NCBI GenBank assembly: GCA_963833095.1
Contig: CAWHWQ010000003.1
Span: 32,001 to 96,000, forward strand
Length of the DNA stretch: 64,000 nt
Direction of reading: 5' to 3'
DNA from: Vulcanimicrobiota bacterium
GTDB taxonomy: Bacteria > Vulcanimicrobiota > Vulcanimicrobiia > Vulcanimicrobiales > Vulcanimicrobiaceae
Shown in pieces: positions 1 to 64,000 of this stretch. The position numbers were made by a program, and so were the translations under genes. Positions within the stretch are counted from its first letter, which is position 1. Each line of letters begins with the position of its first letter. The notes under the pieces were generated by a model. The model did not search any database, had not been told where the DNA came from, and saw only the letters and a program-made list of their open reading frames with translations.

Positions 1-85
1 GGCAACGCGCTGCTTGAAAATAACGATCTCGCTGACGCACGCGGCTCTACGAGCGCGCGCTTGAGATCGACCCGCTCGATCGAGG
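1..85 (+). pseudogene. Fragment of a TPR-repeat gene paralogous to 1875-3288 (runs off the window start)
   Basis: Reads GNALLENNDLADAR, then after a frame change YERALEIDP. This matches ANALLENNELAFSRDLYERALEVDP at about 2172-2246; similarity is lost after about 80. Confidence 0.6.
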
Positions 86-456
86 ATTGGCCAAGTACGA
101 CAAGTCACGCTCAATGTGACATCCATCGCGAAACGAAGGATATCGCCGAAAGTCACAAGGCAGACGGAACGGATGACGGTAGAGGGCACGATCTCGGAAC
201 TACGGTCACGTGAGATGGAGATACCCCACATGTGCATGTCGCAGCATCATGCGCCAATTGCATTAGCGCTGGCGATGTTTGCACTACACGATACGGGCGG
301 ACCTGGATGTTACGGCCCACATCCGGGATAGCCGTTAGCGAAGAGGCGGGTGGGTAGAGCTAGTTCGAAGTGATCGTAGCACTGGCCGGGGGCCGAAAAT
401 AGGTTCTGCCCTCGTGCTGGGGGACTGCTAAGGCCGTTCGCGGCATATAAGCGCTT

Positions 457-561
457 GTGCTTCCGGAATTTGGTAACCCGCACAAGCTGACCGAAATCGA
501 GAATCGGCTCGCGCCGGCCGGAAGAAAGGGAATGGTAGGTATTAAACTTGTCGTGACCTGA
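457..561 (+). pseudogene. Truncated N-terminal copy of the TPR/ATP-grasp gene
   Basis: GTG start gives VLPEFGNPHKLTEIENRLA versus MLPAFGNPHELTEIEQRLA at 1875. The frame then diverges and stops (TGA 559-561) inside the IS left end. Confidence 0.6.
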
Positions 562-1750
562 GGTGGCGTTTTACGCAGCTGATAACTGTGAGAGTTGGTT
601 GATTTTGAACTGCTCTGCGAACTCCCTTGGCGTTCGATAGCCGAGGGCTGAGTGCGGCCGAACGTCGTTGTAGTCTCGTTGCCAATCTGCGGCCTTCCGC
701 CGCGCTTCGAAGATCGTCATGAATCGATGCATATTGAACAGCTCGTCGCGGATTTTCCCGTTAAGCGACTCGATGTTCGCATTTTGCGTTGGCTTGCCAG
801 GCGCGATGAAGTGCAGCTTGATGTCGCGCTCCGCTCCCCAGCGCAGCATCGCGTGGCTCGTGAACTCGGATCCGTTATCGAACCGAATCGTTTCTGGAAA
901 ACCCCGCTCGAACGCAACCTCCTCGAGCTTACGGATGACGTCGTGGCTGCCGAACGAATAGCCGATCTCCAACGCAAGGCATTCCCGCGTGAAATCGTCG
1001 ACGATATTCATCGAACGGATGTTCCGGTAGTTTCCAATTCGGTCATGCATGAAATCGATCGACCAGCGTTCGTTCGGCCGCGTGACCGGCGCGATGCTAT
1101 TGCCGCGAACGAAGTTCACCTTGCGCTTGCGCCGAGGCCGCACTTGCAGGCCAAGATCGCGGTAAATGCGACGAAAGCGGTGTTCGCCAACGTCAATGCC
1201 TTGACGGCGGAGCATGATAATCAAGCGCCGCCATCCCCAACGAGGTCGCTCGTGCGCAAGATCGTTGATCGGTGTGGCGATCGCGGCTCTCGTCTTTCGG
1301 CTTTCGCGTGTAGTACAGCGTTCGTCGGCATTGCCCAACGAGTGCGCAGGCACGCACTTTCGAAACGCCATGCTCTTCCAACGCCCTCACGGCTTCTTTC
1401 CGCTGCGAGGGCCCCATCCGTTTTTTGAAATCAGGTCTCGCACGGCGTCGACTTCGAGCGTGAGTCGAGCGATGATCCGATCTTTCTTCGCGCTCTCTTC
1501 TTCGAGCTGCTTGAGTCGCGTGAGATCGCTGGTTTCCATGCCGGCGTACCGATCGCGCCAAAGCCGGATGGTATTTGCATGAATGCCGTTCTGTCGTGCA
1601 AGCTCGGCGACGGGAATCGCCCGCATCAAGCTCTTTGAGGACGGCTACGATTTGCGCCTCGGTGAAGCGACTTTTCTTCACGTGAATCTCCTTGGGCCAA
1701 AGGCCCGGGATTCACAGTTTCAACTTGAGCGACTTTGCCACCTCAGGTCA
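554..1750 (-). mobile_element. IS3-family insertion sequence (IS407-group-like), 1197 bp
   Basis: Terminal inverted repeats start TGACCTGAGGTGGC (14/14) and share an inner AACTGTGA box; TG...CA ends; contains orfA and orfB with a DDE domain. No flanking target duplication is visible. Confidence 0.92.
571..1681 (-). CDS. IS3-family transposase OrfA/OrfB
   Basis: OrfA begins MKKSRFTEAQIVAVLKE with an HTH (ELARQNGIHANTIRLWR). OrfB has WSIDFMHD, IVDDFTRECL, FDNGSEF, PGKPTQNANIESLNGKIRDE, YNDVRPHSALGYRTP. An A-run (TCAAAAAAC on the minus strand, about 1420-1428) sits at the A/B junction; extra indels are present. Confidence 0.92.
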
Positions 1751-1874
1751 AGAGCGCCACGATCGGAGGATATTAGCAGCCGGGCCTGCTGCATCGCTGA
1801 CACACCGCTCCGTTTCCACGCCTGTGTACCGCGTTTAGTCGGGGGAGTTCTGCGTCGGCGGCGTATAGAGCGGT

Positions 1875-3288
1875 ATGCTTCCGGCGTTCGGTAATCCACA
1901 CGAGCTGACCGAGATCGAGCAGCGGCTCGCTCTGACTCCTGATGAAGTTTCGCTGCTGTTTTCGCGTGCCTGCATACTCGATTTGCTCGGGCGCAATGAT
2001 GAGGCGAAAGATGCCTACATCGAGGTCATCAAGCGCGACGGCACGCACATCGGGGCCCTCGGAAACCTGGGAACGCTCCTCTATAACGCGGGCTATCGCA
2101 GTGCGGCACGGCTGACCTACAGCGAAGCGCTCAAACATCATCCGCGCGATCTGCGCACGCTGATCAATCTCGCCAATGCGCTGCTCGAAAACAATGAGCT
2201 CGCCTTCTCGCGGGATTTGTACGAGCGCGCGCTCGAGGTGGATCCGCAATCTTCGCCGGCCCATCAGGGGCTCAGCCACGTTCTCGGCCGGCTTGGCGAG
2301 CAGACGCTCGCAGACGAGCACCGTCGCGCCGGCTTCGAAGCGATGCCCGTCGTCATCAGTGCTTTTCGTGGTGAAGGGTCTACCGGTCTCACTGTTGCTC
2401 CTCGCCTCGGCCTTTCGTGGAAACGTTCCGGTAGACGCTCCGCTCGACGACCATACTTTCCTGACCATCAAATTGTTCACCGACTACTACGAAGCCGATC
2501 TCCCGCTGCCGCCACACGACGTGATTTTCAACGGCATCGGCGATGCGGATCTGTGCCGTTCGTCGCTCGAGGCCGCGCAGCAGTTGCTCGATGCAAACGA
2601 CGCGCACGCGATCAACGATCCGGCGAGTGTCTTGGGAACCGGCCGCGTCGCGATGGCGCAGCGCTTGACGGGCATCGAGGGATTGATCGTGCCGCACATC
2701 GAGGAAATCGACCGACAGGAACTTGATCGCGTTCAGCGCTTTCCAGTGTTGGTTCGGCCACCGGGTTATCACACCGGGGAATTCTTCGAGATGGCGCGCG
2801 ATCGCGATGAACTTGCGCGCGTGGCGGCGACGCTTCCCGGTGAACGCCTCCTTGCGATCGAGCTGCTCGACGCGCGCGGTGGCGACGGGCTCTATCGCAA
2901 GTACCGCCTGCTCTCGATCGGCGGAACCTTGTATCCCGTGCATCTGGCGCGCTCGTCGCAGTGGAAGGTGCATTACTTCTCCGCAGACCAGGTGCGCACG
3001 CCCGAAGCCATCGCGGAAGAAGAAGCGTTTCTCACCGATCCGCGTACGGCGATCGGCGAACGCGCGATGAACGCCATCGAGACGGCGGCGCAGCGAATCG
3101 GCCTGGAGTACTTTGGGATTGATTTCGCGCTCGACCCGCAGGGGAGCGCGCTCTTCTTCGAGGCCAACGCGACAATGCGCGCGGTGGTGCCGGGACCCGA
3201 CGATCTGTCGATCGCCCGCCGCCGTGCGGCTGTCGCGGCCAATGCGGGCTTGCGTGATCTGGTGTTGCGCGCGGCGCGCGCAGACTAA
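1875..3288 (+). CDS. TPR-repeat protein with C-terminal ATP-grasp-like domain (one frameshift near 2380)
   Basis: N-terminal TPR repeats (ALGNLGTLLY, LINLANALLE, AHQGLSHVL). C-terminal PVLVRPPGYHTG, YRKYR and YFGIDF...FFEANATM resemble RimK-like ATP-grasp motifs. Confidence 0.7.
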
Positions 3289-3581
3289 CGAACCAGCTTG
3301 AGGTGGCCGGTCGCGTAGATGCGCACGTGCGAATCGAAGCGGTGGCTCTTGCCGTCGATACCTTTGACGTGCGAGCGCACCGAGTAATCGACGCTCCCGT
3401 CGTGATGATTGCGCGACATGCCGAGAAAATGCATCAGCGGATGGCCGTTGCGCAGTTCGACCCGCTTGTGGGTGACGAGGAAGTGGGCGATCTTCTCCTG
3501 GACCTCAGGAGCCGGATGAAGTACCGGCATCACTGGAGCCGGGTCAGTCTTGAGTGACGCTTTTCCCTTGAACCAGGACAT
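3285..3581 (-). CDS. Small His-rich hypothetical protein (paralogue of 3728-4018)
   Basis: 98-aa ORF with an AGGAGG RBS upstream; shares WF, LMH, DGSVDY and the C-terminal VR...LKL[VI]R with its neighbour. Confidence 0.75.
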   Translation of the reverse strand: MSWFKGKASLKTDPAPVMPVLHPAPEVQEKIAHFLVTHKRVELRNGHPLMHFLGMSRNHHDGSVDYSVRSHVKGIDGKSHRFDSHVRIYATGHLKLVR

Positions 3582-3727
3582 GCCGTTCCTCCTGTCCCTT
3601 TACAATAGCGGTAAAGCGTCCCAAAAGAGTCCGCAATGACGGGTTTCTGCGTTAAGTCGCGGTCAAGTCCGGGCGATCTTTACCATCCCGGCACCACAAG
3701 ACGCGCCGTACTTGAAATAATAGGCGT

Positions 3728-4018
3728 GTGAATCAGTGGTTTTCGAAGCAGTCCACCGCGCCGGCAAAAAGCCCAGCGGTCCCCGCGCATCCGCCGCTCA
3801 ATCTCGAGCACGCGATCAGCGTTCTGCTTTGTCAGCACGGGCGGCTCGAACAGCGCGCCGGACGTCACCTGATGCACTGGGCGGCAACCACCAAGAACGC
3901 CGATGGAAGCGTGGACTATTTAGTCCGCACCCGCGTGCACACCACGCACGGCATGGAACGCAATTTCGAATCCTGCGTGCGCGTCCTCGCTAACCGCACC
4001 CTCAAACTGATTCGCTAG
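3728..4018 (+). CDS. Small hypothetical protein (paralogue of 3285-3581)
   Basis: 96-aa ORF, divergently transcribed, collinear similarity to its neighbour. Confidence 0.72.
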   Translation: MNQWFSKQSTAPAKSPAVPAHPPLNLEHAISVLLCQHGRLEQRAGRHLMHWAATTKNADGSVDYLVRTRVHTTHGMERNFESCVRVLANRTLKLIR

Positions 4019-4967
4019 CTGATCAGCTCGCGCTCCACCATCACGGTGCGCGGATCGATCAGATGCTTGTTAAGCCCGAGCATATCGGCCGGCACGCCCA
4101 GCGCGAACGCGACCAGTTGCGGAAGATGGAACGTCGGCAGATCGGTGCGGCCCCAGCGCGCGGCCGAATCTTGCTGGTAGCCGTCGAGCGCGAGATGGCA
4201 CAGCGGGCACGGCGTGAGCACGGCCTCGGCGCCATGATCCTTGGCCATGCGCATGTTCTGTCCGACCATGTTGGCGGCGACGTCGTCTTTTTCGAGCTGG
4301 ATGTGGAAGCCGCAGCAGCGCGTCTTGCCGGCGTAGTCGATCGCTTCGCCGCCGATCGCGGCGATGATGTCTTCGAGCGAGTGCGGGTTGCGCGCCGACT
4401 CCCAGCCGTTGACGCTTTCCGGGCGGATGATGTGGCAGCCGTAGAACGGCGCGACTTTGAGGCCGTTGAGCGGGCGCACGACCATCGAGCTGAGCTTGTC
4501 GAGGCCGATGTCGTCGATCAAGCAGCCAGAGCAGGTGGCGAACCGTCACGTTGCCCGAGTACTTGGCGCCGAATTTGCCGAGGATCGAGTTGGCTTGCGC
4601 CATGTGCTCTTCGCTCTCGAGCAGTTCTTTGTTGGCGGCGCGCATGTGGCCCGGTGCAGGTCGAGCAGATCGTGATCACGTCGTCGAGGCCGAGCGCTTC
4701 GGCTTGCGCGTACGTGCGGGCGTTGAGCACGCGCGCCACGTCGCGGTTGACGTCGTTGACGACCGAGGCGCCGCAGCACGACGCCGCGGTGAGTTCGATC
4801 AGCTCGATGCCGAGCTTTTCGGCCAGAAGCATCGTCGAGTTGAAGAGTTCTTTGCACGACTCTTTGGCGACGCAGCCGGGGAAGAAGCCGTAGCGCTTGG
4901 ACTCGCGCGAGCGTGTCTTCTTGTGCGAATCGAGGGCCTGCTCTTCGGGAAGAAGTGTCGTTGACAT
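4015..4967 (-). CDS. CCG-domain (HdrB-like) anchor subunit of succinate dehydrogenase/fumarate reductase (frameshifted)
   Basis: FFPGC, ASCCGAS, TICSTC, FYGCH, TRCCGFH and TPCPLCH motifs; directly downstream of sdhB. Confidence 0.85.
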
Positions 4968-4970
4968 GAG

Positions 4971-5969
4971 TTAAACCGGGACCTCCAGGGACTCGAAAAT
5001 AGTGCGGACTTCGTCGACTTTCGGAATCGGCTTCTGCGAGGGAAGCCCCAACATGGGAGCGGTTCCGCCGACGGCCATCTCAGCCGGCGTCAGCTTGCCG
5101 CGGGCGACCATGCGCAAGCCGAGCGGGGCGACTTTGAGCAGACCGCGGACGTTGAAGCGGCCGACGGTGCCTTGGATGACTTCGGTTTCGGCCAGCATGC
5201 CGGTTTGCTTGATCGTCTTCGACACGACCAGCGCGTGGCGCGGACCGCGCTCGTTCATCATCACCTTGTCGCTGATCGCCGCGCGCTTCACGTCGATGAT
5301 GCGATCGTTGGGATCGACGTGCTTCGGGCAGTACGAGCACGCGTAGCAGTGCGCGCACAGCCACAGGTAGTCTTCGCTGATCTGCGCGATGCGTTCTTTG
5401 CGTTGGCCGTCGCGCACGTCTTCGATGAAGCGGTAGGCGTACGCGATCGCGGCCGGGCCGGCGAACGCCGGATCGACGCTGACGACCGGGCAGAGCGCGT
5501 AGCACGTCGCGCACATCACGCAGTTCGCCACCTCGACGAGCTTCTTCATGTCTTCGGGCGAAACGCGGCGTTCGGTCGGATGATCGGCATCCGCATCCTT
5601 GGGTTGCAGATATGGCTTGAGACGTGAGTACTTGTCCCAGAACGGGTCCATGTGCACGACCAGGTCTTTCATCGGCTGGAAGTTCGGCATCGGATCGACC
5701 GTGATCGAACTGTCGGCCTTGATGACGTCCTTGCAGTGGGTCTTGCACGCAAGCCCCGTGATGCCGTTGATGTTCATCGAACACGAGCCGCAGATCGCCG
5801 AGCGGCACGAGCGGCGGAAGCTGATCGAACCGTCGACTTCGGCCTTGGCCGTCTCGAGCGCGTCGAGCACGGTCGTCGTCTCGGGAACGTCGACTTCGAC
5901 GTGATCGCGATGCGGAACGGTGTCGACGGCTTCGTCGAAGCGGAAGAGATCGAGTTTGATCTTCGCCAT
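4971..5969 (-). CDS. sdhB: Succinate dehydrogenase/fumarate reductase iron-sulfur subunit
   Basis: SCRSAICGSC...LAC (2Fe-2S), CVMCATCYALCP and CAHCYACSYCP motifs; long C-terminal extension. Confidence 0.92.
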   Translation of the reverse strand: MAKIKLDLFRFDEAVDTVPHRDHVEVDVPETTTVLDALETAKAEVDGSISFRRSCRSAICGSCSMNINGITGLACKTHCKDVIKADSSITVDPMPNFQPMKDLVVHMDPFWDKYSRLKPYLQPKDADADHPTERRVSPEDMKKLVEVANCVMCATCYALCPVVSVDPAFAGPAAIAYAYRFIEDVRDGQRKERIAQISEDYLWLCAHCYACSYCPKHVDPNDRIIDVKRAAISDKVMMNERGPRHALVVSKTIKQTGMLAETEVIQGTVGRFNVRGLLKVAPLGLRMVARGKLTPAEMAVGGTAPMLGLPSQKPIPKVDEVRTIFESLEVPV

Positions 5970-5970
5970 G

Positions 5971-7656
5971 TTAGTAGGTTCTCACTTCGGGTTCGAACTT
6001 GGTGATGGTGACGCCGCGCGAGTAGTCGAGACGCGGCGACCCGTCGGCTTGTCGCCACGCGAGCGTGTGCTTCATCCAGTTCGCGTCGTCGCGTTCGGGG
6101 AAGTCGGTGCGCGCCTGCGCGCCGCGCGACTCCGTGCGCTCGAGCGCGCCCTTGGCCAGCGCCAACGCGGCGTCGATGAGGAAGTCGGTTTCGAACGTCG
6201 AGACCAGATCGGTGTTGAACGTCTTGGATTTGTCCATCACGTACACGTTCGCGTCGAACTCTTTGCGCACGCGATCGAGATCTTGCACGGCTTTGGCGAG
6301 GCCCGTCTCGTCGCGGAAGATGAAGGTGTTTTCGCTCATCGTTTCGTTCATCGCGTGGCGCAGCTTCGGCGCGCGCTTGCCGCTGGTGCGCGCGAGCAGG
6401 CCGCGAACGCGGTCTTGCTCGGCTTGAGCGTCTTGTCCGAAGGCGTAACGTCGCCGACCTTCTTGATGTACTCGACCGCGTGTTTGGCCGCGCGCGCTCC
6501 GAAGACGATCGTCTCGAGCAGCGAGTTGCCGCCCAGGCGATTGGCGCCGTGGACGCTGACGCACGCGCATTCGCCGGCCGCGTAGACGCCGGGAACGCGC
6601 GTCGCGCCCCACTTGTCGGTCTCGATGCCGCCCATCGTGTAGTGCGCGCCGGGCAGAATCGGGATCGGCTCGTTGACCGCGTCTTTGCCGGTCGCGTCGA
6701 GCGCGAGTTCGCGAATCTGCGGCAGGCGTTCGAGAATCTTTTCGCGCCCGAGGTGGCGCATGTCGAGCAGCACGCAGCCGTCGACGCCGCGGCCTTCGAG
6801 AATCTCGGTCCACTCGGCGCGCGAGACGACGTCGCGCGAGGCGAGTTCGCCCTTGTTCGGCGCGTACTTGAACATGAAGCGTTCGCCCGCGGCATTGAGC
6901 AGATAGGCGCCTTCGCCGCGCGCGCCTTCGGTCATCAGCACGCCGTTTTCTTTGAGCGTCGTGGGATGGAACTGCATGAACTCCATGTCCATCAGCGGGA
7001 TGCCGGCCTTGTACGCGATGCCCATGCCGTCGGCGGTCGAGGCGTAGCCGTTGGTCGTCTTGAGATACATGCGTCCGGCGCCGCCGGTCGCGAAGATCGT
7101 CGCCTTCGCGGCGATCAGTTCGAGCTCGCCGTTGCGCATGTTGTAGGCGACCACGCCGGTACCGATCCCGTCGTCGATCGCAAGCGCGGTGCAGAAATAC
7201 TCTTCGTAGACTTTGACGCCGAAGCGTTCGAGCTGCTCCCACAGCGTGTGCAGAATCACCAGGCCGGTAACGTCGGCCGAGTAGCACGTGCGCGGGGTGC
7301 CGGCGCCGCCGAAGGGGCGCTGCGCGATGCGGCCGTCGGGCATGCGCGAGAAGATGCAGCCGCGATGTTCGAGCCAGATGATTTGGTGCGGGCGCATCTT
7401 CGCACATCGCTTCGATCGCGTCTTGGTCGCCGAGATAATCGGAGCCCTTGACGGTATCGAAGGCGTGCGCTTGCGGCGAATCTTCCTCGCGGTTGCCGAG
7501 GGCGGCATTGATACCGCCTTGCGCGGCGCCGGAGTGGCTGCGCACCGGATGCATTTTGGAAACGATGGCGACATCGGCACCGCCTTCGGCAGCTTCCACT
7601 GCCGCGCGCATGCCTGCCAGACCGCCGCCGATGACGACGACGTCGTGCTTGATCAT
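5971..7656 (-). CDS. sdhA: Succinate dehydrogenase/fumarate reductase flavoprotein subunit (frameshifted)
   Basis: [18 protein letters not shown] (FAD-attachment His), [35 protein letters not shown] motifs. Confidence 0.95.
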
Positions 7657-7699
7657 TGCTTCTTTATACTATCCGGCATGGAGGGGGGTCCCATGACTA

Positions 7700-8838
7700 T
7701 TATCGTGCGGGAGGCTCCTCGCCCTTGGAAGGCTCCTCGCCTTTGGTCCGGGAGTAGAAGCGGTACTGGTTCTTGCCCGCTTGCTTGGCCTCATAAAGGG
7801 CCTCGTCGGCGGCGAAAAAGAGGGTCTGGCCGTCGGTCCCGTCGTTGGGGAACATCGCGACCCCGATCGAGCTGGCCAGGCCGTTGCGGCGCAGCGCCGC
7901 CATGATGCGCTCGACGCCCCGGGCCGTCTGCTCCCTGTCGCTCTGGGCCATGACCATCACGAACTCGTCGCCGGCATAGCGGGCGATGATGTCGCCCTTG
8001 CGGGCGTTCTTCTTGAGCACCTGGGCGAAGCGCTTGAGCGCCAGGTCGCCCAGGCTGTGGCCGCCGGAGTCGTTGATCTTTTTGAGGTCGTCCAGGTCCA
8101 GGATGACGAAGGCAAAGGGCGTGTCGTAGCGCTCGGAGGTGTGCAGCTCGCGCTCGAGCAGCTCGTTCAGCGCCCGCCGGTTCGGGATACCGGTCAAGCT
8201 GTCGGTGTGGGCCAGGCGCTGCGTCTCTTCGAGCAGCCGGCGCGTCTCTTCGTAGAGCCGCGCGTTCTCAACCGCGATCGCGGCTTGCGAAGCAAAGTCG
8301 AGTATTACGCGGAGTTGATTCTCGGTGATTTCGTTGCCCGGCGGATCGTCGGCGTAGAGCATGCCGCGCACGACGTCGCGCGCGACCAGCGGGGCGACGC
8401 AGAACGAGCCGCGCGATCTTCCAGCGGCGAGTCGGGGTCGTCGTGGGTGCCGTATGCGAGCTGCAGGTTGCCGTGTGAGACGTCGGCGAGCGCCGAATCG
8501 GGCCGGAACTCGTGCGGGTCAACGGCGTGATTCACGGTGCCGTTGTCGTCGCACTCGAGCCGGCGAATGATCGTATCGTCCTCGACGACGTCGAAGAGCA
8601 TGACCCGCTTGAACTTGAGCGCCTCGACCACGCCGCGCAAGACCATCGAGAGGATGTCGTTGATCTCGAGGGTCGAGTTGATCGTGGAAAAGACCTGTTG
8701 CAGAACGAAGAGTTCGGCGTTCTGTTGTGCGTACTCGTCCCGCTCGGCCTCGAGGATCGCGATGCGACCGCGCAGCCGCTCGAGCTCGTCAAGGAGTTCG
8801 GCGGCGTCCGGAGGGCCTGCGGACAGGTTGGGGCTCAT
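7700..8838 (-). CDS. Coiled-coil/GAF + GGDEF diguanylate cyclase (frameshift near 8400)
   Basis: FASQAAIAVENARLY (GAF end), DSLTGIPNRR, DLDDLKKIND, RKGD I-site, RYAGDEF variant active site, ADEALYEAK. Confidence 0.88.
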
Positions 8839-8891
8839 CGTTTAAGGTAACGTCTAGCTTTCCGGTATTCTTTAGGTCAGGCTACAAAGAT

Positions 8892-11800
8892 TTGCAACAG
8901 TTCGTCCATCTTCACGTCCACTCGGAGTATTCGCTGCTGGACGGGGCCTGCCGGGTCGACCGCCTCTGCCGGAAGACCGCCGAGGGAGGCGCCCCGGCCG
9001 TCGCCCTGACCGACCACGGCGTGATGTACGGGGCGATGGAGTTCTACTACGCCGCCCGGGACACCAGCCTGACCCCGATCATCGGCTGCGAGGCCTACAT
9101 CGCCCCGCGCGGCCGCTTCGACCGGACCGTGCGCGAAGAGGCCCACGTGACGCTGCTGGCGGCCGACCTGATCGGCTACCGCAACCTCACCGCGCTGATC
9201 TCCAAGGGCTTTCTCGAAGGCTACTATTACAAGCCGCGCATCGACCTGGATCTCCTGGCGCAGCACCACGACGGCTTGATCGTGCTCTCGGGCTGCATGT
9301 CGGGCATGGTCGCCGCGCCGCTGCTCAAAAACGACTACGAGACCGCGGTCAAAAACGCCAAGACCTACGTCGACATCTTCGGCGACCGGTTCTACATCGA
9401 AGTCATGCGCCACGGCATGCCCGAAGAAGACGTGATCAACACGGGCTTGGTGAAAGTGGCGCGCGAACTGGGTGTGCCGATCGTCGCGACCAACGATTCG
9501 CACTATCTCGATCAACGCGACGCGCCGGCGCACGACGTGCTGCTGTGCATCGGCACCGGCAAGACCGTCTCGGATACCAGCCGGATGAAATTCTACTCCG
9601 ACCAGTTCTACGTCAAGTCGGCAGAAGAGATGTACGAGCTGTGGAGCGATCTTCCCGAAGCGTGCGAAAACACGGTCAAGATCGCCAACCGCATCGACAT
9701 CAAGATTCCCGAAAAGATCTTCCACCTGCCGCAGTTTCCCGTGCCGCAAGAAACGTCCAGCGCACCCGAACGCAGTGCCGAAGAATACTTGCGCGAGATT
9801 TGCGAAGCGGGGCTGATCGATCGTTATGGCGCCGAGCGCGCGGCGAACGACGCGGCCCTGCGCAAGCGCCTGGACTACGAGCTCAACGTCATCAACACGA
9901 TGGGCTTCGCCTCGTACTTTCTCATCGTGTGGGATTTCATCAAGTACGCGCGCGATCACGATATTCCGGTCGGTCCAGGCCGCGGTTCGGCGGTCGGTTC
10001 GGTGGTGTCGTATTGCCTGAAGATCACCGATCTCGACCCGCTCAAGTTCAATCTGTTCTTCGAGCGCTTCTTGAACCCCGATCGCATCTCGATGCCCGAT
10101 ATCGATACCGATTTTTGCGTCGATCGGCGCGACGAAGTGATCGCCTACGTCACCGAAAAGTACGGCAAGGATCGCGTCGCGCAAATCGTGACCTTCGGCA
10201 CGATGGCCGCGCGCGCGGCCGTGCGCGATGCGGGCCGGGCGCTGGGCGTGCCGCTGCCCGATGTCGATAAGGTCGCGAAGATGATTCCCTCGGGTCCGGG
10301 CGGCCTCTCGATCGAGGAAGCGCTCGAGCAGATTCCCGAACTGAAGATGGCCTCGGCGAGCAGCCCGCAGATTCGCAAACTGCTCGACACGGCCAAAGAC
10401 ATCGAGGGCTTGGCGCGCAACGCCGGCACGCACGCGGCGGGCGTCGTGATCTCGGCTGGGCCGCTGATCGACTACGCGCCGCTGGTGAAATTCAACGACG
10501 GCGGCGTCAACACGCAATTCGACATGATCTGGGTCGAGAAGATCGGCCTGCTCAAGATGGATTTCTTGGGCCTGCGCAACCTCACCGTGATGAATAGCGC
10601 GGTCGATGAAATCCGGCGCACCGTCGATGCCGCGTTCGAACTGGCCAAGATCCCCGACGACGACAAGCGGACCTACGAGATGCTCAGCCGCGGCGACACG
10701 ATGGGCGTCTTCCAATTCGAGTCCGACGGGATGAAGCGCGTCTGCACCGAGCTCAAGCCCTCGCGTTTCGAAGACATCATCGCGCTCGTTGCGCTGTATC
10801 GTCCCGGGCCGATGGAATGGATTCCGCAGTACATCAGCAACAAACACGGTCGCACGAAACCGAAGTATCTGCACCCCAAACTCGAGCCGATTCTCGCGGA
10901 AACGTACGGCGTGGCAGTTTACCAAGAGCAGGTCATGCAGATCGCGCGCGATATCGCCGGCTTTACGATGGGGGAAGCCGACGAGTTGCGCAAAGTCATG
11001 GGGAAGAAGCAGAAAGACAAGATTCCCGAGTACCGCGAGAAGTTCATCGAGGGCGCCAAGGTCGACGTCGGATATCAATCGCGATCTCGCCGACAAGATC
11101 TTCGCCTTCATCGAGCCGTTCGCGGGCTACGGCTTCAACAAGTCGCACGCGGCCGCGTACGCTTGGATCAGCCTATCAGACCGCGTATCTCAAAGCCAAT
11201 CATCCGCTGCAATACCTGTCGGCGCTGATGACCTCGGTCAAAGACAAGACCGATAAGCTGGTCGAGTACATCGACGAAGCCAAGAAGATGGGCATCACGG
11301 TGTTGCCGCCCGACATCAACGAGTCGCTGATCGACTTTGCGGTGGTCGGGGATCGCATTCGCTTCGGTCTTGCGGCGGTCAAGGGCGTCGGCGAAGGCGC
11401 GGTGCGCAGCATCATCGAGACGCGCGAGGCCGACGGAAAGTTCACCGATCTCTTCGATCTTGCCAAGCGCGTCGATGCAAAACAAGTGAACCGGCGCGTC
11501 TTTGAGGCGTTGATCAAGTGCGGTGCGCTCGACGAACTGACGGGAAACCGCGCGCAAAATCTGGCTGCGCTCGACGTGGCGCTGGATTTGGCCGCGCACG
11601 CGACCCGCGAAAAGGAGCTCGGACAGGTCTCGCTCTTCGGTGACGCATCGGAGCATGCGCCGTCGCTGACGCCGACGTTGCCCATGATCTCCGCGCCGAC
11701 GACGCGCGAGATGCTTGGCGTGGGAGAAGGAGACGCTCGGGATCTTCGTCTCCGGGCATCCGCTCGCCGACGTCCAAGGTCTGCTGGTGCGCGGCGGAGC

Positions 11801-12350
11801 CACGCTGATGAAAGACTTGCGCGCGGTCGACGACGATGCGCTGGTGACCGTTGCCGGCATGGTCACCTCGGTGCGCCGCACGCTCACCAAGTCGGGTCAG
11901 CAGATGCTCATCGCGCAACTCGAAGATACCAGCGGCGCCTGCGACGTCGTCGTGTTCTCGAAGATGTATCCGACGGTGCAAGGGCTCTTCACCGAAGATG
12001 AAATCCTCGTCGTGAAGGGACGTCTACGGCTGCGCGAGCGGCCCGGCGCCGCGCCCGGCGAAGAAGGACCGGTCGAACTTTCGGTGAGCGCAAATGACGT
12101 CAATGTGTTCGAGATCCCGGCGCGAGTCGCTCCGTCGGTGCCGGTGCGTGAATGGCACGTCGAGGTGGGCTCCCGCGATCAGATCGATCGCCTGGCCGCG
12201 CTGGTCGACGATTGGCCCGGTCACGTTCCCGTCACGATGCACGCGAGCGGCCGCTCGCAGCGCCTCACACGCACGGTCGCGGCGGATCATCGGCTGCGCA
12301 GCGAGCTCGAGCGCATCTTTGGACGCGGGAACGTAAGGCATGACGCTTAG
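8892..12350 (+). CDS. dnaE: DNA polymerase III alpha subunit (frameshifted near 11070-11170 and 11715)
   Basis: HLHVHSEYSLLDG, GPGRGSA, RISMPDIDTDF, GYGFNKSHAAAY, EKETLGIFVSGHP and a C-terminal OB domain. Confidence 0.97.
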
Positions 12351-13632
12351 CGTGATGCCGGCCGCCGAACGCATGCGCTCGGCGCGAACGCGGCGCGACG
12401 GTTGGACGCCGTCGCCGGAGCTCATCGCGTCGGTCGCGGAGATTCTTGCCGGGGTGCGCGCACGCGGCGACGCTGCGCTGGTGGAATACACGCGGCGTTA
12501 CGACGACCCGAACTACGATCTCTCAAAATTGCGGGTGGCAATTCCGATGCAAGAGGGCGCGCGCGCGCTGGTGCCGCCCGAGATTGCCGACGCGTTGCGG
12601 CTGGCCAAGGATCGCATCACGCGCTTCCACGAGCGACAGCGGCCCGCGGATCTCTCGTATGTCGATGAAGACGGAACACGCTACGGCCTGCGCTACCGCC
12701 CGCTGGATTCGGTCGCGGTCTACGTGCACGGCGGACGCGCGGCTACGGCATCCGCGGTGTTGATGAGCGCCGTGCCGGCCAAGATCGCCGGCGTATCGCG
12801 CATCATCGTGCTCTCGCCGCCGCGCAACGGCGGCACCGTCCATCCGGCCGTGCTCTATGCCTGCAGTTTGTGCGACGTCGACGAGCTCTACGCGGTCGGC
12901 GGCGCGCATGCGATCGCCGGCGCCGCCTACGGAACCGACTCGATTGCGCGCGTCGACAAGATCGTCGGCTGGGGCGGGGCGATCGTCAGCGAGGCCAAGC
13001 GGCAGATCTACGGTGTGTGCGGCATCGACGGGCTTTCCGGGCCGCCCGAAGTGCTGGTCGTTGCCGACGACGGCGCCAGCAGCGAATACGTCGCCGGCGA
13101 ATTGCTCGCGCAGGCCGAGCGCGAGCCGTTTGCGCGGGTAGCAGTGCTCTCGGAATCGCGTCCGCTCTTAGAAGCCGTGGCGCAACTGCTCGATACGTTC
13201 GACGTGCGCACCCTCGCGCACGGCGAAACCCTGCGGCAGGTGATCGAGGGCGCGTGCTACCTGCTCCACGCGCAGAACCGCGCCGAGCTCCTCGAGGCGA
13301 TCGAAACGATCGCGCCGGAGCGTCTCGCGCTCCAAGTGCGCGAACCCGAACCCTATCTCGCGCGCGTGCGTCGCGTCGGGACCGTGCTCGTCGGCGACAT
13401 GACGCCGCTGGCCTCGGGCGACTATTTGGCCGGCACGAACAACGTGCTTCCCGCTTCGGGTACCGCGCGCTTTGCGTCGGGTCTCCGTCTGGACGATTTT
13501 TTCCGCAGTTTCAGCGTCGTCGAGAATTCGCGCGAGCGCATGCTGCATGACGCGTTGCCGCTCGCGGCGCTGTGCGATTTCGAAGATCTTCCGCATCACG
13601 CGCAAACCTCGCGGATGCGTAGCGGCGGATGA
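12340..13632 (+). CDS. Histidinol dehydrogenase homologue with degenerate active site
   Basis: Full-length HisD fold (RGDAALVEYTRRYD, PAKIAGV, GIDGLSGPPEV, GDYLAGT..VLP..GTARF), but QAEH>QAER, APEH>APER and NHVLP>NNVLP. Confidence 0.85.
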   Translation: MTLSVMPAAERMRSARTRRDGWTPSPELIASVAEILAGVRARGDAALVEYTRRYDDPNYDLSKLRVAIPMQEGARALVPPEIADALRLAKDRITRFHERQRPADLSYVDEDGTRYGLRYRPLDSVAVYVHGGRAATASAVLMSAVPAKIAGVSRIIVLSPPRNGGTVHPAVLYACSLCDVDELYAVGGAHAIAGAAYGTDSIARVDKIVGWGGAIVSEAKRQIYGVCGIDGLSGPPEVLVVADDGASSEYVAGELLAQAEREPFARVAVLSESRPLLEAVAQLLDTFDVRTLAHGETLRQVIEGACYLLHAQNRAELLEAIETIAPERLALQVREPEPYLARVRRVGTVLVGDMTPLASGDYLAGTNNVLPASGTARFASGLRLDDFFRSFSVVENSRERMLHDALPLAALCDFEDLPHHAQTSRMRSGG

Positions 13633-13639
13633 AAACGGC

Positions 13640-14437
13640 ATGAAACTCGTAGCCTTCGACCTCGACGGGACGCTGGTCGGGCGGGATCTCGTGATACGGC
13701 CGCGCGTCCGCGCGGCGATTGCGCGCATGCTCGAGGCCGGCATCCAAGGCTGCATCGTCACGGGACGGATGTATCAGGCCGCCGTTCCCTACGCGCGCGA
13801 ACTCGGTTTCGATGCGCCGGTGGTGTGCTATCAGGGCGCGGCGATTGTCGATCCCACTAGCGACGAGGTGCTGCGCGATACGCCGCTCCAGAACGAGACG
13901 GTCGGCGACGTGATTACGATCGCCGCTGACGTCGAACGTGCACTTGCAGCTCTATCGCAACGACGAATATTACTGCGAGCAAGAGAACCGCTTTTCGCAG
14001 CTCTACGCGCAACTCTCGGGCGTGAACCCGATCATCGTACCCTCGCTGCGTGAGGCGTTTGCGTTCAGCCCCGCGACCAAAGCGGTCGTGATCGACGATC
14101 CGCCGCGCGCCGCCGAAATGGCGGCGCTTTTCACGCAGCGGCTCGGGCAAGCAAGCCTACGTGACGCGCAGCTATCCCGAGTTCGTGGAGATCCTCGATC
14201 CCCACGTCGACAAGGGCGAGGCGTTGCGCTTTGTGGCCGCGCGTCTGGGCGTCGAGATGCGCGACGTCGCGGCGATCGGTGACTCGTGGAACGACGCGCC
14301 CATTGTTGGAAGCGGCCGGATTCGGCATCGCGATGGGCTCGGCGCCCGACGAGCTGCGCAAGGTCGCCAAGGCGGTGGTGGGCGACGTGCAGGACGACGG
14401 CGTGGCCGAAGCCATCGAGCGTTACGTGCTCGCGTGA
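13640..14437 (+). CDS. Cof-type HAD-IIB hydrolase (frameshifted)
   Basis: LVAFDLDGTL, VTGR, VDKGEAL, AIGDSWND and DGVAEAI motifs. Confidence 0.9.
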
Positions 14438-15200
14438 AAAAGGGCCGCCCGCAACCACGCCGCCGTCGCGCATCGCCGGCGCGGCGCTTGCGCCCGTTCT
14501 GGTTTCTCATCGCCATCGCGGTGGTGCTCGCCGGGATCGGCGGCTATGTGCTCGCGACCTGGCCCGCGCTCTATCCGCACACCATCGAGGTCGACGGTAA
14601 TCACACCGTTCCTGAAGCAAGCCATCATGGACCGCGCGCAAATCGATCTGAGCAAGAACATGTGGCTGCAGAATACCCGCGCGATGGTAGCACGGGTCGA
14701 ATCACTTCCCTACATCGATCGCGCGGTGATCCACCGGCAACCGCCCGACACGATCGTCATCACGGTGACCGAGCGCACACCGTATGCGTTTGTGGACGAT
14801 CGCGGCGAGCGCGTCACGATCGATCATCGCCTCCGCGTGCTGCAGAACGGTGCGCCACCCGATCTTGCGGACTCGCTACCCGCTTTTGTGCTCGTGCTGC
14901 CCCAGGCCGCCGCCGTGGGGACGACGATCGATGATCCCGATCTGCAAACGCTCGTGGGCGACGCCGACGCGCTCGCTGCCGCGCATCTGGATGCGCGCTC
15001 GTTAGGCTTCGACCGCTTCGGTGATGTCACCGTGCAACTGCGCAGCGGCATTACCGTACTGCTCGGCGATCGCAGCGGCAGCGAGCAGAAGGTCGCGCTC
15101 ATTCGACCCGATTCTGGAAAAAGTCGAGCGCGGCAAGCGTAGAGTTGCCGCGCTCGATTTGCGAGCGATGACCACGCCCGTGGTCGTCTACGCGAAATAG
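14434..15200 (+). CDS. ftsQ: Cell division protein FtsQ/DivIB (frameshifted)
   Basis: Basic N-tail, one TM helix, POTRA domain (IEVDGN...LPYIDRAVIHRQPPDTIVITVTERTP) and C-terminal LDLR motif. Confidence 0.8.
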
Positions 15201-15209
15201 GCGAGGGTC

Positions 15210-15569
15210 CTAGCGCAAGACCACGCCGTTTGCGATGAATGTGCCGTTGCTGTAATAACCGTAGATGGCGATGCGATCGCCGCGGTGGGGCGTGGCACCG
15301 GTCGGGTGAATCACGGTGCCGTTCTTGAGATCGATCGTCTGCACGTCACCGTCCTGACGTTGGATCTCGACGCGATACGCGCGAAAGTGAACGACCTCGC
15401 CGAGAATGACGTGGCGCCGATCATATTGATAGCGATCCCACGCCGGCTGCCAGGTTGTGTAGGTGGGTCCGTATCCATACTGTTGCGCGGACGCGCTCGG
15501 CGCGAACGCTGCCGAGAGGCCGAGTAAGAGAGCGAGCGTCGCGAAGGCTGTAACAAGTGTTCGTTTCAT
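15210..15569 (-). CDS. Small secreted hypothetical protein (possible OB-fold-like beta barrel)
   Basis: Signal peptide ending ASA-Q; beta-rich mature region with GDRIAIYG. Confidence 0.7.
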   Translation of the reverse strand: MKRTLVTAFATLALLLGLSAAFAPSASAQQYGYGPTYTTWQPAWDRYQYDRRHVILGEVVHFRAYRVEIQRQDGDVQTIDLKNGTVIHPTGATPHRGDRIAIYGYYSNGTFIANGVVLR

Positions 15570-15576
15570 GCATAAG

Positions 15577-15611
15577 AAACGGGCGCCCGATCATTTGCGG
15601 TGCGCCCGTTT
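15577..15611 (-). terminator. Hairpin between the two small secreted-protein genes
   Basis: AAACGGGCGC...GCGCCCGTTT 10-bp stem. Confidence 0.4.
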
Positions 15612-15651
15612 GCCGTTTCTCATCACGTTCTCATCGAACGCATCAAGCGTG

Positions 15652-15942
15652 TTAGTGGTTGGTGAGATCGAGATAAACCATGACGGCACCCTTGATCAGC
15701 GAGAGTTTGAGTTGATCGCCGGGTTTGATTTTGTCAAAGTCGACGGAATCGCGCCCTGCGGCGAGCGTGGTCTCCGCGCCGTTGTCCATCGTCACCTGAA
15801 TATGTTTGGCATCAACAAGCTTTTCGACTTTGCAGTTGTAGGTGCCGTCGGGTATCAGCGATGCATCGATATTGGCGGCAAGCGCGATCGCTGGCATCAC
15901 GAGAGCCGTTAGGAGGGCGACGAGACTGAGCTTCTTTTGCAC
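15652..15942 (-). CDS. Small secreted hypothetical protein
   Basis: GGAG RBS, signal peptide ending ALA-A, beta-rich region with IKPGDQLKL. Confidence 0.7.
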   Translation of the reverse strand: MQKKLSLVALLTALVMPAIALAANIDASLIPDGTYNCKVEKLVDAKHIQVTMDNGAETTLAAGRDSVDFDKIKPGDQLKLSLIKGAVMVYLDLTNH

Positions 15943-16036
15943 GGTTACTCCAGAAAAAAGGGTGAGTTTAACTAAGGGATGGCTTAAACTAAGAGCCTTG
16001 CCTAGGGAAGTTTTCGTCTAATTTGGGGTGTTTGGC

Positions 16037-18159
16037 TTAAGATGATAGCGCAATTGTGTGTGGGTCTTCTAGGGCCCCGCTGCCAGAAGGTGCGCCATCC
16101 TCAAAGGCCACTTGGCCAGTGTGGAACTGCCCGACCATCTCGCGAAGCTCGCTGGCTTGCGATTGGACGTCGTCGGCGCTAGTGGCCATGGTGCCGATGG
16201 CCTCGGAGTTCTTCTCGCCGAGTTCGCTCGACTGCTCGATGCGAGTACCCAGCGCCTTGATCGACCCGCCTGTGCTCCGTGGAGGCTCGCGCCACCTGCG
16301 CGGTGCGGTTCTCGATTTCGGAGACGCTCTCGAGGATCTGGTTCGAAGTAATAGCCTGCTCACGCATGGTCGCCGCGGCCTCGTGGGTCATGGCCCCCAT
16401 CTGTTCGCTTGCCCTGGCAAGTTCTTCTGAGGCGCGAGCCTGTTCGGTCGTCGCAACGTGATTTCGCTCACCAACTGTGCGACTTCCGTCACACGCGTGC
16501 TGATCGTTTCGATCATGGTCGTGACGTTGCGAGCGGACTCGGCATTGTTTTGGACGAGATTGTTCGCGCGCGCGGTCCGTTCGAGAACGGCCGACGTGCG
16601 GCGCTGAATGTCGGCCACGAGCGTGCCGATTTGCTTGGTGGAGCTGGCAGAGTTTTCGGCTAGCTTGCGGACTTCGTCGGCGACGACCGCGAAGCCGCGG
16701 CCGTGTTCGCCGGCGCGCGCCGCTTCGATTGCGGCGTTGAGCGCCAGCAGGTTCGTTTGATCCGCGATCTCTTCGATGAGGCCGAGAATCTCGCCGATCT
16801 GGCGCGAAGCGTGATCGAGGCTCTGCATCTCCGAGACGACGTCGGCGACGGTGTCGCTGATGCGAACCCATGCCTTTGGAGAGCGCGAGCACTTCGTTGC
16901 GGCCTTCGCGCACCTGTTGATCGGTGATGTTCGATTCGGAGCGAACGCGATCGGCGTTGCTGGCGACCTGCACGATCGAGGCCGACATCTCTTGCGTGTT
17001 GGCAACGGCTTGTTCGACGACGGTGGCAAGGTTCAAGAGGTTCTGATCCATCTCTTGGATCGATGCGGTCATTTCAGCGACGGCGCTGGAGATATCCGAA
17101 ACGCGGCGCGCAACGGCCTCGGCGTTATCGGCGACGGAGCCGGCGGCGCCGGAGAGATCGGCGGAATATTGAGCGCCTCGCCGAGCGCGGCCAGCTCTTC
17201 TTTGATGCGGCCGTCGACTTCGAGCGCGATATGATTGCTTTGCTCGCTGGCGCCTTGCACGGTGACGGCGACGCGCGCTGAATCTGACGGCATGATGCGC
17301 CGAAATGCGGTCGCCGAACTCGTCGACGCCGACGCCGAGGCGGCCAAGCAGATCGTGCCCGTGCCAGCTGATGCGCTCGCGAAAGATCGCCGTTGCCCAT
17401 CGCCTCGAAGATGTCGACGCATGCGTCCGATGCTGCGTGAGCATCGTGGCGGCGGAACCAATGTCATGCAGACGATGACGATGACGATCGCGAGCGAGCA
17501 GGCCGCCGATCAAGGCGCGATAGCCGCGGTGCGCGCGGCGATCAAGCAATTTCGATACCGGTCTGCCGCCAGCGCGTTGAGCGCGTCAAGCATCGACTGT
17601 CCGTCTTGCGCTCTGCTTTTCGTAGGCAGGCTGGACGGGACCGTTAATCTGCGCGAGCGCGTCTTTGTTCTTGCCTTGCTGTAGCAGGCTCACGGCGGAG
17701 AGCGCTTGGAAATCGTAGCCGCTTGCGCTGGTACTGAACGCGTTGACCAGCGAGCCGATTTGCTTCGCGATTTCGTCGGTGTTGCTCGCGCACGACGAGT
17801 CGCAGGTCGTCCGTGCTCTTGCTCGCGCTCTTGGTCGGGCAGAAGATTGCGACCATCTTACGCGAGTCGTCGGGGAACTGTTTGACCAGCGTGTTTGCAA
17901 GGGCGGTTGCTTGGCGGCTGCGGCGGGGTCGGTGAGGTCGCGGCTTCGAGCGTCGCCGCGCGCAAGCTGTCAGCATCGGCGGCAACTTTCGCGTAGGCGA
18001 GCTGCCCCGCGATGACGCGTCGCTGAGCACTTCGGCCTGATTCGAAATCCCGTTCAAGGCCCAGAGCATCACTGGGACCATAAGCAATACGACGAGGATC
18101 ACGAGGCCAAAGGCCATCATGAGCCCGCGTTCTAGACTTGTGCGGCGCTGTTCCATCAT
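16037..18159 (-). CDS. Methyl-accepting chemotaxis protein (multiple frameshifts)
   Basis: [38 protein letters not shown] signalling hairpin; N-terminal TM helix ([17 protein letters not shown]). Confidence 0.88.
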
Positions 18160-18322
18160 TAGCTTAATCGGCCGACCGGGGTGGGTATTTATTATTAGCA
18201 GCCTATCCCCAGCCCATCCGCATCCTTTCCTCAAGGAGTCGACGCCCTGGGCGCCAAGCCCTCTCGGTTCCCTACTTTTGATGCCCGCATGTAGTAGGGA
18301 TTGCTCGTCGCCGGCACAATAT

Positions 18323-19553
18323 ATGGTGGTTATGAAGCACGAGACCGTTTGCGGGCTCGATATCGGGACGACCAAGACCTGCGCGGTCGTTGCCGTGGAA
18401 GGGCCGAGCGGGCTCGAGATCGTCGGGCGTAGGTGAGGCGCCGTCCCTGGGGATGCGCAAGGGGGTCGTGGTCGACCTCGAGGAGACGATCAAGTCGATC
18501 GAGGCAGCAACCGAGAAAGCCGAACGTATGGCCGGCTTCCACGTCTCGGACGTGTTCGTCGGGATAACCGGCGATCACATTCGCAGCACCAACAATCGCG
18601 CCGTGGTTGCAGTATCGGGCGACGACCGCGAAGTGCGCGGTGCCGACGTGCGTCGCGTCATCGACGCAAGCAAGATCATCAATATTCCCGCCGACCGTCA
18701 GATCATCCACGCACTGCCGCGCTACTTCACCGTCGACGGTCAAGAGGGCGTAGAGGATCCGATCGGTATGGCCGGCGGACGCCTAGAAGTCGACACGCAT
18801 ATCATCACCGGCGGTTCGACATTCATCACCAACGTGCTCAAATGCGTGCACCGCGCCGGCCTCGAAGCAGCGGGACTGGTCTTCGAACCGCTCGCGAGTT
18901 CGGCGTCGACGCTGTTGCCCGAAGAAAAACAAGTCGGCGTCGTGTTGCTCGACATCGGCGGCGGCACGACCGACATAGCGGTGTATTCGCTCGGCAGCGC
19001 GATTTTTACGGCGACGGTTCCGGTAGGCGGCAACATTCTAACCAACGACATCTCGCTGGGCCTCAAAACCTCGCTTGCGCGAAGCCGAAGAAGTGAAGAA
19101 GCGTTTCGGCGCCGGCGTTGCGCGATGACGGCGAGATGACGTTTAGCGTGCACGGGCTCGACGGCCGCACGAATAAGGATGCACCACGCAGCAGTTGCGC
19201 GCAGATCGTCGTGCCGCGCGTGCTCGAAACGCTGCGCATGGCCAAGCAAAAAATCGTCGAGAACGTTCCGCGCGACCTCGTTCTCGGCGAAGTGGTCATG
19301 ACCGGCGGCGGCGCGCTTTTGCCGGGTCTCGAGCCGATTGCCGAAGACGTCTTCGGTTTGCCGGTGCGCGTCGGTTCATGCCTCGACCCTGATCGGGCTT
19401 ACCGAAGCGATGAGCCAACCCCAGTATGCAACTGCGATCGGCCTGGTGCTCTTCGGTGCCAACGGCGAGTTAGAAGAGAGCAACGGCGCGCGGCGCAGCG
19501 GCGGATCGATGTTTACCAAAGTCCGACAGTGGTTCGCGGATCTTTGGAACTAG
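18323..19553 (+). CDS. ftsA: Cell division protein FtsA (frameshifted)
   Basis: GLDIGTTKT, LLDIGGGTTD, MTGGGALL, YATAIGL and a C-terminal amphipathic helix (MFTKVRQWFADLW). Confidence 0.95.
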
Positions 19554-19609
19554 GATGCAGCCTCCATGGACAAACCTAAGCAACTTAATCTAAGCGAGGA
19601 GCAAGCTCG

Positions 19610-20682
19610 ATGGCAGATGCACGGCGCTTTCAACCCGAACATGCCGCGTCGATCAAAGTAATCGGCGTCGGCGGCGGCGGCTGCAACGCCGTCAACCGCA
19701 TGATCGAAGCGGGCCTGACCGGCGTGGAATTCTACGCGGTCAACTCCGACGTGCAGGCGCTGCGCAACTCGCTCACCGAGAACACGGTGCATATCGGCGG
19801 CGGCCAAACGCGTGGCCTGGGCGCCGGCGCGAACCCGACGCTCGGACGCGAAGCCGCCGAAGCCTCGCGCGAAGATCTCGCGATGGTTCTCGACGGCGCG
19901 GACCTGGTGTTTATCACCGCCGGTATGGGCGGCGGCACGGGCAGCGGCGCGGCCCCAGTGATCGCGGAAATCGCGCGCGAATCGGGCGCGCTGACGATTG
20001 CCGTCGTCACCAAGCCGTTCGCGTTCGAAGGCAAAAGCGCATGCAAACCGCCGAAACGTCGATCGCCGACCTAGAAGCCAAGGTCGACACGCTGATCACG
20101 ATTCCGAACGAGCGCATTTTGCAAGTGATCGAAAAGCGGACGCCGCTCAACGAAGCGTTCGCCTACGCCGACGACGTGCTGCGTCAAGGCATTCAGGGTA
20201 TCAGCGATCTGATCACCCAGCCGGGATTGATCAATCTCGACTTCGCCGACGTGAAGACGATGATGAGCGATGCGGGCAGCGCGATGATGGGCATCGGCGA
20301 AGGCACGGGCGAACATCGCGCCGCCGACGCCGCGCAAAAGGCGATCGCTTCGCCGCTGCTTGAGACGACGATCGAAGGCGCGCGCGGCGTGATCTTCAAT
20401 ATCACCGGCGGTCCGGATATGGCGATGTACGAAGTCAACGAGGCAGCCGAAATGATCAGCCGCGCGGTCGATTCGGACGCGCAGATCATCTTCGGTGCGT
20501 CGATCGATCCGATCGATGGCCGGCAAGGTTCGTGTGACGGTACTGGCAGCCGGTTTCGGTGCTCCGCGAGGAGCGTATCGCGCGCATCGGGTCACACATT
20601 CGAAACCGGCAAGCTGGACACCGTGACACCGGTCAACATGGACGACATCGAAGTTCCGGCATTCCTGCGCTATCGCGGCTAG
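19610..20682 (+). CDS. ftsZ: Cell division protein FtsZ (frameshifted)
   Basis: [26 protein letters not shown] tubulin signature, INLDFADV and C-terminal DIEVPAFLR. Confidence 0.98.
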
Positions 20683-20692
20683 CAAAGCAACC

Positions 20693-21498
20693 ATGGACGA
20701 CCAGGGCTTCAACGCCCGGGTGCTGGTCGACTCGATCAGCCCCGCGGGTATCCGTTTGACCACACTCGAGGTGCGCTTCCCGCGCTTCGTGCTGAGTGAA
20801 TTTAACACGCATCGTGTTTTCAGTCGGAATAGCGCAAGCAGCCGGGCCATGCCAACCAGTAAAATTGTCGAACGAGTCCTGCAAAATCCCGCGATGCCGG
20901 TCGAATGGGGCGTAAATAAGCCGGGCATGTCGGCAAACGAGACGCTCACCGCGGAACAAGAAGAAGCGGCCAAAGCCGGATGGCTGCGGGCGCGCGATAG
21001 CGCTGTGGAGCACGTGCGGGATTTGCAGAAGCACAACGTGCACAAGCAGATCTCAACCGCATCATCGAACCATTCATGTGGCACACCGTAATCGTGACGG
21101 CGACAGAATGGGACAATTTCTTCAGATTGCGTCTGGCAGAAAATGCGCAGCCCGAGATTCGCGTTGCGGCGCAACATATGCGCGCGGCAATTGATGGCTC
21201 GAAGCCAAAGCCCGTCGCGGTCGGCGGCTGGCATCTGCCCCTGGTTCAAGAGGACGAACGCTCGCTTCCCATCGAGCAGTTGAAGAAAATCAGCGCTGCT
21301 CGCTGCGCGCGCGTGTCGTATCTCACGCACGACGGGAAGCGCGACATCGAAAAGGACATAGAGCTCTGCGCGCGTCTCTTAAGCGATCGCCATCTTAGCC
21401 CGTTCGAGCACGTCGCGACGCCCAGCGGCGACGGCGAATTTCACGCCAATTTCCGCGGATGGCGGCAAATGCGCAAGGAGCTGGAAGAGCAAGGCTAA
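20693..21498 (+). CDS. thyX: Flavin-dependent thymidylate synthase-like protein (frameshift near 21055)
   Basis: THRVFSRNSASSR variant of the ThyX motif; W..FF.LR...AQPEIR; SAARCARVSY; HLSPFEH. Confidence 0.8.
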
Positions 21499-21550
21499 GC
21501 CAAGCCTTAAGCGGGTATGATGAGCCTTGCTAGTACAAGGAGCAACCGCT

Positions 21551-21940
21551 ATGTCGAAATTCGCACTCGCACTCTTTCTGTTCGCGGCCCTTACGCCGAG
21601 TGTCGCCAGCGCATGTAGCAATCTGTCGCTGGGAAGCGTCGGCGTCAAGAACATGACGAGCGACGGCAAGCTCAACTACTACCAGATCAACGGCGTGGTA
21701 ACCAACAATGGCGCAAACCAGCCGTCAAGCACTCTGCAGGCAGTAGACATCTACAAAGGGCCTGTGAAGAAAGATTCCAAGTCGATCCCCCCGCTCAAGG
21801 CCGGTCAGTCGTTCACCTTCACGTATGTCTCGGATCGTTCGAGCGACGCAGGGAAGGGCACGTCGCATTTGCGCTTTATGCTCGATGAAAAGAATGGCTC
21901 GATGTGTACGGCGGCTTCGCCCGCAACCGTGACGTTCTGA
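21551..21940 (+). CDS. Secreted hypothetical protein, Ig/CARDB-like
   Basis: AGGAG RBS, signal peptide, V.NNG...IPPLKAGQSFTF pattern, two Cys. Confidence 0.65.
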   Translation: MSKFALALFLFAALTPSVASACSNLSLGSVGVKNMTSDGKLNYYQINGVVTNNGANQPSSTLQAVDIYKGPVKKDSKSIPPLKAGQSFTFTYVSDRSSDAGKGTSHLRFMLDEKNGSMCTAASPATVTF

Positions 21941-22139
21941 CGTCGTGAAGGGGGGCTGGGCCGCTCGGCCCATGCCCCCAAGTAGGGGCTCAGTGCCCGG
22001 CACGGTAGTGATTTGGACATTAAGGTCACCTTTATTTCCACTGTGTTGCAAACTCGTTTCCAATGTGCGATAAAGATGACCCAAGCGTCATATTGCCGCG
22101 GCGCCGGGAAAGTTTGCACCGTCAGGTGGGGTTACGGGT

Positions 22140-23567
22140 GTGCCTCTCTACGCTGAGCCTCGGGCTTTGCTCGAGGGTGAATTTCCTCTTAGCTCACCAG
22201 AAGCGCTAGCGCTGATACCGCACGCCTTGGCGGTCCGGCACGCGGTTCTTGCCAGCCGCGTCGACGGCGACGAGCTACACATCATCGTTCCGGCTCCCTG
22301 CGACGAGAGCCTCATCGACCGCGTGCACGCCCTGACCGGCCTACGCATCGTTGCGGCCGAGGCGCCGCGCGAAGCCATTCGCAATCGCATCGCCGGCTAT
22401 TACGCGCGACCGGAGCTCGTGTCTGACGAACAAGCGGACGATCCGCCGGCGATACGTGCGGTCGATCGGCTCCACGAAATTGCGCTGCGGCTGCGCGCAT
22501 CCGACATTCATTTAGAGCCGGTTCGCACCGGTGGCCGCGTGCGGCTGCGAGTCGACGGCATCCTCCGCGAGAGCGATCAAATGCCGCGCGAGCTTTTTGC
22601 GTCGATGGTTTCGCGCGTTAAACTTCTCGCGGCAATAGATATTGCCGAACGTCGCTTGCCGCAAGACGGACGCTACCTGCTTGAGCGAGGGGGTCGAACG
22701 CTCGACGCGCGCGTTTCGTCGATGCCGACGATTGCCGGGGAAAAACTGGTGATTCGTCTGCTCGACATGCAGGCGGAGGTTCCCGGGCTTGCTTCGCTTG
22801 GAATGAGTGCGGCGATGCTTGCGCGGTACCGGCAAGCGATCCACGCTGCTCACGGCTTCATCGTGGTCTGCGGTCCGACGGGGAGTGGAAAAACCACGAC
22901 GCTTTATGCCTCACTGGCCGAGCGAAATCTCGATGGTCAGCATATCTGCACGGTAGAGGATCCGGTCGAAGTTCAGATGGCGGGCGTGGCGCAGGTACAG
23001 GTAAACGTGAAAGCGGGCCTGACGTTTGCCTCCGCGCTCCGCGCCTTTCTCCGGCAGGATCCGAACGTGATCATGCTCGGCGAGATGCGCGACGCTGAGT
23101 CGGCAAGCGTTGCATTGTCCGCCGCGCTGTCCGGTCAGCTCGTCATGACGACGCTGCATGCCGGCGATGCGCCTCGCGCGGTTGAGCGTCTGGTGGAATT
23201 CGGTTTGAATCGGCACACACTCGCGGCCGGGCTCTCGGCCATCGTGTCGCAACGGCTCGTGCGCCGGCTTTGCACGGGTTGCCGTCGCCACGTTCCCGGC
23301 GCGCGAGGTCCGGCGTTCGAGTCGTCGGGCTGTACCCGCTGCGATGGCTCCGGTTATCGCGGGCGCGTTGCCATCTTCGAGTTCTTACCGATGACGAATG
23401 CCGTTCGATCTGCAGTTGGGCGGGGGGAGACCGCTCTTGAGCTGGCTGAACTGGCGTCGCGAGCGGGCTACGAGCCGATGTTGACTGAGGGCTTGCAGCT
23501 CGTGGCTCGCGGCGAAACGTCACGAAGCGAACTCGAGCGCGTTCTCGGATCGGGCGAGGTGCAATGA
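22140..23567 (+). CDS. pilB: Type IV pilus assembly ATPase PilB/GspE family
   Basis: ASDIHLEP, RLPQDGR, GPTGSGKTTTLY, LRQDPNVIMLGEMRD, QRLVRRLC..C Zn motif, GYRGR. Confidence 0.92.
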   Translation: MPLYAEPRALLEGEFPLSSPEALALIPHALAVRHAVLASRVDGDELHIIVPAPCDESLIDRVHALTGLRIVAAEAPREAIRNRIAGYYARPELVSDEQADDPPAIRAVDRLHEIALRLRASDIHLEPVRTGGRVRLRVDGILRESDQMPRELFASMVSRVKLLAAIDIAERRLPQDGRYLLERGGRTLDARVSSMPTIAGEKLVIRLLDMQAEVPGLASLGMSAAMLARYRQAIHAAHGFIVVCGPTGSGKTTTLYASLAERNLDGQHICTVEDPVEVQMAGVAQVQVNVKAGLTFASALRAFLRQDPNVIMLGEMRDAESASVALSAALSGQLVMTTLHAGDAPRAVERLVEFGLNRHTLAAGLSAIVSQRLVRRLCTGCRRHVPGARGPAFESSGCTRCDGSGYRGRVAIFEFLPMTNAVRSAVGRGETALELAELASRAGYEPMLTEGLQLVARGETSRSELERVLGSGEVQ

Positions 23568-24643
23568 GCGCGACAATTCCGCACATTCGCCTCGTTGACG
23601 TATTGCACGTTGGCCGCCAGCAAGACGCGTCAGATATCCATTTTGTTCCAGAGCTTTGTCCGGCGCTGCGCGTCGATGGCGAACTGCAGTTCCTTACCGG
23701 TTCGCCGCTGTCTGCGGAAGACACGATGGAAATCGCGCGCGCGCTTTTGGAGCCTGAGGCGCTAGCTCGCCTCGAGGCCGGCAATGATGTCTCCGCGACG
23801 CGGCTCACCGACGATCGACTCGTGCTGCGCGTCTACGCGTTTCGCGGGTCGCAGGGGTGTACGCTCGCAATTCGCTTGCTCGACAAGCGCATCCCAACGC
23901 TCGAATCCCTCCAGCTCCCGCCGGTCGTGGCGACGCTGGCGCAACGCGATCGCGGGTTGGTCATTTTCGCCGGACCGACCGGAAGTGGCAAGTCGACGTC
24001 GCTCGCCGCGCTCATCGCCGAGATCAACGCAGCCTCGGCTCGGCGGATTATTACGATCGAAGACCCGATCGAGTACCGGTACGACAGCCTACGATCGCTG
24101 ATCACGCAGCGTGAAGTCGGCAGGGACACGCCGTCCTTCGCTGCGGGACTGCTTGGGACGTTGCGCGCCGATCCGGACGTGATAATGCTCGGGGAGATGC
24201 GGGAGAGCGCGACCATGCGAGCGGCGCTTACTGCGGCCGAAACCGGACATCTCGTCTTTACCACGCTCCACACGGGCAGCGCCGTCCAAACGATCGAGCG
24301 GATCACCGATGCGTTCGGCGGCGCGGAGCAGGCACAGGTACGGTCGCAACTAGCGCAGTCGCTGACCGCCGTCGTTTGCCAGCGCCTTCTTCCACGCAAA
24401 CGTGGGCCCGGACGTCGCGCGGCCGTCGAAGTGCTTCTGGTCAACGACGCGGTTCGCGCGATGATTCGAGAATCGAAGACGCACCTTATCCGCAACGCGA
24501 TGACCACAGGACGCCAACTGGGCATGCAGACGCTCGAGCATCACTTGAGCGAGCTCGTGCTGGGTAGCGAGATCGACCGCGATTCTGCACGGCGCGTGAG
24601 CGAGCGATTCGAGGACGTCGCGATTGACCGGCAGGTAGGGTAA
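23564..24643 (+). CDS. pilT: Type IV pilus retraction ATPase PilT
   Basis: ASDIHF, GPTGSGKSTSLAA, AAETGHLVFTTLHT, AVRAMIRE (AIRNLIRE-like), GMQT. Confidence 0.9.
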   Translation: MSATIPHIRLVDVLHVGRQQDASDIHFVPELCPALRVDGELQFLTGSPLSAEDTMEIARALLEPEALARLEAGNDVSATRLTDDRLVLRVYAFRGSQGCTLAIRLLDKRIPTLESLQLPPVVATLAQRDRGLVIFAGPTGSGKSTSLAALIAEINAASARRIITIEDPIEYRYDSLRSLITQREVGRDTPSFAAGLLGTLRADPDVIMLGEMRESATMRAALTAAETGHLVFTTLHTGSAVQTIERITDAFGGAEQAQVRSQLAQSLTAVVCQRLLPRKRGPGRRAAVEVLLVNDAVRAMIRESKTHLIRNAMTTGRQLGMQTLEHHLSELVLGSEIDRDSARRVSERFEDVAIDRQVG

Positions 24644-24649
24644 TCGAGC

Positions 24650-25870
24650 GTGGCATCGATCTACGCGTATACGGCACGCGACGGCGACGGAGGCTTCGTC
24701 GCCGGCTCGCTCAGGGCTGACAACCGTGACCAGGCGCTAGCGCATCTGCGCACTCGGACCTTGTATGTAACATCGATCGCCCCGGCGGATTCGGCGCCCG
24801 CGATGATCGGATCGATCGTCACGGGATGGCCCGTGTCGTCTGCCGCGCGCACCGCGTTCTTTCGTTCGTTTGCAACCTTGATTCGGGCGGGAGTGCCGAT
24901 TCGACGGGCGCTCGACGTGGTCGTGGAGAGTTGCCGCGATGCTCGTTTGCGCGAAGCGTTGCGCTCCGTCTCGAGCGATATCGAGTCGGGCAGCGAGCTA
25001 TCGACCGCGATGTCGAGGCGGCCACGTGAATTTCCGCGCCTCTTCGCCGCGATGATTCGCGCCGGCGAACTTGGGGGCGCGCTCGACGAGATCCTCGAAC
25101 GTTTGGCGACGCTTCTCGAGCGTCATCTGGCGGTTCGCAAGAAGGTTCGTTCTGCGTTAGCCTATCCGCTTATTGTTGCGACTGCCGCACTGGCACTCGT
25201 GCTTTTTCTCGTCGGGAGCACGGTACCGGCATTTGCGTCGATGTTCGCAGAGATGCACGTAGCGCTGCCGTGGTCGACCCGGGTGCTCATCGCGGCCGGG
25301 GGAGCGTTGAAGAATCCCCTCGTTTGGGTTGGGCTTGCCGCGCTTCCGCCGGCGATCATCGCGCTGATCCGGGTCGGACGGCGGGAGGAGCGTATTGCGC
25401 TACGGATCGACCAGCTCTCGCTTGCAACACCGCCTTTTGGCGGGATTCTTCGCAAAGCCGTCGTCGCGCGGTTTTCGCGAACGCTCGGCACGTTGCTGCG
25501 ATCCGGTGTGCCGCTGCTAGAGGCTCTGGACGCGGCGAATGACGTCGTCGAGAACGCCGTGTATTCGCGCCTCACGCGCGACCTCTCGGAAGCATTGCGC
25601 GAGGGAACCTCGATCGCAGAGGCTCTTGAACGCAGATCCCTGTTCGAAGGGCTGGTCCTTCAGCTCGTTCGCGTCGGGGAGGAAACCGGAACGCTCGACG
25701 CGATGCTGTTGCGCATTGCCGATTACTATGAGCTCGACGTGGAAACAGCAGTTGCAACTCTTGGCAGCGTGATCGAGCCGATTTTGATCATCGGGCTCGG
25801 CGCACTTGTCGGCCTCATCGTGGCCTCGATCCTGATTCCTGTCTACTCAATGATCGGAAGCATCAAATGA
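24650..25870 (+). CDS. pilC: Type IV pilus platform protein PilC (T2SS F family)
   Basis: Two GspF repeats (AGELGG.LD..LERLA, VGEETGTLD.ML), ALAYP, IEPILI. Confidence 0.92.
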   Translation: MASIYAYTARDGDGGFVAGSLRADNRDQALAHLRTRTLYVTSIAPADSAPAMIGSIVTGWPVSSAARTAFFRSFATLIRAGVPIRRALDVVVESCRDARLREALRSVSSDIESGSELSTAMSRRPREFPRLFAAMIRAGELGGALDEILERLATLLERHLAVRKKVRSALAYPLIVATAALALVLFLVGSTVPAFASMFAEMHVALPWSTRVLIAAGGALKNPLVWVGLAALPPAIIALIRVGRREERIALRIDQLSLATPPFGGILRKAVVARFSRTLGTLLRSGVPLLEALDAANDVVENAVYSRLTRDLSEALREGTSIAEALERRSLFEGLVLQLVRVGEETGTLDAMLLRIADYYELDVETAVATLGSVIEPILIIGLGALVGLIVASILIPVYSMIGSIK

Positions 25871-26541
25871 TTGCCATTGACTCCGAACGCGAACGAACGA
25901 TTCATGAGTATCGATACCTGTGCGCGCGTGGCGCCAGAAAATTTATGCGCGACGGTATTGACCGAAGGGATCTCGAGCAGGTCGCCGCGATCGGCTTGAT
26001 CAAGGCAGCGGACCGCTTCGATCCAAGCATCGGCACGCCGTTCGAGGCGTATGCGTGGATGCTGGTGCTCGGTGAACTGATGCACTACGTGCGCGACAGC
26101 GAGCGGGCCGTTCGCGCACCGAGGCGTATGCGGGACCTTGAGCGCCGTTGCGGAGCGGCGGAGCGCGAGCTCTGGGCACAGCTTGGTCGCGAGCCCAAGG
26201 CGCAGGAACTGGCCCATTACCTTGGCGTGAGTGAGGGCGAGTTTCGCGAGATGATACGCTACCGTGATGAAGGCACGCCATTGTCGGTGGACGCCTTGCG
26301 CCCCTACGAGCAGCTCGCGTTATCGTACACGATCGACAGTCAGCTCGACCGCGTGCTCATCGAATCGGGACTCGCGTTGCTCTCAGAGGTCGAGCGCGAG
26401 ATCCTGCGAGAGATTTACGAAAACGACACGCCCATTGGAGAGATTGCGCAACGCTTGGGATACTCGCGGCGGCATATCACGCGTTTGCATCGTGCTGCAT
26501 TGCGGAAATTACAACCGCACGCACGTCCCATCAGCGCGTGA
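25867..26541 (+). CDS. Sigma-70 group 3 factor, SigB/SigF/SigG-like
   Basis: DLEQVAAIGLIKAADRFDP...F..YA...GEL.HY.RD (region 2), QLGREP (region 3), EIAQRLGYSRRHITRL (region 4). Confidence 0.88.
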   Translation: MIAIDSERERTIHEYRYLCARGARKFMRDGIDRRDLEQVAAIGLIKAADRFDPSIGTPFEAYAWMLVLGELMHYVRDSERAVRAPRRMRDLERRCGAAERELWAQLGREPKAQELAHYLGVSEGEFREMIRYRDEGTPLSVDALRPYEQLALSYTIDSQLDRVLIESGLALLSEVEREILREIYENDTPIGEIAQRLGYSRRHITRLHRAALRKLQPHARPISA

Positions 26542-26589
26542 TCTTGGCACTGAACTCTGTTGAGGGCGCAGGCCGGAAACGGAGGGCGG

Positions 26590-27048
26590 ATGTCACGTAC
26601 GGGAGAGCGCGGGTTCACACTGATCGAGATGATGATCGTCGTGGCGATCATTGCGATTCTGGTTGCGATCTTGGTCCCGAATTTTATGCGTGCCCGTGCC
26701 CAAGCGCAGACTGCGGCATGCGAAGCGAACCTCAAAGAAATTGCCACGGCCCTCGAGGAATACGAAACCGATCACGAGGCATATCCGGACGTTACGACGG
26801 CAACGAACGTCACCTCTACCGACACGAATCTCGGTCAATACTTGCGCCAAACGCCAATCGACCCGGTTGATCCGAGCGGTTTCTACCAGTACCAAGTCGC
26901 GAACTACAACACCGGAAATGCCAGCTACACGATCATCTGCCCCGGACAACACGACCCCGCGACCCTAGCGGCAGTCGGCGGGGGTACGTCGGCGACGCAC
27001 ATCCAGTACGCATCGGGGACTGGATTCACCGCCGTCGCGAGTCAATAG
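26590..27048 (+). CDS. Type IV (pseudo)pilin with class III signal peptide
   Basis: GGAGG RBS; RG|FTLIEMMIVVAIIAILVAI prepilin cleavage motif; two Cys. Confidence 0.92.
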   Translation: MSRTGERGFTLIEMMIVVAIIAILVAILVPNFMRARAQAQTAACEANLKEIATALEEYETDHEAYPDVTTATNVTSTDTNLGQYLRQTPIDPVDPSGFYQYQVANYNTGNASYTIICPGQHDPATLAAVGGGTSATHIQYASGTGFTAVASQ

Positions 27049-27049
27049 C

Positions 27050-27661
27050 ATGAACGCGCTGATCGTGGCGTCGGCATTCGGCGCAGGTTTAGCGACGAGC
27101 ATTGGACCATGCGTGGCGCCGCGCTATCTCGCCTTAGCAGCAATTGTGGCGGATGCAAGCGGACGCGCCAAGTGGTTGCGCGTTGCAGCCTTTGTTGCGG
27201 GATTGGTGCTCTGCTACGGCGTGCTGGCCGTAACGGCGTCGTTCATCGGAACGTTGGTGGCTTTCTCGCCGCTGATCTACCTCGGCCTTGCGGCATGCTT
27301 TTTGTACGTTGGTCTACGAGCGCTCGCCGTTCGCCAAAGCTGTACGCATCAGCGCCAGCAGGATCGCTCGGCCGGCAGGGCGCTGCTCACGGGCGGTGCA
27401 CTGGGCTTGGTCGTTTCACCTTGCTGCACACCGATTGTCGCGACGATGGCCGGTGTTGCCTCGGTCTCCGGGTCGCCGCTTGCGTCATTCACGGTAGCGC
27501 TCGCGTTTGCGCTAGGACACATCGCGCCGCTCGCGAGCGTCGGTTTAGGGTTGCCTTGGAGTGCGCGGCTTGCCGCAGGTCCGGAGCTTCAAAGCGCGTC
27601 GAGCGTCATCGGCGCCGGCATATCGCTTGCACTCGCCGGCTATTATGGGCTTTTGGCATGA
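27050..27661 (+). CDS. CcdA/DsbD-type transmembrane thiol-disulfide electron transporter
   Basis: About six TM helices with the paired Cys motifs TSIGPCVAP and VSPCCTP. Confidence 0.75.
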   Translation: MNALIVASAFGAGLATSIGPCVAPRYLALAAIVADASGRAKWLRVAAFVAGLVLCYGVLAVTASFIGTLVAFSPLIYLGLAACFLYVGLRALAVRQSCTHQRQQDRSAGRALLTGGALGLVVSPCCTPIVATMAGVASVSGSPLASFTVALAFALGHIAPLASVGLGLPWSARLAAGPELQSASSVIGAGISLALAGYYGLLA

Positions 27662-28191
27662 TTGCGTGGAGATCATCGTTACGTCGATTGCTTCTCGTGT
27701 TGATCGCGCTCGCATGTGCGTGGCCGATGCTTCGTCCGGCGATCTCCTCCGCTTTGGTGACAAGGGGCGATGCGCTACTTTACGCTCGCGACACCCGCGC
27801 GCAAATGAAGTATCGCTTGGCCCTGCAGATTGATCCGGGAAATATTGTTGCTGCAGATCGCTATGTCTTCGCCGCATTTCTCCTGCGGACAAACGCTGAG
27901 CTCGAAGATGGCGTCAGGGTAGCGGATCTTGTGTTGCTCAATTACCCAGGTGCGATAAGGGTGCGCATGGATCGCGCCCTGTGCCTTCAACGACTCAGGA
28001 AGTATGCGTTGGCCGAGCGCGATTTCGAACGTGTCGGGGAACAGCGCGGTGACGTTCAAGCGCTGGCGCTGGCTGCGTCGGATGCGGCGAGATCTTCGGA
28101 TTCGGCAAAGGCGAAGCGATTGTTGCGCCTAGCCGAACGTATCGACCCGAAATACACTCCCGTTCGAGTAGCACTGACGAGAGTTCGCTGA
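27658..28191 (+). CDS. Membrane-anchored TPR-like protein
   Basis: N-terminal hydrophobic helix; ALQIDP, RALCL...YALAERDF and AERIDP TPR-like ends; overlaps both neighbours. Confidence 0.7.
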   Translation: MIAWRSSLRRLLLVLIALACAWPMLRPAISSALVTRGDALLYARDTRAQMKYRLALQIDPGNIVAADRYVFAAFLLRTNAELEDGVRVADLVLLNYPGAIRVRMDRALCLQRLRKYALAERDFERVGEQRGDVQALALAASDAARSSDSAKAKRLLRLAERIDPKYTPVRVALTRVR

Positions 28192-28781
28192 TGGGGTCAT
28201 CGACTGCTCTTGCACTCTTTGGCGCGTTGCTGCTCTTGCTGGCGATGGCGGCCCGTGCCCGAAGCGATGCCGTAACGCTGCTGCGGCCGGCGATTGTGAT
28301 CCTGACTACCGGTGCGGTGTTGGCGATCCTCTTGGCCGATCGCCGCGGCACGCCGATCTCGGTCTGCGCTATTGCGGCCCTGGCGTGCGCCGTGGTGTCC
28401 GCCGCAAGCGATCTCGCGACGGGCTTGGTCTTCGATCGAGTAACGGTTATCGCGGCGATCGCGATTGTATTCGGGTCGGTCGCCGGCCGCTGCCCCTCCG
28501 TCGCGTTGATCGGTGCGGGCGCGTGTGCGGGCTCAATGCTGACACTGTATGCGGCAACGCGCGGGTGCGGCATTGGGCTTGGTGACGTAAAGCTCAGTGG
28601 CGTCATCGGCGCAGGGCTTGGTGGGGTAGCGTCTCTTGGAGCCATCGGCACGGCGTTTGTCGCCGGAGCACTTTGGGCGGCTCCACTGCTGATCTTCAAG
28701 CGCGTGCGGTCCGGCGACCGTGTTGCCTTTGCGCCGTTCTTAGCCATTGGAGCAATCGCGTGTACGGCCTTAGGCTGGTGA
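28191..28781 (+). CDS. Prepilin peptidase (A24), without the N-terminal Zn/methylase domain
   Basis: SDL..GLVFD, GIGLGDVKL and VAFAPFL motifs. Confidence 0.82.
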   Translation: MGSSTALALFGALLLLLAMAARARSDAVTLLRPAIVILTTGAVLAILLADRRGTPISVCAIAALACAVVSAASDLATGLVFDRVTVIAAIAIVFGSVAGRCPSVALIGAGACAGSMLTLYAATRGCGIGLGDVKLSGVIGAGLGGVASLGAIGTAFVAGALWAAPLLIFKRVRSGDRVAFAPFLAIGAIACTALGW

Positions 28782-28787
28782 GCCGCG

Positions 28788-29765
28788 ATGGCTGATTGGA
28801 AGCTGCTTCCGCTTGGCATCGATTTGGGATCGACACGCGCACGCATCGCGTGCGGTGAATCAAATCGCGAAGGTGCGGTTCGTATTCGAGCCATCGTCGC
28901 GCGCGACGTCCCCAGTGACGCCATTTCGCCGTTGCAAGTCGAACAACCCGAGCTCGTTGCAGCGGTAATCGAGGAGATGATCGCGGAGATCGGCACGCGC
29001 GAGCGCCGTTGCGTGCTTGCAGTTGGTGCTCCGGCCTGTGTCTTGCGTACCGTGCGTCTCCCGAAAATGAGCTGGCCAGAGCGACTGCGAGCAGCGCGCT
29101 TCGAGGCGCAGCGTTTCGCCGGTCGGGATCCCGACGAGGAAGAGGCCATCGTGCGCACCCATCCCGTCGACCGGTCCGCCGGTACTTTTGCGATCGGCGT
29201 TACGCAGCCGTTGAGCATCGACTCGCGCGTAGGCGCCGTTCGGTCGGCCGGATTGCGCGCTGTCGCGATCGACCACGATGCATTCGCGATGCGCCGAATC
29301 TTTCCCGATTGCGATGCGATCGTCGACGTCGGGTCGGAGCGCTGTAGTGTTCATCTTTTTGGAGTGTCGGGACCAATGTCGCTCACCACGCAAACCGGCG
29401 GGGCAACCATCACCCGCGGTATCGCCGCCGAGCTTTCGATCGACATGCCCACTGCGGAACGTCGTAAGCGTATCCTCGGCTGTGCCGGCGCGGGACAAAC
29501 GGCGAGCGATGAAGTCGTGGCGGCGATTGCGTCACTCGTCGATCGAGCGCGGTCACGCGGTGCGGTCGCACGCATCGCCGTTACCGGCAACGGCGCGCGC
29601 CTGCCAAACTTCGCGCGCGACCTCGAAGAAGCCACGAGCGCGGTGACAGAAATGCCCGTTCCAGAGGTGCTGCACACCGGAGCCTATCCCGACGATGTGG
29701 TACGGGCCGCCGCGCCGGATTGGGCGCTGGCTGCGAGCCTTGCGCTGTGGAGCGTCGCAGCGTAG
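28788..29765 (+). CDS. pilM: PilM-like actin-fold protein
   Basis: LGIDLGS, IVDVGS, GGATIT, VTGNGARL motifs and operon position. Confidence 0.82.
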   Translation: MADWKLLPLGIDLGSTRARIACGESNREGAVRIRAIVARDVPSDAISPLQVEQPELVAAVIEEMIAEIGTRERRCVLAVGAPACVLRTVRLPKMSWPERLRAARFEAQRFAGRDPDEEEAIVRTHPVDRSAGTFAIGVTQPLSIDSRVGAVRSAGLRAVAIDHDAFAMRRIFPDCDAIVDVGSERCSVHLFGVSGPMSLTTQTGGATITRGIAAELSIDMPTAERRKRILGCAGAGQTASDEVVAAIASLVDRARSRGAVARIAVTGNGARLPNFARDLEEATSAVTEMPVPEVLHTGAYPDDVVRAAAPDWALAASLALWSVAA

Positions 29766-30319
29766 TGCGTTTCAACTATTTGCGCGACAGCGAGCCCGAT
29801 GCATTCGAGTACCTTCGGCCGAGCCGAATTCCCGAGCCGCTGCGGACGCCGCTTGCGGCACTTGCTACGATTGTGGTCATCGTTGGCGCGTGGTGGGTCA
29901 TCGAGCAGATGTTACTTGGGCAGGCGCGCGACGAGCTGCAACTGCAAACGTTGCGGCTGAATGCCAGTAAAGTCGAGCTGAGCGAACTCAAATTACGTAA
30001 GACCCGCGTGGAGGCGTTGCTCGCGATCGACACGCGGCTTCGCGAGATTCGTCGCTCTGGGGCGGCGCTTTCAAGCGGCGTTGCCGACATTGCCAATCAC
30101 GTACCGGCGCGCGCCTGGCTTACAAGCATTGTACACGTCGACACCGGGATTCAGATCGACGGTCGCGCTGAAGGACTTGACGGCCTCAGCGATACGGTCG
30201 CCGATTTGATGTCGAGTTCGAGTGCAGCGTCTCCGGACCTCATTCGCGCGAGCAAAGAGAATCGCGATCGTTCGGGCACGATCGTCTCGTTTGAAGTGCG
30301 TGTGAGAGCGACGCGATGA
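29765..30319 (+). CDS. pilN: PilN-like protein
   Basis: N-terminal FNYL, TM helix, coiled coil, VP.RAWLTSI...IQIDGRA. Confidence 0.78.
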   Translation: MRFNYLRDSEPDAFEYLRPSRIPEPLRTPLAALATIVVIVGAWWVIEQMLLGQARDELQLQTLRLNASKVELSELKLRKTRVEALLAIDTRLREIRRSGAALSSGVADIANHVPARAWLTSIVHVDTGIQIDGRAEGLDGLSDTVADLMSSSSAASPDLIRASKENRDRSGTIVSFEVRVRATR

Positions 30320-30945
30320 AGGTGGGAGGAGCGCTCACGATGTCCGCCGGCATTCGGATCGTTTGGATGCTCGGTGCGGCGATATTCCTCGGCATCGGCG
30401 TTGGCCTCGTGTGGTGGCCGGCATCGCAGACAATAGCGGCGCTCAAATCGCAGGCAAAGAGCCTGTACGACGAAGCCAACCAGAACGAAGCCGATGTTCG
30501 GCATGCCGCCGAACTGCACTCGCTTGCCAAACGTGTGTCGGACGATGTGCGGGTGCTCTCAGGACAGGGCTCGCAAAGCGCGCTAACGGCTGCGACACTG
30601 AGCTTGCTCAATCGCGAAGCGCGTGCCTTCGGCATCGATGTGCGGTCGATCGTGCCGGCGCCGGCATCTTCGCCCACACCGCCCGTGCAGGGGAAAAGCG
30701 CTTCGAGTAGCGCCCTCGAGGGAACCCCAGTCGAGATCGATGTTCGTGGCAGATTTCGAGACGTGCTCGGCTTCGTCTCAGACCTGCCGCGTCACAATGT
30801 TCTCATCGATGTAAGCGACTTGAACCTTGCTGACGACGGAGACCGTTCGGTCAAGCCGGTTCTGAGTGCGAAAATTCACGCCACCGTTTTCCGCTATCGA
30901 GGCATCGCGGAAGAAGGGACGCAACATGCTTCCGGCACTTTATGA
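30316..30945 (+). CDS. pilO: PilO-like protein
   Basis: TM helix, coiled coil, PVEIDVRGRFRDVLGFVSDL. Confidence 0.75.
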   Translation: MKVGGALTMSAGIRIVWMLGAAIFLGIGVGLVWWPASQTIAALKSQAKSLYDEANQNEADVRHAAELHSLAKRVSDDVRVLSGQGSQSALTAATLSLLNREARAFGIDVRSIVPAPASSPTPPVQGKSASSSALEGTPVEIDVRGRFRDVLGFVSDLPRHNVLIDVSDLNLADDGDRSVKPVLSAKIHATVFRYRGIAEEGTQHASGTL

Positions 30946-31462
30946 CGACGACCGCCGCTCGCTCGCGCGGCTATCGACGATGTTGATTATCGCAGCGATC
31001 GGCGTATTGCCGCTGACAACACAGAGTTCGTCGGTTGCCGGTGCTGCCGACGTGCGTACGCAGGCAAATCTATCGGATCTTTCCCTACCACCACGTCTCA
31101 CATTTCCGGCATATTCGGTCAGCCGGGATCCCTTCGTTCCCGAGCAGTCGATTCGCGCAAGGCTCGATGGCAGCGCGTTGCGCGTCGGACAAGGGAGCGA
31201 GATTGGAGTCGTCTTGCCGCCGAACGCGGGCGCCGAGCAAAATGGTACGATCGGCTCCATGAGCGGCGCATTGCCAAGCGCACCGATCGTTCGCGCGATC
31301 GTTCTCGGGAATCCGGCCCGCGCGCTCGTGGAGGACGGCAGCAGCGTACGCGTGCTGGGCGTCGGGGATCGCATCGGCGATCTTGCCGTCGCGTCCATAA
31401 CCCCGGAGGGTATTACGCTCTCGGACGGGACGCGATTGTTGTTGGACGTGACCCATCGATGA
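30926..31462 (+). CDS. PilP-like protein
   Basis: RDPF motif and C-terminal beta domain (ALVE...LGVGDRIG...SITPEGI); lies between pilO and the secretin. Confidence 0.6.
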   Translation: MLPALYDDDRRSLARLSTMLIIAAIGVLPLTTQSSSVAGAADVRTQANLSDLSLPPRLTFPAYSVSRDPFVPEQSIRARLDGSALRVGQGSEIGVVLPPNAGAEQNGTIGSMSGALPSAPIVRAIVLGNPARALVEDGSSVRVLGVGDRIGDLAVASITPEGITLSDGTRLLLDVTHR

Positions 31463-32847
31463 GGATGTTGCTGTGCTGCGTGCTGTGCATGCTTCTCTGC
31501 GCGCGGGCGTTTGCCGGATCGAGCAATCTGATCACCATCGACGTTCACGACGCGGACATCAGCGACGTCATTACGCTCCTTGCCGCGCAATCGGGCGCGA
31601 ACATCATGACCGACGCTTCGATCAAGCCGCAGCGAGTGACGATTCATTTGCGCAACGTCACCTTCGACCGGGTGCTCGAGGTGCTGGTTACGGCGAACGG
31701 ACTTGCGGTCCATCGCGTCGGGAACGTCTTGATTGTCGGTTCCGCCGACGCGATGAACCGCCGCTATGTCGAGAATCAACCCAACGCCGGTGCGCAAACC
31801 GTGGTGTTGCGCCTAGCCCATGCGAATGCCGATGACGTTGCCAGGGAAATTGGACCGGCGCTCGCGGTCGGTACCGTGATCGTGCCCGATCGCCGTACGA
31901 GCGCGGTCGTAATCACCGGCGACGCGGATACGGTGGCGCGCGCGCAACGATTGATCGCGGCGCTCGATGCCGCGACCCTGGGCGGGGGAAGCGGAACTCT
32001 GACACGCGCCTATCGGCTCAATTACATTCGGGCGGACGATGCAATCAAAGAACTCAAGATACTCACTGCGGATGGATCTTACATCGCCGACAGCGAGCGT
32101 AACGAAGTGATCGTCGACGGGAACGACAACGTGCAGAGCACGGCGGTAAGCCTCTTTACGACGATCGATCGACCCGGTCCGCAGGTTATGTTTGAAGTCA
32201 AAGTGGCCGACGTGACGCCCCAAAACGACACCAGCAACTTTGGATTGGAGTTCGGCGGAACGAATCTGCAGGGAACCGTAACACCGGGCTCGACCTCGTA
32301 TGCGTTTACCGGCGGTATGATTCCGGTTAACATGACTCTCAACGCCCTCATCTCGCTGGGACGTGCGCAGATTCTCGCGACACCGAAGCTCGTAACGCTG
32401 AACAATAGGGAAGCAGATTTGTTGGTCGGCGAGACGTACCCGATTGTGTTCAACACATCGGTGCTTGGCGGTCAGAACGTGCAATTCGTCGATGTCGGCG
32501 TGAAGCTGCGGCTGACGCCGACGATCGGCGACGACGGCACCGTAACAGCCGAACTTCACCCGGAATACAGCGAGATCGAAGGGATCACGTCGACGGGCTA
32601 TCCGATCATCACCAATCGCAAGATCGATGCCACGCTTCGGGTCAATGACTCGCAGACGATTGTGTTGGGCGGCCTTATGATGGATACGTCGAGCGAGACG
32701 ATCTCGAAGGTGCCTTGGCTAGCGGATATCCCGATCCTCGGCAAGATCTTTGCGAACAAGCAAACCGCGCACGAGCGCGACGAGATCGTTTTCCTCATCA
32801 CGCCGCACGTGATCTATCCGGAGCAACCACCTCCGAGGAGGCCCTAA
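31459..32847 (+). CDS. pilQ: Secretin (PilQ/GspD family)
   Basis: Signal peptide, STN-like N0, PDRRTSAV (N domain), QVMFEVKVAD, LATPKLVTLNN.EA, VPWLADIPILGKIF. Confidence 0.92.
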   Translation: MRMLLCCVLCMLLCARAFAGSSNLITIDVHDADISDVITLLAAQSGANIMTDASIKPQRVTIHLRNVTFDRVLEVLVTANGLAVHRVGNVLIVGSADAMNRRYVENQPNAGAQTVVLRLAHANADDVAREIGPALAVGTVIVPDRRTSAVVITGDADTVARAQRLIAALDAATLGGGSGTLTRAYRLNYIRADDAIKELKILTADGSYIADSERNEVIVDGNDNVQSTAVSLFTTIDRPGPQVMFEVKVADVTPQNDTSNFGLEFGGTNLQGTVTPGSTSYAFTGGMIPVNMTLNALISLGRAQILATPKLVTLNNREADLLVGETYPIVFNTSVLGGQNVQFVDVGVKLRLTPTIGDDGTVTAELHPEYSEIEGITSTGYPIITNRKIDATLRVNDSQTIVLGGLMMDTSSETISKVPWLADIPILGKIFANKQTAHERDEIVFLITPHVIYPEQPPPRRP

Positions 32848-32965
32848 AGAAGGCTCGCTCGCGTCGAGCCGGGTCCCGCGCAAAAATGCCTATTTCCACA
32901 AGGAAAGTGGGGCTTTTTCGATAATCGGCTTGGTCAATTAGTTGCCCTATTTCCGAAAGGACAGT

Positions 32966-33388
32966 ATGACCAAGAACGAGTTAGCTCGTGAGCTCGCCGA
33001 AGAGTTGGAACTCCCGCGCCGCCAGGTCGTCGACCTGATCGAAGCGATGCTGGAGAAGATCACCGACGTGCTCAAGTCGGGCGATAAGGTCCAGCTTACC
33101 CCCTTTGGCCAGTTCAAGGTTCGGGACCGCGCGGCTCGCATCGCGCGCAATCCGAAGACGGGCGAGCCGATCAAAGTCCCGGCCAAGCGCGTGCTCAAAT
33201 TCATTCCCGGCCGCGTGTTGAAGGAAGCCGTCGGTACCGCCAAGCGCGGTAGCGGCGCCGCGAAGAAGTCGTCGGCCAAGAAGCCGGCGGCCAAGAAATC
33301 GACGGCGAAAAAGGCTCCCGCTCGCAAGGCCGCGCCGGCTCGCAAAGCTGCCGCGAAAAAGACCACGACTCGCAAAAAAGGCCGGTAA
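32966..33388 (+). CDS. hup: HU-family DNA-binding protein with Lys/Ala-rich tail
   Basis: MTKNELA...FGQF...ARIARNPKTGEPIKVPAKRVLKF.PG plus a ~45-aa AKK/PARK tail. Confidence 0.93.
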   Translation: MTKNELARELAEELELPRRQVVDLIEAMLEKITDVLKSGDKVQLTPFGQFKVRDRAARIARNPKTGEPIKVPAKRVLKFIPGRVLKEAVGTAKRGSGAAKKSSAKKPAAKKSTAKKAPARKAAPARKAAAKKTTTRKKGR

Positions 33389-33409
33389 AGCTCAGCGCTT
33401 CGTCCTTTG

Positions 33410-33435
33410 AAAAGCCGCCCGAAAGGGCGGCTTTT
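33410..33435. terminator. Bidirectional intrinsic terminator
   Basis: AAAAGCCGCCC-GAAA-GGGCGGCTTTT between the convergent hup and pfpI genes. Confidence 0.9.
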
Positions 33436-33438
33436 GCG

Positions 33439-34005
33439 TTAGGAGGAGACGTTGAGCGCCGGTCGCGATTTTGCGAAGAGCGCAACCGTGGCCACATTAA
33501 AGGCAGGAATGTCGTCGGGTTTGCGGCTCGTGACCAGGTTACCGTCTTCCACGGTCATCCGGTCGACCCAATTTCCACCGGCATTACGGATATCGGTCCG
33601 CAGCGACGGCCATGACGTAAGCGTCCGATCCCGCACGACATTAGCCTCGACCAGCATCCATGGGCCATGGCAGATCGCCGCGATGGGCTTTCCCGCCCGA
33701 GCGAACTCGCGCACGAATTCGACCGCCTGCTCATTGAGTCGCAACGTGTCGGAATTGACGACGCCGCCGGGCAACAGCAGCGCGGCATAATCCGCGCCGT
33801 TTGCTTGTGCCAGCGGCAGGTCGACCGGGAAGACATCCGCCGGCGTCAGGTGCTTCCAGCCGCGCACGCCGTCATTGCGTGGCGATATCAGCACGGTTTC
33901 CGCGCCGGCTTCGTTGAGTGCTTCACGAGGAGCGGTCATCTCGATTTGTTCGAATGCGTCTTCGACTAAGATCGCGACGCGCAGTCCTTCTAATTCCTTT
34001 GCCAT
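33439..34005 (-). CDS. PfpI/DJ-1 family (YhbO-like) protein
   Basis: FEQIE, LLLPGG, AICHGPW, LVTSRKPDD motifs. Confidence 0.92.
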   Translation of the reverse strand: MAKELEGLRVAILVEDAFEQIEMTAPREALNEAGAETVLISPRNDGVRGWKHLTPADVFPVDLPLAQANGADYAALLLPGGVVNSDTLRLNEQAVEFVREFARAGKPIAAICHGPWMLVEANVVRDRTLTSWPSLRTDIRNAGGNWVDRMTVEDGNLVTSRKPDDIPAFNVATVALFAKSRPALNVSS

Positions 34006-34106
34006 AGTGGACGCATCGTACCCGGCCATGCCGCGGATTACCGCTGGCAGGCGCTGCACTGCCCGCTCCGCAGGCGCAAGCTGCATATGCCGCTAAGAGA
34101 GCTTGG

Positions 34107-35271
34107 GTGTTCCGCTACCTCACAGCGGGCGAATCCCACGGACCCGCGCTCGTCGGGATCCTCGACGGGCTGCCCGCGCATCTCCGACTCGACGTCGAAC
34201 GCATCAACGAAACCCTGGCGCGGCGCCAGGGCGGCTACGGCCGCGGCGGGCGCATGAAAATCGAACGCGACGAAGTCGAATTTCTCGCCGGCGTACGCGG
34301 CAGCGAGACGCTCGGTTCGCCGATTGCCGTGATCGTGCGCAATCGCGATTACGAAAACGTGCGCGCGCTGATGGATCCGATCACCGGCGCCGGCAAACCG
34401 CTCACCAATCCGCGACCCGGCCACGCCGACTACGCGGGCGCGCTCAAATATCGTCAGCGCGATCTGCGCAACGTGCTCGAACGCGCGAGCGCGCGCGAAA
34501 CCGCGATGCGCGTCTGCCTCGGCGCGATCTGCGCGCAGTTTCTCGAAGCGCTCGGCATACGACGCGTAGCTACGTGCATCGCATCGGCGAAGTGGTTTCG
34601 CCGGAGCTAGAAGATTTGACGCAGGACGACGTCGAGGCGAGCGACGTGCGCAATCCCGACAGAGCCACCGAAGCAAAGATGATCGCCGCGATCGACGCAG
34701 CAAAAGCAGCCGGCGACACGCTCGGCGGTGTGTTCATGGTGCGCGTCGACGGCGTGCCGGTCGGCATCGGCAGCAATCGCCAGCCGCAAACGCGACTCGA
34801 CGGCGTGCTGGCCGGTGCGCTGATGGGCATGCAGACCGTCAAAGCGGTCGAGGTGGGACTTGGCGCGGACGTCGCCGCGCGACCCGGCTCGCAAGCGCAC
34901 GACGTCTTCGCGCTCGACGAACGGCGACGTCGTGCGCGGCAGCAATCGCGCCGGCGGCATCGAGGGCGGCATGAGCAACGGTCAGCCGATCGTGCTGCGC
35001 GTCTCGGTCAAACCGATTCCGACGTTGATGAAGGCGTTGCCGTCGGTGAATTTGCACGAACGGACCGATGCGCCGGCGACGATCGTGCGCAGCGACGTCT
35101 GCGTCGTGCCGGCTGCCGCTATCGTCGGCGAGGCGATGGTGCGCCTCGCGCTGGTCGCGCCGGTGCTCGAAAAATACGGCGGCGACTCGATCGAGGAGAC
35201 GCGCGACAACTTGCGCCGCAGCAAACGAGGCTGCGGCGTGCGCTCTTTTCCCGGCAAAGGAGGGCGTGTGA
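34107..35271 (+). CDS. aroC: Chorismate synthase (frameshifted)
   Basis: [58 protein letters not shown]. Confidence 0.95.
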
Positions 35272-35795
35272 AACAGCACGTTGCGCTCGTCGGCTTTATG
35301 GCCGTCGGGTAAGTCGACGATCGGCAAACGCCTTGCGCGCAAACTCAAGTGCGCCTTCTTCGATACCGACGATTTGGTCGTCGCGCAGCATGGCCCCATT
35401 TCGGATATCTTCTACAACGAAGGCGAAGCCGCGTTCCGCAGCTACGAGCACGCCGCGCTCGCGCACGTGGTCGAGCGAGGGCGAACCGGGCATCGTGGCC
35501 TGCGGCGGCGGGGCGCTCCAGTTACGAACCCTCCGGGAAGCTGCTCAAGAAGAAGGCCTATCGCGTCTTCATCAAGGTCTCGCCCGAACTGGTGCTCGAG
35601 CGGCTGCGCAACAGCCGCAACGTGCGGCCGTTGCTCGGCCCCACCCCGGCCCTCTCGCGTATCAAGGCTCTCTACACCAAGCGCATGCCGCAGTACGCGC
35701 ACGCCGACTATGTCGTCGAAGCCGACGGCATGAGCACCGCGCAAGTCGTCGATGCGATCATCGAGTGGCTGCACAAGAAGAAGATCGAGATCTGA
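35268..35795 (+). CDS. aroK: Shikimate kinase (frameshifted)
   Basis: LVGFM..GKSTIG, DTD, EGEAAFR, ACGGG, RPLL. Confidence 0.9.
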
Positions 35796-36880
35796 GCGCG
35801 CCGGAGCTTCGATCGTCAACGCCGATCTGCGGCTATCCGATCGCATCGGTGACGACGTGCGTCCGGCGATCGCCGCGTTCCTCAGCGAGCGTGCGCAGCG
35901 CTTTGTCGTGCTGACCGACGCCCAACGCGACGGTATCGAGGCTGGCTCGCGACATCGGTAGATTCCGGCGCGATGGGCGTGCTGGCGTTTCCGCTCGGCG
36001 AAGCGCGCAAGCGCTTTGCGACGGTCGAACACGTGCTCGAGGCGATGCTCGCCGCGGGCGCGGGGCGCGACGACGCTGATCGTCGGCGTCGGCGGCGGCG
36101 TCGCGAGCGACCTCTTCGGATTTTGCGCCGCGACGTACATGCGCGGCGTTCCGTACGCGCACGTCGCGACGTCGCTCGTCGCGATGGTCGATGCGGCAAT
36201 CGGCGGCAAGACCGGCGTCGACCTTCGCGCGGGAAAGAACATCGCCGGCGCGTTCCCCGATCCGGTTGCGGTCTTTGCGATATCGCGGCGCTGCAAACGC
36301 TGCCGTATCGGCAGCTGCGCGAAGGTTTGGCCGAAGATCGTCAAAGCGGCGATCATCGAAGGCGACGAGCTCTTCGAATCGCTCGAAACGCTCGCGCCGC
36401 ATCCGTTCTGGCGCTGGCCGTGGCTCGAGATCGTCGCCGAAGCGGTCAAGGTCAAGACGATGATCGTGCCGACGATCAGCCAGGAAGCCGGCATGCGCGA
36501 GCTGCTCAATCTCGGGCACACGTTCGCGCACGCGCTCGAACACGGCCAGCGGCTATCGCATCTCGCACGGCGCGGCGGTCGCGCTCGGGCTGCGCGCGGC
36601 CGGGCTGCTCGCGCTGCGCACGGAGCGGTTTTCCGAAGCAAGAGCATTTGCGCGTGCTGGCGCTGCTGGCGCTGCTGCGGCTGCCGCTGAGCACGTCGGT
36701 CGGCGTCGGACGCGGCGCTCGCGGCGATGCAGAGCGATAAGAAGAAGCGCGCCGGGAAGCTGCGTTTCGTCGCTGCCGCGCGACGATCGGCGACGTGGAA
36801 TACGGCGTCGAGGTTCCCGAGCGCACCGTGCGCGGCGTGCTCGCGTCGACTGCGCCGCTCGCCCGAATGACGCCGGATAA
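35792..36880 (+). CDS. aroB: 3-dehydroquinate synthase (heavily frameshifted, limits approximate)
   Basis: GGGVASD.GF.AATYMRG, TSLVAMVDAAIGGKTG, LLNLGHTFAHALE, DKK. Confidence 0.9.
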
Positions 36881-36884
36881 GGCC

Positions 36885-39306
36885 ATGCCCCGCGACGATC
36901 GATGCGCTCGCGGCGATTCGTTCGTCGCGCTTCGATCTGCCGCTGACCTACGACGCTGGGCGGGTTCGAGCTGCAGGTCGGCGACGTGGTGCGCGTGCCG
37001 CTGGGCACGCGCGAAGTCGTCGCCTATCGTCGTCTGCCGACGCGTACGAGGCGCCGCCGGATCCCAAACGCAAAACTGTGCTCGAACGGCTCGACGTGCC
37101 GCGCGCGTTCGATGAAAAGGCTTGCACCTCGCGCGCTTCGTCGCCGAGTACTACATCTGCACGCTGGGCGAAGCGCTCTGCGCAGTCGTGCTCGCGGGCG
37201 CGGTTCCGCGCATGCTCGACAGTTTCGTGCGCACGGTCGCGCAGCCCGAATCCGCAGCGCTATCCGTCGGTGCCGCCGCGCCTGGTGCGATTGATCTGGG
37301 AAGAGCTCGGCGACGGCTTTGCGCTCGAAACGCTGCTGCGCCATCCCGAAGCGCGGCGCGCGGGCGATCGCAGCGCGCTGCTGCGACATTTGCAGGCGCT
37401 CATGCGTAGCGGTGAACTTCGGCGCGAGCGCCGTTTCGATCGAGCCGAAGACGCAGCGAATATCGCGTCCGCGTGCTCGTGCCCGGGCGACGCGGAACAT
37501 TCGTGGAAGCAAGGCGCAGGCGCTCGTCGCGTTCGTGCGCGAGCAGCCGGGCGTGCCGCGCGCCGATGCGCTGCTCGCGGGTTTTTCGAACGCCGTGATC
37601 GCGCGCGCGGTCAAGGCCGGCGCGATGCGACGAGCGCGACGTCGAGCCGGCGCATGCGCGATCGTACGCGCCACTCGCGCGACGCGCCGTTTCCGCCGAC
37701 GCGCGAACAATCCGCGGCGCTGCGAGCGGATCGATGCGGCGCTCGACGCGCGCGCGTCTTCGCGGAATGCTGCTGATTCACGGCGTGACCGGCAGCGGCA
37801 AGACCTACGTCTACGTCGAGGCGATCGAGCGCGTGGTGCGCGAAGGCGGTCGCGCGATCGTGCTCGTTCCCGAGATCTCGCTCACGCCGCAGACGGCGCG
37901 CCGTTTCGAGGCGGCCTTCGGCGATCGCGTCGCGGTGCTGCATTCCGCGCTCTCCGAGCGCGAGCGCTTCGAAGCGTGGCAGGCCTGCGCGCGCGGCGAG
38001 ATCGACGTCGTCGTCGGCGCGCGCAGCGCGGTCTTCGCGCCGCTGCCGATGGCGTGCGGCTGCTGTGTCGTCGACGAGGCGCACGAGATCGTCGTACAAG
38101 CAAGAGACGGTGCCGCGCTATCACGCCGTCGCCGTCGCGCGCGAGCGGATGCAAGCGCGAGGGCGGCGTGCTTGTGCTCGGCAGCGCGACGCCGCTCGCT
38201 CGAAAGCTACGCGGCGGCGCAAGCGCGGCAAGGTCGAGTTGATCGAGCTGCACGAACGCGCGCACGGCGCAGCCGCTGCCGCGCGTGCGCATCGTCGATC
38301 TGGCCAAGGAGTTCGAAGCCGGGAACAAGCGCATCTTTTCAGCACCGCGCTGGTGCAGGCGCTTCGGCGAACGGCTCGAGCGCGGCGAGAAGAGCGTGCT
38401 GTTCGTCAATCGGCGCGGCAGCGGCGGGTTCGTGCTGTGCCGCAGCTGCGGCCACGTGCCGCAGTGCCCGCGCTGCAGCGTCTCGCTCACGGTGCACCGC
38501 AGCGAAGGGCTTGCTGCGCTGCCACTACTGCGATTATCCAAGAGCCGCTCCCGAAGGTCTGTCCCGAGCTGCGGGCTCGGAGACGATTCGCGAGTTCGGC
38601 GATCGGCACCGAACGCGTGGCAGAAGAAGTCGCGCGACTGTTTCCGGACGCGCGCGTCGTGCGCATGGATTCCGACACGACGACGCGCGTCGGCGATCAC
38701 GCGCGCCTGCTCGACGGAGTTCGGCGAACGCAGGCGACGTGCTGGTCGGCACGCAGATGGTGGCGAAAGGGCTCGATTTTCCGACCGTCACGCTGGTCGG
38801 CGTCGTCGCGGCCGACGTCGGCCTGCACATCCCGGATTTTCGTGCGTCGGAGCGAACCTTTGATCTTGATCGCGCAGGTGTGCGGGCGCAGCGGACGCGC
38901 GCGCGCCGGGCGAAGCGATCGTGCAGACGTACATCGCCGACCATCCAGCGATCGTGTTCGCCGCGCGCACGATTACGAGGGCTTCGCGCGCGGCGAGCTT
39001 GCGCAGCGGCGAGAACTGCAGTATCCGCCCTTCTCGCGCCTGGTCTATCTCGGTGTCATCGGCCGTAGCCGCAAAGCCGCGCACGACGCTGCGGAGCGCT
39101 ACGCTGAGCTGTTGAAGGCGGAGAACGTCGGCGAAGTCCTCGGCCCCGCGCCCTACCCAATCGCGCGCGTCAATAACGAATGGCGCTTCCGCGTGGCGGT
39201 CAAATCCCGCACCCCGAAGCCGTTGCGTGCAGCGATTCGAGAGAAGCTCTTGCCTCTCGCTCGCGGCGACCAAGACACGCGACTTGCAATCAACGTCGAT
39301 CCTTAA
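36885..39306 (+). CDS. priA: Primosomal protein N' (heavily frameshifted)
   Basis: GVTGSGKT, LVPEISLTPQ, LHSALS, GARSA, DEAH, SATP, NRRG with CxxC Zn motifs, GTQMVAKGLDFP, GPAP.PIAR, INVDP. Confidence 0.93.
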
Positions 39307-39410
39307 TTCACCCCGTCTATACCCGCGGCCATAGGAGGTCTCTGATGCCGAGCAGTATTTAGTCGAGTGGAGCAGTATATTGTTCCATTCGATTGCGTCT
39401 GGAGGTGCCC

Positions 39411-40555
39411 GTGGGCTCGCTGTTCCGTACCCGGTTTTCGGCCGCGTTTATCGCGCTTGCCCTCTCGATAAGCATCCCGGCAGCGGCACGGGCAGACGCG
39501 GTTTCGCCGGCGCAGGTTGCGAAGATCGACACCATTGTGCGGACGGCGATGGCGCAGCAGCATCTGGTCGGCGTCGAAGTCGCGGTGGGGCGCAATGGCA
39601 CAACGCTGTTCACGAAAGGGTACGGGCTGCGGGATCAGGCGAAGAGTCTTCCGGTAACCGCGAATACGGTCTTTCCGATCGGCTCGATCAGCAAGCAGTT
39701 CACCGCGGCCTGCGTGATGCTGCTGGTGCAACAAGGCAAAATCAATCTCGATGCCAGGCTCGCGACGTACCTGCCCGGCGTCGCGCATGCGCGGGAGATC
39801 ACCGTGCGTGAGATCCTCGACCAAATGTCGGGGCTTCACGATTACCTCGAGAACAAGCCGCTGATTTCGGCATTTTTGGAGGCACGTGGACGAAGCACGA
39901 GCCGTTCGCTTACTACGTCAATCTCACGCGCGGGGATCCCTTGACCTTCAAGCCTGGAACCAAGTGGGAATACAGCAACACCAACTACGCCGTGGCGGGG
40001 ATGCTAATCGAGAAAGTCAGCGGCGAACCCTACCGGACATTTCTCTCCCAAAACATTTTCGAAGCGCAAAACCTGACCTCGATGCAATACCTCACCTGGT
40101 CGATTCCCACGGGCAGCGACGTCACGCGCGGCTACAATTACGCGAAGGGCTCGTACACACTCGTGCCGCGGTACGACATGTCGTGGGGCGGTGCGGCCGG
40201 CGCAATCGCATCGAATGCGGCGGACCTCGTGAAGTGGGACGGCGCGTTCTTCGACGGCAAGGTGATCTCGCAAAGCAATGTGGAGATCGCGACCACGCCG
40301 CCGCGCGGCATAACCCTGGGCCTGCCTGCCGGTAACACGCAGAGCACAATCGGCGAGGGCTACGGTTTCGGGTGGGTCGCTGGGCACGACGAAGGGCGCC
40401 GGATCGTCTGGCACAACGGCGGTCTCATCGGTGCGCGCGCGATGAACGCGGTCTTTCCCGACGACGGCCTCGAGATCGTGATCCTTACCAACATGACGAC
40501 GGCAGATCCTGAAGCGATCTCACTGCGTATTGCCCGGCTGCTCTATGGTCAATAA
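39411..40555 (+). CDS. Secreted serine hydrolase, beta-lactamase/D-peptidase (S12) family (frameshift near 39900)
   Basis: Signal peptide; GSISK (SxxK), YSNTNY (YxN), WHNGG. Confidence 0.88.
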
Positions 40556-41987
40556 ACCGTTGCGCATCTTTACCGCGATGCTCCTGACCGAGACAAACAC
40601 GTTTTCGCCGCTCCCGACGGGCGCGAAGGCCTTCGATCGCGGCCGTTTGCAGTCCGACGTCGCGTCGTTGGTAGTCTGGCGTGAATCGGGCGAACGCGAT
40701 GGCCATGAGGTCATTGAGAGCATCGTCGCGATCGCGCAGCCGGCCGGTCGTACGGTCCGTGCCGTTTACGAGGGCCTTCGCGATGAACTCCTCGACGACT
40801 TGCGGCGCGCCTTACCGGTCGACGTCATCTTACTCTACCTGCACGGCGCGATGGTCGCGGAGGGCTATGACGACTGCGAGGGCGACGTGCTGCAGCGCGC
40901 GCGGGAGATCGCCGGCGACGCTGCAATCATCGGTGCCGAACTCGATCTCCATTCGCACCTCACACAAACGATGCTCGCCAATGCCAATGTGATCATCGCA
41001 TACAAGGAATATCCACATACCGACACCGTCGATCGCGCCCGCGACCTGTATCGGGTCTGCGTCGAGGCTGCGGACGGCCGCACTCGGCCGGCAATGGCCA
41101 CCTACGATTGCAAGATCGTCGGAATGTTCCCAACCACGGCGCAGCCGATGCGGGCACTCGTCGATGAGATGTCGGCGCGTGAGCGCGATGGCATTCTTTC
41201 GCTCAGCCTTATCCACGGATTTCCCTGGGGCGATGTGCTCGAGTCCGGTGTGAAGATGCTGGCCATTGCTGACGGCGACGCGGCCCTCGCGGCGCGTACT
41301 GCGCGGGAATTTGGAGAGCGCTTTTGGGCTATCCGCCAAGAGGCGTTGCTGCATGCCACCCCGCTTGACGAGGCACTCGATGCGGCGCTAGCGACGCCGG
41401 GCGGTCCGATCGTGCTCGCCGATGTCGCCGACAATGCGGGCGGCGGCGCGCCGGGCGACAGCACCTACGTGCTGCGCGCATTGCTCGAGCGCGGCATCGA
41501 GAATGTGGCGACCGGAACCTATTACGATCCGATGGCAGTCGACGCGTGCTTTGAGGCGGGCGAGGGCGCAACAATCGACCTGCGCTTTGGTGGAAAGCTC
41601 GGAATCGCATCCGGTGATCCGATCGATTCGCGCGTTGAGGTCATGCGTCTGCTCGACGCGCACGAACAGGATTACATGGATGATACGCGGCCGGTACCGC
41701 TCGGGCGCAGCGCTTGGATCCGCGCGCAGGGTATCGATATCGTGCTGGTCTCCGCGCGCACCCAGGTCTTTGCGCCCAGTGCCTTCACCGGCCTTGGCAT
41801 CTCGCTCGACGACAAGAAGCTCATCGTGGTCAAGTCCTCGCACCATTTCTGGGGGAAGTTTGCGCCGCTCGCGAAACGAGTAATTCACGTCAGTGCGCCC
41901 GGCGCGCTCGCGGTCGACTTTGCCGCGATCGCGTACGAAAAGCGCGATCTGAACTATTGGCCTCGGATCGATATGGAGATGAAGTGA
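40545..41987 (+). CDS. M81 family (MlrC-like) metallopeptidase
   Basis: ETNTFSP, LHGAM, D.EGD, DLHSH, YPHTD, D.ADN.GGG..GDST, VVKS..HF. Confidence 0.88.
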   Translation: MVNKPLRIFTAMLLTETNTFSPLPTGAKAFDRGRLQSDVASLVVWRESGERDGHEVIESIVAIAQPAGRTVRAVYEGLRDELLDDLRRALPVDVILLYLHGAMVAEGYDDCEGDVLQRAREIAGDAAIIGAELDLHSHLTQTMLANANVIIAYKEYPHTDTVDRARDLYRVCVEAADGRTRPAMATYDCKIVGMFPTTAQPMRALVDEMSARERDGILSLSLIHGFPWGDVLESGVKMLAIADGDAALAARTAREFGERFWAIRQEALLHATPLDEALDAALATPGGPIVLADVADNAGGGAPGDSTYVLRALLERGIENVATGTYYDPMAVDACFEAGEGATIDLRFGGKLGIASGDPIDSRVEVMRLLDAHEQDYMDDTRPVPLGRSAWIRAQGIDIVLVSARTQVFAPSAFTGLGISLDDKKLIVVKSSHHFWGKFAPLAKRVIHVSAPGALAVDFAAIAYEKRDLNYWPRIDMEMK

Positions 41988-42574
41988 TGCCACGACGGCC
42001 CGCAAACGAAGCCCCGAAAACCAAAGCGGTGCCCCTGCCTGACGTCGGCACGATTCTCAAGCGTCTGCGCGAGCGCAACAATGTGACCGTGCGCGATTTG
42101 GCCAAGGCCACGGATCTTTCGGCTTCGTTTATTCGCGCGGTAGAGCGAGGCGACTCCGACATCTCGCTCGGGCGCCTGGCGCGTCTGGCGCAGTTTTTCG
42201 AATACGATCTGGGCTCATTTCTCGGCTACTCGGCGCAGCTTTCGCGCCCGAACTTCGTGACGGCGGAAACCCGTAAAAAGGTCGCTCGCGGACGCGGCGT
42301 CGATTATGAGGCGCTCCATCTGCCCGGAATCGACCTGGACTTCATCATGGTGAAGCTCGAGCCGCGTTCCAAATTCAGGAATGAAATGACGCATGAGGGC
42401 ATAGATGTCGTCTACGCCGTCGAGGGTAACATCGTGTTGGTGGTGGACGGCGTTGACTACCCGATGGTGACCGGCGACTGTTGCGCGTTCTCCGCGGCGT
42501 ACCCGCATCTGCTGCGCAATGATTCAGGCCGGCGCGCTACGGCCGTGTCGATCACGACCGGTCGGATGTACTAG
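41987..42574 (+). CDS. XRE-family HTH + cupin transcriptional regulator
   Basis: LKRLR...DLAKATDLSASFI..VERG HTH; HEG.D..Y..EG and GD...F....PH cupin motifs. Confidence 0.88.
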   Translation: MPRRPANEAPKTKAVPLPDVGTILKRLRERNNVTVRDLAKATDLSASFIRAVERGDSDISLGRLARLAQFFEYDLGSFLGYSAQLSRPNFVTAETRKKVARGRGVDYEALHLPGIDLDFIMVKLEPRSKFRNEMTHEGIDVVYAVEGNIVLVVDGVDYPMVTGDCCAFSAAYPHLLRNDSGRRATAVSITTGRMY

Positions 42575-43538
42575 GGCGCTCGCACCTCGGAGACGACGGT
42601 GTTTATCGCGTCGATCACGGCGCCCGGGCGGTCGAACTGAATATAGTGGTCGCTCTGCACGAGCTCGTAGCGCCCACGCGTAGAGAGCGCGGCGATGCGC
42701 ATGTGCGCTTTGCGCCACGCGGGCTCGAACTGCTCAAGCGATGCGCGCAACGCCGGCGGCATTTGGTCTTCGCCGTGAGTCGGTGGCCGTCAGCACCACC
42801 AAGGGGAGATCGCCGAACGAGCGTTTCTGCGCTCGAACTTCGTGCTGGCTCTCCGCCAAGTTTTGCATTTCCGAGGCAACGGCGTCGTACGGCGCGGGCT
42901 CGCGCGCTTGCTTCTTAACCGCCGCAAGAAGTTGCGGCGTCACGCCGTTGTTCGGCTGCGAGCTGATGCCCCAGAGGCGAAGCAGCCGTAAAGGCGGCGA
43001 AGCGAACTCGCCGCGCGGGCGCGCGTCGCGCACGTTCTGAACGGCACGCGAGCTGGCCGTCCATCAACGACTTGACAGCGCCGCGGGGATCGCGACGTCG
43101 GGCGCGGTTCCGTCGACGAGAACGAGGCCGGCCACGTCGCGGCGATACAGCTCGGTGAACGCCAGCACATTGAGACCGCCGAACGAGTGTCCAACCAGGA
43201 CGTACGGCGCAGGCAGATTCGCGGCATGCAACAGATCGTGCAACTCGCGCGCATTCGCATCGGACGTGCGCGCCGAAGAAGCGGGATCGCTGAACCCGTA
43301 TCCCGCGCGGTCGTACGCACACACCGTCGTGCGTGACGCGAGCCGTAGTTGGATGCGTAATCCACGACGGCGACCAATCGCCGAGCCCCGCATCGAGCAC
43401 GACCACGGGACGTCCCGATCCGCGACAGACGAGGTTGAGCCGATGCCCGTCGACGCTGATGCGCCGGCCGGGCACTGCGTATGCGCTTGCCGCTGGAGCC
43501 GCCGTTGCGATCGCGGCGGCCAGCAGAACGTTAAGCAA
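42571..43538 (-). CDS. Secreted alpha/beta hydrolase (frameshifted)
   Basis: VVLDAGLG, YDRAGYGFSD, LVGHSFGG nucleophile elbow, SDHYIQ. Confidence 0.85.
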
Positions 43539-43544
43539 CGTCGC

Positions 43545-45509
43545 CTAGAAGTTCGTTACGAAGTTCACGAACTGCATCGCAAAGAGGAACCAGATCGCGT
43601 AGAGCGCGGCGAGCGCGACGAGGATCTCACCGATGCGCACGAGCCAGCCGCCCGGTCCGCGCAACACGCGGACCACCGCCTCGGCGATCATCGCGAGGCG
43701 CCGATTGATGGCGATCACTCCGATGACGTAGAGCACGATCATCTTGCCGGGTAGCGACGGCGAGAGAATCGCGGCCTCGCGGATAGAGCAGCATCGGGCC
43801 ATCCGACCAACGCGATCAGGAACGCGATCGCGCCGATTCGCGCGACGGCATGGAGGAGTCTGCACGTTGCGCGGGAGTTGCAGCGAAGCTTGAGCTTGCG
43901 GCGCGCGATCCATGCGCCGAGCCGGATAAGCAGCGAGAGCATGATGATCGCCGCGCAGATCGTGAGCAGCATCTTGACCGATCGCTAGCGTGCGCAGGCC
44001 GGTGACGCGCTGTTCGACCGAGACCATGTTGTAAGTAGTCCGTCGCCCACGAGATCACGTTGCCGTTCGCATCGGTGCCGAAGACGACGTAGGCGTTGCC
44101 GCCGACCTGGCGGTAGCGCAGCGGCGCGACTTCGCGCCATTTGATACGGTCGCCGGCGGCGTTCTTTGAGCGGGCTGACTTCGATCGTGCCGTCGGCGAT
44201 TCGCCGATACATTCGCTCTGCGCAAGCGTGTAGACGAAGGCGAGCGCGCGTTCGACGCGGCGGCTGCTCTCATACCAGCCGGCGACGCGGGCGCGCGTCC
44301 TTCTGCGGATCGGCGAAGCGTCGGTTCGGTCGGTCGGCGTGTATGGATAATAGCGATCGAGGAACAGTTTGAAGAGGTTGTTGCGGACGTCTTCGACCGC
44401 GCCTTCCTTGCCGGGTGAGTTGAACGAGACGAACCAGCCGATGCCTTTGGATGGGATTAGGTGCAGATCGCTGTGGAACGCGACGGTGTCGCCGCCGTGT
44501 CCGATGATCGGCAAGACCGTTGAAGTCGTCTTGGTAGAAGCCGAGATCGAAGCTCGGCAAGCCCTTTTCGGGCGCGACCTGCGGCGTCCACATTTCTTTG
44601 ATCGTCGCGGGCTTGAGCAGCTGGTAGCCGTCGTAGGTGCCGCCGTTCAAATAGGCGAGCATGAAGTGCGCCATGTCGATGCCCGTCGAACTCGACGATC
44701 CGGCGGGCGCCGTATCGACGAACTCGAACGGCTTCGTTTTGCCCTCGGACGGCGTTGAGATAGCCCGTCGCCATCAGCGGCATGAGATTCGGCGGCAGCG
44801 GCTGCACGAACGACTTGAATGCGACCATCTTCAGCGGTGCGAAGATGTGCTTGGCGATGTAGTCTTCAAACTTCTCGCCCGAAATGCGCTGGACGATGTA
44901 GCCCGCTAGCGTCGCGCCGTAGTTCGAATAGGCGATGACCTTGCCCGGCGGAAAGATTCGGGTCGGTAAGCGGCGTTTCAGATACACGTCGATCGGCAAG
45001 CACTTGATCTTGGCGGTCGACGAGCAGGTCGCGCACGGTCTCTTCGAAGCCCGCCGAGTGCGTCATCAAATTGCGCATCGTGACCGGCTTGCCTTCGTAC
45101 GGCGGAATCGTGAAGTCGATGTACTTGTTCACGTCCGCGTCGAGATCGATCTTGCCGGCCTGCACGAGCTGCATGACCGCCGTCCAGGTGAAGAGCTTCG
45201 AGACCGAGCCCGGGACGGAAGATCGTCGTCGCCGGATCGACGCGGCCGCTTCGTCTTGATGTCGGCGTAGCCGTAGCCTTTGGCAAAGAGGATCTTGCCG
45301 TCTTTCACGATGACGATGACGCCGCCCGGGAATGTCGCCGCGATGTAACGCGTACGGCACGAGCCCGGCAGAAGAAGGTGTTGAGGTCTTCGCGCGGTCA
45401 TCGCGGGCGCGGCGTGGCGGTTCACCGCCGGTCCGAGCTTGCAGCGAGAGCGGGGACTGCCGGCAGCAGCGAAGAGTGCTGCCAGCAGCGCGGATGCAAA
45501 TAGTTTCAT
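43545..45509 (-). CDS. Serine hydrolase (S12) with C-terminal TM helices (heavily frameshifted)
   Basis: GSVSKLFT, LMTHSAGF, YSNYG, GHGGDT; hydrophobic C-terminus. Confidence 0.85.
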
Positions 45510-45515
45510 AATTTC

Positions 45516-48500
45516 CTAAAGATCCTGGATGAGGATGAGGCGGAAACTCATCGGCCCGTAGTTGCCGGCCGGCGTCGCGCGAGCGAGACCGGACCGGCGC
45601 GCCGGTGGTGAGGCTGGTCTGCGTGGCTCCCTCGACGAGCGGCAGCGGAATGCCGTTAAAGAAGCCGGCGTACGGATTCGCATACGCGCCGGTGAGGTTA
45701 TCGGCAGGAGAGCTGCAGCTGCGTGCCGTGGTCGTTGAGTTTGTAGCGCACGTTCGCCGAGAGCACGGCAAACGGCGGCTCGTTGAAGGCGTTATTGTTG
45801 CCGAAGAACGTCAAGCCGAGGTTGTAGTATTGGCCGTAGTGTCCGGCCCAGCTTAGCTCACCGTAGCCGCTCGCATACGGTACGCGGGCGCCGCGACCCC
45901 GTTTGGAGCTCCGGCACAGCGCCGTAGGCTGACCGCCGAAGTTCGTCTCGGGAAGGACCGCGAGGTTGGTGTTGTTGATGCAGCCGGGCCCCGGGGGTGG
46001 TGACGCCGGTCTTCGGATCGGTCGAGCCGGCGCAGTAGAAGTACTGCGGGAGATTATAGGTGAAGGCGCGCTGCAGCGAACCCTGCAGTCTCCAGCCGAG
46101 GCCGAACGCGGCACGTGATTGAGCGCCGAGCTCGATGCCTTCGTAGCGCGCTTGACCGAGGTTCGCCGTCTTGCGAGATCTCGCAGGGATACGGCTGGTT
46201 CGGACAGCTCGCTCGCGGCCGCCGCCGTGACGGTCGACGTCTCGGTCAAGAACAAATTGTGCAATTGCGTGTAGTAGAGATCGACCGAGACCGAGGTCGC
46301 TCGCGCGATACGGTGATCCATGCCGAGATCGTAGCCGAATGCCGTTTCGGCGCTGATGTTTCCGTTATTGGCATTTTGCGATCCAACCCGAGCCGCCGGC
46401 ACGCCGCCGATGATCTGGCTCCACGTTGGGCGCGCCCGACAGACGAGGCTGATGTACGGGGGCGCGACCGATCCGCCGGCCGAGAAGCGATAAGCTGGTA
46501 TTATTTTCCGGCCGCCAGCTGAGCGCCGCGCGCGGTTCGTTGTACGAGTGCGAGGAGTCGTCCCACGTCGTTCCGCCGTCGATCGAGTAGTGGCTGTTGT
46601 AGTTGAGGTCGTAGTCGCCGAGCGTTGAGCATCGCTTCGGCTCCGAGCACGATGTTGCCGCGCAGCGAGAACGTTTGAAGGTCTGACGTGACCGGCGACG
46701 GGGCTGTTGACGATGATGCCGACGGAGGGCTCGTCCGGCGTCTCGGACGACTTCTGCTCCGAGTCGTCGTACGCGAACGTAAGCGTATTATTCGCCAGCT
46801 GCTCTTGCAAGTTGGACCGACTCGCCGTTCATGTTGTCGTTCGAGGAAACAGATTCGCCAGAGCTGTCGGTATGGAAGGTGACGTGCTGATCATTGAACG
46901 TGGTCATCGTCGGTTGACGGCGACCGCCGTGACTGCACCCAGTCGCGACGTTATGGTACTGCCGCCGGCGGTGGGCGTGCTGGGAGCGAACGTGCCCACC
47001 GGGCAGAGCGGAACGTACCGGAGGCGTTGAGCGACTTCAACGCACGACGATCCCTCCGACGCGTAGCTGTTCAAGGAACCCGTGTAGTAGCGCGCGAGCA
47101 CGTTCCGGTCGTGCCGAGCGTCGTGCGGAACTCGCCTTGGAAGAGATTCTGCTGCGATACGTGTACCCGATGCCATTGAACGGAGCTGAGGTCGAACGGA
47201 ATCGACGAGCCGCACGCCGGTCCGGGACGAGCAGTTGTACGTTGCGCCGGTATACGGCGTTCCGGTTGCAAACGGATTGCAAGTCCCTAGCCGCTGCTCC
47301 CGCGGTGCCGCACGGGCGGAAGCCAGAACGGCGGGCCGGTGCCGGCGACGTTGTCCGTCGAGTATCGTATCCCGATCACATCGCCGTTGCCGCCATGGAC
47401 TGTCCGCCGAGATAGGAAAGCTTGAGCGACGTATTATTCGAGAAGTTGAAGACGAGCTTCGCCGAGCTCCGAGGTGGAGTGGTAGCCCGTGTCCGTTTGA
47501 TAACAACAGCCGACGAGCGGCTCGGCAAAGGTCTCCCATACCGCCGTACGGTGACAAGCTGCCGGTGGCGGCCCTTCGCCGAGCGGCGATCCTCCGATGA
47601 CTTGAGTTGCCGGGCCGGAATTGACGTTGTAGACGGTAAGGTTACCAGTGGGACCAACGGCGAGACCCGAGTTACCGTACAGCGGTATCGCTGAAGTCGA
47701 GAAGGTAAAATTCTTTAGCGGTCCGGGGGCGCCGTCGGTCACGTAGCCGGCGGCGTAGCCAATTTTGTGATTCTCCGTCTGACCCGTCATCTTGAATCCT
47801 GCCGAGACGCCGCCCCACTTATCGTCGGCGACATTCCCTGCGAACTTGTTCGTCAAGGTCGGATCGAGCGTGAGGTAGTTGACCGTTCCATTGATCGCAT
47901 AGTTGATCTCGACGGGCATCGAGCCCGGACCTTTGACGAGTTCGACGATTGTCAAGCAGGAACGGGTTGACGAGGGTTGGAGAAAACGTGCCCGACGAAC
48001 CAACCGAAACCGGGTGGCCGTCGATGAGCGACTCCGTTTCGTACGGCAGTGCGCCGCGAATCTGCGGCGTTTGGATTGAGCCCGGCGAGGCGCCGTTGTT
48101 CGGGTTGCCGTTATTAGGGTTATACGGCGTGGTGAAAATGCCGGGCGTTTCGTTGAGCACCTTCGTGACTTGCTCGGCTGCCCTGATTATCGAACACCGT
48201 CGAGCTGATCGTATCGATAGCCGCGGTCGACGTGTTCATTTGCGCGACGCCCGGGCTGTGCGTGGAGACCGACCCGATGGTTTTCAGCGAGGAGAACGAG
48301 GACTCGGCGAGCGTCACGTTTGCCGTTACCGTCTCGCCGATGAACGCGGCGACGGAGTCGTTGCGATAGAGCGTTGTAGCCGGCCTTGCTGACCTGCAGC
48401 GAATACATTCCCGTCGGGACTGCGGGGAAGTTAAACTTGCCTTGCGCGTCCGTGGTCATCGAAAGGCGGGTCGGGCCGGCCAGCTGCACTTGCGCGCCGC

Positions 48501-48634
48501 CCAGCGGCGCTCCACTCGACGCGTGCACGGAGCCGGTGACGACGGCAGTGGTTCGCGGCGTTTGCCCCGAGAGGTGTTATCGCAAAAAATGCGGCCAGCA
48601 TGAGGGTCGTTGCGCGAGAAATCAATTGACGCAT
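45516..48634 (-). CDS. TonB-dependent receptor with N-terminal carboxypeptidase-regulatory-like domain (heavily frameshifted)
   Basis: Signal peptide; GAPLGGAQV...TDAQGKFNF..VPTG.Y; plug LNETPG...IRG...LIDGHP...VELVKGPG; beta-rich C-terminus. Confidence 0.8.
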
Positions 48635-48786
48635 CGCACTTGCTCCATAAACGGTAGGCAGGGTACCCAGATTAAATTTCGCCATTTAAGACCATATTAT
48701 GAGCTTCCTCCAAAAAATTGGCCCTGAGAGCAAAATTTTGCTGCATCGCGGGAGGGGCTGTTCGTGGAACCCCCGTAAAACGGCGC

Positions 48787-50385
48787 ATGAGGCAGTGCGC
48801 GGCGATGCTGGTGTGTTTGGTTGCGCTCGCATTTGCCGGGTGCACGAGGCAGGACGCCCGCGGCGTGCGCGCGGCTGGAACGCTCGTTTTCGCCGTGCAA
48901 AAAGAGCCGATCTCGCTCAATCCGCTGCTGCTCGAGGGCATCGACGCCTACATTTACAGCGAGGTTCTCTACGCGAACCTGACGCGTTACGATGCCGGCG
49001 GACGTCCGGAACCCGATCTCGCGGCAGAGGTGCCGACCCTCGCCAACGGCGGCGTAGCTACCGATGGTAAGCGCGTCACCTACCATCTGCGGCGCGGCGT
49101 GCGCTGGCAAGACGGTTCGCCGTTCACCGCGCAAGACGTCGTCTTCACCTATCGGGCGGTAATGAACCCCGCGAACAACTTGCCCGAGCGCTATGGCTAC
49201 GACCTGGTCTCATCCGTCGAAGCCCCCGACGCCTACACGGTCGTCGTGCATTTGAAGCGCGCGTTTTCGCCGATTATCAGTTTTTTCTTCGGCGGCGACA
49301 GCAACTACCCGGTGCTGCCCGCGCACCTGCTCGCGTCGCTGCCGAACGTGAACACCGCAGCATTTAACGCCGCGCCGATCGGAGAAGGCCCCTATCGCTT
49401 CGTGCGTTGGGACCGTGGCGATCGTCTGACATTCGATGCGAGCCCGTCGTACTTCGGCGGGAAGCCGCATATCGATCACCTCGTGCTCCCGTTTATTTCA
49501 CAGGATACCACCGCGATTAACGAACTGCAGACCGGCGAGATCGACGCGGCGATGCAACTGGATCCATCGCGCATCGCGGAGCTGCGCGCGATTCCCAATC
49601 ATCGCGTGATCGTCACCCCGGTGCCTTGGTACTACGCGCTCGGCTTCAACCTCGAAGATCCCGTGCTCTCCGATCACGCGGTTCGTGAGGGTATCGCGCT
49701 CGCAATCGACCGGCGCTCGCTCACTCGCAAGATCACCCAGGGTGTGTACGACGCCGATACGGCGATGCGCGGTCTGTTCACGTGGGCCTTCGATCCGCAT
49801 GCGGATACGATCGCCTACGATCCGAAACGGGCGGCCGCGCTCCTGACGCGCGACGGCTGGATTCCCGGTACCGACGGCATTCGTGTCAAGAACGGGCAGC
49901 GTTTGCACTTCCAACTGGCGTTTCCGACCGGGCTTTCGATCACGACGCACTTCGCGACCGCGATTGCCGCGGAACTCCGCGCGGTCGGCGTCGACGTCAC
50001 GTTACGGCAGTACCCGCGCACGCAATTCATCGGCAACGAAGGGCCCATCATGCAAGGGCACTATCAGCTCTCGCTCTATGACTATCAGGCGCAGGTCGAT
50101 CCTGACGTCTCGTGGCTGCTCGAGTGCGATCAACGTTCGCCGCACGGGTTCAATCTGTCGCGCTATTGCAATGCGTCCGTTGATACGCTCTTGAAGCGCG
50201 CGGCAGCGTCGTTCGATCGCGCCGCGAGAATTGCCGACTACGGCGCCATTCAGCGCCGGATTGTAAGCGATCTTCCCTACTATTTTATTTGCCAAGTCAG
50301 CGAGGTCGACGTCATCCCAATGAGCCTGCAAGGCTACCAGCGCCCGATGCTTTCGCCATTCAATTCGGTGGCGTCATGGAGATAA
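48787..50385 (+). CDS. Peptide ABC transporter substrate-binding lipoprotein (family 5)
   Basis: Lipobox LAFAG-C; PDLA..VP, YHLRRGVRWQDG.PFTA.DV.FT, PIGEGPY, VREGIALAIDR. Confidence 0.92.
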   Translation: MRQCAAMLVCLVALAFAGCTRQDARGVRAAGTLVFAVQKEPISLNPLLLEGIDAYIYSEVLYANLTRYDAGGRPEPDLAAEVPTLANGGVATDGKRVTYHLRRGVRWQDGSPFTAQDVVFTYRAVMNPANNLPERYGYDLVSSVEAPDAYTVVVHLKRAFSPIISFFFGGDSNYPVLPAHLLASLPNVNTAAFNAAPIGEGPYRFVRWDRGDRLTFDASPSYFGGKPHIDHLVLPFISQDTTAINELQTGEIDAAMQLDPSRIAELRAIPNHRVIVTPVPWYYALGFNLEDPVLSDHAVREGIALAIDRRSLTRKITQGVYDADTAMRGLFTWAFDPHADTIAYDPKRAAALLTRDGWIPGTDGIRVKNGQRLHFQLAFPTGLSITTHFATAIAAELRAVGVDVTLRQYPRTQFIGNEGPIMQGHYQLSLYDYQAQVDPDVSWLLECDQRSPHGFNLSRYCNASVDTLLKRAAASFDRAARIADYGAIQRRIVSDLPYYFICQVSEVDVIPMSLQGYQRPMLSPFNSVASWR

Positions 50386-51452
50386 AGGTGCGCTACGCGA
50401 TCCTGACCGAGGGAATGCTTACCGGAACCAACGGGAAAACCGCGCATGGTGTGCTGCGCTACCGCAGCGACGCCGTTGTCGCGGTCATCGACTCGACCCA
50501 CGCCGGCAGGCGTGTCGACGAGGTGTTGCCGTGGCTGGGCTCGCGCGCCCCGATCGTCGCGTCGCTCGACGAGGCGATGGCCTACGCGCCGACTGCTCTG
50601 CTCATCGGCGTCGCCACCGAAGGCGGTCATTTGCCGCCGGCAATGCGTCCCACGCTGCTCGCCGCCGTCGATGCCGGATTGGAGATCGTCAACGGCTTGC
50701 ACGAGTTTCTGCGCGATGACGAAGAAGTGGTTGCTCGCGCGAAGGCATCCGGCGCGCGTTTGTGGGACGTGCGCATTCCCCCTGATGACATTCCGCTATT
50801 TAGTGGAGCGGCCTACGACGTGCGATCGCAAGTGGTGCTCGCCATCGGCAGCGATTGCGCCGTCGGCAAGATGACCGCCATGCTCGAAGTCGAGCGCTCG
50901 GCGAAGGCTCAGGGCGCGCGCATCGAGTTTCTGGCCACCGGACAGACCGGCATTCTGATCGCCGGCAAGGGGATTGCGGTCGATCGTGTGATCTCCGACT
51001 TTATCACCGGCGCAGCCGAACAGCTCGTCGTCGAGGCGGCGCCGGACGCCGACGTCTTATTGGTCGAGGGGCAAGGCGGCATTTTCCATCCGGCCTACGC
51101 GCCCGTCACCTTTGGCTTGCTTTACGGCAGCGCGCCCGATGCGCTCGTGCTCTGCCATCGCGCGAACAAGACGCACATCGACGGTTTCGACGTGAAGCTT
51201 CCCGACCTCGCGGAGTTGATCGCGGATCACGAAGCGCTGGTGCAGCGCATCAAGCCGGCCCGCGTGATCGCGGTCGCGCTTGATACCTCAGCGCTTACTG
51301 CAGATGAAGCGCGTCGCGTCATCGCGCAGGCAGCAAAGGAAACAGATTTACCCGTCGATGATCCGGTGCGTAACGGCGGAACCGGGCTGTGGCAGGCGAT
51401 CGAACAGGCGCTGCGCGCCACGCCGAAGGCTAGACGCGCGCTCGCGAGTTAA
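50376..51452 (+). CDS. DUF1611 family protein (DgcN-like N-acetyltransferase)
   Basis: GKTAHG..RY, NGLH, GSDCAVGKMT, ATGQTG, VEGQG.IFHPAY, G..PDA.VLCH. Confidence 0.88.
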   Translation: MEIKVRYAILTEGMLTGTNGKTAHGVLRYRSDAVVAVIDSTHAGRRVDEVLPWLGSRAPIVASLDEAMAYAPTALLIGVATEGGHLPPAMRPTLLAAVDAGLEIVNGLHEFLRDDEEVVARAKASGARLWDVRIPPDDIPLFSGAAYDVRSQVVLAIGSDCAVGKMTAMLEVERSAKAQGARIEFLATGQTGILIAGKGIAVDRVISDFITGAAEQLVVEAAPDADVLLVEGQGGIFHPAYAPVTFGLLYGSAPDALVLCHRANKTHIDGFDVKLPDLAELIADHEALVQRIKPARVIAVALDTSALTADEARRVIAQAAKETDLPVDDPVRNGGTGLWQAIEQALRATPKARRALAS

Positions 51453-52431
51453 CCCCGATTCCCGGTTTGTCGGTAAGGATGATCTTTCCGGTCGAGATGT
51501 CGACGCCGTCAAAAGGTGACGACGCGAGAAACAGCGGGCCGTCGATATCGGGCCAATCGACGAGCGGTGCGAGTTGCGCTGCGGCCGAGCAAAGCACTTC
51601 GGTCTCGAGCATGCAGCCGAGCATGATCTTGAAGCCCAGCGATCGCGCAGTGTGAATGAAAACCAGGCCGGCGCGAATACCGCCGGCCTTGGCGAGCTTG
51701 AGGTTAACGCCATCGACGCAGCCGATGAGCGCGGGCAGATCGGAGGCAACGATCGAATCCTCGTCGGCCACGATCGGAATCTTCACGCGTTCGCGGATGA
51801 AACGTAGTTGTTCTGGGTGGCCGGACGGAATCGGCTGTTCGCACAACTCGATTTCATAGCGATGCAGCTCGCGCAGCAATTGGACCGTCTGCTCGGCGTT
51901 CCATCCCTCGTTGGCGTCGAGGCGAATAGCCCCGCGATACGCCGTGCGAATCGCTTCGATCGTCTCGATCTCTTTGCCGGCGCCGAGCTTGATCTTAAGT
52001 ACCGGTACGTGGGCGAGGGCCCGCACGCGCTCGAGGGTGAGGTCGATGGTGTCCTCGATCCCGATGGTGTGCGAGGTCACGCCGGCCTTGGACGGATCCA
52101 GGCCGAGCAATTGCCAGATCGGCTTGCCGAGATTTTTGCCCATCCAGTCGTACAGCGCGATATCGAGACCGCAGCGCGCCGCTTCGGGAATGCCCTCGAG
52201 CAGTTCTTCCATACGATACGGATCGTCCGACGGCGGCTCGTAGTCGCGATAGAACGCCATCACGTCCTCGACGGTCGCATCGTAGCGCGCGACCGGCGCC
52301 GCTTCGCCGTAACCGGTGATCCCGCCGGCGTCCACTTCGACGAGCACCGTCGAAGAGTCGGTCATGACGCCCCGCGTAATGCGGAACGGACGGATCATCG
52401 GAAGATTCAGGAGGGACGTCTTGATCTGCAT
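51430..52431 (-). CDS. Dipeptide epimerase (L-Ala-D/L-Glu epimerase/DgcA-like), enolase superfamily
   Basis: PFRITRG, GYGEA, KIKLG, DANEGW, EQP, DED, NLKLAKAGG, MLGCM.E, DIDG. Confidence 0.9.
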   Translation of the reverse strand: MQIKTSLLNLPMIRPFRITRGVMTDSSTVLVEVDAGGITGYGEAAPVARYDATVEDVMAFYRDYEPPSDDPYRMEELLEGIPEAARCGLDIALYDWMGKNLGKPIWQLLGLDPSKAGVTSHTIGIEDTIDLTLERVRALAHVPVLKIKLGAGKEIETIEAIRTAYRGAIRLDANEGWNAEQTVQLLRELHRYEIELCEQPIPSGHPEQLRFIRERVKIPIVADEDSIVASDLPALIGCVDGVNLKLAKAGGIRAGLVFIHTARSLGFKIMLGCMLETEVLCSAAAQLAPLVDWPDIDGPLFLASSPFDGVDISTGKIILTDKPGIGVNSRARV

Positions 52432-52484
52432 GCGTCAAGACTCCGGGGCACGGGCGACAATATCCTGTTTTAGAGAACGATATT

Positions 52485-53751
52485 TTAGCGTTCGCGTCCC
52501 GCCCCTCGTTGTAATTGCAGCGCCTTGGCCGGAAAGACGAGTTGCGAGAGAAGTAGCCCAGCGACGAGTTGCACCGCGGCGAACGTCGCGTTACTCGCAA
52601 ACGTAAACGCGCTCGAGATATTGTGCTGGAACGCAAAGAGCACGCTTTCGTAACTCAAGCTTCCCGGAACCAGCACCAGGAGCGCGGGCACGAGCATTAG
52701 CGCTTGCGGCACGCGTAGCACGCGGGCGCCCACGTTGGCTACCAGACCGCACAGAAACGCCGAGAGAAACGCGGAGATTTCGTGCACGCGCGTGCCGGCA
52801 AGCAGATGCGAGGTGAGCAGCGCAACAAAGCACGCGGCAAACACCCACACGAAATCACGCGCGCGCGAATCGAGATCGATCGAAATTCCGACCGCCATCA
52901 AGACGGCTGCGAGGATCCAGAGATGGCTGGGCACCGCGTGCGGCGTCACGTCCCCGGTGCGTAGCAGCGACGGCCCAATCACCGCAAATCCGAGAAATGC
53001 GCCGCAACCCAATTCCAAAAGTACCGAGAGCACGCGCCCGAGGCGCGCCATCCCGGCGACCAGATCGCCGTTCGCCAGTTCGTGCAAGGCAAGCGTGAGC
53101 GAGTATCCCGGCAGCAGCACGACGACCCCGGCGACAATTGAGATGAAGATGTTCGTCGGGCCGAAGATCGTCGAAAACGCCGCGACGATCAAGGTGGCCG
53201 CAAACGCCGCAATGGCCTCAAACAGGCGCGCGACGATCGGCACGCGTTCGGCGACGGCGGAAACGATGCCGGTGAAAAAACCGATGCACGCGGCGACGAT
53301 GAGCTCGCGCGCGCCACCGCCAAGCAAAATGGCTACGCCGACGGCGAGTAGGGTGAGCGCGGGAATTTCCCAGAGCGCGTTACGGCCGCGCGACCGCCGA
53401 TCCACGTCGCTGATGGCGACGCTAGCGTCGCGATAATCGATCTTCCCGGAGCGCAGTTGGTCGTAGACGGCGTTGAGCTGCGAGAGCTTACGCAAATTGA
53501 CGCGCCCGGGCGGCAAGCGCATGAGCACGATCTTTTGATTCCAAGGTCGGACCAACCGCGATCGTGATCTGCGTCGGCAGCGCGAAGATTTGGGTAGTCA
53601 ATCCAATCGCAGACGCGACGTCGGCGAGCGTTTCCTCGAGCGTGTCGGTCGCGACACCCGCCTGATGGAGTTCGCGCGCCATCGACGCCAGAAAAACGGC
53701 TTTGGGATCGTCAGCGATCGCGGAGATCGCGGCAGGCTGCTGTTCGCTCAT
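52485..53751 (-). CDS. ThrE-family threonine/serine exporter (frameshift near 53550)
   Basis: ELHQAG...E, VNL.KL, LLPG..LT.A..EL..G.L..G..R, LVPG; multiple TM helices. Confidence 0.85.
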
Positions 53752-53758
53752 ACAATCA

Positions 53759-53788
53759 AAGAGCGCTCTGTTCGTACAGAGCGCTCTT
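53759..53788 (-). terminator. Terminator hairpin downstream of rpsT
   Basis: Perfect 13-bp stem AAGAGCGCTCTGT-TCGT-ACAGAGCGCTCTT. Confidence 0.75.
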
Positions 53789-53809
53789 GGAAGCTTCGCG
53801 AAGAAGCGA

Positions 53810-54136
53810 CTACTTCTTCGTGGGGGCCTTGCGCGTGTTCTTCGCGGCTCCCGATTTAACCGTAGACTTGCCGGTTTTCACCTTGGCAGGCGCGACGGCT
53901 GCCTTCGCGAGCGCCTTGGCTAAGCGCGACTTCTTGCGCGCGGCCTTGTTCTTATGAATCACGCCGGTCTTGGCGGCCTTGTCCAATTCGCTCTCGACGG
54001 TTTTCGAGAACGCATCGTCCCGCTCGGCGAGCGCCTTCTTGAAGATGGTCTTCAAGCGCGTCTTACGGTCCTTATTGGCGACCGTGCGCTTTTCGCTCTG
54101 GCGGACCCACTTTACGGCGGCCTTGATATTCGGCAA
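53810..54136 (-). CDS. rpsT: 30S ribosomal protein S20 with basic C-terminal extension
   Basis: MPNIKAA.K..RQ, LDKAAK.GVIHKNKAARKKSRL; AGGAG RBS and TTG start. Confidence 0.95.
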   Translation of the reverse strand: MPNIKAAVKWVRQSEKRTVANKDRKTRLKTIFKKALAERDDAFSKTVESELDKAAKTGVIHKNKAARKKSRLAKALAKAAVAPAKVKTGKSTVKSGAAKNTRKAPTKK

Positions 54137-54213
54137 AAGAAACTCCTACGTGCGCTAGACTCGGGGGCAACGGCTCGCAGTATAGCAGAGGGGCGGAGTC
54201 GCGCGCAAGCGCG

Positions 54214-55093
54214 CTATGGAGCCCCGAGGAGACTTTTGTAGCTGTGGTAGCGGCTCTCCGCGATGCTGCCATCGGCGAGAGCCGCCTGGACCCCGCATCC
54301 GGGCTCACGCAAGTGGGTGCAGTCGGTGAAGCGGCAGGCTGTCGCCGGCTCGCGCATCTCGCGGAAGCCCTGTGCCAATTCTGCCGGCATGATCGGCCCG
54401 AGGCCGAACTCGTTGACCCCCGGGCTATCTATAAGGAAGCCGTCGGGCATGCGGATAGAGGCGCGCGGCCGTCGTTGTCTGCCGGCCCATGCCGTGCCGC
54501 GACACCGCGCCGACGACCGCCTCGCCGCCCAGCGCACGGAAGATCGAACTTTTTCCCACACCCGAATTCCCGCTAAGCAACGCATGGCATCCGCCGAGCG
54601 CTTCGCGCAGGGCGTCGACGTTCTCGCCGGCCTTTGGATTGAGGACGAGTGTGCGATACCCCAAGCCCGCGTAGAGATCGTGCAGCGCTCGCGTTGCGGC
54701 CGGGTCACTCAAATCGGGTTTTGTGAGCACTACGATCGCTTGGATCGATTCGAGTTCGGCAAAAGCCAGGAGTTGGTCCAAAATGATCAAGCGCGGCGCC
54801 GGGTCGGCAAGCGCCGTCACCGTCACCATCGTATCGACGTTGGCAGCGATGGTCTTGGAGCGGCCACCCGCGCTTCGTCGCTCGAGGTGAAACGAACGCG
54901 GTTCGATCTGGTCGACCACAGTTTTCTCATCTTCGAGCACGCGAACGAACACGACGTCACCCGAAACCGGCATGAAACGTTTCCCGGTCTGGCGTCGTAG
55001 TTGAGCTAGGCGCGGCGCCGTTTCGCCGTCGAGGCAGACCCACGCCGCGTTTTTCCCCGTGGAAACAACTAATGCGCGGCGTAGGCCATTCAT
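54214..55093 (-). CDS. rsgA: Ribosome small subunit-dependent GTPase A (frameshift near 54455)
   Basis: GDVV, AANVD, TKPD, GNSGVGKSS, GRQTTT, IDSPG, CRFTDCTH..EPGC. Confidence 0.92.
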
Positions 55094-55147
55094 CACAATG
55101 ATTGCGAGCGCGTGGCGCCTAAAAAGGTATAAGGTATCGTGCCCACC

Positions 55148-55691
55148 ATGTCCGCCTTCACTTTGCGCTTCCAGCCCCAACTCGACGACTCAGAAGTCGC
55201 CGCGGCAGAGGCAATCGTGCGCCGATTCGGCGGCGCGGTGACGTGGCAGCACTCGGCGGCATGCAAGCGCACGTATGGCTTGGTCGAAAACGCCGAAGCC
55301 GCGTGCGCTTCTGCGCTGCGTGAAGCAACCGGGCAACGGTGTTCGATCGGCCTATCATCGCCCTTGCTGTTTTCCCTAGCGTGCAAGAAGCCTTGCCGCC
55401 TCTCGAGCGTGCGCTGGGAGGGCCGGGGGGCCCGGCGGGGGTGCTCGCGTGCGAGCCTTGCGGTGACGGCGCAATCGTCGAGTGGGATCTCGACGTCACC
55501 CCGTGCGATGTCGTGCTCAACCTCGTTGACATCGAAATCGCTCGTTTCCGCGGCGCGCGTGTGAACGCGCTGCTCACGCCGCTACCGCTTGCGTGGTGGA
55601 CGCGTATTGCCGCAAGCGGCCTGCAAGCGCCGGAGATACGCCCGATCGCGTGCTCGAAAAGCTACTCGAGGTGCACGGTGTCCTGGATTAA
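55148..55691 (+). CDS. Hypothetical protein upstream of cdaA (frameshifted)
   Basis: Coding-like stretch pieced from ORFs 55139-55564 and 55339; the inferred TAA at 55689-55691 overlaps the cdaA start. Confidence 0.55.
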
Positions 55692-56591
55692 CGTCGTCTT
55701 CGGCTATATCGGCATCACCGACGTGATCGACATCGTCGCGACGAGCGTGTTGATCTACTACTTGCTGCTCTTGATTCGCGGCACGCGCGCGGTGCAGATT
55801 CTCACCGGCATCTTCGTGCTGGTCGGGACTCTCGGCGTCTGCCAACATCTTGCATCTGTACTTGCTCGGCGCGATTCTGCAACTGGTCGTTCTTCGGCGC
55901 CGCGGTCACGCTGCCGATCGTCTTTCAGCCCGAGCTGCGTCGCGCGCTCGAACAGATCGGCCGCGGCGGCTTGTTCCGCATCGGAAACCGAGACCGACGA
56001 GGCGATTGGATGCGTCCGGAGGACAAGTCGATCGCCGACGCTGGCGCACGCCGCGTTTTTGCTCTCGCGCAATAAGCTGGGCGCGCTGATCGTCATCGAG
56101 CAGCAGAGCGGGTTCAAAGAGTTTGCGAAAGCGGGACGGCATTCTGGATGCGCGAACTTTCCGCCGAGTTGCTGCTGGCGATCTTCATGCCGCGTTCGCC
56201 GATGCACGACGGCGCGGTGATCGTGCGCGAGAACCTCGATCGAAGCAGCCGGCTGTTTTCTGCCGCTCGCCGAGCAGTCGCTGGCGGAACGGCGCGTCGG
56301 AACGCGCCACCGCGCCGCGCTCGGGCTGAGCGAGCAGACCGACGCCGTCGTCGTCGTCGTTTCGGAAGAGACCGGCGCGATCTCGATCGCGCGCGAGGGC
56401 AAGCTCACGCGCCCGGTCGAAGACGAGGCGCGTCTGGTGAAGATGTTGCTTGCCGATCACGCGACCGCCGCGCGCGCGAACGTCAGTTCGCGCGCAACGA
56501 CCTGGTCTCCCACTTGCGCTCGCGCTTGCTCCCGCGCCGCAAAGAACCGGAAGAACCTCGTGCAGATCATCCGCAAGAACTTCGGACTTAA
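55678..56591 (+). CDS. cdaA: Diadenylate cyclase CdaA/DacA (frameshifted)
   Basis: N-terminal TM helices (IRGTRAVQI), [40 protein letters not shown]. Confidence 0.9.
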
Positions 56592-57255
56592 AGTTCTCGC
56601 GCTCACGCTGGCGATCGTCGGGTGGGCGTACTTTCGGTACGCCACCAATCCGATCGTCGCCGCGGCGCGCTTCGACCAGCAGATCTCGGTGCCGATCTAC
56701 CGCGGTGAATTTGCCGGTCGGCTACATCGCGCATTTCACCGATAAGGAAGCCGTGGTGACGGTCGCGGCCAAGCGCGGCGAAGCCGCCGATAAAGCCCGA
56801 CGAAATCAAGGCCGTGCTGGACCTGCAGAGCAAGGGCGCGGGCGTCTACAACGTGCCGATCGAACTGGTCGCGCCGGACGTCGTCGTGCAGAGTTTGAGC
56901 CCGGCGTCGGTGACGCTTGACGATCGAAAAGCATCGATCAGCGCACGTTTCCCGCTCGCAATGCACTACGTGGGGACCGCAACCGCCGGCTTGGTCGTCA
57001 AGAGCAATCCGCAACTGCAAGCCGGCGCGTCGTGACCGGTGCAGCGGCCCCTCAGACGCGCTCTCGCAGGTCGCGGACGTCCGCGTCGACATCGCGATGC
57101 CGCCAAGCGCCGAAGACGCTCGACGCGATGGTCCGGCCGGTTGCCGGTTGAACGCGCTGCGGCGCGAAATCGCCGGGCTGCGAGGTCGCGCCCGATCTGG
57201 TCCGCGTGCAGGACGCAGTTCGTGCACCGGCACGGGCGCGAAGACGCCGAAGTGA
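56560..57255 (+). CDS. cdaR: CdaR/YbbR-like regulator (frameshifted)
   Basis: [15 protein letters not shown] anchor and YbbR-like beta domains; canonical position between cdaA and glmM. Confidence 0.75.
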
Positions 57256-58641
57256 GAGCCCATTTCGGAACCGACGGCGTTCGCGGCGTCGCCAACGCCG
57301 AGCTCACGCCGGAGCTGGCGTTTGCCATCGGGCGCGCCGGCGCGACGGTCGCTCGCGCATGAAAGCGAGCGGCCATCGAGCGCCGATCGTCGTCGGTCGC
57401 GACACGCGCCTCTCCGGCACGATGCTCGAGGCGGCGATCGTCGCCGGGCATCACCTCGGTCGGCCGCGACGTCGTGCCGCTCGGCATCGTGCCGACGCCG
57501 GCGGTCGCGTGCGTGACGCGTCGCGAAGGCGCGGCCGCCGGCGTCATGATCAGCGCGTCGCACAATCCGATCGCCGACAACGGAATCAAGTTTTTCGGAC
57601 CCGACGGATTCAAGCTCTCCGACGACGTCGAGCGAGAGATCGAATCGCTGCTGGACGATCGCGAGGACCTGCCGCGTCCGATCGGAACCGAGGTCGGCGT
57701 CGCGCGCATCGCGCAGAACCTCGGCAAGCACTACTACGACGAACTCTACGAGCAGCGGCGCTGAAGCTCGACGGCTTGCACGTCGTCGTCGATGGCGCGT
57801 ACGGCGCCGCGTACGCGATCGCGCCGTATGCGTTGCGCAAACTCGGCGCGACGGTGATCGAGATCAACTGCGAGAACGACGGCGCGCGCATCAACGTCGA
57901 TTGCGGCGCGACCGACCTTCGGCCGCTGCAAGCCGCGGTCGCGCGAGCGCATCGACGCGCGGCGAGCGCCGCGTCGTCGGCGTCGCGTTCGACGGCGATG
58001 CGGATCGCGCGCTGTTCGTCGACGAAACCGGCGCGATCGGTGAGCGGCGATCACGTGATGTACGCGATCGGCTGCGACGTTGCACGACGCGCGGCGAGCT
58101 TACGCGGCGAACGCATCGTCGGCACGGTAATGAGCAATATCGGCTTCGAGCGCGCGCTCGCAGCGACGCGGCATCGCGCTCGATGCGCGCGGCGGTCGGC
58201 GACCGCTACGTGCTCGAACGCATGCGCGCCGGCGGTTACGTGCTGGGCGGCGAGCAGTCCGGACACATCATCGATTTGCGCCGCAACACCACCGGCGACG
58301 GTCCGATGACGGCGGTGACGCTCTTTGGGATCGTCGCCGCGAGCGGAAGCGCACGCTGCACGAACTGGTGGGCGACGTCGTGAGTCGCTCCGCAGATACT
58401 GGTCAACGTGCGCACGCCGCATAAGGACGTGCTTGGAGGCGAGGCCGTGCGGGACGGCGATCGCCGAGGCCGAGCGCGGCTGGCGGGTGCCGGCACGGCT
58501 CTGATCCGCCCTTCGGGAACCGAGCCGCTGATTCGCGTCATGGCCGAGGGGGACGACCGCCAGACCGTCGAGGGATCGGCCGCGCGGAGTCGGCTCGCCG
58601 GATCGAGAAGGAACCGCGCGCGCTTTAAACCTAAAATCTGA
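57252..58641 (+). CDS. glmM: Phosphoglucosamine mutase (frameshifted)
   Basis: [55 protein letters not shown]. Confidence 0.95.
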
Positions 58642-58710
58642 CGGAGACGTCGAGCCATGGTAACCAAGAGGCCCATCGCGGCTATCTCGAGGACACTACG
58701 CCTGCACAAG

Positions 58711-58838
58711 ATCACTGAGTCCGGTGGCATTCCCGGAGCGGGGGATATCTAGGTAGGGGTGAATGAGCCGGTCGGCTCTAGGGCGATCTTTCCCGCCCGA
58801 ACCCGTCAACTAACCTCGCAAGTGTCGTGAAAGAGGAG
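58711..58838 (+). ncRNA. c-di-AMP riboswitch (ydaO/yuaA class)
   Basis: Ordered motifs CACTGAGTCC...GGAGCGGGGGA...GGGGTGAAT...TAGGG...CCCGAACCCGTCAACTAACCTCGCAAGTG match the class as I know it; it sits in the leader of a cell-wall hydrolase. Confidence 0.85.
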
Positions 58839-58845
58839 CCGTTTC

Positions 58846-59489
58846 TTGCGCCATGCGTTAGCCATCGGGGCATTTGCCCTGTCGATCTGGCTTCGTCTGC
58901 GATCGCCAAAGCCGAGACCACACGACCAACCGATCAATATTACCGCCCTCGTACTGACGAACGTGCAGCGCGCTGACCAGCCCGGACGTCGCCGAGTGGA
59001 CGTCCCATCTCATGGTCATCACGAAATCGCCGCGCGGCATCAGAACGGCAGTCGGCCGTTTTGCCGGCGGCGTTCTCGCGCGAACGTCCAAGCTGGCAAC
59101 CAGCAACTGACCCGCAGCGCGCTGCGCTTCCTGGGGACGCCGTACGTCTTCGGGGGCAACAGCACGTACGGGTTCGATTGCTCGGCCTACGTCCAGCACG
59201 TCTTTGCGATGCTCGGCATCAGCTTGCCGCGCACCGCCGACGCGCAGTACGACGTCGGCCATCCGCGCCGTCGGCGGCCCGAGCCCGGGCGATCTGGTGT
59301 TCTTCCAGACCTACACGGACGGCGTCGTCGCACGTCGGGATCTATCTCGGCAACGGCAAGTTCGTCCATGCGAGCTCGAGCCACGGCGTGATGGTGTCCA
59401 GCCTTTCGGACTCCTATTGGCACGCGCGGTTCATTGGAGCCAAGCGTTTCATTAGCACCAAGCACCTGGTCGCCAAAACCGTAAATTAA
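58846..59489 (+). CDS. NlpC/P60 (C40) cell-wall endopeptidase (frameshifted)
   Basis: [18 protein letters not shown]...[40 protein letters not shown]. Confidence 0.9.
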
Positions 59490-59871
59490 TAGCCCGACGG
59501 AACGCGCTGCGGCGGAATCGCGCAGCGCATCACTGGCGTACCTCTTCTGGCCGACGGCGCTCATCGAGCAGATCACGCCGCGCCCCGAGACGTCGAGCTG
59601 GTTCCGTTTTCACATGCGGCAAGCCCTTGGGTTCGGCATCTTGTCGAGCGTCATCGGGCTTGCCGCTTTCCTGTGGCCCCTGATCTTGAGCCTGCTGGTG
59701 AGCAACGTCGTCGCGACCCTGTGGATCTACGCGATTGCGATGCTGGCGGATCTTGCCCTCTTGGTCTTATGGGTGCTCCTCGCGGTACGCTATAGTCAGC
59801 GGGCGGGGCGGGGCGAGCTCTTCGACGTGCCCTGGGTCGCGCGCCTGACAGGGACCTCGGTCCAAAAGTAG
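59485..59871 (+). CDS. Small membrane protein (DUF4870-like; start uncertain)
   Basis: LAYLFW...RFHMRQAL pattern, TM helices, G.LF.VP C-terminus. Confidence 0.55.
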
Positions 59872-59885
59872 TATTCAGGGCCGTC

Positions 59886-60327
59886 GAGCCATGGGGTCGC
59901 CGCACGAAGCGGCGACAAAATTGCAGCACAGGATGTGCGTGCCCGCGCGGTAGCGAGGGAGCCATGGGGTCGCCGCACGAAGCGGCGACAAAATTGCAGC
60001 ACAGGATGTGCGTGCCCGCGCGGTAGCGAGGGAGCCATGGGGTCGCCGCACGAAGCGGCGACAAAATTGCAGCACAGGATGTGCGTGCCCGCGCGGTAGC
60101 GAGGGAGCCATGGGGTCGCCGCACGAAGCGGCGACAAAATTGCAGCACAGGATGTGCGTGCCCGCGCGGTAGCGAGGGAGCCATGGGGTCGCCGCACGAA
60201 GCGGCGACAAAATTGCAGCACAGGATGTGCGTGCCCGCGCGGTAGCGAGGGAGCCATGGGGTCGCCGCACGAAGCGGCGACAAAATTGCAGCACAGGATG
60301 TGCGTGCCCGCGCGGTAGCGAGGGAGC
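59886..60327. repeat. Tandem array of six identical 73-bp units abutting tRNA-Gln
   Basis: Units start at 59886, 59959, 60032, 60105, 60178 and 60251, with a partial seventh (GAGC) at 60324. Unit: GAGCCATGGGGTCGCCGCACGAAGCGGCGACAAAATTGCAGCACAGGATGTGCGTGCCCGCGCGGTAGCGAGG. Confidence 0.97.
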
Positions 60328-60329
60328 AA

Positions 60330-60401
60330 TGGGGTGTCGCCAAGCGGTAAGGCAGCGGGCTTTGAATCCGCCATTCGTTGGTTCGAATCCAGCCACCCCA
60401 G
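60330..60401 (+). tRNA. tRNA-Gln (anticodon TTG), CCA not encoded
   Basis: Acceptor TGGGGTG/CACCCCA, D arm GCC-AAGCGGTAA-GGC, anticodon arm GCGGG-CTTTGAA-TCCGC, T arm GTTGG-TTCGAAT-CCAGC. Confidence 0.95.
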
Positions 60402-60444
60402 AGAAAGCCTCAGCCCGTCCTTGAGACGGGCTGAGGCTTTCTCT
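60400..60444 (+). terminator. Long hairpin after tRNA-Gln
   Basis: Perfect 20-bp stem AGAGAAAGCCTCAGCCCGTC-CTTGA-GACGGGCTGAGGCTTTCTCT followed by CTTT. Confidence 0.85.
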
Positions 60445-60534
60445 CTTTGATATGGGGATGAGGACCAACGAAGTTGGCGCCGGCAGGATGCCGGTGGTGG
60501 GAACGCAGCGACAGGATGTCGCGGCGGCGTTCCC

Positions 60535-60586
60535 GTTCGAATCCAGCCACCCCAGAGAAAGCCTCAGCCCGTCCTTGAGACGGGCT
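60535..60586 (+). repeat. 52-bp direct repeat of the tRNA-Gln 3' end plus part of the hairpin (copy of 60381-60432)
   Basis: GTTCGAATCCAGCCACCCCAGAGAAAGCCTCAGCCCGTCCTTGAGACGGGCT is identical at both positions, 154 bp apart. Confidence 0.95.
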
Positions 60587-60810
60587 CCGCAGTTGGCGGA
60601 AAGCTGGGCGATCTACGTTCTCATAGACCGAGTCGACGAAAACGATTTAACCGGGAACGATGCAGCGAAGGCATTCACCTTTATCGAGCCGCTGTTGCCA
60701 ACAACGGGGTAACTTCCGGTGCAGGCGTGCATCGGTTGCCAACGGGATTTGAGCAGCACAGACGAGGGGCGGCTCTGGTGAGCGGCCTGGCTATCGAATC
60801 GGAGAAAGTT

Positions 60811-61050
60811 TTAGCGGCGGCGGGGCTTTTCCAGTTTTGCTACGCGTTCATCGAGCGATGCGAATCCGTCGATAACGCGCACCTCAACCCGGAATAGACG
60901 ATCCTCAACGCGGTCGAGTCGAAATTCAACGCGGTCGAGGCGCTCATCAATGCGATCGAGCCGTCCATCCACGCGCGTGAAGCCCGCGCCCACGGCGCCT
61001 GCCAGATCGGCGATCGCGCCGGAGAGTTGATTGTACTGAGCGTCTTCCAT
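60811..61050 (-). CDS. Small coiled-coil hypothetical protein
   Basis: Heptad repeats RLDRIDE-RLDRVEF-RLDRVED-RLFRVEV. Confidence 0.6.
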   Translation of the reverse strand: MEDAQYNQLSGAIADLAGAVGAGFTRVDGRLDRIDERLDRVEFRLDRVEDRLFRVEVRVIDGFASLDERVAKLEKPRRR

Positions 61051-61104
61051 TTGCCCCACGGTAGGCGGGCTTCGTTGCCGCGATGTCGCGGCCTTGTGGA
61101 CAAA

Positions 61105-61773
61105 TCAGCGGGCGCGGGTTTTTAGCGCTTCGATAACGGCTTTGGCGGTGCTGCCGCTAGACTGCGGGTTCTGACCTGTAATCCACGTCCCGTCGACTTC
61201 GATGTGATCGGTGAAGTTTGCACCGGTAACGACGTTTGCGCCCTGCTCGCGCAATTTCGATTCGAGTAAGAACGGCATCAGCGCGTCGAGCTTCACCGCG
61301 CGTTCTTCGTCGTCGGTGAAGCAGGTGATGCGCTTGCCCGCGACCAGCGTTTCGGCTTCGCCCGTACGAATTGCGTCGACGAAGGCCGCCGGGCCGTGAC
61401 ACACTGCCGCGATGATCTTGCCTTGCGCATCGAATTCGCTCAGCATCGTTTTGAGCGGGTCGAAGCTCGCAAGATCGAACATCGTGCCGTGTCCGCCCGG
61501 AATAAACACAGCGTCGTAATCTTCCGCATCGCCCGCTTCGCGGAGCGTTATCGTCAGGTCTAATTCTTTGCGCGCGGGATCGTTGGGATCGGAGGCTTCG
61601 AGACTGCGCGGGTCGATCGGCACCTTGCCGCCATGCGGCGTGACGGTTACGACCTCAAACCCGGCATCGCGAAATGCGTGCCATGGGATGCTGTACTCTT
61701 CGAGCCATAAGCCGGTTGGATGCTCGGCGTCGATCTGCGAGTGCCCGGTCACGATCATTAAAATTTTCGGCAT
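61105..61773 (-). CDS. DJ-1/PfpI family (Hsp31-like) protein
   Basis: PTGLWLEE, PIDPRS, FIPGGHGTMFDL, AVCHGP, ITGQNPQS. Confidence 0.92.
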   Translation of the reverse strand: MPKILMIVTGHSQIDAEHPTGLWLEEYSIPWHAFRDAGFEVVTVTPHGGKVPIDPRSLEASDPNDPARKELDLTITLREAGDAEDYDAVFIPGGHGTMFDLASFDPLKTMLSEFDAQGKIIAAVCHGPAAFVDAIRTGEAETLVAGKRITCFTDDEERAVKLDALMPFLLESKLREQGANVVTGANFTDHIEVDGTWITGQNPQSSGSTAKAVIEALKTRAR

Positions 61774-61865
61774 AGTACCGACCATAGTACCCGAAAAGCA
61801 GGCCCGAGGAGTGCCGGAATCACGACATAAAGGGACCGACCGCCGGCAAGCCCAATCCGCGACGA

Positions 61866-64000
61866 ATGTCGATTGCACGTACGTTCGCACTCGCGGCCTT
61901 GCTATTGGGCGTGTCCTTTGTACCTGCCCGTGCCGCCGATCCGCTGATTCTTCAAAGTCCGACCGTCAGCCGAACGCAGATCGCGTTCGTTTACGGCGGC
62001 GACATCTGGGTGGTTTCGCATGAGGGCGGGGTAGCGCGGCGTCTGGTGACCGGATTCGGTCTCAACGGCGCGCCGTATTTCTCGCCTGACGGGTCGACGA
62101 TCGCGTTCAGCGCGAACTACGACGGCAGTACGAACGTCTACACCGTTTCCGCGTCGGGCGGCGAGCCGGAGCGACTCACTTACCACCCCGGCGCCGACGT
62201 CGTGACGGGCTGGACACCTGACGGCAGCAAGATTCTTTTTGCGTCGCACCGCGAGAGCCAGAACCGATGCGACGCAACTCTACGAAATTCCCAAAGGCGG
62301 CGGCATCCCGGCGATGCTGCCGCTGCCCGACGCAACCACCGCCTCCTTTTCGCCCGACGGTACCCACTTCGCGTACGTGCCGAACAGCCAATGGGAGTGG
62401 TACTGGCAGGGCTATCGCGGCGGACAAACGACACCGATTTGGATCGCGAATCTCGCCGATTCGTCGGTCATACCGATTCCACGAAATAATTCCAACGACC
62501 GTTTCCCGATGTGGATCGGTCACGAGATCTATTTCTTTCCGATCGCGGCGGACACGTTCACGCTGTACGCCTACGATCCGCAGACGCGCGCCTCGACGCA
62601 GCTCATCGAGAACCCGCATGGCTTTGACATCGTCTCGGCGTCGGCGAACAACGGCGAGATCGTCTACTCGAAATTCGATTCGATCCATCTCTATCGATCC
62701 GTCGTCGCGCACCGATCGCGAAGTGCCAATGACAATTGCCGCCGACATGCCCGATTTGCGTCCGCAGTGGGTTCCGGTCGCGAATCAAATTCAGAATGCC
62801 GCGATCTCGCCGACCGGCGTGCGCGCGGTTTTCGAAGCGCACGGCGACATCCTCACCGTCCCGGTCGAAAACGGTCGACGTTCGCAATCTCACACAGACG
62901 TCCGGGCATCATGGAGCGCGACCCGGCGTGGTCGCCCGACGGCAAGTGGATCGCGTATTTCTCGGATGCGTGCGGCGAGTACACGCTGCGCTTAAGGGAT
63001 CAGAAGGCCTGTTGCCCGAGCGCGTCTATCACACTCGAACCGAATCCGTCGTTTTACTACTCGCCGACCTGGTCGCCGGACAGCAAGAAGATCGCCTACA
63101 GCGATAAGCACTCGGCTATCTGTACTACATCGACTAAGCGCAAGAGCATCCGCAAGGCGGTCAAGTTCGCGCAGCAGCGCCTACGAGGTTTTCGGCCAGA
63201 ACACGTTCGGCGCGGTCATGGTCGCCGGACAGCCGATATATTGCCTATCAGCCGAGGAACTCACGAGCTTCATCCACGCGATCTTCATCTACGATACGCA
63301 GGACGGCCAAGCGCACCAGATCACCGACGGCATGAGCGATGCTACCAGCCCGCCTTCGATAAGAATCCGGAAAGTACCTGTACTTCCTTGCGAGCACCAA
63401 TACCGGCTTCACCGAGTACGGGCTCGACATGGAGAGCGACGAGCGCCCGACCTCGAGCAGCGTGTATGCAGCGTCCTGCCAAAAGCGATGCATCGCCGGT
63501 AGCGCCGCAAAGCGATGACGAACCGGTCACCAGCGACGAGCCGGTGAGCGGACCGCCGGCGGCAAGCACGACACCCAAGCCGGCAACCCGCCCGACGGCC
63601 GCGACATCAAAGATGCCGGCGATCGATTTCGACGAAATCGGTCAGCGCATCGTCTCGCTTGCCGATTCCCTCGGCGAACTACGCCGGCGTCGTGTCGGCA
63701 ACGGCGGGCACGATCTTCCTCGGCGCAGGCGCCGCTGGTGAGCGTCGATCCGTTGCCGCCGACGTTTACGATTTTTCGGTACGACAATGCTTCGCGAAAG
63801 GTGATGCCGCTATGCCGACGGCGTGAGCGCATTCGCCGGCGTCTCGTCTCGACGGGAAGAAAATGCTGATCGCGCGGGGCCGCTTCGTTCCGCAGTGGTC
63901 GATCGTGCCCACACAGCTTCCGGTTCCGCCGCCGCCCGGTTTGGGTGCGCTAGCAACGAGCGGACTCGAAGTGCGCAGCGTGCCGCGCGAAGAGTGGGCG
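61866..64000 (+). CDS. Tricorn-like S41 protease, N-terminal beta-propeller region (frameshifted; continues past the window end)
   Basis: Signal peptide; IAFVYGGDIW, PYFSPDG..IAF, RLTYHPG, GYRGG, EAHGDI.TVP, WSPDGKWIAY repeats. The catalytic domain is not in the window. Confidence 0.85.

Follow-up and report, generated by a model that had tools for sequence, protein, structure and literature searches.

Layout and assembly of the tRNA-Gln locus

In the 64,000-nucleotide stretch of Vulcanimicrobiota DNA analyzed here (the window), a head-to-tail array of a 73-bp unit runs directly into the gene for tRNA-Gln(UUG). Tandem Repeats Finder reports a period of 73 over 59886-60335, with 6.2 copies, 99% matches, 0 indels, and a score of 893. 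By BLAST, units 1 to 5 are 100% identical over 73 nt and unit 6 is identical over 71 nt, ending in GAGCAA versus GAGCCA in the other five, and the tRNA starts at 60330, immediately 3' of unit 6. Together with ARAGORN and the Rfam tRNA model, these results bear out the preliminary description of the locus, which had six 73-bp units without spacers continuing into tRNA-Gln. The features are listed below.

59611..59871, plus strand: upstream ORF of 86 aa, no Pfam match; the region has 78% DNA identity in G115 and G136
59845..59874, plus strand: sigma-70-like promoter CTGACA-18-TAGTAT of tRNA-Gln, from a search for promoter-like sites
59886..60335, plus strand: tandem array of the 73-bp unit, 6.2 head-to-tail copies (Tandem Repeats Finder; BLAST of the unit against the genome; matches of 59-60 bits per unit to model R1, described below)
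59892-59964, 59965-60037, 60038-60110, 60111-60183, 60184-60256, 60257-60329, plus strand: the units as phased on TGGGG
59896..59916, plus strand: hairpin H1 of unit 1, GUCGCCGC-ACGAA-GCGGCGAC (from the fold; recurs every 73 nt)
59921..59964, plus strand: three-way junction of unit 1 (alignment A1 and pair counts)
60330..60401, plus strand: tRNA-Gln(UUG) (ARAGORN, ttg; Rfam tRNA model, 59.6 bits)
60381..60432, plus strand: first copy of a 52-bp direct repeat, consisting of the tRNA-Gln 3' part from the T-loop and the first half of the terminator (from the sequence)
60400..60444, plus strand: intrinsic terminator (20-bp stem, then T-rich tail)
60456..60540, plus strand: family variant lacking H3, fused with the tRNA 3' part in its second copy (R1 match at 60475-60540, 32 bits; fold z -3.1)
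60535..60586, plus strand: second copy of the 52-bp direct repeat

The promoter is the sole promoter-like site in 59600-60800 (1 found versus 0.2 expected), and its hexamers are identical in G115, G136, and the contig behind L025. The stop codon of the upstream ORF, TAG (59869-59871), falls within its -10 hexamer. Transcription of tRNA-Gln would accordingly start near 59880, shortly before the array. As had been noted before, no transposase or integrase is adjacent: the nine ORFs scanned between 55339 and 63741 include matches to NlpC/P60, DJ-1/PfpI, PD40, phosphoglucomutase, and CdaA_N, and three have no Pfam match. A CRISPR array was rejected, the units being contiguous and without spacers, and so was a type III toxin-antitoxin (ToxI-like) array, as tRNA-Gln and a terminator lie downstream and the neighboring ORFs match DJ-1/PfpI and PD40. 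On the minus strand, three open frames of 192-230 aa run through the repeats, which makes the array a trap for gene callers.

Public sequencing runs were consulted as contigs, in which the repeat collapses, so that the count of six units is that of the assembly. In contigs of the DNA runs X1 and X2, each of which may stem from the source sample, both the unit-unit junction and the junction between the last unit and the tRNA are present with 0 differences, and therefore at least two tandem units are real. A related variant of the unit-unit junction also occurs in an RNA-library run. Word depth, which is not copy number, is greater in the unit interior than at the single-copy tRNA junction in both DNA runs (19.6 versus 3.7 in X1 and 6.43 versus 2.1 in X2). 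Six perfect units are the type of region in which a long-read consensus can miscount, and the public contigs cannot confirm the unit number, but the intact junctions and the depth difference make it highly improbable that the array is an assembly artefact, a true locus of one or two units with the short repeat inflated by the assembler. We therefore regard the observation as confirmed, with at least two tandem units established beyond the assembly and six given by the assembly.

Structure and distribution of the repeat family

The unit is a structured repeat and not a tRNA, as originally proposed. Its minimum-free-energy fold (-33.8 kcal/mol; z -2.5 for units 1-5 and z -3.1 for unit 6) consists of the same three hairpins that the preliminary description had named, and the opposite strand folds about equally well (z -3.0). 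Searches of 59886-60329 with ARAGORN and the Rfam tRNA model gave no tRNA or tRNA-like match, even at E<=10, and no cloverleaf was found there. In unit 1, stem P2 pairs UUGC (59921-59924) with GCCA (59961-59964), the latter reading GCAA and being fully paired in unit 6, and encloses H2, GCACA-GGA-UGUGC (59926-59938), and H3, CCCGCGC-GGUA-GCGAGGG (59942-59959). Across the family, the architecture spans ~70-76 nt and comprises H1 with the loop consensus A[C/G]GA[U/A], a short linker, and P2 around a near-invariant hairpin H2 (GCACAGGAUGUGC) and a variable, GC-rich H3. Triloops of the type G-N-A (GGA, GAA, GUA, GCA) cap H2 and H3.

The stems of the family are supported by covariation, which had been suggested as a check and was found. 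In an alignment of 14 copies, the named structure leaves 87.9% of cells paired, compared with 72.2% in shuffles and 31-40% when the partners are slid, and 15 of 25 pairs change on both sides; the observed values were reached by 0 of 500 shuffles. Such two-sided changes affect five of eight pairs in H1 and five of six pairs in each of P2 and H3. H2 is constant throughout the 14 copies, and its stem pairs lack covariation, with three of five never varying and none changing on both sides. Moreover, compensatory changes are seen at orthologous copies (3 and 2 pairs) and in P2 of the tRNA-Gln and tRNA-Lys leaders across genomes, which suggests that the structure is under selection and fits poorly with a purely neutral reading.

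No curated family accommodates the unit, as judged by the Infernal/Rfam comparison that had been recommended: none of the Rfam 15 models matched the units at E<=10, 14 other copies searched at E<=5 gave, besides neighboring tRNAs, only matches below gathering scores, and three further loci gave tRNAs only at gathering score. A self-cleaving ribozyme was rejected, since the hammerhead core (CUGANGA ... GAAA) is absent by eye and no Rfam ribozyme model matches.

To find further copies, we used R1, a covariance model whose 14 seed sequences were 13 other loci of this genome (G000) and one array unit. In this 2.8-Mb genome it gives 51 matches at E<=1 and 43 at E<=1e-5, the array units reaching an E of about 1e-10 against the whole genome, although the match of the unit in the seed is partly by construction. 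Independently of R1, BLASTN of the unit against the rest of the genome finds related loci through unit positions 5-48, in line with the earlier expectation of relatives elsewhere. The matches at E<=1e-5 form 36 distinct loci, 27 of which are not at tRNA 5' ends. Related copies next to other tRNAs do exist: 9 of 42 tRNA genes have a family copy ending 0-3 nt before +1, and all nine copies lie on the tRNA's own strand. Elsewhere, the tail of the copy, CTA or TTA, is the stop codon of a convergent gene in 14 of the 51 matches (heuristic ORF calls), and for many stand-alone copies it is the opposite strand that would be transcribed as 3' UTR of the neighboring gene. A (G/C/T)TAG next to H1 and a CTA(G/C) next to the tail bracket many copies, and several stand-alone copies start with (G/C/T)TAG-CCGC and end with CTA(C/G), which the tRNA-linked unit here does not. 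Among the dispersed copies of this genome, identity is 54% at the median and reaches at most 87%.

Short tandem arrays are present at three other places in this genome. Family arrays away from tRNA 5' ends are found at G000:C5:214197-214408, G000:C4:95844-96063, G119:C1:112830-113037, and G155:C225:2151-2295. Arrays are seen between protein genes and also downstream of a tRNA.

Among relatives, the family occurs in all 17 other genomes of the genus that were searched, with 1-27 copies each, and copy number within the genus ranges from 1 to 42. Neither the 7 sampled genomes from other genera of the same taxonomic family nor the 15 from two further families within the order or class had it. In a sample of 151 genomes of the phylum, nine had matches, and the strong ones were confined to the genus and its sister genus g22. 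The same tRNAs (Lys-UUU, Leu-CAG, Arg-CCG, Ser-GGA, and Gln-UUG) carry a family copy in other genomes. In other genera of the taxonomic family, an H1-P2-H2 module is embedded in elements of 150-215 bp that have terminal inverted repeats, and G029 has three near-identical copies of one such element. A pattern scan of genome contigs gave 21 loci, 15 of them labeled Eremiobacterota, Vulcanimicrobiota, or Aquilonibacter; L025 and L039 are labeled otherwise, yet have the same tRNA contexts. L033, L035, L042, and L045 were dropped from the loop counts given below, and the Planctomycetota loci L035, L042, and L045 were treated as chance matches, being conserved coding sequence by eye with R1 scores of <=20.5 bits or nothing.

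The seemingly unique tRNA-fused repeat is thus a single locus of a structured repeat family, not curated before, in the uncultured phylum Eremiobacterota/WPS-2. The family has a well-supported consensus structure and a narrow, recent expansion, and its copies are placed precisely at gene boundaries, at tRNA +1 and at stop codons.

Origin of the six-fold array

The number of units at tRNA-Gln differs between relatives. In the congeners G115 and G136, the interval from the upstream ORF to tRNA-Gln is free of the motif, and in G119 and the MAG contig behind L025 it has a single copy, versus six units here, as in a VNTR or minisatellite. The single copy is flanked by direct repeats, ATGGGGT in G119 and ACGATGGGGT in L025, both ending in TGGGGT, and the flanking repeat in this genome is GAGC[C/A]ATGGGGT; its second copy is made up of the final leader bases and the first six bases of the tRNA. 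The likeness between the start of each unit and the start of the tRNA, to which the preliminary description drew attention, is thus genuine, but its source is the short direct repeat flanking the ancestral copy and not a tRNA-like function.

That description had further read the unit as a tRNA-anchored element that amplifies at the tRNA 5' end, which amounts to specific targeting of such ends. The nine leader copies abutting +1 and their recurrence at the same five tRNAs in other genomes speak for such a reading. However, amplification is seen at only one of the nine tRNA-linked copies, three-quarters of the distinct loci (27/36, from the 43 matches at E<=1e-5) lie away from tRNA 5' ends, arrays also occur between protein genes and behind a tRNA, and tRNA-Gln itself has zero or one copy in relatives. 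Moreover, tRNA 5' sequences differ from one another, so there is no common target site. Specific targeting of tRNAs is therefore hardly credible.

A DNA-level repeat of the REP/REPIN or MITE kind deserves more weight, while still being unlikely. Here the hairpins would act in single-stranded or cruciform DNA or as a protein site, the stems would be kept for mobilization or recognition by a host factor, and transcription would be incidental. The stems show no clear wobble asymmetry (66 G-U versus 51 A-C combinations, in an alignment fitted to the plus-strand model), and G-N-A triloops, as in H2 and H3, are especially stable in DNA hairpins. The TAG/CTA brackets, the overlap of copy tails with convergent stop codons, the inverted-repeat elements that contain the H1-P2-H2 module in other genera, and the wide range of copy number within one genus point in the same direction, as does an element at G000:C8:25095 that sits exactly between the stop codons of two convergent genes, which are 2-3 bp apart in three congeners. 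On the other hand, no Y1/RAYT transposase (PF01797) was found in the four genomes searched (G000, 81% complete, G136, G115, and G119; one of them a single contig, 96% complete), while control genomes gave matches. No terminal inverted repeats were seen in the 76-nt family itself, as would be expected of a MITE. With no two dispersed copies in this genome more than 87% identical, nothing indicates recent transposition. Finally, the uniform tRNA-strand orientation of the nine leader copies abutting +1, together with the covariation of P2 with leader bases beside the tRNA in three genomes, points to a constraint at the RNA level. Since no mobilizing enzyme was found, "repeat element" describes a behavior here and not a mechanism.

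Comparison of loci between relatives shows that copies are dispensable and decay. The tRNA-Lys leader copy is missing in three of five congeners compared, and three loci with a full copy in G136 have only internally deleted remnants in G000. "Empty" sites read as an internally deleted remnant in four of six comparisons of G136 with G000, and also in G156 at C5:531161. No unambiguous target-site duplication was found at stand-alone copies in these comparisons, in G156 at C5:531161, or at G000:C8:25095, where the element takes the place of the 2-3 bp between the stop codons.

Like REP/BIME and MIRU sequences, the family is short (40-100 bp), GC-rich, hairpin-forming, lineage-specific, and dispersed in intergenic DNA at gene boundaries, with ends that overlap codons of flanking genes, and like MIRU-VNTRs it forms occasional tandem arrays whose copy number varies between strains, a variation seen here between relatives. 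Unlike REP and MIRU, it is not a simple palindrome but a three-way junction with one constant hairpin, and a subfamily is placed directly before tRNA +1; unlike REP, it has no RAYT gene in the four genomes searched. MIRUs are reported to be apparently mobile and to insert at start codons (PMC12548453), in contrast to the present family, which overlaps the stop codon of convergent genes. The literature on REP, stop codons, and trans-translation gave no direct source for an effect of REP near stop codons, and a full-text search on repetitive or intergenic sequences in Eremiobacterota gave nothing relevant.

We conclude that the array is probably a recent tandem expansion of one copy of this lineage-specific structured repeat family, most likely a near-neutral copy-number variant. 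Because the unit is one of ~40 scattered family copies, what is seen here is copy-number variation at one locus, and no new system specific to tRNAs. Evidence for recency is the identity of the units, as opposed to the median identity of 54% among dispersed copies. In the ancestral state, tRNA-Gln(UUG) probably had a single copy in its 5' leader, downstream of the conserved promoter, as is still seen in two related genomes; replication slippage or unequal recombination between the flanking direct repeats 73 bp apart would then have produced six identical units in this lineage. The family behaves in a REP/MIRU-type manner, residing at gene boundaries, keeping its stems by compensatory change, forming small variable arrays, decaying by internal deletion, and being dispensable at each locus, and it is this behavior that makes near-neutrality the most likely status of the six-fold array. 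For typing strains in metagenomes, the array is a candidate VNTR marker.

Probable transcription of the leader and predicted CsrA sites

The array probably lies inside the transcription unit of tRNA-Gln, as the promoter and one RNA-library contig suggest. In the RNA-library run X15, one contig spans the unit-unit junction (60220-60322) and another joins the last unit to tRNA-Gln (60293-60384), DNA carry-over being possible for both. X15 has nothing downstream of 60402, 60414-60467 is covered by no run, and the RNA-library run X17 covers the tRNA only. The co-transcription of array and tRNA that had been anticipated is thus supported by the lone conserved promoter and the X15 contig bridging into the tRNA, with the same caveat of carry-over. 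The array would be transcribed as a leader of ~450 nt, and, going by general tRNA biology, an RNase P cut at 60329/60330 would free it. Such a product would resemble small RNAs from tRNA spacers in being a structured RNA beside a tRNA with its end set by a tRNA-processing enzyme. RNA ends are defined in this way in 3'ETS-leuZ of Escherichia coli and in MALAT1/mascRNA; unlike these, the RNA here would be a 5' leader, repeated six-fold.

If the released RNA acts at all, it would most plausibly be a multi-hairpin decoy for a protein that reads A-N-G-A loops, with CsrA as the leading candidate. The amplification might then have been selected: the GGA hairpins of the freed leader would titrate CsrA as CsrB/RsmZ do, the tRNA promoter would provide high, growth-rate-dependent synthesis, and six units would raise the capacity of the sponge. 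We consider this a minor possibility, though it draws on several observations. PMC4347634 gives the CsrA SELEX consensus as RUACARGGAUGU, in which ACA and GGA are fully conserved and a hairpin loop presents GGA, and H2 reads GC-ACA-GGA-UGU-GC, containing the ACA, GGA, and UGU of that consensus. One hairpin of the family thus nearly matches the best-known site of a bacterial RNA-binding protein. Among 69 distinct copies, GGA is present in the H2 loop of 52, in at least one loop of 54, and in both loops of 21, and the six-unit leader would contain six H2 loops reading AGGAU and six H1 loops reading ACGAA. The H1 and H2 loops are ~27 nt apart, a spacing within reach of a bridging CsrA dimer. In the genome, csrA (G000:C4:45810-45965; PF02599, 88 bits) and fliW are adjacent and beside a flagellin gene, and AUAGGAU occurs in both flagellin leaders, once within a hairpin loop. 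Moreover, the tRNA-Lys leader copy of this genome has gained an extra H1-like hairpin with a GGGAU loop.

Several features of the family argue against selection for CsrA binding. Unlike CsrA sites, half of the family loops read CGA instead of GGA: H1 loops are mostly ACGA (37/69, versus 23/69 with GGA), ACGAA being the H1 loop of the present unit. GGA is also missing from some H2 loops, which read AUGAU in the tRNA-Gln copy of G119 and ACGAU in five copies, and in about a third of copies the likely transcript would carry the complement of the GGA strand. All five relatives tested, two of which lack the motif, have CsrA, so the presence of CsrA and that of the motif do not track each other, and congeners with 1-2 copies manage without amplification. 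The family has no sequence homology to CsrB/Rsm RNAs and no Rfam match, and, unlike those RNAs, it has ~40 dispersed copies in both transcriptional orientations.

To our knowledge, CsrA sponges are single dedicated genes, almost all in Gammaproteobacteria. In the literature on CsrA with tRNA leaders, sponges, and spacers, the sole precedent consists of small RNAs from E. coli rRNA operons: RrA/B/F, described in PMC8144298 as CsrA-binding small RNAs co-transcribed in these operons, exemplify CsrA-binding RNAs made with stable-RNA operons. The array would be similar in being made together with a stable RNA, and its H2 loops (AGGAU), though not its H1 loops (ACGAA), recall the repeated hairpins with A-GGA-U loops of such RNAs and of the CsrB/RsmZ sponges, CsrA binding being a prediction here. 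Somewhat more doubtful still is the general form of the idea, in which tRNA-leader RNAs in Eremiobacterota would be growth-rate-coupled CsrA decoys and the tRNA-Gln copy would have been multiplied six-fold into a CsrB-like sponge. If true, CsrA would have an RNA antagonist, made by a new biogenesis route, in an organism that has FliW-CsrA and does not belong to the Gammaproteobacteria. The family permits a direct test for CsrA RNA decoys in FliW-type systems.

Downstream of tRNA-Gln, the variant without H3 is built from H0 (CCAAC-GAA-GUUGG), H1' with the loop AGGAU, P2' (GGGAACGC/GCGUUCCC), and H2' (GCGACA-GGA-UGUCGC). On its minus strand, 60480-60538 matches the Rfam model Bacillaceae-1 (RF01690) with 28 bits, below the gathering score of 35, as does one more family copy with 25 bits, also below that score. 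The two hairpins of Bacillaceae-1 have UCCU loops on the modeled strand, equivalent to AGGA on the complement; unlike the family, Bacillaceae-1 has no equivalent of H3 and P2 and comes from a different phylum, and the match is opposite to the tRNA strand. A contig of run X2 lacks the 154 bp at 60381-60534, with a joint from 60380 to 60535 that shares 52 letters on both sides.

A tandem array in the probable tRNA-Gln leader

The 73-nt period at tRNA-Gln(UUG) extends over window positions 59886-60335, where Tandem Repeats Finder counts 6.2 copies matching at 99% and free of indels, and both this output and the sequence agree with the layout in the preliminary description, six 73-bp units running into the tRNA. 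Units 1-5 are identical across their full 73 nt and unit 6 across 71 nt (BLAST), its 3' end reading GAGCAA versus GAGCCA in the other five.

Features around the array (window positions, forward strand)
59845-59874: CTGACA-18-TAGTAT, the only promoter-like site within 59600-60800
59892, 59965, 60038, 60111, 60184 and 60257: starts of the six units, phased from TGGGG
60330-60401: tRNA-Gln(UUG) (ARAGORN; Rfam tRNA model, 59.6 bits)
60400-60444: strong terminator

The promoter-like site, within which the upstream ORF has its stop codon, is kept in two congeners (G115 and G136) and at locus L025 of a metagenome-assembled genome (MAG). Transcription would start near 59880, so the whole array would lie within the 5' leader of tRNA-Gln, which RNase P, as generally at tRNAs, would cut at 60329/60330. 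Public sequence runs were examined solely as contigs. Those of two DNA runs, X1 and X2, contain the unit-unit and unit-tRNA junctions with 0 differences. From an RNA library (X15), one contig of a close relative spans a unit-unit junction (60220-60322, 5 differences) and another links the last unit to tRNA-Gln (60293-60384). Given possible DNA carry-over in this library, these contigs hint weakly at co-transcription.

The predicted fold of the unit (-33.8 kcal/mol; z -2.5 for units 1-5 and -3.1 for unit 6) consists of the three hairpins described earlier, H1, H2 and H3, and the opposite strand folds comparably (z -3.0). Neither ARAGORN nor the Rfam tRNA model finds a tRNA-like match inside the array, in keeping with the earlier view that the unit is not a tRNA. 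Because the unit lacks a stop codon in every minus-strand frame, that strand (59651-60468) keeps three frames open across the array, for 230, 192 and 197 aa; gene callers are likely to mistake them for genes, and the one searched has no Pfam match.

The repeat family and the placement of its copies

In a whole-genome BLAST search, unit positions 5-48 weakly match other loci of the source genome (G000, 2.8 Mb), including a second tandem array. By inspection, the copies share a plan in which H1, with loop A[C/G]GA[U/A], is followed by a linker, often UGAAG, and then by a stem, P2, enclosing the constant H2, GCACA-GGA-UGUGC, and a variable GC-rich H3; many end in a tail, CGUCU(U)A. In an alignment of fourteen copies, on which the pair counts are based, paired cells reach 87.9%, versus 72.2% in shuffles and 31-40% with partners slid, and 15/25 pairs change on both sides, values attained by 0/500 shuffles. 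The covariation that the preliminary description had proposed to look for is thus present, in H1 (5/8 pairs), P2 (5/6) and H3 (5/6); in H2, 0/5 pairs change on both sides and 3/5 are invariant. The repeat family is structured. Its covariance model has 51 matches in G000 at E<=1 and 43 at E<=1e-5, the latter forming 36 distinct loci after tandem neighbours are merged; the array units score 59-60 bits. Rfam 15 holds no family for the motif, and its sole echo is a Bacillaceae-1 match, at 28 bits and below the gathering score of 35, to a variant copy read on the opposite strand.

Two subfamilies can be distinguished, tRNA-linked and stand-alone. Tail-less copies with a long H1 (8-11 bp), the array unit among them, make up the former. 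Nine copies end 0-3 nt 5' of a mature tRNA start on the same strand, at 9/42 tRNA genes of G000 (Lys-UUU, Arg-CCG, Gln-UUG, Ser-CGA, Leu-CAG, Phe-GAA, Val-GAC, Ser-GGA and Leu-UAA), and rpmJ has one more such copy, the tenth, on its upstream side. Stand-alone copies carry the tail, whose CTA or TTA serves a convergent ORF as stop codon at 14/51 model matches, with ORFs called heuristically by length and GC3 filters. Several have a bidirectional terminator on the H1 side, which would make the opposite strand that gene's 3' UTR. The element at G000:C8:25095 exactly fills the space that separates two convergent genes at their stop codons, and three congeners have these genes 2-3 bp apart. The family is located at gene boundaries.

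Further arrays comprise three 69-bp units between a terminator and a convergent gene's stop codon (G000:C5:214197-214408), and a minus-strand array of three weak units, with its tail directly against the tRNA-Val(GAC) 3' end (G000:C4:95844-96063). The copy at tRNA-Leu(UAA) lies 5' of a gene that ARAGORN in intron mode reads with a 237-nt anticodon-loop intron (G000:C1:371810-372130, minus strand), for which Rfam gives no group I intron match at gathering score; locus L031 carries an orthologous sequence.

After tRNA-Gln (60381-60586), a 154-bp segment is bounded by 52-bp direct repeats made of the tRNA 3' part and half of the terminator; it holds the second half of the 20-bp terminator stem and a motif variant lacking H3, fused directly to the duplicated T-loop. 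One X2 contig lacks these 154 bp and X1 has them, so near-identical strains differ by insertion or deletion of the segment. Locus L082 (G136:C1:2152900-2153600) has the same architecture, with tRNA-Asn, a terminator, the variant with an extra hairpin (H0), and then 24 bp that duplicate the 3' end of tRNA-Asn, the fusion point once more lying immediately 5' of TTCGA in the T-loop; an integrase remnant, a template switch and retro-insertion were considered as mechanisms, and none is established.

Distribution and turnover among relatives

A pattern scan with one genome per species gave 21 loci, 15 with titles naming Eremiobacterota, Vulcanimicrobiota or Aquilonibacter MAGs; three Planctomycetota loci were taken as chance, since they have the look of conserved coding sequence and, with the model, reach 20.5 bits at most or do not match. 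Beyond G000, which has 42 copies, the model matches 17/17 genomes in the genus (1-27 copies each); it matches 0/7 from other genera in the family and 0/15 from two further families that share the order or class. Among 151 genomes sampled across the phylum, 9 have matches, and strong ones are confined to the genus and its sister genus g22, whose genome G119 has 6 copies, three in tandem. Dispersed copies in G000 have a median pairwise identity of 54% (maximum 87%), near-identity being confined to tandem copies, and are old.

At tRNA-Gln, the upstream ORF and promoter lead directly into the tRNA in G115 and G136, where the motif is absent, and one copy is present in G119 and in the MAG contig of L025. 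Each copy present has, on its upstream side, a duplicate of the sequence spanning the tRNA start (GAGCCATGGGGT / GAGCAATGGGGT in G000, ACGATGGGGT twice in L025, ATGGGGT in G119). The reported likeness between unit and tRNA starts is explained by this flanking direct repeat. P2 varies yet stays complementary in the three genomes (UUGC/GCAA, AUCG/CGAU and CAUCAG/CUGAUG), its 3' strand in each being the leader bases touching the tRNA. The tRNA-Lys leader motif is present, with compensatory differences, in G000, G151, G163 and two MAGs, and absent from G115, G156 and G159. At loci away from these leaders, where G136 has full copies, G000 retains only internally deleted remnants, and two orthologous pairs (78% and 72% identity) have 3 and 2 compensatory pairs, with 4 pairs lost in each. 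This presence, absence and compensatory change show that the element is old, partly maintained in structure and dispensable at any single locus; the family is unneeded in close relatives, and the array is lineage-specific and recent. The 73-bp-spaced direct repeat is the natural substrate for slippage or unequal recombination, and the array is probably a near-neutral VNTR-type expansion.

In G000, the tRNA-Lys(UUU) leader (G000:C3:162914-163020, locus L020) has, next to H1 on its upstream side, one more H1-like hairpin, with loop GGGAU, where four relatives have a single H1; this is the second case of a family hairpin duplicated locally. A different repeat, GCACAGGATGTG[C/A] flanked by GCAGGAGC and GAGGAGCG, occurs at G000:C1:139725 and G000:C1:837222 (minus strand) with similar upstream sequence, and neither copy matches the model.

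DNA-level repeat or RNA decoy

Other genera of the same taxonomic family have the H1-P2-H2 module without H3 (L054, L059 and L063 in G029, L050 in G149, L051 in G131) within 150-215-bp elements that have terminal inverted repeats, are flanked by CTAG or TTAG and look like MITEs; the G029 element has three near-identical copies within 7 kb. These module relatives, together with G-N-A triloops, TAG/CTA brackets at element ends and stems lacking clear wobble asymmetry (66 G-U versus 51 A-C combinations), support a REP/MITE-like repeat acting at the DNA level. However, the repeat family lacks terminal inverted repeats of its own, and no Y1 transposase was found in the four genomes searched.

An open lead is that H2 of the RNA is a candidate CsrA-binding decoy. 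Its stem-triloop-stem, ACA-GGA-UGU, includes ACA and GGA, both invariant in RUACARGGAUGU, the CsrA SELEX consensus, where GGA lies in a hairpin loop (PMC4347634), and GGA occupies the H2 loop in 52/69 distinct copies. G000 encodes a fliW-csrA-flagellin cluster and has AUAGGAU in both flagellin leaders, and CsrA-binding RNAs are able to ride on stable-RNA operons, as RrA/B/F do in E. coli (PMC8144298). However, the H1 loop is mostly ACGA (37/69 copies, including the array unit), some H2 loops, including that of the orthologous G119 copy, lack GGA, CsrA also occurs in genomes without the motif, and many copies are oriented opposite to the likely transcript.

In behaviour the family comes nearest to REP/BIME and MIRU-VNTR repeats, and in RNA appearance to CsrB/Rsm-type decoys; the tests run on it placed it in none of these. 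It is an uncurated family of narrow distribution, with the six-fold array as one copy-number variant. The fliW-csrA-flagellin cluster lies at G000:C4:45184-46415 with a sigma-28-like promoter, and the second flagellin leader at G000:C1:528350-528400. The AUAGGAU motifs are candidate CsrA sites, one of them in a hairpin loop, CUCC-AUAGGAU-GGGAG.
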